Source: Vermamoeba vermiformis (taxonomy: Eukaryota). Taken from it: a stretch of DNA of 57,616 bases. Location: positions 62,001 to 119,616 of the forward strand of contig JBEWZL010000203.1 of assembly GCA_045837725.1 (NCBI GenBank), written 5' to 3'. Made by a program: the position numbers and the translations under genes. This document shows positions 1 to 57,616 of this stretch, one piece after another. Position 1 is the stretch's first letter; each line of letters opens with the position of its first letter. Under the pieces are notes generated by a model. The model worked only from the letters and a program-made list of their open reading frames with translations. It had not been told where the DNA came from and made no database searches.

Positions 1-70
1 AAATTTGGTAATAACGCGTTTTTTCCTTATATAGATCACCACGTACCTGTCTTTATTATATTTAGGCTTA

Positions 71-2192
71 TCAATTGGTCTTGTTATCTTCGTCAAAAAA
101 TCTCGGACAGTCGCGTGCCATCGCGTGATAATCAACCTGGTACACTTTTCTGGCCGGTCTTATGTTGCCAGCCGGTTTGATCTCAGGAGCAGTGATGTAC
201 TTTGCATAGCCCAGCATTGTAACAATAATATCGCAGAAGATTTCAGCCGAGACAAGTTCGAACTGACCTTGCGGAATAAGTGCGTGTGCTTCGAGAGGCA
301 CAAACAATTCGTTGCACCCTACGCCAAGCAAACTACGCACTGATTTTGTAAATGAATGGGATTTTGGGGGAGGCGCTGGAGTGTAGGATTTGATTGTAGG
401 CCGGGGAAAAGCGCAGATGCTGCAAACGAGCACCTGCGACCAATCATCATCGAACACTAGCTGCGCTTCAATCGCGTGCATGAAACTGTCACTACTGAAA
501 CAATTGACAACTTGCTCTGAATCGTAAGCTGGATCCAAAGGATTAGTATCGGAATCACTTTAATTTTTTCAATAAAAACCACAATGTATCTTACCTACGA
601 TATTTAACTTGCGTGAAAGCTCTTTAATTTGACGCGAGTAGCATTTTCTATCGGCGCCGGAGAAATTTAGCAGCAACGGCCAAGATCCGACATCATCGCT
701 TTTTTGATCCACAACCTTAGTATTATTAGTGAATATTCTATAATAATACGATATTAACTCTACCTCAGATATAGTTGCACGAGCAGTAGCATTGACGCGC
801 AGCAATCGTAAATAACGAGCGTACTCTTCCAAGTCACTCGGTGAATACAAATCTATTTGTAACAAGTTATAATAATGACATTAATATTCAACGTTTCTAC
901 TTACCATATTTGGTAATGTCCATCGGCATGAATCCTCGGCGGTCCGAAAACAACTTGCTCACGAGAAGGTTATGTAACTTTTCCGAGCTTAGCCTTATTC
1001 CAACTCGTGTTAATAGGTCTTGAAGTCTATCAGGGTGTAGTATAATTGGATCCTCTGGTATGAAATTTAAAGGCTGAATCTTGAACCGAGTACTGGACAA
1101 ATCCAGATTTTTGTTGCATAGTTCCTCTGCCGCGCTTTTGTCCTCGGTAAGTAAAAACAACGTAGAATCCATACTAGGACCTTCGTCTATATAAGGTTGC
1201 GTGGATTTTGCCTTCCAACCCAGATTTAGTAACTTTCCTTCCAAATCCACAAGCCGAAGCACTCCAAAACCTAACCTCTATATCAATACAAATAGTACAA
1301 TAACAATATGTGTATATATAAGATACCTTCGGTGTACATATAGTAGCCACGATCAGAGTATTTCCCGTACACATAACAGTGATCTGGAGAAATACAATTA
1401 GAGCACGCTTCTATACATGATTGAAGGCTTATAATATTCTTGCCTATCATTGTCATCCTCGATATTAACTTAAAATACTCTTGCTCCTCCTCTGGAGTAA
1501 ATTCTAACAATTCAAATATTTCTCGCTTCACATTTGCAAACTGGAATCTGTACATCAAGGATGGATATATTAAATTGTCTATATGTTCCATAATCTCGGT
1601 TCTATCGGCCAACTGCATAACGAGTTAGGCCCGTACACGGTCCGGCGTAGACAGCAAGTAGTAACTTACGTTTTCACTTGACTCGGCTCGCAGGACGTCG
1701 CTATGCATCCAAGTCAAATAATATGCACCTATTTAAACATTTTAGTCTCTAAGATATTAAATAAGTGGCTGCGTGCCTTACATATTTCAGGCATCATGCG
1801 ATTTTGCAATAATTTCAAAAATAAACTCCATCCTTCGTCTACCGTGCTACTTTTGATTCCTTCATTAATGATGATGGTAAGTATACTAAATAAATAATCG
1901 TTCTAATATTTTACCGAATTTTGTTTCCAAATAACCGGATGCTCTTCTCCGTGCAACCTTTCTCCACAAGTTATTGACAGAGGCAAATGCTAGAGGAAAT
2001 ATTTCATATTTTTGGAATATTACTTCGACAATATCATAAATGGTGAGCGGATTTGGAGTTGTGTTTGATTGAGAAAGCAAATCTTCCTCGTACTCGTCAA
2101 CATAATCTTCATCACCGTGGCCTATAACTATAAAATTGTAAGGCTAACCAACAAAAGGACTAGTCCTTACTCTTGCTTGCAATCAAGCCCAT
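71..2192 (-). CDS. Multi-exon F-box-like protein with possible N-myristoylation start (MGLIAS)
   Basis: ORFs 1886-2080, 1283-1618, 897-1262, 569-865 and 71-538 are separated by GT-AG introns. N-terminal NPLTIYDIVEVIF...FASVNNLWRKVA resembles an F-box. The junction near 1830-1915 is uncertain. Confidence 0.5.
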
Positions 2193-2443
2193 AATATTAA
2201 GAGAAAGAAAAATAACTTATTTTTTGCTAATGATCAGCGTGTTGGCTAGTATTCAAAATCTTCTGTATGTTTGTTACGTAACAAGCATTACACCAGGATC
2301 AAAAATAAAGGTCTTGGGACCGTTAAGACACTGACGTGTCATAATTTGAAAAGATTAAAAAAAGTTAGTTCCTTTGTACGAAACTCTCATTTATTTGATT
2401 GGTTTACGTACGTCTGTACATCAATAGTAAAATATTTAATACA

Positions 2444-3654
2444 TTATTCGCTGCTGTCCTCGAAGATCGAGTCGTCCTTCGCGTACTTTCGAATATTATG
2501 GGCCATTTCGTACATCGTATTCGCCATTGCACTATTAATAACACCAACAGGGATCCAACCATTAATATCGACTTGGTTCATCAATAGGATCTTCGTATGA
2601 CCCTTGCCATTGACTTCAACGTGCTCCAATTGAATTCCACTCGAGTACGTAGTAGCCCGAACAAAATGCTGTTTAAATAGAATTAGAACATTGCCTAAAA
2701 AGGAAATGATGACTTTGAAAGCCGAAGTTACCTTTTCAGGCTTATATTTATCGACGTCAATGCTCGTTCCGACCATTTTGAATTGAATAATTACATCGCC
2801 TTGTCTAATCGTCTTAACGTTTCTATAATAGCGCTATTAGACGAGCCATATTGATAGTAACAATAACGCTATAACTTACCGAGCATCAACAAAGTCTCTA
2901 GCGCTCACGACGGCAATGGCATTGGTGCAGTACCGCGCAATGCAAACTTCTTCGTCAATGTGCTCAAGGACACTAAGATCGTGGAATCCTTTGTCCCATT
3001 TACGACGCACTTTAGGATCTAAAACATTATGGTATTAGAATGCGCTCTTAAAAATGTAGCGCGATCAGTAGGCCATGGAAATTTGACTTAAAATACGAAC
3101 ATTATTCGTTGACCTATTAGAGGCATTACCTTTAAACATCTTCAAAACCCGTCCTATTTCTTCTTCTACGATGCATTCGAGTCTCCAAACGGGAGGGCGC
3201 TTTTTGTCAGTGAAGATCTTCGATTTCGAGATGACAATACCGTGCTATAAATGAAGAATAAATAAATATAGAGTATATTCATTACTTTAATGTAATTTGA
3301 AGGTCAAAATAGGTCGACTGCACAGATTTCGGTAAAATAGTTTCCCCGTTCGGAGCAATAATAATTTCGATTATCAAAAAACCCAAAAAAAATATATAAT
3401 ACTGTAAATATTAAGCCCATCTTGTGGGAATAATGAAGAAAAATCAATTAATAATTTGTGACACGGGAAACAGACTGGATCTGTCTCCAATTAGACTCAA
3501 GAAATAAGGTTATAGGCATATAAGTGGGCGATATTAAATTAGTACTTACACTGTCTTTCTCAATCTTCCAGTCGTTCGCGGCGAGTTTCTGATCCCACTC
3601 GAGCAATGCCTCCGCTGCAAGCTCACGTGCCTTTTTAACAACAGCGTCTTCCAT
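2444..3654 (-). CDS. START-domain lipid-transfer protein
   Basis: Spliced translation gives DPKVRRKWDKGF, VVSARDFVD, FVRAT and QVDINGWIPVGVINSAM, typical START-domain motifs. Confidence 0.9.
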
Positions 3655-4091
3655 TTGCCGGTATTAAGTGGTGTTCGTATCTTCAATGATTAACAAAATA
3701 AAACTTGTTAGACATAAAAAAAAGTCATGTGGTGGAAATTGCGGAATTGAATTCTCGTTGGTCCTCTCCTTCAATAACACGTAATTCTAGCGTACCGTGC
3801 CTTAAATATTGATATCATCGTGGGAATTCGAGAGAATTGATCGATACCGCTGGTGGTACATGTTTTTTAGATTTCTTATGTATTTAGATCGCGACAATGG
3901 CTCCTCCAGTACAAGACGGCCAAAAATGGAATTCCAAAAATTGGCTCGCGAATAATTACTCGGGACTTAGTGTGGGCTATTTTCGTTTTTTCAATTCCGG
4001 TGTGATTTCGCCGCACAATTTTTAGCCGTGATTTTTTTTAGGTTATTCTTACGATTACTCTTCAATCGAAACAACTCACCTCAATTTAATC

Positions 4092-6115
4092 ATGGCCGAA
4101 TCAGTCCTTGGAAGTGGCAGCCGCACTATCAACATCACCATTGAAAGCGCCAAAAATCTTCGCGCTGCCGATCTCAACGGTAAATTACTACTTTGATTGA
4201 TTTTAAGTTGCTTATTATAAACGCCTTATTGACAAATGCAATCTATATAGGCAAGTCTGATCCCTACGTCGTTTACGACTGGGCTGAGAGACCCAGAACT
4301 AAGAGAACTGCCAAAACTCACGTTATTGACAAGAACTTGGTGAGTACTTGCACACATAGTTAACTCTTAGTGACTTAGAACAATGATCGGTTTTTCGGAG
4401 TGATTTAAAATTTGCTGTTGGAAAACAAATCTGAACTTTTTATTTGTGGCTAAAATTCCTTATTTATTGTTGCTACTTCTCCCATTAACGTAATTGATTT
4501 TAGAACCCTGTTTGGCACCACCATGGTCATTTGTAAGTCTCTTTTAATTCAGATTTCGCTCGCGTGCCGCTAAAAGCGAATTTAGGTACTACTCTTCCCC
4601 CAAGACCACCAACGTCATTGAATTCGACGTTTGGGACAAGGATGTTATCGGCAAGCATGATTTCTGTAAGTTTACCACAAACCAAAAACTCAATCTTCGA
4701 GGAGTTCAATCCAACTGAAATCTTTACTTTAGTGGGTTACGCCTTGATCGACATTGGTAAGGCCCTTGAGAAGAGCAAGGAGCCCACCCAAAAGTTCGAG
4801 CTCGAACTTCGCCCTCGTCCTGAGACTAAGAAGAAAACCGCTGAGAAGATCAAGGGTACTTTGATCGTTAGCTTGAAGTTCCCCGAGTCTGTAAGTACTG
4901 CAAATAGCGACCGTAATTTAATAGTGGACCATGTGGCTAACTTTCAATTTTTAGCTCTTGGTTGACGAGAAGGAACTTGAACAACTCGGAAAGGTCTCCA
5001 AGTGTAAGTTTAAGACCGATTTAATTTACTAAAAATTCGCTAATTTTATCGCATAGTCGGTAACGATTTGTTGGCTGAAATCATCGTCAACTACAAGAAG
5101 GTTGCCGGATCTGGTGGTGTTTCTGGCAAGCAACAAATCATGTCCTTGGCTCGTAATGCTAAGGTTATCGATTTATTGGTGCGTATTGAAAACTTGATAA
5201 TTAGGGAACCAGTTAAGAAAAGTGTAATTAACTAGAAATCTTCCTTCAGATCGAGCTTAGCGGCAATGCTGAAGCCAAGAACATTGACGCCAGATTGAAG
5301 GACAAGGTCTTCTCTGATCCCGCTATGGAGGAGTTGTTCTACAACCAAATTTTGAACATGTTTGACATCAACAGAGACGGCAACATTACCCTCGAAGAGT
5401 TCGTTCAAGGTTTGTCCACCTTGACTCACGGCACTCGAGACGAGAAGGCTGCTCGTAAGTAACCTGTTATTACTATCGGCTCTAATGGCAGAAGGCTAAT
5501 AACGCTCCTTTTACCCGTTAGTCCACTTCGCTGTTGCTGATGAGAACGGTGACGGTGAGTTGACCCTCGATGAAGTCATCAAGTTGCAAAAGGGTGTCTT
5601 CCAAGCTGCCAAGATCGGCTTCAAGGTCGGATTCACGTAAGTCCTCGCATGAACACTATACAAGTCGAGACACATACCAACCTTGTATTAGTGAGGGTGG
5701 CAAGGAATTGATCAAGCCTTACGGTCCTTTGAGTCAATCCGAGTTCAACGAGTTGCTCAACATGCTCCTCACCATCTTCGACCTGAGCGAGATTGCTGAG
5801 TTCGCCGCTCAACAAATCTTCGTAAGTACCAGTCGTATAAACACCTGCGCTCGATCCAGTTCTAACCTCACTCGATAGTCCTCTCAAGATAAGGACAAGA
5901 ACGGAAAGATCTCCAAGGAAGAGTACATCGCCTGGTACTGCAATGACGCTGAACGCACTCGCATTCAAGGTAAGTTAGAAGATGCAGCTTGTGTGATCAC
6001 GTCTGACTTGAATTTCCTTTCAGAGCTCATCACCGCCAAGGCCAAGCCCATCATTGAGAAGAAGGCCCTTGCTGTCGGTACTCAAGTGCAAAACTTCTTG
6101 CTCAAGCATTTGTAA
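4092..6115 (+). CDS. C2-domain plus EF-hand calcium-binding protein
   Basis: C2 motifs AKNLRAADLNGKSDPYV, NLNPVW and FDVWDKDVIGKHDF. EF-hand loops DINRDGNITLEE, DENGDGELTLDE and DKDKNGKISKEE. Confidence 0.9.
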
Positions 6116-6265
6116 AGTTTTTGAGTTTCGACTAACCCGGATTCCACGTTGCGCGATCCGGTTCCTTTTTTACAACCTTGTTTTTATACGAAATACTAAT
6201 AAATAACTAAATTTTAATTTAACAACTGGTTTATTCAAACACCTTAAAAAATACAAAGAATTAAC

Positions 6266-7690
6266 TTATTTAGCACGAGGACCGTATCTCTTCTTCTTTT
6301 CTTCGAGATCGCGGCTCATCCACCAAAGGGCACCATCACTGTTGCCAGAAGAACCACCAGAACCACCGTAGGCAGAACCACCGTACTTCTTGCAAGCAAT
6401 GCGGACGGCAGCTTCGGCAGTGATCAAAGCCTAAAAAAAGGAGTTAGATTCAGATTCGCAAAATCATTAGCTCAAAAACGTTCTATGTGCTCGATAAGAT
6501 CCTTACCTTGTTCAACTCTTCCTTAAGAGGGCTAGACTCGATTTGAGCAAGCATGTTCTTGGCACCAAGAGCCTTGACACCAGTACCTTGGGATTCGGCT
6601 TCAAGTCTGGCCTTTTCTTCTTCGTAAGCACGAATGCGCTTGTTGACCTCTTCGAGGGCCAAACGAGCCTTCTTGATTTCAGGGTGTTCATCACCGTGGT
6701 TCTAAAAGAAAAAAAAAAGAATTAATTCCGATCTCTCGTTGTAACGGTCAAAAATTAATTAATTAATTACCATGGAGCGGGTGCAGAAATCGGCAGGGTT
6801 GGCAACATCTTGGTATTGGTACAACAAGTACTCCAAGAAAGAAACACGACCGTCGAAGTTAACGTCGACCTTCTCTCTCAATTCCTAATTGAAGGTAAAA
6901 ATTAGAAACGCAGCCCAAAAAATTCAGAAAAAACAAATAACTACGTACTTGTTTTCTCTTGAGGGCAGTCATCATAGTGGGGATAGAGCGCTTGTAGCCA
7001 TCCTTCCACTTGGCGTTCTTGGGCTCTTCGCAGAACTTGCAGAGTTGTTCATAGAAGTACAATCCAATATCGAAGTCGAGATCGTTACCCTCTTCGTATT
7101 TGTAGACCAAGGAGATACCCTTGAAGTGCATATCGGCGTACTTGATGGTTTCCCAAGCAACGCTAAGCAAAAGATACGTTAGTCTTATTTTCTACGCCGA
7201 GACACAAAATCAGGAAAATTGGATAAATATTATGCTAGTGGTACTATAACCCTGCTTTTAGTAAGGTAAGGAAAAAGAGGTTATTTCGAAATTTACCTGT
7301 AGATGAACTCGGCTTCATCCTTAGCCTCAGGCCAGTAAGCGTTCAAGAAAGCGACGGCTTGTTGAGAGAAGGGCTTGGCGCAAACTTCGTTGAAGAACTT
7401 GAGGGCCTCAGCGTCCAACTTCTCAGTGAAAGAAGGAGCAGTCTTTTGTCCTAGTAATTATTTGGTCAGATTAACCGTTCAAAAAAAAAGATTTTCTCGT
7501 ACAACGCGCAGTTCTCTCGTGTATTTTGACGAGTATTATTGGTGAGATATTTTATTGCGCTAACGCTCGAATCTTCGCGTTATTCGCTTTGTTTCAGATT
7601 GAAGGTAAATCTGCGAGACGAAAAATTTTGTAGGAGGTACATACTGTTGAGGGCTTCAAAGTCCTTAGGGGGTCTGGGTGATTCAGCCAT
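6266..7690 (-). CDS. abpB: Calcium-regulated 34-kDa actin-bundling protein (ABP34)
   Basis: WETIKYADMH, GNDLDFDI.LYFYEQLCKFCE, ELREKVDVNFDGRVSFLEYLLYQY and WWM.RDLEEKKKRYGP match Dictyostelium ABP34 as recalled. Confidence 0.93.
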
Positions 7691-8125
7691 TGTAATGTGT
7701 TGTGGTGTGTTTAGAGAGGTGATAATAATAACCAAAAAAAAAAATCTTCGGCATAAAAATCTCGCTGTTTTGGAATCACAAAAAAAATCAATTTTCAGCT
7801 CGCAGTATGGACCAATCAAAAAAGGCGCCGTTGAGCTGTTAATCTTCGATTGCCTAGATTTCCTTTCATATCTTTTCGAGTTAATAAGGCGATATAACGG
7901 GTATCAAGCCAATTTCCAAGCGTTACTGCGCTTAGAAAGTGGTTGAAGGATCTAGGGCAAATTGAACTTGAATCGCTTTCGTGTTGCTTGGAAAAAATAT
8001 TAAAAAATATAATATCATATCTTATGCTCAAATAATGCTGTTCAGAGAAAATTAGCGGATTGGCTGCCATAAAAATATTTTTGTGTTACACAGAATCTTT
8101 TTGCTTCTTTAGCCAGCGGTGAACC

Positions 8126-11100
8126 ATGGAAAGCAATAATGCCGATAAGGTAAGTTAAGACACATACCAGTCATATTTGAGCTACTTACTTAACTGCCTG
8201 TTAGTTGTCCTGGACTGGCACGCACTCAAGAAAAGATTTTCTCACGAAGATTGAGGCGGAAATTCAGCAGTATTGGGAAAGAAAGAATATCTTCGACGTA
8301 GATGCAACAAAGACAGACGATAGCGCGAGGAACAAAGTACATCCACAACTGACATCCAAGCGTCGCTGCTAACTTTTTAATTAGTATTACATCACTATTC
8401 CTCCAGTGATTGCCAGACGGCCAACATATAGCGAGCTGACTCTATTCAGAGCTGAGGTTGGTTTTAAATCAATTTTACCAATTTAATTTATTAAGATTAA
8501 TTCTTTCGAGACAGTTCATTGCAAGTTATCAACGATTGCGGGGTAAAAACGTCCTATTTACGCTCGGGTTTAACAAGGCCGGTATTGCGGTAAGCTATTG
8601 CCAGATTTTAAAATGAGTCCCAATCGGTTGGATTATACAGCCTTGGTTCGAGGATTATCTGAAGTGGCGAAATCAACAACAAACTCAAAATTCCGTCGAG
8701 AATAGCGAGAGTACTACGACTGGATACAAATTGAAGTCAAAGGTCAAGGGTGCAGATTTCCAATGGATACCAGTTACATTGAAAAGCTATGGTCTAAATG
8801 ACGAAGAAATATTAACTTTGACCGAAGAACGATTGACTGAAGTGCTTATCGACAGATACAAGGTACAGCGGACCAACAGCTGCTTGTTGAAGGAATACTA
8901 ATTGCTTCAATTAGAAACAAATAAGAGCACTTGGCCTTAAAGTGGATCTACGCCGGTCGTTTTACTCGTGGAGTGCGCATTACGCTTCTTTCCTTAATTG
9001 GCAATTCACGAAATTGCGTCTTCATAATCTGCTTCTCATTGACGCACGGTAATTATGATCCTTTCTTTCATAATAGCAAGTCACTAATATATTCGTAGAT
9101 ACGGCCGATATTCTGCGAATCAGCGTTATTTTTTGACGTCGGATCAAGATCTGCTTCGTGGCGAAGGAGAATTGCCAACAAAATACGCGGCCGTCAAACA
9201 ATTGTTGGTAGAGCCTTATCCACTTATTATCAGAGAATACGAAGGACAGTTTCCAATCTATTTATTGACTTCTCATAGTCGAGCTGGAATTGCCGTTTAT
9301 GGTCAGACAAACATTTTTGTCCTGCCCGAAGACGAGTATGGATTATACGAGTTTAAGAATGACCTAATATTAATATGCTCGGCGTATGCGGCTAAAAGTA
9401 TGTCAAGAAAAGGATATCGAGAGAAATGATAGACTAATTTTATCGCAGATCTGGCTCACCAAGGTTGGAGCACGGAACATGGAGTAGTCAAATGTCTGAA
9501 AAGTTTTTACGGTGCCCAACTGATCGGAGCAAAGGCCGAGACGGTATTTTCCAATCACAAGCAAGTTTACGTGTGGCCAGCTGTTCAAAATGACGCGTGG
9601 AAATGGGTCCACACAGGCCTCTTAATCTCGTGTCCATCGATCAGCTACGCAGATTGCTATTCATGGAAGTGCTTAAGAGAAAGAGAAGAGTTTAGAAAGC
9701 AATATGGCTTGGATAACAGCCAAGTCATGCCCTTCGACGCGTTGGATCTCGCAACTTCTCGAGACAGAGGCCTTCTGCGAGATTTGAATTTGAACACGTT
9801 GAAGGAGATTATATCTCGAGGCTATTCGATACAATACTGCCTCGACATAATTGTTGAGGGTGACTATACACCGTTGGTTGACATCGAAGGCTTCCGTACG
9901 AAGTAAGATCCGGATCTCCTTCGAGTATCCGTATATTGATTGTTTATAAAGCGACTATGCCTTTTTGAAGAAGAAAGAAGAGGAGATGTTGAATTCAGGA
10001 CTCGCTATCGCATATCATTCAACTGCGAGAGTAAGCAGCTTGATGAACCAATCATCTTTTAACCCTTTTTTCCTTATTAGGAAGTCGTGCTGCGTACTGG
10101 CGAGAAATGCGTTGTTTCAAGCACTCCTGTTAATTTAATCAACTATAGAGACGAAAACTGGTCTACTCGTGCGGGACTGTAAGCATTTAAACATTCGTAT
10201 ATCATTAACGGAGTTAGACTTAATCATATTCGTACAGCTGTATGGATAAGATAAATCTCGGAAAGAACGAGAGAAATTTATTAGAGGCAGCGTGGTATGG
10301 CACGGTAAGTCTCTAGTTAGTTTGAATTAAGTTATAATGTAATTTTGAATGCAGCCTGCATTTGAATTCTTTCGGCACCGAAATTTCGACAGTTTGGCAC
10401 TGCACGAAGCCGACAAAATCGATTTGACGCCATCTTCCACGCTGTGCTCGGCCTTCTCAGCAATTAGCCATATACTTTTACGGTATAACATTGATCCTAA
10501 GGATTTGACTTATGACGTAAGTAACGAGTACACGAGGTTCATTTTACCATACAATTTTTTGACGTTGTTTTATTTAAGGTCTATGAATATGTATTCGGTA
10601 GTATAGAGAGTGTAAGCAATTCATCTATTACTAAGGACGTGTTGGACGAGTTGCGAAGAGAGTTCAAGTACTGGATGCCGGTGGATATCGAAGTTTTAAC
10701 GAACAGCAATATCAGAACTGTTGGCCTATATGGCATATTTGATAGCATAGAGTTATTGGGCGAAGAATACTATCCTAGGGCATATTATGAGGCACCTGCG
10801 AAGTTTAAAGGAATGTACCGGTTTAATGAAGAACGTCCGCACAGTTTTCTGCCAAATTATCCAGCAGACGTTGCAAGACTTGTATTATCAGCGACTATGG
10901 AGCAAGAAGAAGCAACTTGCGAGCAAAACGATTGCGATACTGGTATTATTCAGTTGACGAAAGAATTCGCTTGGATCCAACAAGTCTATGGTTCCGAACA
11001 ACTAACGGACAGTGAAGATACGACAGAATTCGCCGAACTATTATTTTCTACCCAAATTAACAAAGCTATAATCGGGGCAACTGAGGCTTGGGAAAAGTAA

Positions 11101-12106
11101 GCTCCGGATGCTTTATATTATATTTATCATGGGATTTCTAACCGATTATTCGTATAATAGTAACAGAACAGCTATTGCCGTCAAAGAAGGCTTTTATCAA
11201 TTAATGAATTATCGCAATAATTACAGAAGTTTTTGCGAATCCGCTGGCAGACCTATGAACAAGTCTCTTATTCATCGTTATGTACGAACATTATTGATAA
11301 TGTTGAGCCCTATATGCCCTCACATAACGGAGTACGCATGGCTGAATGTTATGAAAGAAGAGGACAGTATTTTGAAGGCAAAGTGGCCAGATGCAGATCC
11401 GGTCGACGAAGAGGTTCTACTGATTGACGAATACTTAACTTCATTAGTATCTACTGCACACGCTCGCAAGAAATTGTTTTTTCAGAAACGGGTACTTGCC
11501 TAGTCTCATGTAACGGCGGATCTTACCTTAATAACAAAATCTTTAGGTGCCCAAAAGAAATCCTGGTATATTAGAGAATGCCTTCATTCTAGTAACAACC
11601 AAATATCAAGGAGTATGCGCGGATGCATTGAAAGCTTATTACGATTACATTACTGAGGTACGATCCCGATCTTAGATGTGTTTCGAATTCTGACAATCTG
11701 CTCTTAGTATCCTCATGAATTTCCTTTGGAAGAACGCGATGCAATTAACAAATTAGTATCGAGAGATCCAACCCTTTCTAATCAAAAAGGAAAAGCAGTC
11801 CAATTCCTTCAGCGACTCAAAGGCCGGATCACTTGGACGCCAGGCAGTTCTTTAGTGATTACCGAAGAATACTCATTCAACGAAAAGAAGATATTGGAAA
11901 CTTACAAGAAGTATTTAGCAGCGTAAGTACTTCGTCTTTATATTCACTGAAACGCGGATCTAACCCGCTTGTTGTTACGCAGCAAATTTGGTGTTAAACA
12001 AGTTACAATATTGGAATATAGTCCAGAATATCGATACGAAGGTGTATCACAGCCGTATGCCCCTGCGATAATATTCAACGACAATCCAGTGCCAAAGCAA
12101 CAGTAA
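8126..12106 (+). CDS. Divergent cytosolic-type leucyl-tRNA synthetase-like protein lacking HIGH and KMSKS motifs
   Basis: Collinear LeuRS landmarks: EFIASYQRLRGKNVLF, LGLKVDLRRSF, YASFLNWQF, GQTNIFV (CP1), LRREFKYWMPVD and LSPICPHITEYAW...SILKAKWP. Confidence 0.85.
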
Positions 12107-12175
12107 CTCCAGTGTTGCAGCAATTGATGTGATATAAAAACACAAGTTTTAATTTTACAAGCGATATTATAATTA

Positions 12176-14862
12176 TTAATGTATTAGGACAGTGTAGCAT
12201 AGGAGGCCAAGGATTGCTATAACGTCGTCAAAAATATTCGACGCCTTGCTGACGATAGAGCGAGGAGTTGATTGGCCAGTAGGAGAAGTACTTATCGGTG
12301 TATTAATTGGTTCAGGAATCGATGCTAAAGGAAAAAGTAAGTCAAAATTCTACGAATTTTTTTTCTCTCTTACCACAGGTGCTGTTTGCGCACAAGATTG
12401 CTCAAACAATCAGCGTTCCGTAAGCACGATGCATCAACAGAACACGTAGCGCCACACACGCCACCGCAATCTACATCGGTTTCGTTTTGATTCATGATAT
12501 TGTCCGTGCAACTCGGTGCTGCAAAAGTACCAGATCAGATCAGATCCACCTCACAATTTTTGTTTCAAACGTACCTGTACATAAGCCAGCAACGCACAAA
12601 TCTGTTTCACAGTCTGTATTATTAAGGCAGTGCTTGTCAATAGCGTACTTAGGACACGTGTTGCCGCCACAATCGACATCTGTTTCATCGCCGTCCGCAA
12701 GGCTGTCAGAGCACGTGGCCGCTTCTAGCGATGGTAATAGCGGTAAGTCAATCAAGATCTATAATAACTCAATGTTCTTATGTACTCACCACAGGTGTTA
12801 TTTTCACATCGTCGTGACGCACAATCGCCGTGCACGAGACAGTTCATGCCGATCAAACACGTGGCACCACAAACACCACCACAATCAGTCGCCGTCTCGT
12901 TTTGGTTCTTGACATTGTCAAAGCAAGTAGGAGCTTCTATTTTTGGAAAAGATTATTGTCGAGTAACCATTCATTTTCAAGTGTTGTGACAAACTTACGA
13001 CAAATGGTGTGATCGAGACAAACTCCCGAGCTACAATCACTATCGAACATACAAGAGCTGCCTGTAGCACATTTGTTCACCGCACTGCATTTGCCTCCAC
13101 AATCAACGTCTGTTTCGTCTTGATTTTTGAATCCGTCATAGCATGAAGGGGTTGCTGCGCGTGAGATTTATCAGTCAATATCTAAATATGACTATAGAGA
13201 TGAAGTTAATTACTTACAGCAATAGCCATTCGGATTGCAATACGAGCTGTTGCAGTAATAAAATGTCGTGCAGTGTTTGCCGTCTGCACAAAGGGGACAG
13301 TAATTGCCACAATCAACGTCCATTTCGTATTCGTTTTTCCATCCATCTGTGCACGAGGGGACCGCTAAACAATAAGGTAAGTCACAGCTGTTTTGGCGGT
13401 AACAGAGCTGGGCTGGATTTCGCTTAAATGGTACTTACAGCACTTGCCCAAGGGATTGCAATACTTGCTCACGCAATCAGTATCTGCCAGACATGTCTTG
13501 GCGTCAGTACATTTGTTCGCGCTGCAAGTGTTGCCACCGCAGTCTACGTCAGTTTCGTCTTGGTTCTTAAAACCGTCAGAGCACGTGGGTGTTACTGTCA
13601 ATTTCCAATGATTAGTAGGCGGCAAGCGGAGTTAAAATTTCCATATTTGAACCTACCACAAATGTTGCTCGCGTTACACCACTTGTTCGTACAGTCAGCA
13701 TCGATGTTGCAGCCCTTCGTGTCAGCACAAGTTGCGCAACTGAATCCACCGCAGTCAACATCGGATTCGTCTTGGTTCTGCACTGAATCACTGCAGTTTG
13801 CCAGGGGTGATCGAATGTAAACTACGTCATGGACCAACGATCCTACGTAGGATTTGACAGTTGTCAGAGTTGTGAAGGCGGATCCGGTGTCCTCGCAACT
13901 GTACAACTTTTCACGTGATGTGAAGTATACCATGCGCTTGCTATTAATATCAAAAGCTGTCACGCCCAAGGCGCCGTTGGGCACTGTAATGATGAATTTG
14001 TTCCAAGCACTTCCGACTTTAGTCATTTTGAACAACGACGTCGCAACATCCTCGCTCGTGCCGTAGATCTCGCTCGCCGAGTAAACAAACCAAGATTTAG
14101 ATTGGGCAGGTACGTCCGCTTGACTGAGCACTGTCGTAATAGTAGGCGTGGTCGTGAGTGATGTTGGAGCTCCCCCATCGACTGTGGCAACAAACGGATT
14201 CGAAGAGTTACCGCCAACGTAAAAGGCATTGCTGACCATTTGAGCTTTGAATATGGGTATATTTCCAGCGTTAATTGAGTTATTTTTTAAGGCAGGTCCA
14301 GTTGTGCCACGAGTAGTGAAAGCTAATCCAGAGTGAGTTCCGATCCAAACATTTCTGCCATCAATGAGAGCACTCGTCGCCAAACTATCAGTTAACGTAG
14401 TCACAGTAGTAGTATCGAGCGTGCCATCAGATTTAAGCGCAATAGCTTGAAACGGAGTTGTGGATGTCGGAGTTGATCCTTGGTTCGGCTTGCAAGCAAA
14501 GCTAGCAGCAACGGTGTAGTCTTGATTGTATACTATAGACCCAGCATAGTAGTCGTTAAGATAGCATGAGCTGTGCTCAACCGTTAAATTCGAATTTTTT
14601 TATTTTTGAATTTATTTACTAACACTTACGGATCGAGCGTTTGAACTGGAGTGCCATCAATATTAATTTCCTCAATATATACTGGATTCCAAGCGCCTTG
14701 TGTGCCTAAAATCATGATATTAGTTGATTCAATACGGCTCAAGAATTCAGATTTGTAGTTACCTTGAGACCTAATGACAAGCAAATTTCCTGCGGTTAAT
14801 CCCGCGGAGGAAGCCAAAGCTAACAAATTGGCAATTGTCAGGATTACAGCGAGTCCTTTCAT
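12176..14862 (-). CDS. Secreted, possibly GPI-anchored protein with seven Cys-rich CxD..N..ETDVDCGG repeats
   Basis: Signal peptide MKGLAVILTIANLLALASSA, a beta-rich N-terminal region, seven ~50-aa repeats, an S/T/P linker and a hydrophobic C-terminus. Confidence 0.85.
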
Positions 14863-15298
14863 TGTTATTGTTGTGCTTTGGATGAATAAAATGAAAAAAT
14901 TATGTTGGCGGCTTTTTTTTTTAACCAAAAACAGTAATCGCGATGAAATACCAAAATAGACGACTAATTTCTACGAATAATGCACTATCATATCGTAGAA
15001 AAGCGTGTCATGTTACAACTAAGCCTGATATGGTCAAGGATTTGTGGATGTGGATGAATTTATGAGTAGATCGTCATGAAGCGTATTTTATCAGCATGAT
15101 GTACTATATAGTACAAATTTTTCCGTTTGACTTACATCTTTGGTGCTGTTTTGAATTTTTGAAAAGTTTGGCGGTTCAGATGTGCTTCACTGTCGTTGCC
15201 AGACCTCATCTCCAGCAGTAATTGTTATACTACTACTCCGATCAGAGATTGCACGAGCAAATAATAAGCCGATTTTTCCGTTCATGAACGCCTTCTAA

Positions 15299-17520
15299 CT
15301 AATTTCCTTCTTCTGCACTGCTGTCCCAAAAATCGTTGTCTTCCTCTTCGTCCTGAAAAATTGAGCATGTTAGTGATGAAATACTAATAGCAAATTATAT
15401 TATATATTATACTATAATATACGTAATATAAAATAATATTGACGGAAACACAGGAAGCTCGTCATACGACGTACCATTTTCTCTTTTTGTTCCTCGATTT
15501 CATCTATTGTCGGACTCCAACAAATAATGTGTTCATCATTGCCACCGCTATATAGTTCCTAGAAATACAAAAATGGATTAATTAGCCATTCTTGCGCGCT
15601 TAAATGGAGCTTTGTAGCGTAACCAAAAACACATCCAGATCTTGGAGCGATGAGAATCGAAACGATCGAACGAATTAATATTGATATGAAATGCATCTTA
15701 CCTGAATGACGGGATGATAAACGCAAGTATTCACAGTCTCAAAATGACCGCGCAACGTGTTGACCAGTTTTCCAGTCAATATTTCAAAGACTTGTATGTT
15801 ATTGCCACTAGGATGATATAATAGCCTTCCATTGCTCGATATTGCCATTTGATTGCCACGCTTGGCGTTGTTCTTGATGCCAGGATAATTTACCTAAATA
15901 GGCAATTAAGCCGTTAGATCCGTTCGTACATACAACGAATAAGACCATTCAAAGTAACCTACCAAAGTATTGATAGCTTTATCAACATCCCACTGACGAA
16001 TCTTATTATCATTTCCTAATAAGGCAATGTTAGTTACAGTTATTGTTGTACCTGTAATGACATTTGGCACGTGTCATTCACATTTTTTCACAGCGTCAAC
16101 ATCAAGCCAAATCAAAAAGTGCCGTATTGTATGGACGCTGAATCTTACCGGATGACAACAATCTCCCACCATCAGTGGTGAACATGATGCTCGTGATCGG
16201 TCCATCATGTGCTTTAGCTGCAATTTGATTGCTCGTTTTCAATCGTTTGAGCGGTGGTTCTTTGTCATCGCGTCGCAGAGTGCTGTGTGCGTGCTGATTG
16301 AACGAAGTCAAACAGCCTGACCGTCGAATATCCCACATTTTCAACGTGCCGTCCATGCTGCTAGAGGCAAGGTGGAACTCGTTGCCTGGTCTCCATGCTG
16401 TACTCAACACTGCCTCTCTATGGCCTAAAAAAGGAAATACTTCGTTTAGGTCTCTGTGAGCGAAATGATCGCAAAGTCATCGGTCTACAAATGTTTCACG
16501 CAAAAGTATATTTGTGACGATTTTTTTGTGTAATAATATGGATCAATTCGAAGTTACCTAATAGAGTGTGCGTAGCGTAGCCAAGTCTCAAATCAACGAG
16601 TTGAACCTTTTGATCCGCACTTGCAACTACATTTATAAATGTCAGATCGTTTAATAGCGTATCAACAAGGGGTTTATTAGGTAATAAATAGTGGCAAAGA
16701 TTAGTTCAGTGAAACACTTACCAGCGACTAAATTATGTGTCGAGGCCCATCGTGACATCGTGACACCGTAAACGATTTCACTGATGAATATCGAATGAAC
16801 GACCTATTATCGATATATAAAAATATGGTTATAATGAATTACAATAGTATTTTCTTACAGCAAGTTCGTTCGTGTCCCAAATTTTGACCATTTTGTCAAA
16901 CCCTCCAGACACAAACATGCCAGTGTCGAATGGGTACCAAGTTACCGATGATACGCCGTGTGTGTGATGTTTAACAGCGTTTGCTTTTCTAAATTAGGAA
17001 ATTTTTAAGCCAAGTTTAGGTTGGTTGATCCAGATCGAAAATGACAGCTTACGTTACTTCAACAAGTGGCTTAAATTCTACTCGTTCCATGCCTAATGTT
17101 TTCTCCATATCATATAAGGATATTGTGGAGTCTGCAAATCCGGCTAATAAACTTAATTTTGAAAAGTTAGAAAAATTTCGCGAGGTAGATCGAGACTTAC
17201 TATCGATGGTCACTCAAGTCAAAGTTAAGAGCATTGACACTTCCATGTTTAGTGCGTTCGAAGTCTTTTTTTCTGCTAATATCTATTGTATACGTCCTAC
17301 AATAATAAATTAATTCCTGGCTTGATCTCGAAAATTAATTTAAAAATTATCCTTGCTTAATTAAGAAGCTTTCATATCGATGGATGTAAATGATTATTCG
17401 TACTTATTATAATGATACCAATGGTAATTTTTTAGCAAGTTACCTCTTTAAATTTTCTCGATCAGCGACTAGGTGCGGATGTATCGCCCCAAATTCTCGC
17501 AAATGCAGAAATTGGAGCAT
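15299..17520 (-). CDS. ERCC8: WD40 protein, ERCC8/CSA-like DNA excision repair factor
   Basis: [69 protein letters not shown] and LYSGGND, with an acidic D-x-W-D tail. Confidence 0.88.
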
Positions 17521-18281
17521 TTAAAATGGCTTCACGTGATCCAACCTATGTAGCAGTGCCTCTTGTGTTGTGCTTACGTCAAGCAGGAAAATTGTCACAC
17601 TTTGAAACCGGTCAAACAACAAAGCCAATGGAACTCTTCGCCAACTCTTCTCCGTGAATGAATAGACGTTTATTATTAATATAAGAAGGCATAATTTAAG
17701 TGGATTGACGGTTGCAGCGAGCAAAAAAGTGAGATGAAGAACGCGCTGTAGTTACAGGCAAGAATATTTTACTCTACAAATATTCCAGAAATTTTGTAAT
17801 TATTAGTTGCATATTTTGAACATATCACGGGATTTTTGACAGCATTGATTACGAAATTATAAATCGAAAAAAATTAATTGCGCGAAGAATGATATCATTT
17901 TTAATGCTTTATTTAGCAGCCTCAGGTAGAATGTGATATTTTGATTTAAGGTCACGATACTTTTGTCTCAAATTGGGGTAGGTTGGTGCACTCTAACCCT
18001 TACCACGATCCGGCTCTAACGATGATTTAAATATTCTTAGGAGTGCTTGCGCAGTTAATTTCCTAATATAATGCTTTAGTGATGCTCCAGTCCAGTTGAT
18101 TATGTAGACAATTGAATCACACAGTTGACAAGTACCTGAATTTGCCTCGGAGGAACAAGGCAACCGTTCTTTTTTCCAGGGCCTGGTCTTTTCGAAGGTT
18201 CGAGGTTATTCCATTTGAAAATTATTTAGCCGAACAAAATTACAGCGCAGTCTTTTCGAGAATCAAAGTTGATCTGTCAAG

Positions 18282-21200
18282 ATGCGCAACGTAGTTTTGG
18301 TACTGAGCGTTATCTTGCTGATTATAGGTGCACTGCCTTCAAGTGCTGAAAAAACCAATAAGATCTTGGTAAAGATAAAGCCAGAAGCCTCAGTAGAAGA
18401 GCTCAGCGTGGCACATCCGGCAGTAAAGTTCGAACGAGCATCAACTCTGCCCAGAGTATTCTTATTCTCAGTAGAAAACATCAACGAAGTCGATCAAGTA
18501 AGTAAATGTTAATTACAAGTCTGGTATTAGGACTATGATTTATTTTTGAGCTGTCTCAACCGGATCGATCCACCATTATTTGCAAAATCCGGGTAATTTT
18601 AAATATTTGCTAATCAAAGTTCTTAGGAAGTATATGAATTTACTATCGATTCGCGTGTAGCTTGGGCTCAAATTGACGAAATTACTGAACTCGAACCGGA
18701 TTTCATTCCAACAGATCCTTCGTATCAAAGCGGCGACCAATGGTATGATCTCGATCAAGTTATAATAGAGGAACACCATTTCATTATAAGTCAATATGGT
18801 TTCAAAGTCTAGAAGGTTCCTTTGATTCAACAGATCCACATAAGGGACTGGAACCATTCAGTGAATAGCAACTTTTTACTAATAGCGATCTTATTTGATC
18901 TTAGGTTTCATGATCGTATTAATACTTCATATGCTTGGTCGAAGGGCTATTCAGGACAAGGCCAATTGGTTCAAGTAAGTTGACCCACATCCGCAAATTC
19001 GAAACGATTGATTGACGGTTAACAAATGGTCTAGGTCATTGATACGCCAGTATATCCAGAAGATATCGATTTAAAAAATCAACTCGATTTTGCTCGTTCA
19101 TTCGGAGGTACAGTCGCAGCTCCAGTCCAACCTCGGTTTATCCGTCCTCACGGAACAGTTTGCACTAACATCATCGTTGCCGAGGTAAGAACACAATTAT
19201 ATTATTATTACTTTAATACCTTTATTCTTTTATTTAAACGCGTTCTTAGGCCAATGATTTTTGTGGTGTTGGTGTGGCATTTTCAGCTCGAGCAGCGATA
19301 TTTCCGTTCATTGCAAATGAGGTGCGACAATTCTCTGAGCTCGAAGTTGCCGAGGCATTAGCTCTGAGCTTCTCCGTACGTTCTACTGCCCTTCTAGAAT
19401 TTTGCACACTGACGTTCAAGTTTGACAGGTGTCATCGAACTCGTACGGCGCTACGCAATGCTGGCAGTCTTGGGGCTGTAACGTCGAGAGACCTTTATCC
19501 CCCGCCATTCTCGAAGCACTTGAACTGGCTCAAAGTCGCAACAACACCGTTTTCATCTTCACTGCTGGCAATGAAGGCCGGTGGCAAGGCAGTCCGAACT
19601 TCCGAGCTTTCGGAGGTACTCCGCGCATCATCACAGTTGGTGCTACAAGAAGTAACGGCACGAGGGCGTTGTATTCAAATGTTGGGCCTGCTAACTGGAT
19701 CGTGGCGCCTGCTGGTGACAACATGGGTGGAGGTCTAGTCACGTGGTCCTCGGCAATTTCATCCGAAGGCCAACAATGTGGCCCAGTCGGTACGGGCACT
19801 TCTTACGCAGCACCTATGGTCTCTGGTGCTGTTGCTATTCTGCGCTCAGTAAGTTTGAAGACCTATCTTTAGCCAACTATGGTTCTAATCGTTGGACCTA
19901 GGCCTACCCGCAATTGTCTTGGCGTGACGTCAAATACATTCTGGCTTATTCCGCTGACAGAGTTGATCCAGATCATGCAAGTTGGACTAGAAACGCTGCA
20001 GGCAGATGGTTCAGCAATCACTACGGCTTTGGTCAACTGAACATCGGTAGAGCTGTCGAGATCGGAGCCACTTGGAAGTCGGTTGGACCACTCCAGATCC
20101 GCACTTTCCATTCGACTTTGAAAGCAGACATTCCTCTTGACAGCAACAATACCGTCATCACTCCGCAGATCTCCGTGCCACGTGGTGTCGTCTCGCGCAT
20201 CGAGAGTGTTCAGTTGACATTGGACATTTCGTTGTCGCGACGAGGTGAACAGCAAATCGAGTTGATTTCACCCTCGGGCACTACTTGCCAAGTGTTTGCT
20301 TTCAGACAAGATTGGCACAGAAATTACCGCAATTACATCACTTCTGCCAACTGTTTCTTGGACGAAGACCCTGCGTAAGTCTCGCTAACGTCAATATGAA
20401 TATTTAGAACTTATTCTTGCTGCTATAGTGGAACATGGACGTTAAGAGTTACACGACAATCATGGTCTACACCGTTCAACGATTTCTTCCACAGCTTTGC
20501 AGTGACAGTGTGGGGTCAGGCTATACCTTCCCAGGTCCGCGTTGTATCATCACCGACAGCCACACGATTGTCAGGCTTCACAGTCACTGAGGGCGACTCC
20601 TTCCAACACTTGAGATTGTTCAATAACTTCCCTGACACTCTCGGTCTGTTCTGGAGAGGTACGAATGACACATGTCACGCATGGACTATCGTCTCATTCT
20701 TTTCTTTCAGACAATTATGGCTTATATGGCGACCTGTTTACTGCTCAAGGCACGGCCACGAGAGGCACTCAACGACTTAACCCGTCGAATTCTGATCACC
20801 CGACGGTTTCCGTGTTCCCTGGTGGCGATCACGTGCTCACTTACGTGACGAATATCAATAACACGGTATCGTAAGTACAACGCACTACTACTATGTACCA
20901 TTTGATATGATATTCTAATATATTATCCAAAAGATTGAAAGCAGAAGGGCGCAACATCGACTTCATTCCTTTGACACCGTTGACTGATCTACCATTTACG
21001 GACATCAACCCTGAGTATTTGAGCATGGCAGCCGTTGAAAACGATCTGATTGTGAGCTACAAGCCATCGTCAGATTCAAACTCCAAGCTCGTCCTTCTCA
21101 GTGTTAACTTCGGCTCACGTGACACAACACCTCTGTGCATTCCTATGTCGAACGTCACCACGGATGATGAAGTTGGTGCTGGTCTTGAAAGCGACGATAA

Positions 21201-22104
21201 TTGCACGGAGATCGTGTACCGCAGAGACGGCGAGATCAAGTTCTCAAAGCAAGTTGAAATTCAAACCAAGTCACTCGTTCAGTTGCAACCTATTGGCATG
21301 AACATGGTACTTGGCACATGGATCAATGGTCAGAATGCATTTGCTGCGCTGATCAGAGACGATCTTCGGTTGAACATCACTAGATTGAAGGCCACTCCTA
21401 CAAGCATCATTAGTGCAGCTGCAACGTTAGAAGATATTTTGGTCGCACACTCGCGCGCTGGTGCTGTTCTTATCGAGCGATTTGACATGAAAATGCGATC
21501 GCAAGAGGCGTACAACATTGCTGTTGCTGATCCTATTGTTGCCATGGACTTGGCCTATTCTCACGTTGACGGACTGTCACTGCTTGTGGCCACGAAGAAA
21601 GACGTGTCACTCACTACATTCTTGCGAAGCAGCAACAAGACATTCATTCAAACTAACCAAGCAACAATCTCGTCGTTGATGTCGCCTGAATTCCCTGTGC
21701 TCGACGTCGACCAATCAGTGATGCCCAACGGAGATCTCGCCGTGACTTTCTCGACAATTCAAGCGATTCACGTTCAAGTCTTCCAGTCAACCGTATTCAG
21801 CACATTATCTGCTGCACCCGTACCCACTTCGGTTGCACCAACCAGTTCAAATCCTCCACAAGTGGTAAAAGTGCCCGCTACAAATGCACCGGGCGATGAA
21901 AGTCTCGAACCAATGAGTGCCCTCATTGAAGAGCTCGGGAGTCGATTCCCTGCGTGGGCAATTGCGTTGATCGTAATTGCAGGCATTATGGTGATTATCT
22001 TTGTGATTGTTTTCAGACTGCAGAAGAAGAATGCAGCACTTCATCAATCTGCCATCCCGCTGCAAGGCGGAGATGTGATTGCGTACACCAAAATGAACGT
22101 GTAA
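18282..22104 (+). CDS. Kexin/furin-like subtilase (S8B) with P-domain, extra luminal domain and C-terminal TM helix
   Basis: Signal peptide; VID, HGTVC, AGN and GTSYAAP catalytic motifs; LSWRDVKYIL and W..NAAG.WFSNHYGFG; P-domain with RRGE and ELISPSGT; TM segment WAIALIVIAGIMVIIFVIVF. Confidence 0.9.
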
Positions 22105-22220
22105 ATTCCGTAAAACAAACTAGATAACTCTTTTGTAATAAACAAGCATTGGCTTGCATATGAGACTTAACAATCGCACTTCGTTTCAAGTTTACCTTTT
22201 CTGACAAATTATTCTTGCAT

Positions 22221-25200
22221 TTATTGATGCGGCTTCCAAGACGCAGGATCATAATTTTGCACGCAGTTAGTTGGCTTTCTAATGCTCAATAAATACAATC
22301 GATGTTCCCGCGTGTCTTTGAAAATAAATCTAACCACAACGACTTGACTCGTTTGGCCTTGACGAAATGCACGGCGAAGTACCGTGGAGCTAAATTCTGA
22401 ATTCATTTTTTGTGAATCGTGCAAGGGATAATCTAGTAGCAATATAGACCTTAGGAAGTTGAGAGATTTAGTGTACTTGAATGCATACGTACCCAGCAAT
22501 ATCACGTGCGTTGCTCCAACTGAATTCGTTATCGCCGAGTGTTCCGCGGAGTTCATTAAGATCACTTTGAACGGTGCCAATCTCTTTTTAAATTCGTCGA
22601 TATCTTCATCTTTGTCACTAAAAAGTCATAAAGTTAAACCCAATGTACCGTATATCCGTCGAAGATACGTACACTTGCACACTTGTAGTCGCAATGCCAT
22701 GCTCATTTAATAACCGTTCAATATTCTGATGTTCTTGGAGAATGTCGGAAGGATTTTCCATTGAAAATACAACCACGAGACTGTCAGGTTTTCTACGAAT
22801 AGCTTTTTGAGATAACTAAACATCATTGCAACTTTTGAGCCTTGTTCTAATTGCACCGATGCTAATTCTTTTTCTTCACCGCTTTGCGCCTAACCAGATA
22901 ATGAATGAGTCGGCTAATGCTGAAAAGTTTACAGTTGCAGCATACCAATTGTGTAGTCGTGTCGTCCATTCTAGCGAGCTAATGAATAGATTAGTATAGC
23001 CAAGTTGCACTGAGTGCTTTGTTTACCTCTTGTTCTAAGATTTCTTCAATGTTTGTAAGAATGGCACGGCGATTAACAGTTTCGCCGCCAAGTATTTGTT
23101 TGTAGTCTTCTTTTTGCCTTAGCAAGAACTGAAAGGAATTAATTTTGCTTCAATCGATCGTATACAAAAAATACCTTGATCCGCTTCAAATATTTCTCTG
23201 CCACTGCTTTGATTCCTTCCACATATGATTTTGCGCAGTAAGGATCAGCCGACTCGGTGTTATAAAACGACACTGCTCGTTCAATGACAGACATGTCAAC
23301 CAAATGCACCTCATCTTGAACTGCATCTGGCACGAGGGTTTGCGAGTTGCGCCACATAAGTTTTTTGTAGATGAAGTCTAACAAATAGGGACTTAAAAAA
23401 AGGTTAGTTTGTCAAAGTTATTTTTGTCGTACGAATATTTACCTTGTATTTTTGAATTGTAAAAATCGCGTCATATTTTTTTGTCCTGCTGGATAAAATG
23501 GCTGTGCCGAAACAAACCACTTGCTGTGGCCCCAAATCTTTCGCGTCAGATACAGTGGTCTATCATGGGTCTCAGCTTCATGTCCTTTATCAAACACCAC
23601 CCGATGGAAGAAAAAATGCTCAATAATTGGGCTCTTCACTTCATTGAAATTCTTCTTGACCTTCAATTCTTCAAGCACTGCTTGCACTTTGGCATTTCTT
23701 TCCTCCGGTAAAATGTCTCGTTTGGCTCGGGTGCTTGGCAGGCAGATGTACTCGGCACTTCTTATAACTTCGTACGTACAAATGATGACATCGTATTTGG
23801 ATTTGAAGTCTTCGTAGGTGCATTTCTTCAAGTCTTGAACGTCAGTAACAAGCAGTACTTTCAGTCAAGTTGCATGCACAATATCCTCTTCCCATTGTTT
23901 TGCATCCGTATACAAGCACATGATTAGCGTCGCTCGTGAATTGATCAAATTTGGGTGCGGTTCAATTTTGGATTTTGATGATGCCAAAATTAAGCCAATC
24001 ACTGAATTCGGCAAATGGTTTAGTTTAACGTCTTTAATTAGTGAGGACGACATGATAATACCTTCAAAAGAATTTATCAAGTCCGTATTGTTGCTTAAAA
24101 CTCCACCACTGATCTTTTCTTTCAGCATGAACTTGCCAATATTAGTCGGGTGAATGATTTTGCGCTTGTCAATATCAAAGTAGACTCGAGAGCCTTTCCA
24201 TCTAATTGCTGCACTGTATGAAATATCTAAACGCTTTTAGAACTAAGAGTGTTAGGAATGATATCAATGTACCTTCGCCAATCTTATCTTCGATCGATTT
24301 CATCCACATCGCTGCTTCCAACTGATGTTTTGACAACTCGAAATTGTTTATGAGGCCTTCAGGTTGAGTTATTGGTTCATTAAATACCTTATATTATGCA
24401 TTAAATAGGCAACGTATCAAGTTCGCGAGCTTACCGTTGGTTTGTTGATAATGCTGGAAGTACCGTACACTAGCGCTTTTTCCAACATAGTAGATAGCTT
24501 CCATTCATCAGTAATAGCTAAAAGTAACGCTTCTTTGTTCGGAATTGTGTTCGTATTTTTGTCAATGACAAGTGCATCAACCCTAACAAAATAGTTTTAA
24601 TACGTTCCAATGTCCTTCGCATTGCAGTTCTTTACCTTTTGAGATTGATATGCACCCGAATAATCCAGTGCCTTTGTCCTCTGACAGTTTCAGCGTATTG
24701 TTCCGTGGCCTCGGTGATGTCGTACTTCCACAATAAAGCGTTCTTCTTGCTGTTGAAGTCGAAATTGGTCGTGCCGTCGCTATAGCCCGTGTCAAATTTT
24801 GCGATGGCAACGACTTCGTCCTGTTCGTCGTACATCCACTGAAAGGTGCAGCGTTCATTACCAAAGGAAATTAGATCGTAGATTGGCAGGACATACGTGA
24901 GTGTCGTCTTTCGTGGATTCGATTCGGACTGGATGACCGTTGTGAAGAGGGTCTGATTGCCACAGTTTCAGTTCGTATTCTTGTTGCTCCTTGTCCAGTT
25001 CCGCGAATTTCTTTAGTTTTTCGTTGCGAAGGAAATGATAACCACTAGCGCATTCGACCAACGTAAAGGTTGTAATGTAGAACCAATGAAATTCATCGGT
25101 TTGTCCTATTCTATACCAATGGCGGCAAGCTATTGAGCATCGAAGGATGTCGGCACGTTCTAATTGTCGAAAAATCTGGAGCACGATCTCATCTGGAAGC

Positions 25201-25307
25201 AAAATTTCTTCTTGAGGGTCGTACCCAGATAATTCTAATTTTGGCTTTTTTACAGATTTTTCGTCTTCAGTTGATGGGATTAATTTTCTTTTCGTTCCGC
25301 GAGGCAT
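22221..25307 (-). CDS. F-box plus degenerate SNF2 (Rad5/SHPRH-like) helicase; in-frame TGA at 23865-23867, possible pseudogene
   Basis: F-box LPDEIVLQIF...CSIACRHW. SNF2 remnants HQLEAAMWM, GGVLS, RATLIMC, YDVIICTY, FHRVVFDKGHE and RAFRQGQTSQVVVVRFIFKDT. Start codon uncertain. Confidence 0.75.
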
Positions 25308-25698
25308 CGATCTACCTCTGCCTGTCAAAACCTATTTGGAAAGAATTTGCTTGGTTTTTACAACAATTCTAAAAGCTATTACAGGATTTGAAATCGCTAA
25401 TTTAATAGTTAACAAGAACCCATTCATGGATTCAATCACCAAAAGAAAATCTATTAAATTTTAATCATTGTGCAAAACTGTAACGTACCCTTCGTATTGT
25501 TGTTGTATCTAAATTAATTTTACAATTAAAATTCCAGCATTGCTTCTTTATTATCTTTATTCTCGTGGTAGTGTGCGCTTGGCGTTGTCAAAAAAAAAAA
25601 TAAAAAATCGAATGTTTTCAACACCACGGGAGGAGTATGACAAAACTTATTTCCTACTACTAAGAGCTCGAAGGATTATTACGTAAATAGTTTGGTGG

Positions 25699-28600
25699 AT
25701 GTCACAACAGGCCACGCGACGTCTCCTCCCAATCCTAGCGCATCTGCGAACTGGAGCGGATGATTTCGACGATTTCAATAACATTAAAATTCAATTCACA
25801 AATGCCGAGGACGATGGACATTATTCAGGTAGACAAATTTTTCGATCCGATCACAAAAACCCACCACCGTCACAAATTCGATACCTTTTTGCTGCCAAAA
25901 TTATAAAATTATTTGTTATAAGCGCTATTTGGCTTAAGAAAGAGATTAACCATTTAAAAGCTCAGATCTCTAATGTAGCTTTCAATATTTTTGTTTCCTT
26001 GCGGTATACATCGGTAATGATGTGAAATATAATAATCTTATAATGTAAAACAGCTATTTCCATCGGGAATATTTCACTTCCCGTGCTCCGTCCTGAGCAT
26101 CCGCATCTGGTTCCGTTTTCCATGGCTCCGCGCTATTCAGGCGTAGATCTCCAGCTCGAAGAAATTCTAACGCACTTAAAATGGATGTTTCAAAAGGCTA
26201 AGTTGAGACAAGATATGTTTCTTATTGGGTAAGGATTTGATCCGCGGGTTCCGTTCAACCTCGAAATAATATTGAGAAAGTTAATCGCTTAATATGCGCA
26301 CTAATACTATTTTTAAAGTCCTCCTGGTCCAATGAGACGATGGATTACCATGAAATTTTGCGACATGACGAAACGAGAAATAGAATACGTGGCGCTGAAT
26401 AGGTACGGTCTTAAATAAAACACATCACGCTTATTTTAATTATTTTATAAATTAATTGATGTTTAGAGACACTACTGAGGCTGATTTGAAGCAACGAAGA
26501 GAGATCTCAAAGTATCCTTAACAATTCCTTTTTATTTTACAATAGACCGGCTCCCATTAAGGGCATTTTACTTTTTCCTTAACATATGTACAGTCGTTCA
26601 GTCGTCTACATCGATCAGGCAGCCGTTAAGTAAGTTTGTTTATTGAGATCCAGTCGCGTGGTACAACTGGTTAACCGTTTCACAGGGCAGCATTGTACGG
26701 CCGAATATTAATATTAGATGGCATCGAGAAGTGCGAACGAAATGTGTTGCCAGTGTTGAACAACTTGTTAGAGAACAGAGAAATGTTGCTCGAAGATGGT
26801 AGTTAAACTATAAGTCTCACGTGTTAACGGAAACCTAATTACTTCTTCTTATTTACAGGTCGATTCTTAGTCAGTTCTAAGAGATTTGACGCATTGCTTA
26901 AGACTCACAGCGAAGAAGAATTGAAGAATTTGAAACTCGTCAAAGTACACCAGAACTTTCAAGTAGTTGCCTTAGGCTTGCCGGTAAGATCATATGATAT
27001 AATACAAGCACGATTATTAACGATTGTTTAACAGGTCCCGCGCTTTGAGGGAAATTTGTTGGATCCGCCACTCAGATCTCGCTTTCAAGCACGTGATGTT
27101 AGAATCTCCGCAACGACTCAATATCAGATTATTACCTCTTTAGTGCCAAATGTAAGCGTGACATAACATTATCCACTTATTAATACTTTGTAGGTACCCA
27201 TAGAAAATGTGAAAAAGCTGATTAACTACGCCGAGGCATTGAGAACCATGCAAAATGTCAATGGTAAAGTAAACAACCATTATGAGCTGTGTTCTAATTG
27301 TTATTGTAGATCCTTCGAGCGCGGTATTATCGACGAGCAAGATGCTGTATTTAGCTGACAGTGCCATTCTCGACGTGTGCCGAGTATTGGCTTTGTTCCC
27401 TCACGCCTCATTACGGTAAATCCACAACAGTTGCAACTGTATCCATTCACGGGTGCTGAGTTTTCATTCAGATCGTTGTTATTCCGCGTGCATCCTGTGG
27501 AGTTAACAATGGATTCGACCGAGCGACAAGCCATTGAAGCTGCATTGGCGACGTTGCAAGTGACAAGTGTCAAAAGTGTCAAGTCAGGTGTCAAGACGAA
27601 GGACCACGTGCCTGATTTGGATGACAATTATCTATTTTTGGATTTGAAGCCAACTGTGAACCAAAACAACGCCCAGCATTATTCCGCAGTATTCAAGTCG
27701 TCACGTGACCAATCTATTGTCGAGATTCCTGTTCTGGGTGGTCATGCCGGAGATCAAAATGGAGTGACTCGCAGTGACAATATTAAATGGCAGCGTCCTT
27801 TCATTCAAACGCCGTACTTCAGTCTGTTCATCAGTACCGTGCTGCAGGACCACGCTATTGATGCCGATGTTTGCCTCGTAAGTGCTACGACCCCTTATTA
27901 GGAAAACAGACCAGTTCTAATGGCCTGTGTTTGACAGATTGGAGGCAAAGGCAGCGGAAAGACAGCACTGATTGAGGAGTTCGCAAAGGAGTTGAATTAC
28001 AACACATTTACTATTCAACTGTACAAAGACATGTCCGCACGTGACTTGTTGCAACGAAGATCGACCAATCAGAAAGGAGATACTGTCTGGATTGATTCAC
28101 CGATTGTACAAGCTGCCAAAGCGGTATTACATTTACTTTATCGTGTGCTAAACCATACTAATGCTTCTCAATTAGGGATCATTGTTAGTGTTGGACGGCA
28201 TCCACCGTTTGGCCCCGGGCACTTTGTCAATCATTCAGCGACTGATTCAGGAGCGTGAATTGAACTTGCCTGACGGCAGTTATTTAATGCGAAGTGAGCG
28301 GTATGAAGTCTTAGTACAGCAACTAGCGAAGATAAACGATGCGGGTAAGAGCTTTGCGCAATTTGGCTTGTTATTGTTTGGCAGCTGAATATTTTACAGG
28401 CGCAATTCAGGCAGTACGCGAACAATTAATGTCCCAAAAAATCTTCGCAATCCATCCTAGCTTCAGAATAGTAGCGCTGGCTGAACCTCCAGGCAAGATT
28501 GGACCATCTCGCTGGCTCAATTCTGAAATTTCATCGATGTTCCATTTCCACGTTCTTCGCGGCATTGACACAGTGGACAAGTTCCAAATGCTGGAGAAAA

Positions 28601-31600
28601 TGTTCCCTGGCCTCACTGGCCGAAGCAGAGAGGCTATTAAAGTGCTTTTTGATATGGTTGCCAAATTGGACAGTTACGCTGCTGCCCAAAATTCTAAACC
28701 AAATGAAAAAGACGAACAGATCGGTACGGACAATCGCCTTTTGATTATATAGAAGCTAATGTTACAATAGATGTCAATTTGTTGTACTCGGACGTTCCTC
28801 AACTATCATTGCGACAACTGATTCGCATTTGCAAGAAAATTACGCGACATCCGAATGACATGTACAACGCACTTGAAAACACATTGCTGACCAAGTTCTT
28901 GCCGATTGCAACCAGAAGAGCATTGGAAACGATCGTTGAAGAGTGCGGCGCTAATACCTTTGTTAGCAAACGACAGGACAACTCAGATCCGATTAAAATT
29001 GTTATCAACGAGGATAGTGTCAGTATCGGTAGGTTGATAAGCACCACATTATACAAGTCGGCTAATAGTGTCGTTAGATGACGTTTCGTGTGCTAGAAAC
29101 AAACCAAAGAATCCGGCGCTGGTGCCAGATATTTTGTTCTTTGAAGTCCCAAAGCACGTAGAAATCTTGAAAGAGATGTTAAAAGACTATCAACTCGGCG
29201 AGCACATCCTTCTGATCGGCAATCAAGGTGTTGGCAAGAACGTCTTGTCCGACAGATTGTTACAAATACTGCGCATTGAACGCGAGTACATTCAACTGCA
29301 CCGCGACACCACAGTGCAGACACTGACTTTGTTCCCTTCAATTCACAACGGCGTCTTGGTCTGGGAGGTATGTTCAAAGAATGCTATCAGTATTCGCAAA
29401 CATTTCTAATGCGCGTTGTAGGACTCGCCGTTAGTTCGAGCAGTGCGTGAAGGCCGCACACTAGTGGTAGATGAAGCAGATAAAGCACCTCTTGAAGTGG
29501 TTATCATCTTGAAGGGATTGGTGGAAGACGGCGAAATGTTGCTCTCTGACGGCCGACGAATTGTAAGTCGTTGTTGGGTTTGTTGTCACTTCGTTGTCCG
29601 AACTGAAATTATTTCACTAGTTACGCTTATCAAACTACAGTCCCGAAGTTCTGGCAACACTGCCTGCGAATATCGTGCCAATGCATCCTGAGTTCCGTAT
29701 GATCGTGTTGGCGAACAGACCCGGTTTTCCATTTTTGGGCAACAACTTCTTCCGCGAATGTGGCGATTGCTTCAGCAGGTAAGTTATAATAGGGAGGATT
29801 AATGCAAAGTACTAATACATTTTAGTCATATCGTGGATAATCCCGATCGTGAATCAGAGATTAAATTGTTGCAAGGGTATGGTCCACACGTAGATCCTGC
29901 ACTTGTTCTGCGATTGGTCTCTTTATTCGGCGACTTGCGTAGCAGTGTCGATCAGGGCTTGTTGTCTTATCCCTACTCTTTAAGGTAATTAAGATTAGTC
30001 AATTACACTGGTCTAATATAACTGCACAAAGAGAACTTGTCAACATTGTGAAGCATTTGGAGGCCTTCCCTAACGACACCATTTCACAAACCATCGAGAA
30101 CGTATTTGATTTCGACAACTACGATTCAAATCTCAAACAACATTTGGGCTCATTGTTCAATCGTCATGGCATTCCATTGACCGGTGGCTCGTTCACATTC
30201 AAGGTGAAATTAGCCGACGAAATCTCTTTGCCTCGACCCATTGCCACGGAGGTTATTAAGAAGAAACAAATTGGCTCTGAAGTCAAAATGCCGGTCGATT
30301 GTCCCGTTGTAACCACCAAATTGGAGCCCAAAGGAAACTGGCCTTATGAAGCTAATAGAGGCCTAAGAAACAAGTACGTTTTCCTAACCTCATTGTCAGA
30401 CTATCATTCTTACCGCACCTTTAAGGTCGTTATTACAGTCACGTGCTCAGATTTTCACTGAAGAAGTTTGCAACTGGCAAGTAGAGACTAAAGGCAGCAT
30501 TCTCGGCATGACGAACACGAGTGATGGCAGATTGCACGTGCTTGTCAGCAATCCGTTCCAAGTGTTGAGCTACACTCCTTCGTTCGAGGACTATGAAGTG
30601 CTTCAGTTGGCTGATCACATGCACTTCAGCTCACCGTTCAACAGCTACGCAAACATCTACGCTAACTCGGAGAATTCGGACATTATGGGCACACAGACCG
30701 ATGATAGCTTTGCCCTATATAGAACTGGTGGAGCAAGTTCATCGACCGTGCGAAGATATTTGCCGCCTGCTGCTATAATTAGTGCCTTGGACGATGGCAG
30801 CTACGTGCTATTCATCGCCTCGCTGAATATGGTTATCAAAATAGACCCGATACGCAAACTCGTGCAGCCATTTGCAATTCCTGATTTAACACGTCAAAAC
30901 AGCGGTCCTTTGTTTGCCGTATTTGGCAAGCGTGTATTTGCAAACGTTCGTCAAGCCACGCAGACAACAAACTTTTCCGGCTACAATCAACGTCAAGTCT
31001 TTATGCTGGACAGTCTAGCCAACAAAGGCGTATTAGGTAGGTCCATTACTTTGGATTGTTAGTTGGGCTAATAATGTTGTTAGTGTTTTTGAGAAAGTAC
31101 GCCGCTGATTTTGCCGTGATGAATTTTGCCAAGCAACAAAGTACAGTAATCTCAATCCCAATTGAAGATTTTGAGATCGAAACCATTCAATTCATTGAAA
31201 CCAGCTGGTGGCTGATAATCGAGAAGTCTCGAAAGAATGTCTTATTGAACTGGTAACGTCTGCATTTTCTTGGATTTAGTTGCTAATTTCCATTTTAGGA
31301 AACAAGCGGAGAATAAGTTCGAGCTGTATTTTATCGACATGAAAGTGTTCACTGATCAAGCGCGGGAGGATTTATACAAGACCATCCCGACCACTATTCG
31401 CGAGCATTTTTTTGCTTCACTGAACACAATTCCAAATTACTTCAACAACATCTACACCTATCTTCAAGTAAGTCTATATTAGTATTTGGCAAAGACAACT
31501 AACGTTAACATGTTATTAGTATTCGGCCAATCCCGTTGCAGCTGTGATCGAAAAGGACAGCAATGTTTTTATCGAATCATTCTTGCGGCCAATGGAGGAC

Positions 31601-33495
31601 AGAAAGCGACCCTTGCACAGTCAACACTTGCGCAAAACAAATCAAATTCTCAATTTGTGTTTGAACCCTGAAAATCAAGAGGCTTCGACAAAGCAGGAAC
31701 GAGATCCGAAGTTGGTGCTCGAACTCGTGGATCGCGAGAAACGCACAGTCAGGGCGTTAGAAATATTGCCGAGTGACGCTGTTGATCCCTCCTCGAAATT
31801 GAACAGCGCTTATTTGCCTGTCAGCACGTCAACTAGCTCTCGTACAGAGCTCTTCAAGGTAACTTCAAACTCCTTCCAAATAAGGAAATGTTATTTATTC
31901 TATTATAGATTGTCGCCTTTTCCGAGTTGCCCAACGGAGATTTGGTAACGGTGCAAGAGAACGGCCAAGTTCGTGTTTGGGAAGTAGATATCAAGCGTCT
32001 CAATGCGGCACTGAAACAATGGCAAAAGATTATTGGTCAAGATTTGGTCAAGTCTAATGACGATTCATTGAAAGTGACCTACGATTATGATGGCAAAAAA
32101 GAAGCAACTGGCCCAAAGTACGGCAAAGTAGATCCGACCGGAGATCCGCACACGGGCGGAAATACTTGGGCTGGCGGCACCGGTAATATTAAGCCATTAA
32201 TTTTTATTATGGAGCTCCATAATGAATGATATGTACTAGGTGGTGCCAATACGGCAGGAATGGGCGGCAAAGGCGGACCTTACCGCTTAGACTCCGGCCA
32301 CAATGTTGCCCAAATTTCAAAAGAAGAAAAGGCTAAAGTATCGAAAGAAGTCACTGAAGCAGCACGTGCCATGGCCAAGGTACGAATGTGTGATGAAATT
32401 TCAGCAAAGTCTGATTTGTTCCCAGGCTGCACTTGAGCAAAGACTGCGCGAGATCAATATGAACGAGTTTGAAGCTCAAAAGTACATCAGATACGTAGCG
32501 CCAGTGCAATTCGAAATCAAACAATTACGCGCTATCTTGGAGGCCGCTCAAGCAAAGGTACGGATCTGAATCTCGGCAGGGGGAAATCTTACGAGTTGAT
32601 GTAGGGCAAGGAGCGCGAGTGGGGTCGCATGAAGAGCACGGGAGAGTTAGATGATACTCGCATCGTTGAAGGCATCACTGGAGATAGAAATGTTTACAAG
32701 ATCCGCGAAAATCAGAAACCGCGATTTGGTACGGAATTTCACTGGCTTATTGTATGATCTTTAACTAATAATAACAATGGTGCAGGTTCTCCTCAAGAAA
32801 AACCAAAGAGAATGCGCTTCGTGATGGACATTAGCGGATCAATGTATCGCTTCAACTCACAAGACAAAAGACTCGACCGATTACTGCAGGTCACTGCAAT
32901 GATTATGGAAAGTCTTCAAGGTTTCGAACAGAAGTTCTCGTACAGCATTGTCGGTCATTCTGGTGATTCTCCTGAAATTCCGCTGGTCGAGTACGACAAA
33001 CCTCCAAAGAATGCTAAAGAACGCTTGCAAGTACTCGAAAAAATGTCAGCTCACTCTCAATACTGTTCTTCTGGCGATACTACCGTGCAGGCCACTCAAT
33101 GGGCGGTAAGTGCTTTACTTGGATAGCGTTTAGGATCTGACTTAGTTTTCGACTAGATCCGTAATGTCGTCCGTGAGGAGGCTGACGAGCACTTTGTATT
33201 CGTTTTCAGCGATGCAAATCTTTCTAGATATGATATCAAGCCTCAAGAGCTCGCTATTGTAAGTTACAAGAACCTCAGTTTACAAAACATTTGTTTACTT
33301 TTCGTTTGACAGGAATTGATGAGAGACGCACGAGTAAGGGCATACGCAATTTTTATCGCGTCGTTCGTGGATGAGGCCGAGCAGTTAAAGAAAGGCCTGC
33401 CGTTAGGTCGTGGTTACGTCTGCTTGGATCCGGCTGCTATACCGCTGACATTTAAACAAATCTTTGCCGAACAAACACTAGACAGTGACTATTGA
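25699..33495 (+). CDS. VWA8: von Willebrand factor A domain-containing protein 8 (triple AAA module plus VWA)
   Basis: RDTTEADLKQRRE, GGKGSGKT, GNQGVGKN, IQLHRDTTVQTL, VDEADKAP, PHTGGNTWAGGTGG and the VWA motif FVMDISGSMYRFN. Confidence 0.95.
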
Positions 33496-33669
33496 TTCTA
33501 GCTGGATCAGATAGTCAGGCCAGAAAAAATTTAGATTTGTGCGACGGGACGCGAGAGATCCGTCCGGGTCTACGAAATAAAATTGATAATTTTTTCAGCT
33601 AACAAATTTAGAATTTCTCTTCGTTGTTGTAGTATTGTTAAGGCACAAGCACAAAAAGGAAGATCATAG

Positions 33670-35944
33670 ATGGAAAAAAACGATCTAGAACCAGTGTTCT
33701 ACAGGGGGCTGGTTCGTACCGAATTGGACCACCGATCCGGTTACTAACCCTCAATTAAATTTATTTTAGGGCGAAGAATATCAAAGAAAAATTAATGAGC
33801 ATAATTATGAAATCAAAAACAAAAGTCTTTTTACTGCGGTAGGTCGAGAGAAGAAAACGGATTAGTTTCAATCACTTTAAAAATACCAAGCGCTTTCTGC
33901 GTAATTTTTAAGTCTTTCAATCCAATATATAAGTACTTTTCTGACATACCGAAATATTGTAGAATCATTCAATAAGCGTAACAGAAAAAATCGCGGATGG
34001 GGTTCACAGATCCGATGGTTTGAGCCCAAAATTCTGTTCGTAAGTTTTTGCACCCATTTATGCAGTATTTATTGCTAAATTTCACCAAAGGGAGCTATTG
34101 GAAGAAATTGAGACAGCCGCACAGATCTCGACCAATTTATTAGTAAGCAAATAGCTTAACGACTTAATTAAGTCAAATTGATGAACGGACCTCGTGTATT
34201 AAATACATGAATTGTTGTATTTTCAAGATATTGCCATTCTGAACCAGAATGTCATGTGTGTAACACGTTTCTATTTTTAGGACCGAACTGGCGTGGATCT
34301 ATTGAGTGTCAACTTCGACGTGGTCGTCAATAATATAATTGCCGCACTACTGCCTACCATCAAGCAAGTGCTTGAGTTCAACGTCGGCTCTAATTGCACA
34401 TTGTCACTCTTGTCTGCCTATGTCGTTGGCTATCAATATAACAGACCTTCGCATCACCCGGTTCATGCCGATGACAGCGACATCACGCTGAATATCAATC
34501 TTGGCAAGACATTCGACGGCGGAGATTTGTTCTTTTTGGATCCAGTCACGAAGCAAATCGTTGGTATGTGCCCCTATTCTAGTATCAGCTGTTAGTTATT
34601 AATGGCTGTGTTAGGTTCTACGTCGCACAGCGTAGGAAAAGTGATCATTCACGCGGGTGATATGCCGCACGGAGCGAAAACGCTTAAATCCGGTGAAAGG
34701 TTTGACGAACACTTTCTATGGTAACCTTATGCTAACCACCCACTAGATATAATTTAATCATATGGCTGAAGAAGCAGTACGCTTTCGAGCAGTTCTCCGC
34801 GCTACCAAAAGAAGTGCAACGATACGCGCTGAATTCGATGGATGTGCGACAGTTGTGCCGACTGGCTCAAACTTGCAAAGCTATGAAAGCTATGATATAC
34901 GAAGCTGATAGCACATGGGCGAGATTTATACCTGTTAATGACGATGTACGTAGCGTACAAGATGTTTCGCGCTTGTGGTCGGAACTAACTTCAAAACTAG
35001 AGCGAAGAAAATTCAAGTGCCAATCGCTTATCAGTTATTGATATGTACAGACGAAACAAGTTTTCCGATCGAAAGATCTTGACTATTGTGAGAGAAATCA
35101 TCTACACGGAACGAGTGTACTTTGGATCACTCAAACACGCGTTGATTGTACGTCATAATACCCGTTTATTCAATATCGATCTAATCGTTACGCAGCACGG
35201 ACTTCAGCCTCTATACGAAGCTAATTCTGACATGATAAATGCCAAAGATGCGTCAATTGTGACAGATCTGCAACAGATAGTTGAGTGTCACGAACTAGTG
35301 CTTCGAGAGCTTGACAATTGCGTTGATTTGCATAAGAAGGAAGACGAGCTCAATGTGCTAAATTTAGTGACCATATTCGACCTGTTGGTACGAGCGCAAT
35401 TCTTTTCGAATTGCCTGTTTTTAACTTTATTCCGCAGCTCCAACGGCTAGAGAGCTACAGACAATACGTCGCCAAATATGAGGAGCTTAAAAATCTACTG
35501 CGCCAATGCGAAGACAACAAACACGCCAGGAAATTCCTTTTGGTATGCCCTTAGAGCAGGCTTATGCCGAGGTGCTAACATCATACGTTCAGGAATTTAA
35601 AGACCTACCCGAGTCTAAAGGCCTCACTCTCGAAAGCTTTATGATAATGCCCTTAAGAAGAGTGCCGCGGTATCAGTTATTATTCACAGTAAGTTTGAGC
35701 TTGGGTGGCTAAAACCGGTTGCTGATTTTGGATACCAAAATAGGAAATGCAGAAGTTCGTTGGTTCACTGAGCAACGGCGAAGATGTCGCTAATTTGACG
35801 CAACATCTCGTGGATGCCACCAAACTGTATAGCGAGGCTGTTAATATTGACGCTAGAGCACGTGAACAACGCGAAGCGGAAGAAGATGAGAACGATAAAG
35901 AGATCGCGCAAAGGGTCACAAACGATGTACTATCTCTTAATTAA
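33670..35944 (+). CDS. 2OG-Fe(II) oxygenase + F-box + RhoGEF (DH) domain protein
   Basis: HADDSDITLNINLGKTFDGGDL...HGA...GERYNLIIW, then F-box LPKEVQRYALNSMDVRQLCRLAQTCK, then DH motifs VREIIYTERVY and LESFMIMPLRRVPRYQLL. Confidence 0.8.
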
Positions 35945-35979
35945 ATCATTTTTTACATATTTACAAGGCTACAGTCGTG

Positions 35980-37491
35980 CTAATCATAACTACTGCTTTT
36001 AAAGAAAGAAAAGGAAGAGGCGTTATTCTTTGGAGAATCGAAAGTAAAAACAAATGGCTGCGCGTTACTGTTTGGCTGCGGCTGTGGAGGTGCGTTGAAT
36101 ACAAATCCATTGCTGTTATTTTGCTGCGGTGGATTGAATGCATTGTTGTTCACTGCTGTTTTTTGGCGTGGGACTTCAGGAGCTTTGAACTGAAACGCAG
36201 GTTGTGAATCAAACTGGAAATCGAACTTGGGCTTAGGCTGTTGTTGATTCATTTTAAACGGATTTTCTTCTTCAAAGCCGAACTTGTTTCTATTAAATAT
36301 GAACTCAAGATAAATAGCGTTACTAAAAGTGAATCTTCATACCTGCTTTGCTGATTGCCTTTAATTCGCTCGAGCTCGTTCTTTAATTTGTTAATCTCCT
36401 CGCTCATGCTCGCTTCTCGTTCAATAACTGCACCAATGTGCAGATCCGAGTCTTCGATCATGTGCTTGTGGTACTCAGGTCTAAGGCCCTAATAACCGCA
36501 ATTAGGTCATGGTCATGTCGTGGTGTAGGGAGTCTACGTACTGTAAATTGGCAACCGAACTGCGCAAACGGGCAAGTCAATGTGATTTTCAAGCACTCCT
36601 TTTGGTGATGACGTTGCAAATCTTCTCTGAGGAGAGCAACTTTGCAATTCGGGCACAAGATTTGAGCCTTCGAGCACCACGTGCTGATATGTTCCTATTG
36701 AATTACTCGTTAGATCCAACATCGGTGCCCTATTCATGAGACCAGAAGTTTGGTATGAATGGTACTTACGGGCATAGCATCCAATGTAATCACTAGTGTG
36801 CATTGAATGCACGGAGTTGGTCGTTTTGAGCAAAATTCGCGCTGATGCGTTGCGGCATCCTTTTTGATAACTATATCGCCGCATTGATTACTATTTAACC
36901 GTAATTAAGCAAAACCAATAAATAGAATAACACTTAATACGTACGCGCACAGTATTTCCACGAACTCGCAGTTAAGCAGGTGATCTTTTACGATCCCTCG
37001 CGTTAGTTTAGAGGTGCAACCTCGTTGAGTATTGGGGCACTCGCCAGGCAGGCTATTAATCATTCTGTTTATCATATTAATATTAATACTTGACAGGCAA
37101 GCGCGTTGCAGAAAAGTTAGAAAGAATTCAATTTAATTTTTTGATCCAGGATTGACCAATAATTATTTTAATTAAGATATTTTCAATTACCTTTGAATGG
37201 GTACATTCGGTACAATATCGTGTGCTGTAAGTGCTTTCCTGCAGGATGGGCAGGATCTTTTTAATTTCAACCAGTCCTCAATGCAGCCTTTAATAAAACA
37301 AATAAATCTCATGCTCCCAAAATATCGTTTTAATTTTTGGTTATTAATTCAACTAGCTGCTCTTTTAAAAGAGTGAAATTGCCATTCGATCGGAACTTAC
37401 GTTTACAGAAGCAATGATGACAGCATTTGGTCTCCATCGCGTCGTCTAATTTATCTGCACATATTGAGCAGTCAAAAATACCTTCGTCCAT
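35980..37491 (-). CDS. RING finger plus TRAF-type zinc finger protein with coiled coil and F/N/Q-rich tail
   Basis: CSIC...CCHHCFC..CIEDW...CPSC RING; CPN..RGC, CPNCK...HHQKEC and CPFAQFGC zinc fingers. Confidence 0.88.
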
Positions 37492-37574
37492 TGTTGTGAC
37501 GCTACCCCAAAAAGAAAAATAAATTCTGGCGTTCTTTTTCTTTCTTTGTGATTTTCTCTTTGATCATTAATGCA

Positions 37575-39270
37575 ATGTCAAAGAGAAAAGTAATTGATGC
37601 CTCATTTTCGCCAAATAAAAAGCAGAAAGTCACCGGCGACGTCGAAATCCAAAGCAATCCACTAAAAATCAAAGATATTCTCATAACAATATTCAAACAT
37701 CTGTTTAAAATCAATCCTGCGTTGTTTGGAACTGCGCTTCTCGTCTCTAAAGAGTAAGCATTGAAATCAAATCCGATCGAACGATGTATTTGGCTTTTAT
37801 TTTAGAAAGCCCCAAAAAATTATGTATTTCAAACAATTGTATTTGCACATTTTTTTAAATATTTTTCTTGGCTGATGGCCTTTTATGTTTGGCGATCTGG
37901 ATCTAATCAGCATTTGATTTAGGTGGCGCAGCGCTCTACATTCCAAATTCTTATGGCATTCGCTCAAATATTATTCGCTAAATACCCATGGAGACTCTAT
38001 AAGCTCCGAAATGTTCATATTCTTCTTGAGTTCTGCGGTAACACGCGATCTTGAAGTCAAACAGTCTAAAATATTAGACCGCCTTCAAACTATTCGACAC
38101 CAGCGATTAGACAAAATAGTCAAACTATGCGGGGTGCCAGAGAATAGGTTAGTTGTTTTGTAAGTATTAATAGTATAATACTAATCGGGCGCTGAAATTT
38201 AGCGTACACGCACGCAACTTGAAAACAAAATTATGCGCAGAAGCGCGCGCACAAAAGCTCGAGGACTGCGCCGATAAGATGGCGGACATACCTGGAAATA
38301 TACGTAAGCGTCTAATTTGCTATTCTACGAGTTTAGCTAATGTATTTAGTGATAAACCTATTTATTACGGCACAACTGCCACCGTCTCTCTTCGTGCGCG
38401 TGCTCGATATGTGCAATCGTATGGGCTACTACTGTAGCTTTATTGATGCGCACTACATATTCGGTGCATTCCGCGAAGCATTGAAGGGCAGAGATCTTGT
38501 GGTTGATGAAGGTACTGCTTGGTCCTAACGTCATTGATTCGTAATTAACACTTCATATGCGTAGCTGCACAATATGAAAGAATGGATTACGATGAAGAAG
38601 GATCTGGCTACTTGATCAGAATGACGAGGTGAGTTTCCCGCGAATTTTTTCAACTACATTGAGCTCACTTCGTGGCAGGTTGACATCGCATATCGTAGAA
38701 TTTCTTAAGAGAAGCTCTGTATTGTTGTGCAAAGTTGAAACATTCGATTCTGTTGTGCCGCAAGACGAGTCCTGTCGATACGCGTGGATCAACTTCTTGC
38801 CGAACGACCGATTCTTGCTGTGCTTCGTTTCGTTCTCGGAAGATGTTCTCTATCAACAATTCGTCTTTGTTGTCAAGGTATGATCAAGGCAAATTTGATA
38901 AAGCCACAGCTAACGCACGTCAAATTAGGGCAAGACTACCACAGGCGAAATCGAACTGGCCGATCATTTTTCTCACCTCTACGATGTACCTACGGAAGTG
39001 AATGACGATTATTGGACTACAATGAAGAGAGCTTGGCAGGAATTGCTCGAGCTTACCGATGAGCAAGTGAAACAGATCTCAGAATTCTACGACAATGAAG
39101 ACTCCTGGCACTGTTCCTTACTACAATCATTTACTAATGATAGTAACGAGTTTGCTCCCGAGACATTCATTAAAGTAGCGAAGCATTTGAAGATCCGCAA
39201 GGGCATTCCGGGCCAAACAGTTACCATCACAATAGACATCGACGAACCATCTGCCGAAGATGATGTATAA
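37575..39270 (+). CDS. F-box-like protein of unknown function with basic NLS-like N-terminus
   Basis: MSKRK...KKQK, then NPLKIKDILITIFKHL...LVSKEWR. Exons join through canonical introns. Confidence 0.6.
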
Positions 39271-39394
39271 TAGACGAATGTAAATAACAAATTTCGACCA
39301 ATCAATAACTTCCGGGAAGGGAGATTTCTTGTGGACTAAAATCCAGTACGCGACAAACAAATCTAATCAATTTAGCAGTAGAACGAGCACAAAC

Positions 39395-40512
39395 ATGTCT
39401 ATGTCGATGTTATTCGAGCAAATTAACGATATTAAACAGCTATTTAGCGAAACTTCGAAACAGTTAGAGAACGAGAAGCTCAAGACTGACCAGATTCGCG
39501 AGGCTATTGCGACAACCGAGCGAGAGAGTCAAAGCTATTCGGAAATAAATTCTGAATTAACAAGGTAATATATTAATTAAAGCGAGGCACTGATCGTTGT
39601 CCAGCGAGATTGCCAGAATCGCTCGAATTACGCAAGAGCGTCAATTTTCTGTCGAGTTTAATCAACAAAAAAAGGAACAGTTGCTTCAAAAATGCTCTAA
39701 TATTAAAGAAGAAATATCCATTGTTCAAACGAAACGAGACACTGATCGGTAAGTAAGTTTCAAATCCAATTCTGAAGTATTAAACCGAGCAGATCGCAGT
39801 TCGAAAAGAGAATCGAAGAATTTAATATCGATGCCGAAGATGAACCTGCTGTTATAGAACAAAAAATTGAGCGAAGCATCGTCAACGTTGAAGGCGAACT
39901 TCTTCGCGCCAGAAAGAAATTGGATGCGCTGAACGAGACCGTGGCTGCTAAGAAAAAGAAATGCGAAGAGCTGAACTCCATCAATACGCTTAAAAACAGC
40001 CTGCAAGGTACTTACTAATATTCCTTACGTCGCTAACTCCGCGGCAGTCAAGCAGATCGAAAAACAAACTCAAATGGAGGCACTTACAATGCTTGAGCGA
40101 CAACTCGACGATGTTAAGAAGCAACATGATGACGCCATCAGGTAAATGGGAGTTAGAATAACGAGAAGGATGCTGGATCTGATCTTCCATGTAAACAGCT
40201 CGCGGTTGGTGGAGGCTCTAGAGAGCAAGAAAGACTTGTCGGACTATTGCACTGCGCTGAAGCATCAATTAGATGACGTGAGACAGACGAACCAAGAGTT
40301 GTTGCTCCAATTAGAGCGGAAAAAAACAGCGCATGTCTCTCAGCTGCCGAAGTAAGCTTAATTTAATATTTCTAATAACGTACCTCCGCATTTCTGCAGT
40401 TGTTGACTATATTGTAATCAGAGAGAATCAATTTGAGCCACCACAAAACGTGCTCGAAGCAGATGACGAAAGTTTGTACGATGAATTTTTCGCGGCCACC
40501 CAAGTGAAGTGA
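39395..40512 (+). CDS. Coiled-coil protein of unknown function
   Basis: Multi-exon E/K/Q/L-rich heptad-like translation with canonical introns. Confidence 0.7.
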
Positions 40513-40735
40513 AATTAGCGTGATATTTTGCGCCGTTATTTCTCCTTGTAAACACATTAATTAATGTGCTCTCGTGTTTGTTTAGGCGAATGATTGAAAT
40601 GTCCTCCAACTTTTTTTAACAAAATCTTCATTTTTTGTTGCTGCCACCACAACCACAATAAGCAACGTACCTTGCGAAATTATGTTAATAATTCATTAAT
40701 TTTTTATTTGGTAATTATCTATCGTATCTATTATT

Positions 40736-42745
40736 ATGTCTACACCCTTTGGTAAGTCAAGATCTACAACCACGTACCTAAGTGCACTTGCTAACACCTA
40801 TTTAGTATTTATTTGCACTCTCGTGTGTTTGTCAATTATCGGAGGTAAGAACAATACACGGCCACAATGGTTTTGCCCTGGTGGATCAGGAGATCTTTAA
40901 ATATTCAATTGGCTTCTGAAATTTTAGTAAAAACGCGAATAATATTATTAATTGTTTGTCGCAGATATTCGTGCTCAGAAGGTCGGATGCAAGAGGTAAC
41001 AATTTTTCAATCCACCAACTTGTGTTGCTAACTCTATTTTAAAGCCCTGATTTTTTTGTCGTCGAATCTATGCCTCAATACGTAAATCTTACCACTCAAT
41101 ATTCAACCTACGATTCTTGGATGTCGCTGATCGGAAGTGCTCGAAAATCAATCGACATCGCTTCATTCTATTGGAATATGGAAGAGGGGAAATTATATCC
41201 CAATAACGGTAAGGCTCTTTCGTGCGAAAGTTATATAATGGGACAAAACTGACGGGACTGGATCATAGATGGTTGGATGGGCACGAACTTTTTGGGCGCT
41301 CTGATTCAAGCAAATGCAAACCGTGGCGTTCAAATTCGTATTGTGCAGGTCAGTTCTTTATTCGGCTAATTAGGGAGCTAACATCAATGCAGAACGAGCC
41401 GACCCAATATTTCCCTGACACCGATACCCAGCTCTTAGCGCGAACCGTAAGTATTGCAATGCAATACTAGGGCATTATATTAACTTGCGTGATTGACAAG
41501 GGCGTTGCGAGCGTCAAGTCTATCCCTTGGTCGAAGTTTTTCGATGGCAAAGGCATTCTGCACACCAAGTTTTTCATCGTCGATAAAACGCGTAAGTAAC
41601 ATTCGTGCATCGTTCGTATGGAGACTTGATCTAACTGTTCTTGCAGATATTTATTTAGGAAGCGCCAATATGGGTAGGTGACCCGCATGTCTCAAATTGG
41701 CACACTCTTTAACTTTACTCTAGATTGGTCCTCCCTCGCGCAAGTGAAAGAGATTGGTGTTGTCATCCAGAACTGCTCGACTACTGCTCTGGATCTGGGT
41801 CAAATCTTCGAAATTTACTGGCGTGCTTCTGATATGAGCAGCTTGCCCAAGCATTGGCCCTCAAGGTACGTGATCCTCTTGACAATTAAATTGAAACTAA
41901 TCCGCGTGCATTGCAGCTTGGACACAATGTTCAACGTTACGAATCCATTCATGGTTCAATTCAACCAGCAGTCCTCACCAACGAGCCTGTATCTTGCCTC
42001 ATCACCCTATCAATTCTGCTCTGACTCTCGTACGAACGACATTGACAGCCTGTTGACCGTCATCTCGACTGCACAACGGTGAGTGTATTACAATGAATTA
42101 TCGCGAAGATGATTACTCACGTGCTATTTTGAGTAGGAGTATTCAAATTTCAGTCATGGATTACTCCCCTACGTTTTTGTACAACAATCCCACTTCATAT
42201 TGGCCAATTATTGACGACCAACTGCGATCCGCCGCGATCAGGTGCGTCACAACAAGTTAACCTCCTATGAGCTAATCATTATGTAGAGGCGTGCATATCC
42301 AATTGATGTTTAGTCTGTGGAACCATACAGTTTCTTCTTCGTTCCAGTACATGCGTTCGTTAGATGCGCTGACAAATATCGAGGTCAAGCTCTTCCAAAT
42401 CCCAGGTATGAAAAATCTACACTTTAGTATACCCTGCTTTGCTAATTGGATTCGCTAGAATTGAATCCGCCAATTCCTTTCACACGCGTAAACCACGCCA
42501 AGTACATGGTTACCGAGAACAGGGTTTACGTAGGAACCTCTAATTGGTACGCAATTCTATCGTAGCTCATAATGAAACGAGGAACTAATTGCGTTGTTTA
42601 AAGGTCTGCTGACTACTTTATCAACACTGGTGGAGTTAGTATTGCCATGCAGAACGCGCAGATCGTGCAACAGTTCCAAAATATTTTTGATCGAGATTGG
42701 AATTCTCAATACGCTTACTTCCTTAATACAACAAATTATCATTAA
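40736..42745 (+). CDS. PLD3: Phospholipase D3/D4-like protein
   Basis: [12 protein letters not shown] motif [19 protein letters not shown], second motif [10 protein letters not shown] and YVGTSNWSADYF. Confidence 0.92.
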
Positions 42746-42876
42746 TAAAGCAATGTAATTGTGCGATCTGAAGGCACGTGACCAATTCGCCATTTTTCGT
42801 GAATGAATTTACTACTCTGGTTCTTTCCCGAGTTCATTTTGTTTAATTTTTCATAGATAAGTAACGGTATATCAAA

Positions 42877-44974
42877 ATGTCTTATCAATATCAACCCGTT
42901 GGGGCAGCAAATCCTCAAGTTCCTCAGCCGGTCTTGTACGCACCCGGTCCTACTTCTGCAGCTCCTGCTGCTCAGCCTCAGTATGCTTATGGAACAGTAG
43001 ACGTACCTATTTCTGGTCCTGTGATTCAACAACGATTTGAGCCTGTTTCATCTTATCGCGATCCTGCTTTTATTGTTTTATTTGTCCTGCATTTGATTGG
43101 TTTGGGTAAGAATTAATATAGCAAGAATAATTATTCTTATATCTATCTAACTCGAATAGTAATTATTTGAGAACCTTAATTTAATTTCGATTTTTCGCAG
43201 TGAAACAAATCATTAGATCCGTATTAAATAATAATGTAGTCGTGCGCTTAAAGCGTGCAATCATAGTTATTAATAATATTAATATTACCAGCTTTGAAGG
43301 TTATTTATTGCAATTACTCATATTGACACAATACTTTCTTATCTATAGTCTAAAATTGCATGCATTAACGAGGATATTGTAGGCGTTATTTTTGCCTTAA
43401 GTTTAACCCGCCCTTATCTCGATCCCAACCAAAGATTAATTTCCGATCTTGACGACAACGAATTATGGCCTGTGATCAAAACTATCGCTGTCTTGGTCGG
43501 TTCTGGCATTGGCATGAGCGTTATTTGGCTCAATTTGATGAATGCTTTCCCTTACTCGATGATTTACGTTGGTCTTGTCGGTAAGAATCGCGTCACGATC
43601 TAGACGCCCTGTAGTTTCTTAATTAACATTGCTGTGAATTAGGCAACCTTGTATTGTTTACTCTCGCTGGCGTCTATTCATTCATGTACAGTACGTAGCT
43701 ATACTCACTTATTGATGATTGTTCAACCACTCACATCCGCGCTTCAGACAACATTTGGGGTGGCATTATTTGCCTCATCTTCGTGCTCTGGTGGGTTTTC
43801 TTCTGGATCTCAGTTCGTGCACGCATTCCTTTCGCAGCTGAAGTTCTTCGCACCGTTACCACGGTCGCTAAGATGTACCCTGGCACGCAGTTCACCGCGT
43901 ACATCTCCTTGCTCGTTCTCGTAAGTATCCAAGCTTCTCATGATAGTACAGCTATTAACTAGTGATTAGATTGTATGGCAAGCCTTCTGGTCTTACACTG
44001 CGATGAAGAGTCAATTCGTGTTCGAGAAGAACGTGTACTCGGGCTTGATTGTTTTCTTCTTGTTCTCGTTCTACTGGGTTGCTCAAGGTACCTACTAATT
44101 GTTTCGTAATACGTCCTCTATTCGTTGGCTCACAATGCTTGTCTGTAGTCATTAAGAACACCGTGCACGTCACTGTTTCTGGTTTGTTCGCCACGTGGTA
44201 CTTCATGAGCGGTACTGTTGGAGTTCCTCCTCACCCCACTGCTGGTTCATTCAAGCGGTATGTGTTCTACATTTAGAATAATTGGTTCGTGGTTTAATAA
44301 CAAAGTTGTGCAGTGCCATCACCACATCGTTTGGTTCAATCTGCTTGGGTAGTATGATTGTGGCTGCTATCCAAACTCTTCGTGCTCTCGTTCGATCCCT
44401 TCGTGGTCGAAACAATCTCCTTGCTGCCATCGCTGACTGCATTCTTGGTTGCATTGACGGTCTTGTTCAATATTTTAACGTAAGTTGTAACGTGTTCGTG
44501 TCAATACCTGACTAATCGATGCTCGCGAAGCACTATGCTTTTATCCAAGTCGCCATCTACGGCAAGACTTTCTGCGCTGCTGCCAAGTCCACTTGGAGCT
44601 TGATTCAAGACGCCGGCATTGAAGCCATTATCAACGACAACTTGATTGGTGGTGTACTCACTTCGGGTTGCTTCATTGGTGCTATTGCTACTGGTATTAT
44701 TGGTGCTGTTGTTGGTGGTATTTTTGTTGGTGGAGAAAGCGGTTGGATCCTTGGTGTCTCTCTTGGTGTTATTGTAAGTTTCACTGTTTGTAAGTTAGTA
44801 ATGGTACTAACTACTTCACTCCAGATTGGATTTGTAATGTTGATCTTGGCTATGCAAGTCATTGATAGTGGTGTTTCTACTATTTTTGTGTGCTTTGCTG
44901 AGGACCGTGAAGCTTTGCGTCGCAACCAACCTGAGTTGTATGAGCGCCTTAGAGTCACTTATAACTTGTATTAA
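42877..44974 (+). CDS. Choline transporter-like (CTL/SLC44, PNS1-like) membrane protein
   Basis: Multiple TM segments; TTSFGSICLGS, YFNHYAFIQVAIYGK.FC.AAK.TW.L and STIFVCFAED. Confidence 0.92.
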
Positions 44975-45010
44975 ATTGCCTTGATGTTTATAGTAAAGTT
45001 ATCATTATTA

Positions 45011-46250
45011 TCATTTGTCTTCAATCCTTGGTAGCTTTGAATGGTAAATTGGTAAATGAGCATGATTAACTTGGTTCTTGTTGTGATTCTGCACATTTGT
45101 ACTTTCTGCACCATCACTGTCATTGACTTTAATGGCTGAGAGCTTGGCTGCAAGGTCACAATTAGTGTTGCATTGGGTCAACTTTGGCACTTGATTGCTT
45201 TGATTTCTCAGGTTGATTCTATGAAGGGTGAGCTCTTGATGGCGAACCCAGCTGCACACCTTTGCTACACCAACCAAAGGAGTTTGTGCTGGGTCACTGA
45301 AGATTTTTTTTTGAAGGGCACCCAATGGAAATTTTAAGGGGAGATTAGCAGAGCTACTGTATATGGTGAAGTGCAGTGCTGTCTATTGTGGATGGGCACA
45401 TCAAGGCAGTATGCTTAAAAATTGCACAGATTTGTCAACTCAATCAAAAATTGGTTTGTCCTTAAATACACATTAGCCATCATTTGTTGGGTGTGAAGAG
45501 GCTTGCAAATTTGCTTTACCCATTGTTGTTGTGCCATTGATTAATAAATTTTGTGGTTACTACATTGTGATTAAATTGCAAAATTTGGCAGCTCCCTTAA
45601 CCTCCCAGCCATATTTTGGCTTGTAAATTATTTTTGAACTTAGACAATAAACAAAGAGATGCTCAAGCCCAACTTTGTGCATTCTCTAAAGTGCAGTCCT
45701 CAAGCTTCTTTATGCTTGTTCACTCCCCTCAGGTGCTTCAATCTGATCTCCAATCCTCTCTCCATCATAGTTGTTGTCCATTGAATTAGAAACAAATATG
45801 AGTGAGCAAAAAACAAATCTTGGTGATTTTTGGTAGATGACATTTTCTTAAACGTTCTTTTTATACATATATTGCACTTTAAGACTATACCTAACATTTT
45901 CTTTGTTTACACATGTAAAAACATTCCACAACCATTTTCTCAATCCAACCAAGTAAATGCTGGCATTACCCTTGGTGGTAACAATGTGACAGCATTTGGT
46001 AAGGCTTTTTGAGTAACTCACCATTTGTTCTCGCTCCTTATCTCGGTTCTCTGTGGTAAAGTTGATGAAATTACATGTCTTGCTCTTTACAAGTAATAAC
46101 AAGGTATATTTATTTAAAAAACAAGCCTTATCTCTGAGACAAAATAAAACTGCACCCAAATCAAGCAAATTACCATTGCTCAGTCACCTCCATTTTTTCA
46201 GGAGCCAGCTGCTCTACTTGAGCATTATATAGCCTTTTAGGGCTTAGGGG
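45011..46250 (-). pseudogene. CpG-depleted degraded gene-like fragment of unknown family
   Basis: Minus-strand splice-like sites and short ORFs (for example 45011-45325) that do not join into a clean frame. Confidence 0.3.
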
Positions 46251-46324
46251 TCTTAGGGCAAATAAAGAAGAAAACATATCCTTAAAATTTTGCTTTATTT
46301 TTGCAGCTACAACCCAGCTGCTAG

Positions 46325-46457
46325 GCATGGCAATAGGTTACAGAGGCCCAGAGCGTGACCAACAGGTCACAAGGACTGAGTGCGTGACCAACAGGTCACA
46401 AGGACTGAGTGCGTGACCAGCAGGTCACAGAGGGCCGAGAGCGTGACCAGCAGGTCA
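46325..46457. repeat. 29-30 bp tandem repeat, 4 copies plus 1 degenerate, each with the palindrome GTGACC-N4-GGTCA(C)
   Basis: GCGTGACC begins at 46353, 46382, 46411 and 46441. Confidence 0.95.
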
Positions 46458-46471
46458 TTTAATACTGACAT

Positions 46472-46513
46472 ATTCATATATGTAAGTGGGCTTGCCCATA
46501 TAGGGCTAGCCCT
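46472..46513 (+). repeat. Left copy of a 42-bp imperfect direct repeat ending in the palindrome AGGGCTAGCCCT
   Basis: 33/42 identical, ungapped, to 50841-50882. Confidence 0.9.
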
Positions 46514-46775
46514 GACACCCCCTCAAAAAAATAAAGAATATTCGACCCCAATCATTTTTTACTTAAGCAAAATTTTACTTTGGAAAATTATCCGCAGGAA
46601 AAATAAGAAGTCTCACCCTGGGTGACTCTCAAAAAAAACTAAGTCCTGCAGGTCGTCTCCACGTGGAGACGATCTCATTTAATATGACCTAAATGACTGA
46701 TGTTAGGCATTAGGGATACAATTCCTATCACTAATAAACATTGATACTATATTAAATACGGGAGGGTCCATTACT

Positions 46776-47470
46776 GATCCTGAGCGAGACTCGCTAAGGA
46801 TGGGAAAAAGAAAAAAAGAAGGGGGGTTCAGGGGGCGGAGCCCCCTGATAAGTCATTCGTTCAACATTTTTTCATCCCGAGCGAGACTTGCTAAGGATGA
46901 ACCTTAACTCTTCTTGGTATTCATGTAGAATAATGCGAGACATCCCGAGCGAGACTCGTCTGGGATAGAAATTAATTAACCCTATAACCTGACGAACAAA
47001 TTGTTAGTTCCATCCCTGGCGAGACTCGCTCGGGATAGAATCCAATAACTTAAGGTGCATTATAATATAATTTTCAACCATTCAATCCTTAAAACCCAGC
47101 TGCTCCTCTCATCCCAAGCGAGACTCGCTCGGGATGGAAATTGAAACGTACGGGGTGCGAAAACTGTAATTTTACATCAGAATATGAAATTGCCTCCCAA
47201 AATTAGCAAGGGAGGAAAATCTATAAAATTTCCGTTCGGTTTTTTTTTCATTTTACTTTCACTTACCACACACACCACCACAACTCAACACCGTAACTTT
47301 GTTTTTTTTTATAACAAAAATGAGCAATAATTCCAAAGGTACCCCCTCTGGTCGCCAAACCCGAAGCTCCTCGACGACTACAGCAAGGAGCCCCGGGATA
47401 AGCTCACGGTAAGTAAAGTTTTATTGAAATTTATTTCCGAAGTCATCCCGAGCGAGACTCGCCTGGGATG
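46776..47470. repeat. Six interspaced 27-bp palindromes (consensus CATCCCGAGCGAG-A-CTCGCTCGGGATG) with unique spacers
   Basis: Copies at 46776, 46873, 46941, 47011, 47110 and 47444; spacers of 70, 41, 43, 72 and 307 bp. Confidence 0.95.
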
Positions 47471-48779
47471 GATTAAACAATCTCTATTTTTGAAATTGAA
47501 TTATGTTTACCATAGATTTTTTTTAAAGAATTCATCCTGTATACAATGGGATCTTCGGCGCTGTCCGAGGCCGCTAGGCCGAGGGCAGCGCGTCTCAAAA
47601 TTTGCCCAAATACACTTCAGAGGAGGCTAATTATGCCCAAATTATCAAAAACAATGAGAAAGTTGAGGTAAGTCCGAAATAATTTTGCGAAAATTTGGGT
47701 GCCGATGACAACAACTGATGAGAGGGCTGATGACAATGCTGATGACAGGCTTTGGTAGAAAAAGATGATCAGAATAATAAAATAATAGCTTTAATACATG
47801 TAAATATGCTGTTACAAGCTTAAAAATTGATTTTGGAAAGGATTCGGCAAAGTGCGAAAAAAATTAAAATATTCGAATTGCGCAATTGATGCACTGCTTG
47901 TAAAAAAGGTTCAAAATATGAACAAAGAGAATGAAAATGACTGAAAAAGGTGACAAATTTAATAAAATAGCACATCTGCAAATTTGCAGATTTGGTTGCA
48001 GAAGGTGCAATTTAGCTGGTTTATTTGATACCAGTTAGCAGGCAGGCTGTAAGACTGCCTGCAATCAGAGGGAAATGGTATAATTGCATTGATACAATTG
48101 TATTTAAAGTGTTTGTGGAGGCTGTAATAGTTTAGAGGCAGGGATGAAGGCCCTGCCTCCCCTCAAGAAGTGCAAGCAACAGGCACTGACTGGCTCTGCA
48201 AATATTTGGCAAAAATTCAATTGAATAAGATCAAGGCAGGACGTAGTACTGCCTTCAAACAAGGGAAACAGGTGGTAGAACTGAAATAAATGAAGTTTGC
48301 AGAGAGTTGGTACTCTTTTTTAGAAACCTGTTTTGCAAGCAATGGAAATGTATGGGCAACCCTGGTGCGGACCTTCAGAATATGCTCTAATAGGTAGTAG
48401 GTGGTGGCTACTAATTATTTCAGTTGGTATTTCAAGTTAGCAAGCGTGTTACCCATACTTCACCAATGCTGCCAATGTTAGGACTCAAGTTGTTTGATAA
48501 ACAGCCTCCAAGCAGTATTTTTTTTGGCAAACTGAAGTTAAAGTAGATTATTAGACATGTAGTAGCCTCACTATAATCATTAGATATCTTAAATCATAGG
48601 TACATATTCAAAACTTGCAATTCATGGAGTTTTTTCACTGGATCTGCTAAAATTTTGATGAAACATGCTATATATGATGTCCCTATAGTATATACTATTA
48701 GTATAGGATGTAAATATAATGGCCAAGCTCAAATGATACAAGAAGGATGCTAGGTGGTGCTTGTGTAGGCCACTGGAGC

Positions 48780-49025
48780 TGAAATGCAATCGATTGCAAT
48801 CGAATGCAATCAAATGAAATCGAATGAAATTTTGCATTGAGCAAGGCTGAACAGCTGTGAGTTTGGGCACTTTGGATTCCAGGCACCTTGTTTTACCTGT
48901 CTGGGTACCTAGAATACCTTGGGCACATGCTGGGCACCTAGGATTCCATAAGGAGAGGGGTACCCTGTTGGGCACCTAGGATTCCATGACTGGCTACCTA
49001 CTATTTTGGACACCTAGGATTCTGA
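48780..49025. repeat. 10-bp GAATGCAATC-like microarray followed by degenerate GGGCACCTAGGATTCC repeats
   Basis: About 5 copies of each, seen at 48781-48830 and 48863-49023. Confidence 0.85.
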
Positions 49026-49419
49026 GGATCTTGAATTCCAATAGCTGACAGAGTGGTTGGAGAGGGTACCACTCTCCTTAGGACTTAGGTGAAAAAAATA
49101 AATAAATAATTGCATACAGTGGGTTTTGAACCTGCTCCAGGTAAAAAGCATTTTAAACTGCCATATTCAAAAGCTTGCAATTGATGCAGCTACCTTAGTA
49201 GTTAACAGAATTGATGGCGGTTTGCTTTGTTAGGCTCCTAATATCATGTATTTTCATTACCAATCAAAAAAACTGGAGTTGTAGTTGAAAAGTTTTAATT
49301 CATGAAAAACTAGCTGTTACAAATCACAAAACAATTTTTTTTGTCTAAGTCATTTTGTTGTTTTTTTAAAAACACAGCACCACAAGGGAACCCTTTTTAA
49401 ATTTTAAATTGACACTATA

Positions 49420-50948
49420 ATGCAAAATACTTTCAAGGCCTTTGATAAGGATCAAATGACCAGAGAGTTTACTCACTGGCACTCTTTAAATCTTAGCTGC
49501 AAGGAAGTGGACTGCCCTCTATGCTACAAAGAGCTACAGTTCAAGTCAGTGCTGCCTCATATGAAGAACAACTGCTGCTCTGGTATTCTAAGGTACTCTC
49601 CAGCAACTAGGTACACTATCATTGAATTGTTCTCTGCTACAAATCCCAGGAATAGACCTAAGGTTCATAGCCATAGACCTACTGCTGAGGAGGAGTTAGG
49701 AGGGGAGATAACTAATGTTTTCTCATTCAAATTTGAGGGCACTAAGCTGCTCTACAAAGTAGAAGTCAGGTTCAAAGAGGTCTTTTGGATGGAGAATGCT
49801 CTGCTCAAGAAGTCAACAGAAGGAAGAAAATGGATTCAAAGAGTCAACAGGTGGAGAAAGAGAGGAGAAATGAAGGAGTCTAAAGAACAGATTGAAGCAG
49901 CAGAAGTAATTAGAACAGACCCAATGAACATGAGAAGAATTCCAAAGCCAATGGCTCAACAGATTGATGAAGAGATTGAAGAATACCACATTCAACAAGC
50001 TCTTGAGCAACCAGTTGAAGAAGAGAGAGTGAATAAGAAGAAAAAGAAGAAGAACCAAGTGATAAACTGGGCACTGATCAAATCAAAACTGATCAAGGCT
50101 AAGTACTGGGCTGATCTCATAAAAGAGATTGACTCAGAGTCAAATTATAATAATTCAAGGCTATTGTCATCTACTTTAGTCTCAATAATAAGTTTCTTGA
50201 TGAATGACTTGAAGGCAAAGTCATTTACTAAATTGACAGACCAATACCCAACTCCTGCAAAGTTCTTTCAATCTCTTGATATTAATAAGCTGTTCTTTTT
50301 AACTTTAGTCAAAAGAAGAACAAGAAAGGGAAAGAAGATGGCATCAACAGTTTGCTCAAACATTAGCAGTGTCCTTAAACTACTTAAAATGGTTAAACTA
50401 AATGAAATTGGTTACATTAGGTTAAAACAGTTCAAAGCAGTTAAGAAGTTCTACCTTAATCAAAGGAAGAAAGCAAAAAAGGCAGCCAATGACTTGAAGA
50501 AATACTCAATGAGAATGTCAGTGATGATGGCTGAAGGCAAACTTTGTCCAGAAGAGAGCTTTGCAGCTATATCAGAATTCTCAAAGGAAACAATGCAAGA
50601 GATCGTCAAGTCAAAAGTTCACTTCAGAAAGAATACCATGGTCACAAAAACAAGTGAGTTAATTTTGAATATAAGTAATCAACTAGAACAAAATATCTAA
50701 CTTAACCACTGCTTCAATTAGAGCCACTAAAGCTTCAGAAATGTGAGCAATATCAGCTTTGTTTAATGTGGTCTGTTGGTCTTTCAATTGGCATGCCAAG
50801 AACTAGCTTCTTTCCCAAGATGGTTCTTAATGACACTTTGATTCATATATACTACAGGGCTTGGCCGAACAGGGCTAGCCCTAAAAACTACTCCAAAAGT
50901 AATAAAAACTATTCAAAAAGTGGCATAACAAGGGACACCAAGCACTAA
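49420..50948 (+). CDS. Zn-finger + chromo-like + putative truncated tyrosine recombinase protein
   Basis: Exons 49420-50653 and 50722-50948 splice in frame. It contains CPLC...H...C, a chromo-like segment EITNVFSFKFEGTKLLYKVE...FWMENALL, a helical basic region, and YQLCLMW...GMPRTS resembling YR box I. No HxxR or catalytic Tyr region is seen. Confidence 0.55.
50841..50882 (+). repeat. Right copy of the 42-bp direct repeat, inside the 3' end of the ORF
   Basis: ATTCATATATACTACAGGGCTTGGCCGAACAGGGCTAGCCCT. Confidence 0.9.
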
Positions 50949-51125
50949 CGGAGTTGCCAATTGCTAATGAGGGTCGCCGATCACTTATGAGGGTCGCCGA
51001 TCGCTAATGAGGGTCGCCGATCGCTAACGAGGGTCGCCGATCGCTAACGAGGGTCGCCGATCGCTAACGAGGGTCGCCGATCGCTAACGAGGGTCGCCGA
51101 TCGCTAACGAGGGTTGCCGATTGCT
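50945..51125. repeat. 20-bp minisatellite CTAACGAGGGTCGCCGATCG, 8 copies plus 1 degenerate
   Basis: GGGTYGCCGA recurs every 20 bp from 50971 to 51111. Confidence 0.97.
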
Positions 51126-51269
51126 CACCAAGTGCTAACAAGAGTCACTAATGGGTGTGAACATGATAAATAGTTTAAATCACTTTATTAATTGAATGTT
51201 ACAATTTTACAAACCTGAAAATAAAGAGTTAGAATAAAATAAGTTGAAAAAATAAAGTAATATATAAGA

Positions 51270-51865
51270 TTGGGAGATGATGTAAAAAAATCTCATTTGT
51301 TAATGCAAGGTTGCCTCCAGTGGCAGATGATCTACTAAAACTTTAAGTTGTTGGTTGTCTCCACTGTGGAGATGGAGACGATCTACAAAAAAAAAACTAA
51401 GTCCCAGGAGGTTGTCTCCACTGCGGAGACGATCTACTAAAAAAACAAAGTTGTTGGAGGTCGTCTCCACGTGGAGACGATCTGCTAAAAAACAAAGTCC
51501 TAGGAAGTTGTCTCCACGGAGACGATGCCAGAAAAAAACCAAGTCCTAGGAGGTCGTCTCCACCGTGGAGACGATGTAAAAAAAATCTAAGTACAAACTT
51601 TGTGACCGCTCTGGTCACGAACTAAAAAATTAAAGTCGTGCAAGATTGTCTCCAGTGGGAGACGATCTACTAAAACACTAAGTTGTAGGAGGTTGTCTCC
51701 ACCGTGGAGACGATCTACAAAAAACACTAAGTCCTAGAGGTCGTCTCCACCGCGGAGACGATCTACTAAAAAAACAAAGTCGTAGGAGGTCGTCTCCACG
51801 TGGAGACGATGTCTGAAAAAAACAAAGTCCAACAGTCGTCTCCTTGAGGACGAGTCAGCAAAAAC
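51270..51865. repeat. ~50-bp satellite with palindrome TCGTCTCC-(ACGT)-GGAGACGA and an A-tract, about 11 copies
   Basis: Directly visible. A higher-order duplication of about 335 bp (51305 vs 51640) is present, with a solo copy at 46652-46675. Confidence 0.95.
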
Positions 51866-51874
51866 TAAACTAAC

Positions 51875-52650
51875 TTACCCTTCAGTTCGCCGTAGTGGTT
51901 GAAGCCAGCTGTAGTGGGCAGTAACGTGCCATGGGTTTTAATGGCATGACAGATGCTGCGGATCAAAGGAACTGGCTGAACAAATGGATTAGCCACGAGT
52001 GTAATACATATTAAAAAAACAATTGCTTACCAGAAATTAATTGTGCGTGAGAATTACCAAAGCTTAGGAGAAGTCTTGGTCGATCTGCTGCAGGACTTGG
52101 GAGATTCGTTAGTTGGACGCGAAAAAATTAATTAAAACTGGCTTACCTAGCTGCTGGAGGCTTGGTCACAAGGGGCAGTAATACACGAAAATGCAATAAC
52201 GTGCACTGTGTAGATGATGAGAGCGTCAGTACCCTACAAATGGTGAGCGTTAGATGCCGCGCAGTTGATCATTAATTTAAAATTTTATTCGCTTACCTAA
52301 CGCTCCTTGCCTCACCTCCGCCACTCTTATGTTACAACCATATTAATTGGATCTTCTTGAAGTGCCAGTCCCAACTGAAGCCTAAAAACGACAAGGACAT
52401 CTGGCGTAGCTATTTAAATCTAGAAAAAATATTAAAAAATTCCGAACTGGTCAATTATTAAATTATTTAATAATAAAGCTTACCACTCCAGTGCACCCCC
52501 ACTTACAGAATAACTTGGGTTGGTGGCATCCGTGGACACGATTGCGGCAGCGCAACTAGCAGCAACATGGGTGTAGGGTAGAACGATCTACAACTTTTAA
52601 AAAATAATACCAATAATTTACGACAGGTGTGGTTGTGGTCGTGTTTATGT
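51875..52650 (-). ncRNA. Putative spliced transcript without a continuous ORF, divergent from the downstream array
   Basis: GTAAG donors on the minus strand near 52483, 52296, 52146, 52031 and 51878 with AT-rich introns. The exon joins tested hit stop codons. Confidence 0.35.
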
Positions 52651-52828
52651 CGAGAGAAACGAGACTTTTGAAATTAAATGAAGAAATTTACGTTGTCTGC
52701 CGTGCCAGGTTTTTTCCGAGCACGGGACGCAATTTTAGCAGCCACGTGCTGTCGACGAATGTCGGTTTTCACGGTTTGACTAAATCAGGAAGTGACCGTT
52801 ACAAATACCCCAGCGAGATTCGCACACT

Positions 52829-54905
52829 ATGACAGATCGACCACAAGTTTGATTTATTTATTTACAGCATATAATAGCGCGTCACGGTATCAGAACCGTT
52901 CAGCGAGAGTTATTTGGATGACAAGTTGATGCGATATTCAGCTTCGCATCAGATCGACCACAATGGTCGAGATATTATCATTATTATTATTATTATCAAT
53001 AATAAACACGCGCCAACCGACAACAAGCATCATTCCAGCGCAAGACAAAGCGCGAGCTCAAGCTGCGTGAATCTCGGTGCAGAGACCGAGATAAATCAAG
53101 GTAATATTATTTTACTACCCTCCCACCTCATATATATTATTACTATAATGTAAATTTATTATTGCAATTTTCAAATATGTTCAGGATCGAGTTGTAATTC
53201 GATTCACTAGATCTCGACCACCAACGGTCGTTTAATATTGTCTACAACGTTGTTGCTCATGCGCAGTCTTTCTTTTGGTTGTTTGAACGCGTCAGTATCA
53301 ATGGTAACTTGTCGGCACTGATCGCAGCCATTATTCGTCGAAGAACAAGCACCGCGAACACGTAAGTACTATTTCTATTTATTTTCATATTTACGTTGTT
53401 AATAATATTATATTTAGTAACCTGTGCGGATTCTTCAAGATCCGAATGCGAAGTTGCGTGAGATCGGTATTGGTTTGGAAACTGTTGTCCGCGTCGTAAG
53501 TTAATACAGAGATAGATATTGTGTATGATTACTAATTGATAATATTGTTATAGCTTTAACCCCTCATGATAGGGACTGACGCGATGGTTAAGATCACGGT
53601 GCGCGACGATCCAGTCATTTTATGTAACGATGGATCGAACGGTCGATCAACGGACTGCCATCATCGCTTGCTTCTCATTTATGAAAGAGTAAGTACGTGA
53701 CTAATATCGATATAGAAAGTATTAAAGCTTTATTAATTAGAAGTGATCGAGCCCAAGTAACGCGATTGAGAAATGCGTTGCTCGATCCGTTCCAATGTTA
53801 TTGGTCGCAGTCTCTAACGCATCAAAGGTACGTAAATCAAAAAAAAAGACATCAAGTATAATTAAATTAACGTTTGTCTTAGTAGAAATGGTAACGTCGT
53901 TGAACTCGACGTGGATGTCGCGACTCACGTTCTGCTTGGCTGTTTATTTCGACCGCAAAGTACGCAAACGCATTTATAATGATATTTACTAACACTTATT
54001 AAATCAGGAAGGGTAAAAACAACCCGCGAGGAAAAGTAACGAGCAGTACGAATATCCGCGAACCAGCAGCGGATTCAACTTTTGATTAAGCGCATCGATC
54101 ACGCTAATGGTAAGTTCAATGCGTTCAAAATACCTAATGTAAACGAATACTAATGCTAATACTTCATTTAAGACTTACACGGGTGAGAGCACGGGATCGC
54201 TCACAGATCGAGATTTATTTAAACTTCGCGTGACTGCTGTGACTCCTAGACGCGGTAAGGAAGGATATAGTCTACTGTGCATAGTGCTAACACCTTAATA
54301 ATCTAGAGTTGCATACGGCGCTGGTTAGGCTTTGTAGACGCGGATCGAGACTCTTTGACCTCGATCCATAAGAAGTTGACAGAGCGCTGCGATTGCATTA
54401 AAAGTAAGTAAAACGCGTTTCATACCAATATTATAACTTACTGATATTCATTTTATTTTAGGTAAGAGTGCGCATTAGCTATTTTTACGGATGCTGTGCG
54501 ATCTGACACGAGTAATTCTCCTAATACATGACGAACAATAGACCCGTAAGTAATATCTGAAGACTATACTATATAGAGACTAACATGATATTGCAACAGA
54601 TTTGCGAAAGCAGCTGAAATGGCGAAGAAATGCGATCCAACTTGAGCGGATTCGAATCCGAGAAAATACACTAGCCGTAAGTTAATTTATTGGTTCATAA
54701 TGATAAATACATTTATTAACATGTTTATATAACCAGAGTCGATCAATGAAGAGTCAATTTGCTCACTGATCCTCGAGACTTCCAATTGTTGAGAACGCAC
54801 CTAGATCTTGCTAGAAATTTTAAATTGTAAAAAGTAATAAAAACTACTTATACATTATAAAATTGATAAAAGTGCTCCCTCGGGAGGACCTAACCACAAA
54901 GATCT
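52829..54905 (+). ncRNA. Putative multi-exon non-coding unit 1
   Basis: 11 canonical donors (53101, 53362, 53496, 53689, 53828, 53960, 54110, 54255, 54404, 54546, 54677) with AG acceptors. Exons at 53554 and 54008 have stops in all frames. AATAAA at ~54836. Confidence 0.5.
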
Positions 54906-54929
54906 GTTCTGTTATTTTTGTTTAAAAGT

Positions 54930-56580
54930 TAATCTGATACGGATCGAGCTTAGTGCTCGTAATTTAAACTGATTTTATATTGTATATCGTTTTATTAATT
55001 ATATTACAGTATATTAACGCTTAATTTTCAATACAGAAACTCGTCGCAATTTTCTAAAGCGATCGAAAGTTCCAATCCCTTTCGATGCGCGAGATCCCGA
55101 CCACCAATGGTCGTTTCACGGTATACTGGCTCTTTCCGTTCGTGTCCCATTGCTGGGACCATCACCACTGCTCGCCGATGGGGTTGGTAACTTGATGGCG
55201 AGTTCGGATGCGTTGGACGCATCAGAATAATTGGTAAGGTCAATTGTAATAATAATTACAATCAATAAGACGCAGGGAATGCGTCAATTTAAAATTTGAA
55301 ATTACACGTATAATTTAAAATAACCAATTATATGGATCGAGCTTCGTGCTCGTGTAAAATTGAAATTGTTATTCATTTTATTATTAAAACAATATGTTAA
55401 TCCTTCTTTTATAGGTAATTGGAACGTCAGAACTAATGCGCGAGCTCTAAACGTGAAGTCAATCGCTCATGGCCAGTAGCAAATCAAGCGTAAGTAGATT
55501 AAATCTTGTATTTTATTGTTATTTAATATTCTAACATGGTTTATTTAGGCTTTGGAAATTCACGATGATGGATCTTGAACGCGATCTTCTCGCGTTAACA
55601 GATCAATTATATCGACAGTAATTGGCCGGTAAGTATTCCCAGCACTAGATACCGAGCAACACTAACACTTTGTTTAATTAGATATGGGCAGAGCAAGCAC
55701 TCAGTAAAATTAACGAGATCGAGATCCGTCACATCTCGATCCTTGAAAATTTATATGGCGTGCAGCGATTACTCTGAAGGTGAATAATACCCTTATTTAT
55801 TTATATTTCAACTCATTGATACTAATTAGATGTCTCAGGAAATGACACAGAGCTGGGGCCAGAGATCGGGTCCGACATCCCGATCTCTCAGAAGTTCAGT
55901 GACGCATCGATCGCGTCAAAAGTAAGTAGAATGCATTAAAATTTAATATCAAAGCCAATATTAAGATTATTCTTTATTTAGGATTTATTCGGATAGGATC
56001 GTCGGATCGCTCGCAGCACTCGATCTGCTGTTGAATTAATCTGCGCAGCAATTGCACCGAAAGTAAGTCCAAAGCGCACACATCTATCAAATATAATATT
56101 AATATCTTTTATTATAGTAGATAGCACGAGACTGACTTAGCAGAAGAGGTGCACGGGATCTGACGTGCTTAATTTTCACGGTAGACGAAGATTCAATACC
56201 CGTAAGTAATATATGGCGATTAAATTATATCAACTAATAGAATGTGACAGTAGATTGGCTAAAATAGCTGAAGTGGCAAAGAAATGCGATCCGCAACTTC
56301 ACGGATTTGCAACTGGAAACTTAGCTCGTGGTAAGTGATTTTACATTTAATTTTAGATTCATAATTACTAATTCATTAATTTTATTAGCGAATGGATCCC
56401 AGAGCTTGGCTTTTGTTCTGGTACTGCACTGATCCTGGATCCACGAGACTCGGCTATTTTTCGATCACGTCTGGATCTTGAGCAAAAGATTTAAGTATTG
56501 TAAACTGTAATAGGACTTTAAATAAAAGAGATTACTTTTTAATGCATAATAAAGTTGATCACTTCACAAAGATCTGGATG
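54930..56580 (+). ncRNA. Putative multi-exon non-coding unit 2, paralog of unit 1
   Basis: Donors at 55234, 55490, 55629, 55780, 55922, 56063, 56202 and 56331. The last exons align with unit 1. AATAAA at ~56521. Confidence 0.5.
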
Positions 56581-56596
56581 CCGTTATTTTTACACT

Positions 56597-57616
56597 TTGA
56601 CAGATCGACCACAAGGGTCAATTTATTAATTTGTTATTGATTATTAACATATGATAGTTATGCGCCACGGTTGCAGCGGCCGTTCAGCGCGAGTTATTTT
56701 GATTTGAACTTGGATTCGCATTAGATCGACCACAAGGGTCGAATTATTATAGTATTTAGTTCATTGTGTATATTATACACGCGCCCAACGATATTCAGCG
56801 TCGTTGCAGCGCGAGGCTTCAGCGTGGATCTTTCGGTCGCTAAATCTCCGACCGGTAAGTTAAAGTTTTGATGGCGGTGTAGTTAATAACTTACTTCCAC
56901 CATTTATAAGAATATAATAACATTAAATAGAGGTCAATTTTTTTTGCTATTTTTGGAATCAATTCGGATCCAGCTTAGTGCTCGAAAATTAATAATAAAA
57001 CTATTTTCTAACGATTATATGGACCCTATTAATATATGCTAATCGTTTTTTTTTATTATAGAACACGACACGAAAAAATTACCGCGATCGAAAGTTTTAT
57101 TTTCTTTCGATTTGCTGGATCTCGACCACCAATGGTCGTTAATTATTATTCAATGCTGTTTCGTTCGTCTCCTGCATTAGTTAGTATCCTCACTGCTCGC
57201 TCATGGGCTCGCTAACTCGTTGCCGCGATCGGATGCGTGGGACGCGTCCAAATAATAAGTAAGTAATTTTTTTAATATACCATATATTAGTAAGACGCAA
57301 TCAATGCGTCGATTTAATATTTAAAATAATTGTTAAAGTTTTAAAAATTTAAAATCACGGATCGAGCTTCGTGCTCGTATTAAATTTAAATTATTGTTAT
57401 TTTATTATTCATACAATATTTTTAATGCGTATTTAAAGTTTATTTGAGCGTCAGTGTAAAGACGCTAGTTCTAGATCGAGCGCGAGGGAGTTCGCTCGAT
57501 GACCGATAGTGAATCAAGTGTAAGTAGCTTAGATCTTTTATTTTATTATTATTTAATTTTCTAATGCATCTTATTTAGGTTTTACAAATTCACAGACGGA
57601 TCTCGAACGCGATCTT
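56597..57616 (+). ncRNA. Putative multi-exon non-coding unit 3, truncated by the window end
   Basis: The start matches 52829-53050 and the rest matches 54940-55590. Donors at 56855, 57259 and 57520. Confidence 0.5.

Follow-up and report, generated by a model that had tools for sequence, protein, structure and literature searches.

The window analysed here, a 57,616-nt stretch of a Vermamoeba vermiformis contig, has a eukaryotic context, as the original prediction held: it carries choline-transporter-like, proprotein-convertase P-domain and F-box ORFs together with GTAAGT donor motifs. Within non-coding DNA at 46776-47470, a near-palindrome of 27 nt is present six times in one orientation. The copies, c1 to c6, start at 46776, 46873, 46941, 47011, 47110 and 47444, that is, at start-to-start spacings of 97, 68, 70, 99 and 334 nt, with c1 to c5 lying within 361 nt and c6 following 307 nt beyond c5. 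Re-measuring the six copies and the spacers between them (70, 41, 43, 72 and 307 nt) returned values identical to those first given. No reading frame spans the copies, which fall in differing frames of the ORF list, and the spacers hold no ORF. The block pattern ATCCNNNGCGAGWCTCGC, searched with at most two mismatches, has 12 matches, two in each copy and one per arm (100 shuffles averaged 0.12), and the idealised 27-mer with at most three mismatches recovers four of the six sites where 0.00 are expected by chance, c1 and c3 each differing from it by four changes. Outside the array, the 27-mer is absent from the other ~56.9 kb of the window and from the related loci L001-L003 (21.7 kb), and no target-site duplications were seen at the aligned copy flanks.

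All six copies were read on the + strand and none is a perfect palindrome, so that their earlier description as near-perfect is generous: the Watson-Crick pairs per copy, sorted, number 9, 10, 10, 11, 11 and 12 of 13. The best copy, c5 (47110-47136), has 12/13 pairs and a predicted DNA hairpin of -9.6 kcal/mol, and none of 200 shuffles was as good; the same is true of c1 (GATCCTGAGCGAGACTCGCTAAGGATG; 46776-46802; 11/13 pairs, -8.1 kcal/mol) and of c2 (46873-46899; 10/13 pairs, -7.4 kcal/mol). For c4 (47011-47037; 10/13 pairs, -7.5 kcal/mol) 6 of 200 shuffles were as good, and for the most decayed copy, c3 (46941-46967; 9/13 pairs, -5.5 kcal/mol), 17 of 200. The last copy, c6 (47444-47470; 11/13 pairs), lies inside a putative first intron, 35 nt 3' of the GTAAGT at 47409. 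Each copy is one to four changes away from an ideal palindrome, and the copies are more degenerate than typical CRISPR repeats. The central base is A in 6/6 copies (two-sided p = 0.03), which gives them their common orientation.

What is conserved among the copies is the pattern ATCC-N3-GCGAGACTCGC-N3-GGAT, in which three blocks, with centres ~10.5 bp or about one helical turn apart, are separated by two variable 3-bp stretches. Across the six copies 17 of 27 positions are invariant, and positions 6-8 and 20-22 account for 12 of the 17 changes relative to the ideal palindrome. Paired cells amount to 87.2% compared with 89.0% in shuffles (467/500 shuffles at least equal), one compensatory cell is seen where 1.3 are expected, and the pair 7/21 is non-Watson-Crick in 6/6 copies. 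Since covariation is not above that of shuffles and since this pair is broken in every copy, conservation acts on the sequence blocks, not on base pairing. The CpGs inside the palindromes are unequally preserved, the inner ones being intact in 11/12 cases and the outer ones in 5/12 (Fisher p = 0.027), which speaks for a constrained core and against uniform decay. The array comprises only six copies, and statistics on it are thin.

It is possible that the palindromes function as hairpins in single-stranded nucleic acid, either as RNA-processing or stability signals or as DNA cruciform, recombination or replication signals. Every copy can be folded, at -5.5 to -9.6 kcal/mol as DNA, with none of 200 shuffles as good for four of the six; the copies share one orientation, and the mismatch at 7/21 in every copy could itself be structural. 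However, pairing does not exceed what the column make-up yields, with its single compensatory cell, and the shuffles that match c3 and c4 weaken the case further. Dicer-type precursors need stems longer than 13 bp, and the stems here, of at most 13 bp, are too short for them. A search of Rfam gave no match at gathering score, and no tRNA was found. We regard this explanation as very unlikely. Sub-threshold Rfam miRNA models (24-27 versus 57-93 bits) were set aside, as they merely reflect neighbouring palindromes pairing with one another.

A second possibility is that the array has no present function and is left over from an old duplication (tandem or segmental, with a unit of ~70-100 or 167/334 nt) or from local micro-duplications, the palindromes being simply its least-decayed part. 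Such an origin predicts the common orientation of all six copies and agrees with the lack of covariation and with the many changes of the CpG-decay type (TG/CA). The spacings are also patterned, c1 to c5 and c5 to c6 both measuring 334 nt, c1 to c3 165 nt and c3 to c5 169 nt. However, the spacers retain no residual similarity. Spacer-spacer comparison places 9/10 pairs within shuffles, the sole exception, spacer 1 versus spacer 5, being a single 20-nt local match, and so bears out the original prediction that the spacers are mutually unrelated while the repeats are conserved. The two 334-nt halves are 28% identical at the same offset versus 26% when shuffled, their global alignment scores no better than shuffles, and thus no trace of a 334-nt duplication was found between them; nor was any mirror-image relation found between spacers 1 and 4 or 2 and 3. 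That the spacers are erased while 17 positions are invariant in 6/6 copies means that neutral decay cannot explain the array, and the sparing of inner relative to outer CpGs likewise speaks against a relic, which we consider quite unlikely.

The surroundings of the array raise the question of whether it belongs to a mobile element. It begins 100 nt past the end of a dispersed-repeat block (46472-46677, + strand) that is not part of it. Contigs of run X4 begin or end matching at 46472, 46677 and 50841, marking these as repeat boundaries; a 58-nt block recurs at 50841-50898 (74%), and a single 48-nt unit within 46472-46677, itself containing a perfect 26-nt palindrome, is the one that makes up the satellite at 51373-51830. 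From 45 kb to the window end the tract is repeat-rich and gene-poor, with satellites, in many of which short G+C-rich palindromes form the building blocks: of 34 palindromes detected, 13 have a G+C content of at least 0.5, and none of these lies before 46488. A separate repeat unit (49304-50843, + strand) carries a 426-aa ORF (49420-50700), is 77% identical to L001-L003, which have different flanks, and holds 1 CpG in 1543 nt. An irregular short-motif array lies upstream of this ORF unit both here (48850-49030) and in L001 and L002. With a repeat-rich tract around it and a dispersed block 100 nt away, the array may be part of a mobile element and not of a host promoter.

If so, the 27-mers would be internal or subterminal protein-binding repeats (transposase-binding sites, or a retroelement 5' insulator or enhancer) located inside the terminus 46472-46677 and serving the element. 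The proximity of a block with repeat-boundary edges that recurs at 50841 favours this explanation, as does the irregular motif array of the ORF unit, which suggests that such arrays are habitual in the repeats of this genome. Yet a second array is absent from the window, which extends 46 kb to the left of the array and 10 kb to its right; comparison of 46700-47900 with the remaining window sequence turned up only chance 12-19-mers, and no 27-mer follows the second copy of the terminal block from 50841 onward. The three other ORF-unit copies also lack the 27-mer, their sequences reaching between 33 and 1611 nt ahead of the ORF. Moreover, neither a transposase nor a reverse transcriptase was found by Pfam among 40 ORFs of the flanks, and the array is CpG-normal, whereas recognisable adjacent repeat units are CpG-stripped. 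On balance a mobile-element origin appears unlikely, though it retains appreciable weight. Bacterial REP/BIME sequences, fungal mitochondrial G+C clusters and MITEs are small dispersed palindromic elements, and the copies resemble them as short G+C-rich palindromes within A+T-richer non-coding DNA. They differ in that no dispersed copy is present in 57.6 kb plus 21.7 kb and that target-site duplications are lacking.

The CpG landscape sets the array apart from its immediate neighbours. An island of normal CpG content (46600-47800, ~1.2 kb; o/e 0.73-1.22 in 300-nt windows) encloses both the array and the putative first exons, and is flanked by CpG-depleted DNA at 44900-46400 and 47900-50850 (o/e 0-0.5). 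The claim that the palindrome CpGs survive in a depleted region is thus correct for the flanks but not for the array itself, which sits in CpG-normal DNA, has 17/33 of its CpGs in spacers and has lost most of its outer palindrome CpGs (5/12 intact). Positions 1-44000 are not depleted either (o/e 1.15). The array shares its normal CpG content with the satellite-rich DNA from 50850 to the window end, which counts against the operator function considered below.

The headline of the original prediction was a CRISPR-like or attC-like array. Read in this way, the copies would be an adaptive or cassette array, CRISPR-like, integron/attC-like or composed of lox/FRT-like sites, served by the downstream ORF. 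Like CRISPR arrays, the locus has direct repeats of a partly palindromic 27-nt unit with unique sequence between them; unlike CRISPR arrays, it lies in a eukaryotic host, lacks cas genes, and has degenerate repeats and uneven spacers of 41-307 nt without an ORF, the last of which is promoter- and exon-like. Integron attC sites measure ~57-141 nt, bound ORF-bearing cassettes and adjoin the intI tyrosine recombinase, whereas here the repeats are 27 nt long, the 41-72-nt spacers carry no ORF, and there are neither cassettes nor an integrase. In lox, FRT and dif sites, inverted binding arms surround a 6-8-bp crossover region. The copies share with these sites and with attC the imperfect inverted repeats, and their 13-nt arms have the length of lox/FRT arms, but they have a 1-nt centre instead of 6-8 bp, recur directly at 68-99 nt and lack a recombinase gene. 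A division of the 27-mer into 10+7+10 would fit lox, FRT and dif, but the 7-nt centre would itself be palindromic except for one base. Six directly repeated active recombination sites would be expected to excise one another.

Nor does the downstream ORF supply such a machinery. It had been called YR-like, yet integrase families are found by Pfam in none of its 8 family members (the ORF and 7 close homologues) and none of 21 distant relatives. The ORF at 49420-50700 has no Pfam family at all, a PDB profile search returned unrelated chains only (E = 0.11 and 1.5), and a Foldseek search with its model gave no recombinase among the matches listed and a local chromodomain match (poor model, pLDDT 51.3). 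The 426-aa product is zinc-finger-like and chromodomain-like in character. The supposed link between array and ORF also lacks support, since the ORF belongs to a discrete unit (49304-50843) whose three other copies (L001-L003) have different flanks and no 27-mer in the 33 to 1611 nt covered upstream of the ORF. Among the ORFs of at least 45 aa in 44975-49420, 0/40 reach the Pfam gathering score, with a single sub-threshold CNH match (16.6 versus 26 bits), and no integrase family is seen in the flanks. In blastn searches of 46700-47500 against phage and plasmid collections there was no match; the pattern ATCC-N3-GCGAGACTCGC-N3-GGAT, searched as a pattern only, has 0 matches in viral contigs, which include giant-virus and virophage DNA, and relatives of the 426-aa ORF are likewise absent from viral contigs. 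The features that define a CRISPR-like or integron-like array already contradict such a reading, and we consider an adaptive or cassette array almost certainly wrong.

Three matches to the pattern in prokaryote genomes, from two bacterial MAGs, were rejected as unrelated: they are G+C-rich terminator-like hairpins whose inner bases differ, and two of them are one duplicated sequence. We estimate that chance alone would give ~2-4 matches to 19 fixed bases across 596 Gb. A literature search with the 11-nt core string alone returned work about a pseudorabies vaccine and about the engineered production of glycolic acid, which we treated as unrelated.

In the 307-nt spacer between c5 and c6, a TATA-like box is followed by an ATG and then by a GTAAGT donor; spacers 2-4 have a G+C content of 0.30-0.34. 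The TATA-like box (TATAAAA, 47222-47228, + strand) follows c5 by 86 nt and precedes the ATG by 98 nt, and is the sole + strand occurrence in 46000-48000, although as a signal it is weak: the whole window has 14 TATAAAA, 8 on the + and 6 on the - strand. A putative first exon would extend from the ATG at 47320 to 47408, ahead of the GTAAGT donor at 47409, on the + strand according to its motifs, the strand of the reads being ambiguous; a second GTAAGT is found at 47668 (+). From a diverged strain, a small number of RNA reads map to 47298-47437, including four with a common boundary at 47298 in run X14, in which the depth on 47298-47437 is ~0.8 compared with 3-7 on the adjacent choline-transporter-like exon. 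The two RNA runs carry the same species label, but their source strain is 90-95% alike (33/40 and 22/30 reads), and most non-coding DNA is not mappable with them. Pieces from the aquifer run X3 flank the interval 46787-47196, none falling within it, at a depth of 2-8 that is too low to bear on the array. The exon-1 peptide (a 61-aa frame) has no relatives in a collection of 5.8 billion proteins. Since the peptide is without a relative, the reads stem from a divergent strain and TATAAAA occurs 14 times, the candidate gene is a weak one.

A more appealing scenario is that the six 27-mers lie in a regulatory region and together make up a homotypic cluster of operator-like sites to which a dimeric DNA-binding protein would attach, an explanation that we adopt tentatively as the best available and would rate just short of an even call. 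Operators for a dimeric protein had been among the options listed under the CRISPR-like headline, and it is this option, not the headline, that fits best, given three blocks about one helical turn apart and no compensatory change beyond expectation. Each 27-mer would be read as double-stranded DNA by a sequence-specific protein, as one dimer or two dimers. Because the block centres are ~10.5 bp apart, ATCC, GCGAGACTCGC and GGAT would be contacted on one helix face, and the 3-bp stretches between them could vary freely. Of the six sites, five precede the group formed by the TATA-like box, ATG and GTAAGT by 184-544 nt, and the sixth falls just inside the putative first intron. From these positions, and from the CpG-normal island with its depleted flanking DNA (o/e 0-0.35), we infer that the cluster may serve a small transcription unit as its upstream regulatory module, whether by activation, repression or boundary formation; the status of this unit as a gene, and its regulation by the sites through a bound dimer, are likewise inferred. 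At 27 bp, the motif is long for one transcription-factor site, which counts against an operator.

Clusters of this general kind have well-known counterparts. The yeast GAL1-10 UAS, with four Gal4 17-mers, is a homotypic cluster of the sort that promoters and enhancers contain, and in viral or episomal elements for origin function and maintenance, such as EBV oriP with its EBNA1 sites and the papillomavirus E2 sites, repeated dyad-symmetric sites serve dimeric proteins. The array resembles the viral elements in its multiple palindromic copies, some of them closely spaced, and differs from them in its chromosomal eukaryotic context, without viral genes or a viral-contig match. Homotypic clustering of transcription-factor binding sites is a described concept that appears, for example, in PMC4621482. 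As in such clusters, one dyad-symmetric motif recurs here over a few hundred bp of non-coding sequence beside a putative start, with conservation of the motif only; unlike in such clusters, the motif is a 27-bp three-block one with a single central-base orientation, the factor is putative and the transcription unit weakly supported.

It is also conceivable that the cluster is a protein-bound boundary or maintenance element, in which a dimeric factor would keep the 1.2-kb island free of CpG-stripping cytosine methylation or would tether or partition mobile DNA. The 167/334-nt spacing of c1, c3, c5 and c6 might then reflect placement relative to nucleosomes. We consider this highly improbable. 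According to PMC2173808, the gypsy insulator of Drosophila consists of 12 clustered Su(Hw) binding sites in a retrotransposon. The array is like it in being a tight cluster of putative protein-binding motifs with A+T-rich spacers that adjoins repeat-element DNA, and a boundary role would fit a CpG-normal island between CpG-depleted repeats. Unlike in gypsy, the motifs here are palindromic, and there is no sequence relation between the two.

Should the operator interpretation be true, the locus would represent ordinary eukaryotic cis-regulation by a cluster of identical binding sites and would have no bearing on CRISPR-like immunity or integron-like cassettes in eukaryotes. The pattern ATCC-N3-GCGAGACTCGC-N3-GGAT nevertheless offers a clean, long and testable bait motif for a DNA-binding protein of a poorly studied microbial eukaryote. 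If instead the cluster were a boundary or maintenance element, it would be an insulator-like device of a kind described so far mainly in animals. Finally, the array marks a sharp border between CpG-normal DNA and CpG-stripped repeats and may thereby provide a handle on how methylation or mutation of repeats is confined.

The 27-nt repeat is real, statistically solid and neatly built. Its six copies, c1 to c6, start at 46776, 46873, 46941, 47011, 47110 and 47444 (array 46776-47470), and their start-to-start distances of 97, 68, 70, 99 and 334 nt leave spacers of 70, 41, 43, 72 and 307 nt; the coordinates, copy number and spacer lengths are exactly those of the original prediction. Repetition of the 27-mer is far beyond chance, as the block pattern ATCCNNNGCGAGWCTCGC with at most two mismatches matched both arms in all six copies (12 matches, versus 0.12 expected from 100 shuffles). 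The idealised, perfectly palindromic 27-mer found four of the six places with at most three mismatches (0.00 expected), c1 and c3 each being four changes away from it. No extra copies, half-sites or cores lie outside the array within the 57.6-kb window, the sole other entry being a one-mismatch 11-mer at 52813, which is at chance level.

The copies had been described as near-perfect palindromes, but none of the six is perfect: 11, 10, 9, 10, 12 and 11 of the 13 Watson-Crick pairs are present in c1 to c6, respectively, with pair 7/21 disrupted in all of them. In the six-copy alignment 17 positions are invariant (ATCC at 2-5, GCGAGACT at 9-16, G at 18 and GGAT at 23-26), while positions 6-8 and 20-22 account for 12 of the 17 deviations from the ideal palindrome. 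Thus, the repeat consists of three conserved blocks, spaced about 10.5 bp centre to centre, and two variable triplets between them. The central base on the + strand is A, never T, in all six copies (two-sided p = 0.03), and the right flank tends to GAA(A/T)T, indicating that the copies are direct repeats of one polarity. The copies lie in differing frames, with no reading frame extending across them. It is very unlikely that the array acts as nucleic-acid hairpins. Folded as single-stranded DNA, the copies reach -5.5 to -9.6 kcal/mol, and four of the six fold better than all 200 shuffles (the exceptions are c3, with 17 shuffles as good, and c4, with 6). The pair counts of the alignment give no sign of selection on pairing: paired cells amount to 87.2% versus 89.0% in shuffles (467 of 500 at least as high), compensatory cells to 1 versus 1.3 expected, with a covariation score of 0.108 versus 0.127.

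As originally stated, the spacers are unrelated; this holds in either orientation, nine of the ten pairs scoring no better than shuffles. In the remaining pair, 20 nt of spacer 1 match the end of a putative first exon (46836-46855 and 47386-47406, 17 of 20 identical). Spacer 1 also carries a hairpin of its own with 9-bp arms, TCAGGGGGC-GGA-GCCCCCTGA. The distances c1 to c5 and c5 to c6 are both exactly 334 nt, with c1 to c3 at 165 nt and c3 to c5 at 169 nt, and the four inner spacings (97, 68, 70, 99) are mirror-symmetric without sequence symmetry. This pattern could reflect chance, nucleosome-scale phasing or an old unit of 167/334 nt. The two 334-nt halves (c1-c5 and c5-c6) show no residual similarity, same-offset identity being 28% versus 26% when shuffled. 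That the array is a functionless relic seems improbable, since neutral decay of a duplication, like selection on hairpins, would leave another pattern of conservation.

Within the repeat, intact CpGs number 11 of 12 at the inner positions versus 5 of 12 at the outer ones (p = 0.027). The CpGs had been thought to survive inside a CpG-depleted region. Stripped DNA does flank the array, at 44900-46400 and 47900-50850 (o/e 0-0.5), but the array itself lies in a CpG-normal island of 1.2 kb (about 46600-47800, o/e 0.73-1.22), 17 of its 33 CpGs are in spacers, and the window overall is not CpG-poor (o/e 1.15 over 1-44000). CpG loss with an excess of TpG/CpA is limited to these two repeat-like segments, which suggests that repeats in this organism are targeted by cytosine methylation or by a directed mutation process. 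Taken together, the three invariant blocks on one helix face, the free triplets, the lack of compensatory change, the spared inner CpGs and the erased spacers match the outcome of selection on a double-stranded site for a dyad-symmetric protein, and lead us to favour, tentatively and at somewhat less than even probability, a homotypic cluster of operator-like sites. Dimeric-protein operators were among the options first proposed, and of these they fit best, albeit as putative sites. In a bolder variant, the cluster would act as a boundary between the CpG-stripped repeats.

The main rival, which we consider unlikely, is that the same sort of protein-bound cluster forms part of a mobile element, with the block at 46472 as its terminus. 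The textbook parallel is the gypsy insulator and its 12 Su(Hw) sites (PMC2173808). The array sits in a tract rich in repeats and poor in genes, which extends from 45 kb to the window end and to which G+C-rich palindromes are confined (13 of the 34 palindromes identified reach a G+C of 0.5, all at or beyond 46488). The dispersed block (46472-46677, 100 nt upstream of the array) joins a 58-nt piece, also found at 50841, to a single 48-nt unit containing a perfect 26-nt palindrome, and contigs of run X4 begin or end matching exactly at 46472, 46677 and 50841. The array region (46700-47900) has no similar stretch elsewhere in the window. The 26-nt palindrome, which has 13-nt arms and contains CpG, is present as one copy next to the array (46650-46675) and recurs some ten times 4.8 kb downstream, where it forms the core of the 48-nt satellite at 51373-51830; small palindromes also occur in two further satellites, with units of 20 nt (50945-51125) and 29 nt (46353-46457). 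The segment 52000-57616 (CpG o/e 1.57) holds duplicated units, about 1.65-2.0 kb long, that carry several families of small palindromes with CpG, such as CGACCACCAATGGTCG, as well as GTAAGT sites that are conserved; it has no ORF of at least 100 aa.

Downstream, the 426-aa ORF (49420-50700) has seven close homologues (61-82% identity). Three further copies from metagenome contigs (L001 1164-2726, L002 1498-3060, L003 4-1482) are similar to window 49304-50843 at 77%, ending there on both sides, and aquifer-run contigs likewise break at 49299 and 50843; on these limits, the ORF belongs to a discrete 1.5-kb repeat unit. This unit falls in the second of the CpG-stripped segments. It has a single ORF, sharp ends common to all copies and 1 CpG in 1543 nt (o/e 0.02), and contains no known transposase, recombinase or reverse transcriptase. 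The 27-mer core (at most three mismatches) is absent from all three loci (21.7 kb), which reach 33-1611 nt upstream of the ORF, short of the 1950 nt at which the array ends in the window. An irregular array of GGGCACCTAGGATTCC-type motifs lies upstream of the unit (window 48850-49030, L002 47-900, L001 224-430), and in L002 six copies of a related motif, GGGCACCTAAATTTCCATGGGTAC, precede the ORF. X4 depth rises to 1287 at 48968, within this motif array, so the motif must be very abundant somewhere. The ORF carries a C2HC-like zinc motif, a chromodomain-like stretch and a lysine-rich helical tail. Its earlier description as tyrosine-recombinase-like found support in none of the tests applied: neither it nor its seven homologues has a Pfam family even at E up to 10, no integrase family appears among 21 distant relatives from an exhaustive profile search (three carry chromodomains), a PDB sequence search gave no meaningful match, and Foldseek with a poor model (pLDDT 51.3) gave, among the matches listed, no recombinase but a local chromodomain match to MPP8 (probability 0.97-0.99). 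Viral contigs contain no relatives of the ORF.

The window is eukaryotic, its ORFs matching the plasma-membrane choline transporter family, a proprotein-convertase P domain and an F-box, with 61 GTAAGT on the + strand versus 24 on the other. Each of the CRISPR-like, attC-like and lox/FRT-like readings is contradicted by defining features: the host is eukaryotic, the spacers are irregular with promoter-like and exon-like sequence, the centre is 1 nt, the copies are direct repeats at 68-99 nt, and cas or recombinase genes are missing. The predicted lack of cas genes holds, none of the 40 ORFs of at least 45 aa between 44975 and 49420 reaching the Pfam gathering score. The motif had no match in viral contigs, and the three in 596 Gb of prokaryote genomes, about the number estimated for chance, are unrelated bacterial hairpins; blastn against phage and plasmid collections found no match to the array, no Rfam family reached the gathering score, and no tRNA turned up.

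The 307-nt spacer contains TATAAAA at 47222 (one of 14 in the window), ATG at 47320 and a GTAAGT donor at 47409, which puts c6 35 nt into the putative first intron; a second GTAAGT lies farther on, at 47668. The putative exon peptide has no relatives in the protein collection. A few RNA reads on 47298-47437 (four with a common boundary at 47298, run X14), at about one-tenth the depth of the transporter exon, lend weak support to a putative transcribed unit starting just past c5. The two RNA runs, which carry the same species label as the DNA data set that best matches the window, come from a diverged strain, because reads on the choline-transporter-like exon (44400-44975) are 90-95% alike (33 of 40 and 22 of 30 reads) and differ at nearly every third codon position; mapping on non-coding DNA is thus not expected. 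The species label therefore spans at least two well-diverged lineages. Returning to the operator-like cluster, it would most likely serve as the upstream regulatory module of a small putative unit starting near 47250-47320. Ordinary cis-acting DNA bound by protein is the most probable reading of the array, which would represent another instance of an already known kind.

Follow-up and report, generated by a model that had tools for sequence, protein, structure and literature searches.

A diverged, multi-copy family of intron-dense tandem units from Vermamoeba vermiformis as candidate spliced long non-coding RNA genes

snoRNA host genes of the GAS5/UHG type yield spliced, polyadenylated, ORF-less transcripts whose exons are poorly conserved and for which splicing itself matters. 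The Xist A-repeats and the roX stem-loop boxes are arrays of short GC-rich stem-loops with AT- or U-rich spacers, and gene fragments captured by Helitron or Pack-type elements give spliced chimeric transcripts without an ORF. To our knowledge, no intron-dense, splicing-selected class of non-coding RNA has been described in microbial eukaryotes. Here we analyzed a 57,616-nt stretch of Vermamoeba vermiformis DNA (the window; contig JBEWZL010000203.1, positions 62,001 to 119,616), which carries three diverged, tandem, gene-like units (A, B, and C) on its + strand from 52800 to 57616. The units share the ORF-less, splicing-centered build of GAS5/UHG-type hosts, but their introns, mostly 48-63 nt, are too short for a snoRNA, and no snoRNA or other Rfam family was found in them. 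Stem-loop arrays with AT/U-rich spacers, as in Xist and roX, suggest multivalent protein binding; unlike those RNAs, to which they show no sequence relation, the units belong to a many-locus family, their spacers are introns that would be removed, and a binding partner is hypothetical. Like Helitron/Pack-type fragments, they are multi-copy and have a gene-like exon-intron structure with no long ORF; in contrast, they have no recognizable parent gene, their modules are internal duplicates, a non-systematic look noticed no element termini, and their splice signals are conserved above background.

A parallel lies in animal multi-exonic intergenic lncRNA genes under splice-related selection, which likewise have no ORF, exons GC-richer than introns, and constraint that is concentrated in splice-related sequence instead of the body of the exon (PMC4338330; PMC4245815). 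Unlike the animal genes, the units, whose expression is putative, form a multi-copy tandem family in a microbial eukaryote, with 8 to 11 minimal introns per ~1.6- to 2-kb gene, duplicate exon-plus-intron modules, ~5-fold GATC, a CpG excess, and invariant palindromic 5' boxes. The family itself was not found in print by a limited word search, which returned only general work on splice-related selection in animal lincRNAs. The units and their introns are as follows.

52824..54860, + strand: unit A, with two upstream palindromic boxes, 12 exons, 11 introns, and AATAAA at 54836
53101-53184, 53362-53417, 53496-53553, 53689-53740, 53828-53882, 53960-54007, + strand: introns 1 to 6 of unit A
54110-54172, 54255-54306, 54404-54461, 54546-54599, 54677-54736, + strand: introns 7 to 11 of unit A
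54900..56560, + strand: unit B, with 9 exons, 8 introns, and AATAAA at 56521 and 56548
55234-55414, 55490-55548, 55629-55681, 55780-55838, + strand: introns 1 to 4 of unit B
55922-55981, 56063-56117, 56202-56250, 56331-56388, + strand: introns 5 to 8 of unit B
56592..57616, + strand: unit C, cut by the window end, with two boxes and exon 1 (about 56779-56854)
56855-57061, 57259-57454, 57520-57578, + strand: introns of unit C

The preliminary description had claimed three diverged tandem units with about 22 short introns, GTAAGT, branch, and YAG signals, and a terminal AATAAA, and all of these were found where it had placed them. Each of the 22 GT..AG introns on the + strand (11 in A, 8 in B, and 3 in C, which runs off the window end) begins with GT, and 16 have the exact donor GTAAGT; a YTRAY branch-like motif lies close to most acceptors. 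Eighteen introns measure 48-63 nt, and the remaining four measure 84, 181, 196, and 207 nt. The reported contrast between GC-richer exons and AT-rich introns is borne out by GC contents of 0.470 and 0.243, respectively, and AATAAA occurs at the ends of units A and B (54836, 56521, and 56548). A strict short-intron pattern is densest in the array, with 10 + strand candidates in 52001-57616 versus 0 to 3 per 2 kb elsewhere. The units carry canonical spliceosomal signals of the host type and a 3' end signal. Gaps of 50-61 nt separate the exon matches of the validated neighboring coding gene, so the unit introns match the type that the host uses. Weighing against a reading as lncRNA genes is the degraded look of a few sites, i.e., two AAG acceptors (that of intron A7 and, in the second intron of C, the one matching B, D, and E, with a CAG 17 nt downstream) and one GTGAAT donor (intron B4).

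Motif scanning of public metagenome contigs revealed one true further locus (L001), a second candidate (L002) being a chance match in a GC-rich contig, and the same scan of genome contigs and viral contigs gave no match. L001 holds two more tandem units without an ORF (D and E), which are 67-68% identical over 830-922 nt and have identical intron positions. Identical intron positions in diverged paralogous exons had also been described for A and B; the quoted junctions are real (repeat families D6 and D10; 54572 versus 56226 and 54542 versus 56198), and the positions in L001 agree. Homologous short introns hold their length (59/59/59/60, 53/53/53, and 59/58/58 nt), and all 34 donors of the five units begin with GT, 22 of them being GTAAGT. 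A global MAFFT alignment was uninformative by class (exons, 0.62; short introns, 0.62), and alignments anchored on individual introns and exons were used instead. In these, identity across copies was 167/191 (0.874) for splice signals versus 381/612 (0.623) for the rest of the intron, a comparison with some circularity, as introns are defined by GT and AG, and with pairs that are not independent. Retention of the signals above the rest of the intron in copies of ~67% identity accords with selection acting on splicing or the RNA, as opposed to unconstrained decay. The neutral decay of splice signals expected of a pseudogene family was not seen, with the same reservations about circularity and independence.

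These observations bear on the view that the units are a non-functional relic, in which segmental duplication, a DNA transposon, or a Helitron-like carrier multiplied a gene or pieces of one whose reading frame was lost long ago. The introns would look intact since the copies are related, have been homogenized through gene conversion, or have decayed only in part. We regard this as unlikely. The weak splice sites noted above would suit it, as would exon 6 of D (151 nt), whose AT-rich center may hide a dead intron; the retention of every homologous intron at lengths within 1 nt, with signals at 87% versus 62%, argues against it.

The units are non-coding, as supported by several observations. 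Spliced products of A, B, and C contain 19-21, 12-15, and 4-5 stops per frame, respectively, and across the five spliced units every frame has 4 to 21 stops, leaving none of the five with an ORF. All three frames are interrupted in 13 of the 25 exons, in agreement with the earlier statement that several exons are closed and no long ORF exists. Lag-3 periodicity is absent from the unit exons (0.241) and present in host ORFs (0.272), and exon 2 differs between copies by indels of 1, 2, and 5 nt, which are not multiples of three. An intact coding paralog, named beforehand as a refutation, was found neither by a phmmer search of the exon-2 peptide against 1.84 billion proteins, which returned only two repeat-translation artifacts and no protein relative, nor in the L001 units, nor in the rest of the window, where tblastn and blastn with 154 queries gave no match below an E value of 0.01 and hence no coding parent. 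Against the relic reading, these searches detected no parent and the exons keep no residual codon periodicity. A separate candidate, a short ORF from the conserved exon-2 ATG, was rejected: the codon-periodic pattern that had likewise been proposed as a refutation was sought in this frame and no third-position excess appeared, A has no ATG, and D is frameshifted. The gene-like exon-intron build and an exon 2 that is open in all three frames in E could alternatively point to a protein-coding family with a non-standard genetic code or recoding. This reading is close to refuted, and we assign it next to no probability. All three stop types (TAA, TAG, and TGA) are present in 14 of the 15 frames across the spliced products of the five units, and two types in the remaining frame; reassigning one or two stops opens none of the 14. 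The exon indels break the frame, periodicity is absent, and the neighboring choline-transporter-like gene reads under the standard code with 86% identity to a database protein. The closest named relatives of a neighboring gene, at 38-50% identity, belong to Amoebozoa and early-diverging fungi.

Family homology reaches its 5' limit at about 52777-52824, and the following elements mark the conserved 5' part.

52835..52853, + strand: upstream palindromic box GATCGACCACAA.., arms TCGACC/GGTCGA (repeat families D3 and D8)
Starting at 52952, 56603, and 56724, + strand: further copies of the palindromic box
55093..55112, also 53210-53229 and 57118-57137, + strand: exon-2 core GATCNCGACCACCAAYGGTC, hairpin CGACCA-CCAA-TGGTCG
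54937-54967, 55330-55360, 56962-56992, 57355-57385, + strand: hairpin GGATCGAGC-TTMGT-GCTCG in the long introns flanking exon 2

The palindromic boxes are invariant. In each pair, about 56 nt separate the second box from the ACGCGCC with which exon 1 opens (53008 and 56779), a spacing also found in L001, and the box is a putative promoter element. Unit B is without the boxes and the promoter/exon-1 part present in A and C, and begins with intron-1-like sequence. No other block in the family is as well conserved as the exon-2 core (3 matches versus 0.02 expected). The long introns contain only a 19-nt hairpin, the copies of which are 393 nt apart in B and C alike. A spliced-leader/snRNA-like arrangement of exon 1 and its donor was rejected by eye, the Sm-like run of C not being kept in A or D.

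The exons are built from a duplicated exon-plus-intron module of about 137 bp, consisting of an ~80-nt GC- and CpG-rich exon and a minimal ~55-nt intron; the modules are homologous to each other (z>4 in 13 of 120 pairs). The exons contain 49 GATC sites in 2,466 nt, ~5 times the expectation, and the introns 4 in 1,676 nt; the observed/expected ratio of GATC is 3.0-4.4 in the array versus 0.55-1.86 elsewhere in the window. CpG is also in excess (observed/expected, 1.5-1.8), whereas the mobile-element block nearby is depleted in it, a point against a relic. Hairpins number 66 versus 38.5 +/- 4.5 in shuffles, with stems of 5-10 bp, and include the following.

55717..55741 (9 bp), 54342-54367 (8 bp), 55861-55888 (10 bp), + strand: mid-exon hairpins with GATC stems
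53071-53092, 57087-57111, 57475-57500, + strand: other mid-exon hairpins with GATC stems

The mean folding z of exons is -0.77 (p = 0.001). Support for the hairpins is modest: z<-2 is reached in just 7 of the 36 exons, and the conservation of stems is mostly invariance, with few compensatory changes. There is a small chance that the array is instead a DNA-level element, in which GATC/CGCG palindromes ~137 bp apart with AT-rich linkers serve a dimeric DNA-binding or DNA-modifying factor or nucleosome positioning; splice-like signals would then be secondary. Among over-represented words, the palindromic tetramers CGCG, GATC, GCGC, and TCGA rank highest, the context of GATC is symmetric (T rare at -1 and A rare at +4), and the module period is near nucleosome length. 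The comparison of G:T with A:C mismatches (10 versus 10), a test of RNA hairpin versus DNA palindrome, was uninformative, and folding showed no asymmetry between the + and - strands (p = 0.29), so the palindromes could act in DNA. However, such an element leaves unexplained the one-strand GTAAGT, branch-like, and YAG signals, which are the best-kept parts of the spacers, and the AATAAA at unit ends, and the hairpin loops are mostly not palindromic.

We tentatively interpret the units as a lineage-specific new family of obligately spliced, multi-copy long non-coding RNA genes, a reading to which we give slightly less than an even chance. The genes would be of the RNA polymerase II type, multi-exon, and probably polyadenylated. 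Their strongly conserved 5' part (boxes, exon 1, a long intron, an exon 2 of ~190 nt, and a second long intron) would be followed by a variable run of modules grown through tandem duplication of the ~137-bp module. Selection would maintain splice signals, together with the short exon stem-loops that bear GATC, and no reading frame, and dense, efficient splicing would yield a mature RNA of ~1 kb displaying short stem-loops in an array. This RNA may offer a sequence-specific nucleic-acid-binding factor a multivalent scaffold or decoy. It is rather improbable, in our estimation, that splicing itself is the selected property of intron-dense non-coding RNAs made of nucleosome-length modules, each a GATC-hairpin exon plus a minimal consensus intron. 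RNA function would then need many splicing events, e.g., to load exon-junction or spliceosome-associated complexes in large numbers, or to label the transcript as "self" and so shield it from splicing-coupled silencing; splicing would also expose the multivalent GAUC stem-loop array.

If transcribed and spliced, the units would be a clean natural case of selection on splice signals and short stem-loops rather than on a reading frame, with many paralogous copies comparable within one genome. Under the same condition, it would become directly testable, in a small genome whose introns are minimal, why non-coding RNAs retain introns, how duplication of exon-plus-intron modules enlarges lncRNA genes, and what the GATC/CpG-rich hairpin array binds. 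If silent, the units would warn that amplified relics can resemble well-kept genes.

In the source DNA run, word depth was ~4,000-5,900 over the 5' parts versus ~207 at single copy; the 5' parts thus appear to be ~20- to 28-fold multi-copy, although summed contig word depth is not true copy number. The array lies in intergenic DNA beside a CpG-poor mobile-element-like block. The preliminary description had also suggested a splicing-dependent chromatin element beside a silenced mobile element; blastn of the units against the rest of the window, including this element, gave no similarity. Dispersal in many copies, which would suit an element that is mobile or passively amplified as well, is a further observation weighing against lncRNA genes. 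For the relic reading, the multi-copy dispersal over two loci and the tandem arrangement in intergenic DNA next to a mobile-element-like block are favorable, as is the near absence of RNA described below (the neighboring gene being at zero as well); against it, neither terminal inverted repeats nor a transposase was noticed in a non-systematic look.

Over the array, three RNA runs labeled with the same species yielded 4, 2, and 4 partial reads, all paralogue-derived, and neither reads of at least 95% identity properly on A, B, or C nor junction reads. The neighboring gene also had zero depth, so these runs provide no positive control and are silent on the expression of A, B, and C. None of the listed records that contain the stretch is annotated as RNA. 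Two claims of the preliminary description stand in part: selection on splicing or the RNA fits the conserved signals, and a novel lncRNA family agrees with the lack of an ORF in five of five units and with their multi-copy nature, whereas spliced reads were not seen in the three near-empty, control-less runs. The very low steady-state RNA, with the same proviso about the neighboring gene, could also reflect a small-RNA precursor or genome-defense substrate, whose transcript or hairpins would feed an RNA-interference-type pathway, maybe coupled to the spliceosome. Conserved stem-loops in exons and long introns and the repeated, tandem nature of the family would suit such a role, which we nevertheless consider quite unlikely: stems of 5-10 bp are too short for Dicer-type substrates, the strong consensus introns argue for efficient rather than stalled splicing, and Rfam gave no match at gathering thresholds or at E<=5. 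With the Rfam 15 covariance models (including snoRNA, snRNA, SL RNA, and ribozymes), nothing reached gathering thresholds and only chance-level matches with E above 1 appeared; a tRNA search of the units found none. A few of the RNA reads bear the L001-E variant of exon 2.

The window carries ordinary eukaryotic genes (AAA_5, F-box, PLD, WD40, START, RhoGEF, a subtilase with a P-domain, and a tRNA-ligase anticodon domain), as well as a choline-transporter-like gene whose protein has named relatives at 38-50% identity in Amoebozoa and early-diverging fungi. The exon matches of this gene to its database protein are separated by gaps of 50-61 nt, indicating that minimal introns are normal in this host. 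Reading of positions 52500-57616 and location of splice-like signals delimited three diverged tandem gene-like units (A, B, and C), the last cut by the end of the window.

Features of the window discussed here
42877-44971, plus strand: choline-transporter-like gene (PF04515), 86% identity to an unnamed database protein
~51870-52571, minus strand: short-exon gene recognized by eye, introns of ~60 nt, ATG near 52571
~52824-54860, plus strand: unit A, 12 exons and 11 introns
~54900-56560, plus strand: unit B, 9 exons and 8 introns
56592 to the window end, plus strand: unit C, 3 introns before the cut-off
54836, 56521, and 56548: AATAAA

The heavily spliced tandem structure with about 22 introns and a terminal AATAAA, reported in the preliminary description, was thus recovered (11, 8, and 3 introns). 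All 22 introns start with GT, 16 of them with GTAAGT, and most have a YTRAY motif just upstream of YAG. Eighteen are 48-63 nt long, and the remaining four measure 84, 181, 196, and 207 nt. The GC content is 0.470 in exons versus 0.243 in introns, and a strict short-intron pattern occurs 10 times on the plus strand of 52001-57616 versus 0 to 3 times per 2 kb elsewhere. Three signals deviate: the acceptor of intron A7 is AAG, the second intron of C has AAG where the acceptor of the other copies aligns, and the B4 donor is GTGAAT.

In a scan of metagenome contigs, the family's best-conserved motif identified one true relative, the 2,964-nt contig L001; another match (L002) was a chance hit. L001 carries two further units, D and E, in tandem immediately 3' of the stop codon of an ordinary gene. 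These share 67-68% identity with B over 830-922 nt, and their intron positions coincide with those of the window units. An earlier global alignment of the copies was uninformative on conservation, and homologous short introns were therefore aligned one by one. Their lengths are nearly constant (59/59/59/60, 53/53/53, and 59/58/58 nt). The splice signals (donor hexamer, branch pentamer, and acceptor triplet) are identical at 167/191 positions (0.874), versus 381/612 (0.623) in the rest of the intron and 1540/2308 (0.667) in exons. The difference between signals and the rest of the intron (Fisher's odds ratio, 4.2; p = 7e-12) has an overstated p value because the pairs share ancestry and GT and AG are preset by the intron definition; no such constraint applies to the extended donor, the branch motif, or the near-constant lengths. 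The proposal that splicing or the RNA itself is under selection is in this way supported by the signals, within these limits, but not by reads across junctions. An amplified, decaying, or transposon-borne relic appears somewhat unlikely, as introns are conserved between copies of 67% identity and the units have excess CpG (observed/expected, 1.5-1.8).

The reported lack of a long open reading frame (ORF) also held. All three frames are closed in 13 of the 25 window exons, and the spliced products contain 19-21 (A), 12-15 (B), 4-5 (C), 8-14 (D), and 4-10 (E) stops per frame; since D and E also lack an ORF, a frame is absent from all five units. The longest stop-free run (103 codons, unit A) is not common to the other units, and the minus strand has no run of >96 codons. 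Coding under an odd genetic code is scarcely credible: 14 of the 15 frames in spliced units A to E contain all of TAA, TAG, and TGA (two stop types in the remaining one), and reassigning one or two stops opens no frame. In unit exons, the same-base probability at lag 3 (0.241) does not exceed that at lags 2 and 4, and long host ORFs have a clear lag-3 peak (0.272). Exon 2, a ~190-nt exon flanked by two long introns, differs between copies by indels of 1, 2, and 5 nt. Codon-periodic substitution, raised beforehand as evidence to the contrary, was not seen, the short ATG-led frame in the conserved core of this exon having no third-position excess. A phmmer search of its sole fully open translation against 1.84 billion proteins returned only two repeat-translation artefacts. 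The database protein P0001 (3,265 aa) is a translated long tandem DNA repeat and no relative; a short HQWSL-like word gives it 28 matches to the exon-2 peptide. No similarity to the units, at the protein or DNA level, occurs in the rest of the window, Rfam has no family for them at gathering thresholds or at E<=5, and they contain no tRNA.

Modules composed of an exon and the next intron span 125-187 bp (mostly 133-157; median near 137) and are mutually homologous, with z>4 in 13 of 120 pairs (including A9-B5, A9-B4, B4-B5, and A7-B5), a score that comes partly from the shared donor. This homology indicates that the genes grew by exon-plus-intron module duplication. The best-kept portion of the units is the 5' part. 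A palindromic box, TCGACC-N5-GGTCGA, which is a putative promoter element, starts at 52835, 52952, 56603, and 56724, and L001 has one copy; the proximal box lies ~56 nt upstream of the ACGCGCC that begins the hairpin-forming exon 1. Exon 2 contains an invariant GATCNCGACCACCAAYGGTCGTT (3 in the window versus 0.02 expected), and each long intron flanking it has a near-invariant 19-nt hairpin, with a spacing of 393 nt in B and C. Unit B, which has neither boxes nor exon 1, may rely on read-through from A.

GATC is concentrated in exons (49 in 2,466 nt versus 4 in 1,676 intron nt, all 4 within the conserved intron hairpins), and its observed/expected ratio is 3.0-4.4 in the units versus 0.55-1.86 elsewhere. 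Its context is symmetric and has no longer consensus. The most over-represented tetramers in the units are the palindromes CGCG, GATC, GCGC, and TCGA. The 7.6 kb of units contain 66 stems of ≥7 bp versus 38.5 +/- 4.5 across 100 shuffles (52 at most), and the window's units contain 42 versus 16-26 in five other 4.8-kb stretches. An array of palindromes acting at the DNA level is doubtful, as it leaves the one-stranded splice signals unexplained. Mean exon folding z is -0.77 (p = 0.001), but of 36 exons only 7 have z<-2. Invariance, with few compensatory changes, chiefly accounts for the conservation of the stems in exons 2, 4, and 5. RNA and DNA roles are not separated by stem mismatches (10 G:T and 10 A:C) or by plus- versus minus-strand folding (p = 0.29). 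A small-RNA or genome-defence precursor is unlikely, the stems being too short.

The best fit, which we favor tentatively, is a family of obligately spliced non-coding RNA genes. In such a family, the work would fall to the conserved 5' part together with the exons that form stem-loops, and a need for efficient processing of the RNA would explain the retention of dense consensus introns; judging from this anatomy, the RNA could be a scaffold or decoy. Animal multi-exonic lincRNAs are reported to have GC-rich exons and splice-related motifs under selection (PMC4338330, PMC4245815). The amoeba family is similar to these lincRNAs in both respects but, unlike them, it is a multi-copy tandem family of a microbial eukaryote, built from modules, whose introns are very dense and whose hairpin exons are rich in GATC and CpG. 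A far from exhaustive literature search found no description of the family.

In the DNA run containing the stretch, contig word depth is ~207 over a flanking single-copy gene, ~4,000-4,300 over 54928-55313, and ~5,900 over 56665-56857, so that the 5' parts look multi-copy. At identities of at least 95%, with summed contig depth as a rough guide only, they look ~20-28x and the unit bodies ~1.5-8x. From three RNA runs labeled as the same species, only partial reads were obtained (4, 2, and 4, falling in 2-4 of 30 bins); the neighboring minus-strand gene had none, and the runs thus lack a positive control. At 55097, the reads that cover exon 2 have C>G, and in X6 (3 reads) the sequence past 55115 agrees with unit E, indicating that these reads derive from paralogues. 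Some family members are therefore present in RNA at a very low level, and splicing of the units is predicted.

The minus-strand gene is transcribed away from A; its ATG lies ~250 bp from the first box, and its first residues resemble a signal peptide. Beyond it, 45000-51850 is a CpG-poor block (observed/expected, 0.64 in 44001-48000 and 0.44 in 48001-52000, versus 1.0-1.3 elsewhere, in 4-kb bins) that has no sequence similarity to the units and is probably the mobile element cited in the preliminary description. It contains a 426-aa ORF rich in lysine and glutamate (49420-50700; no Pfam match), after which come a 20-bp repeat in ~9 copies (50945-51125) and a 48-bp repeat in ~9.6 copies (51373-51830), each with the palindrome GTCTCCAC-GTGGAGAC and a GATC. 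Across the window, CATG is rarer than expected (0.19-1.06, mostly ~0.5), and GATC is mildly more common than expected even outside the units (1.1-1.9). Between D and E, at positions 1717-1800 of L001, the exon-2 core recurs once more in shortened form (CGACCACCAATGGTCG); a GT donor and a short intron then lead into exon 2 of E, an arrangement that looks like a partial exon 2 duplication.
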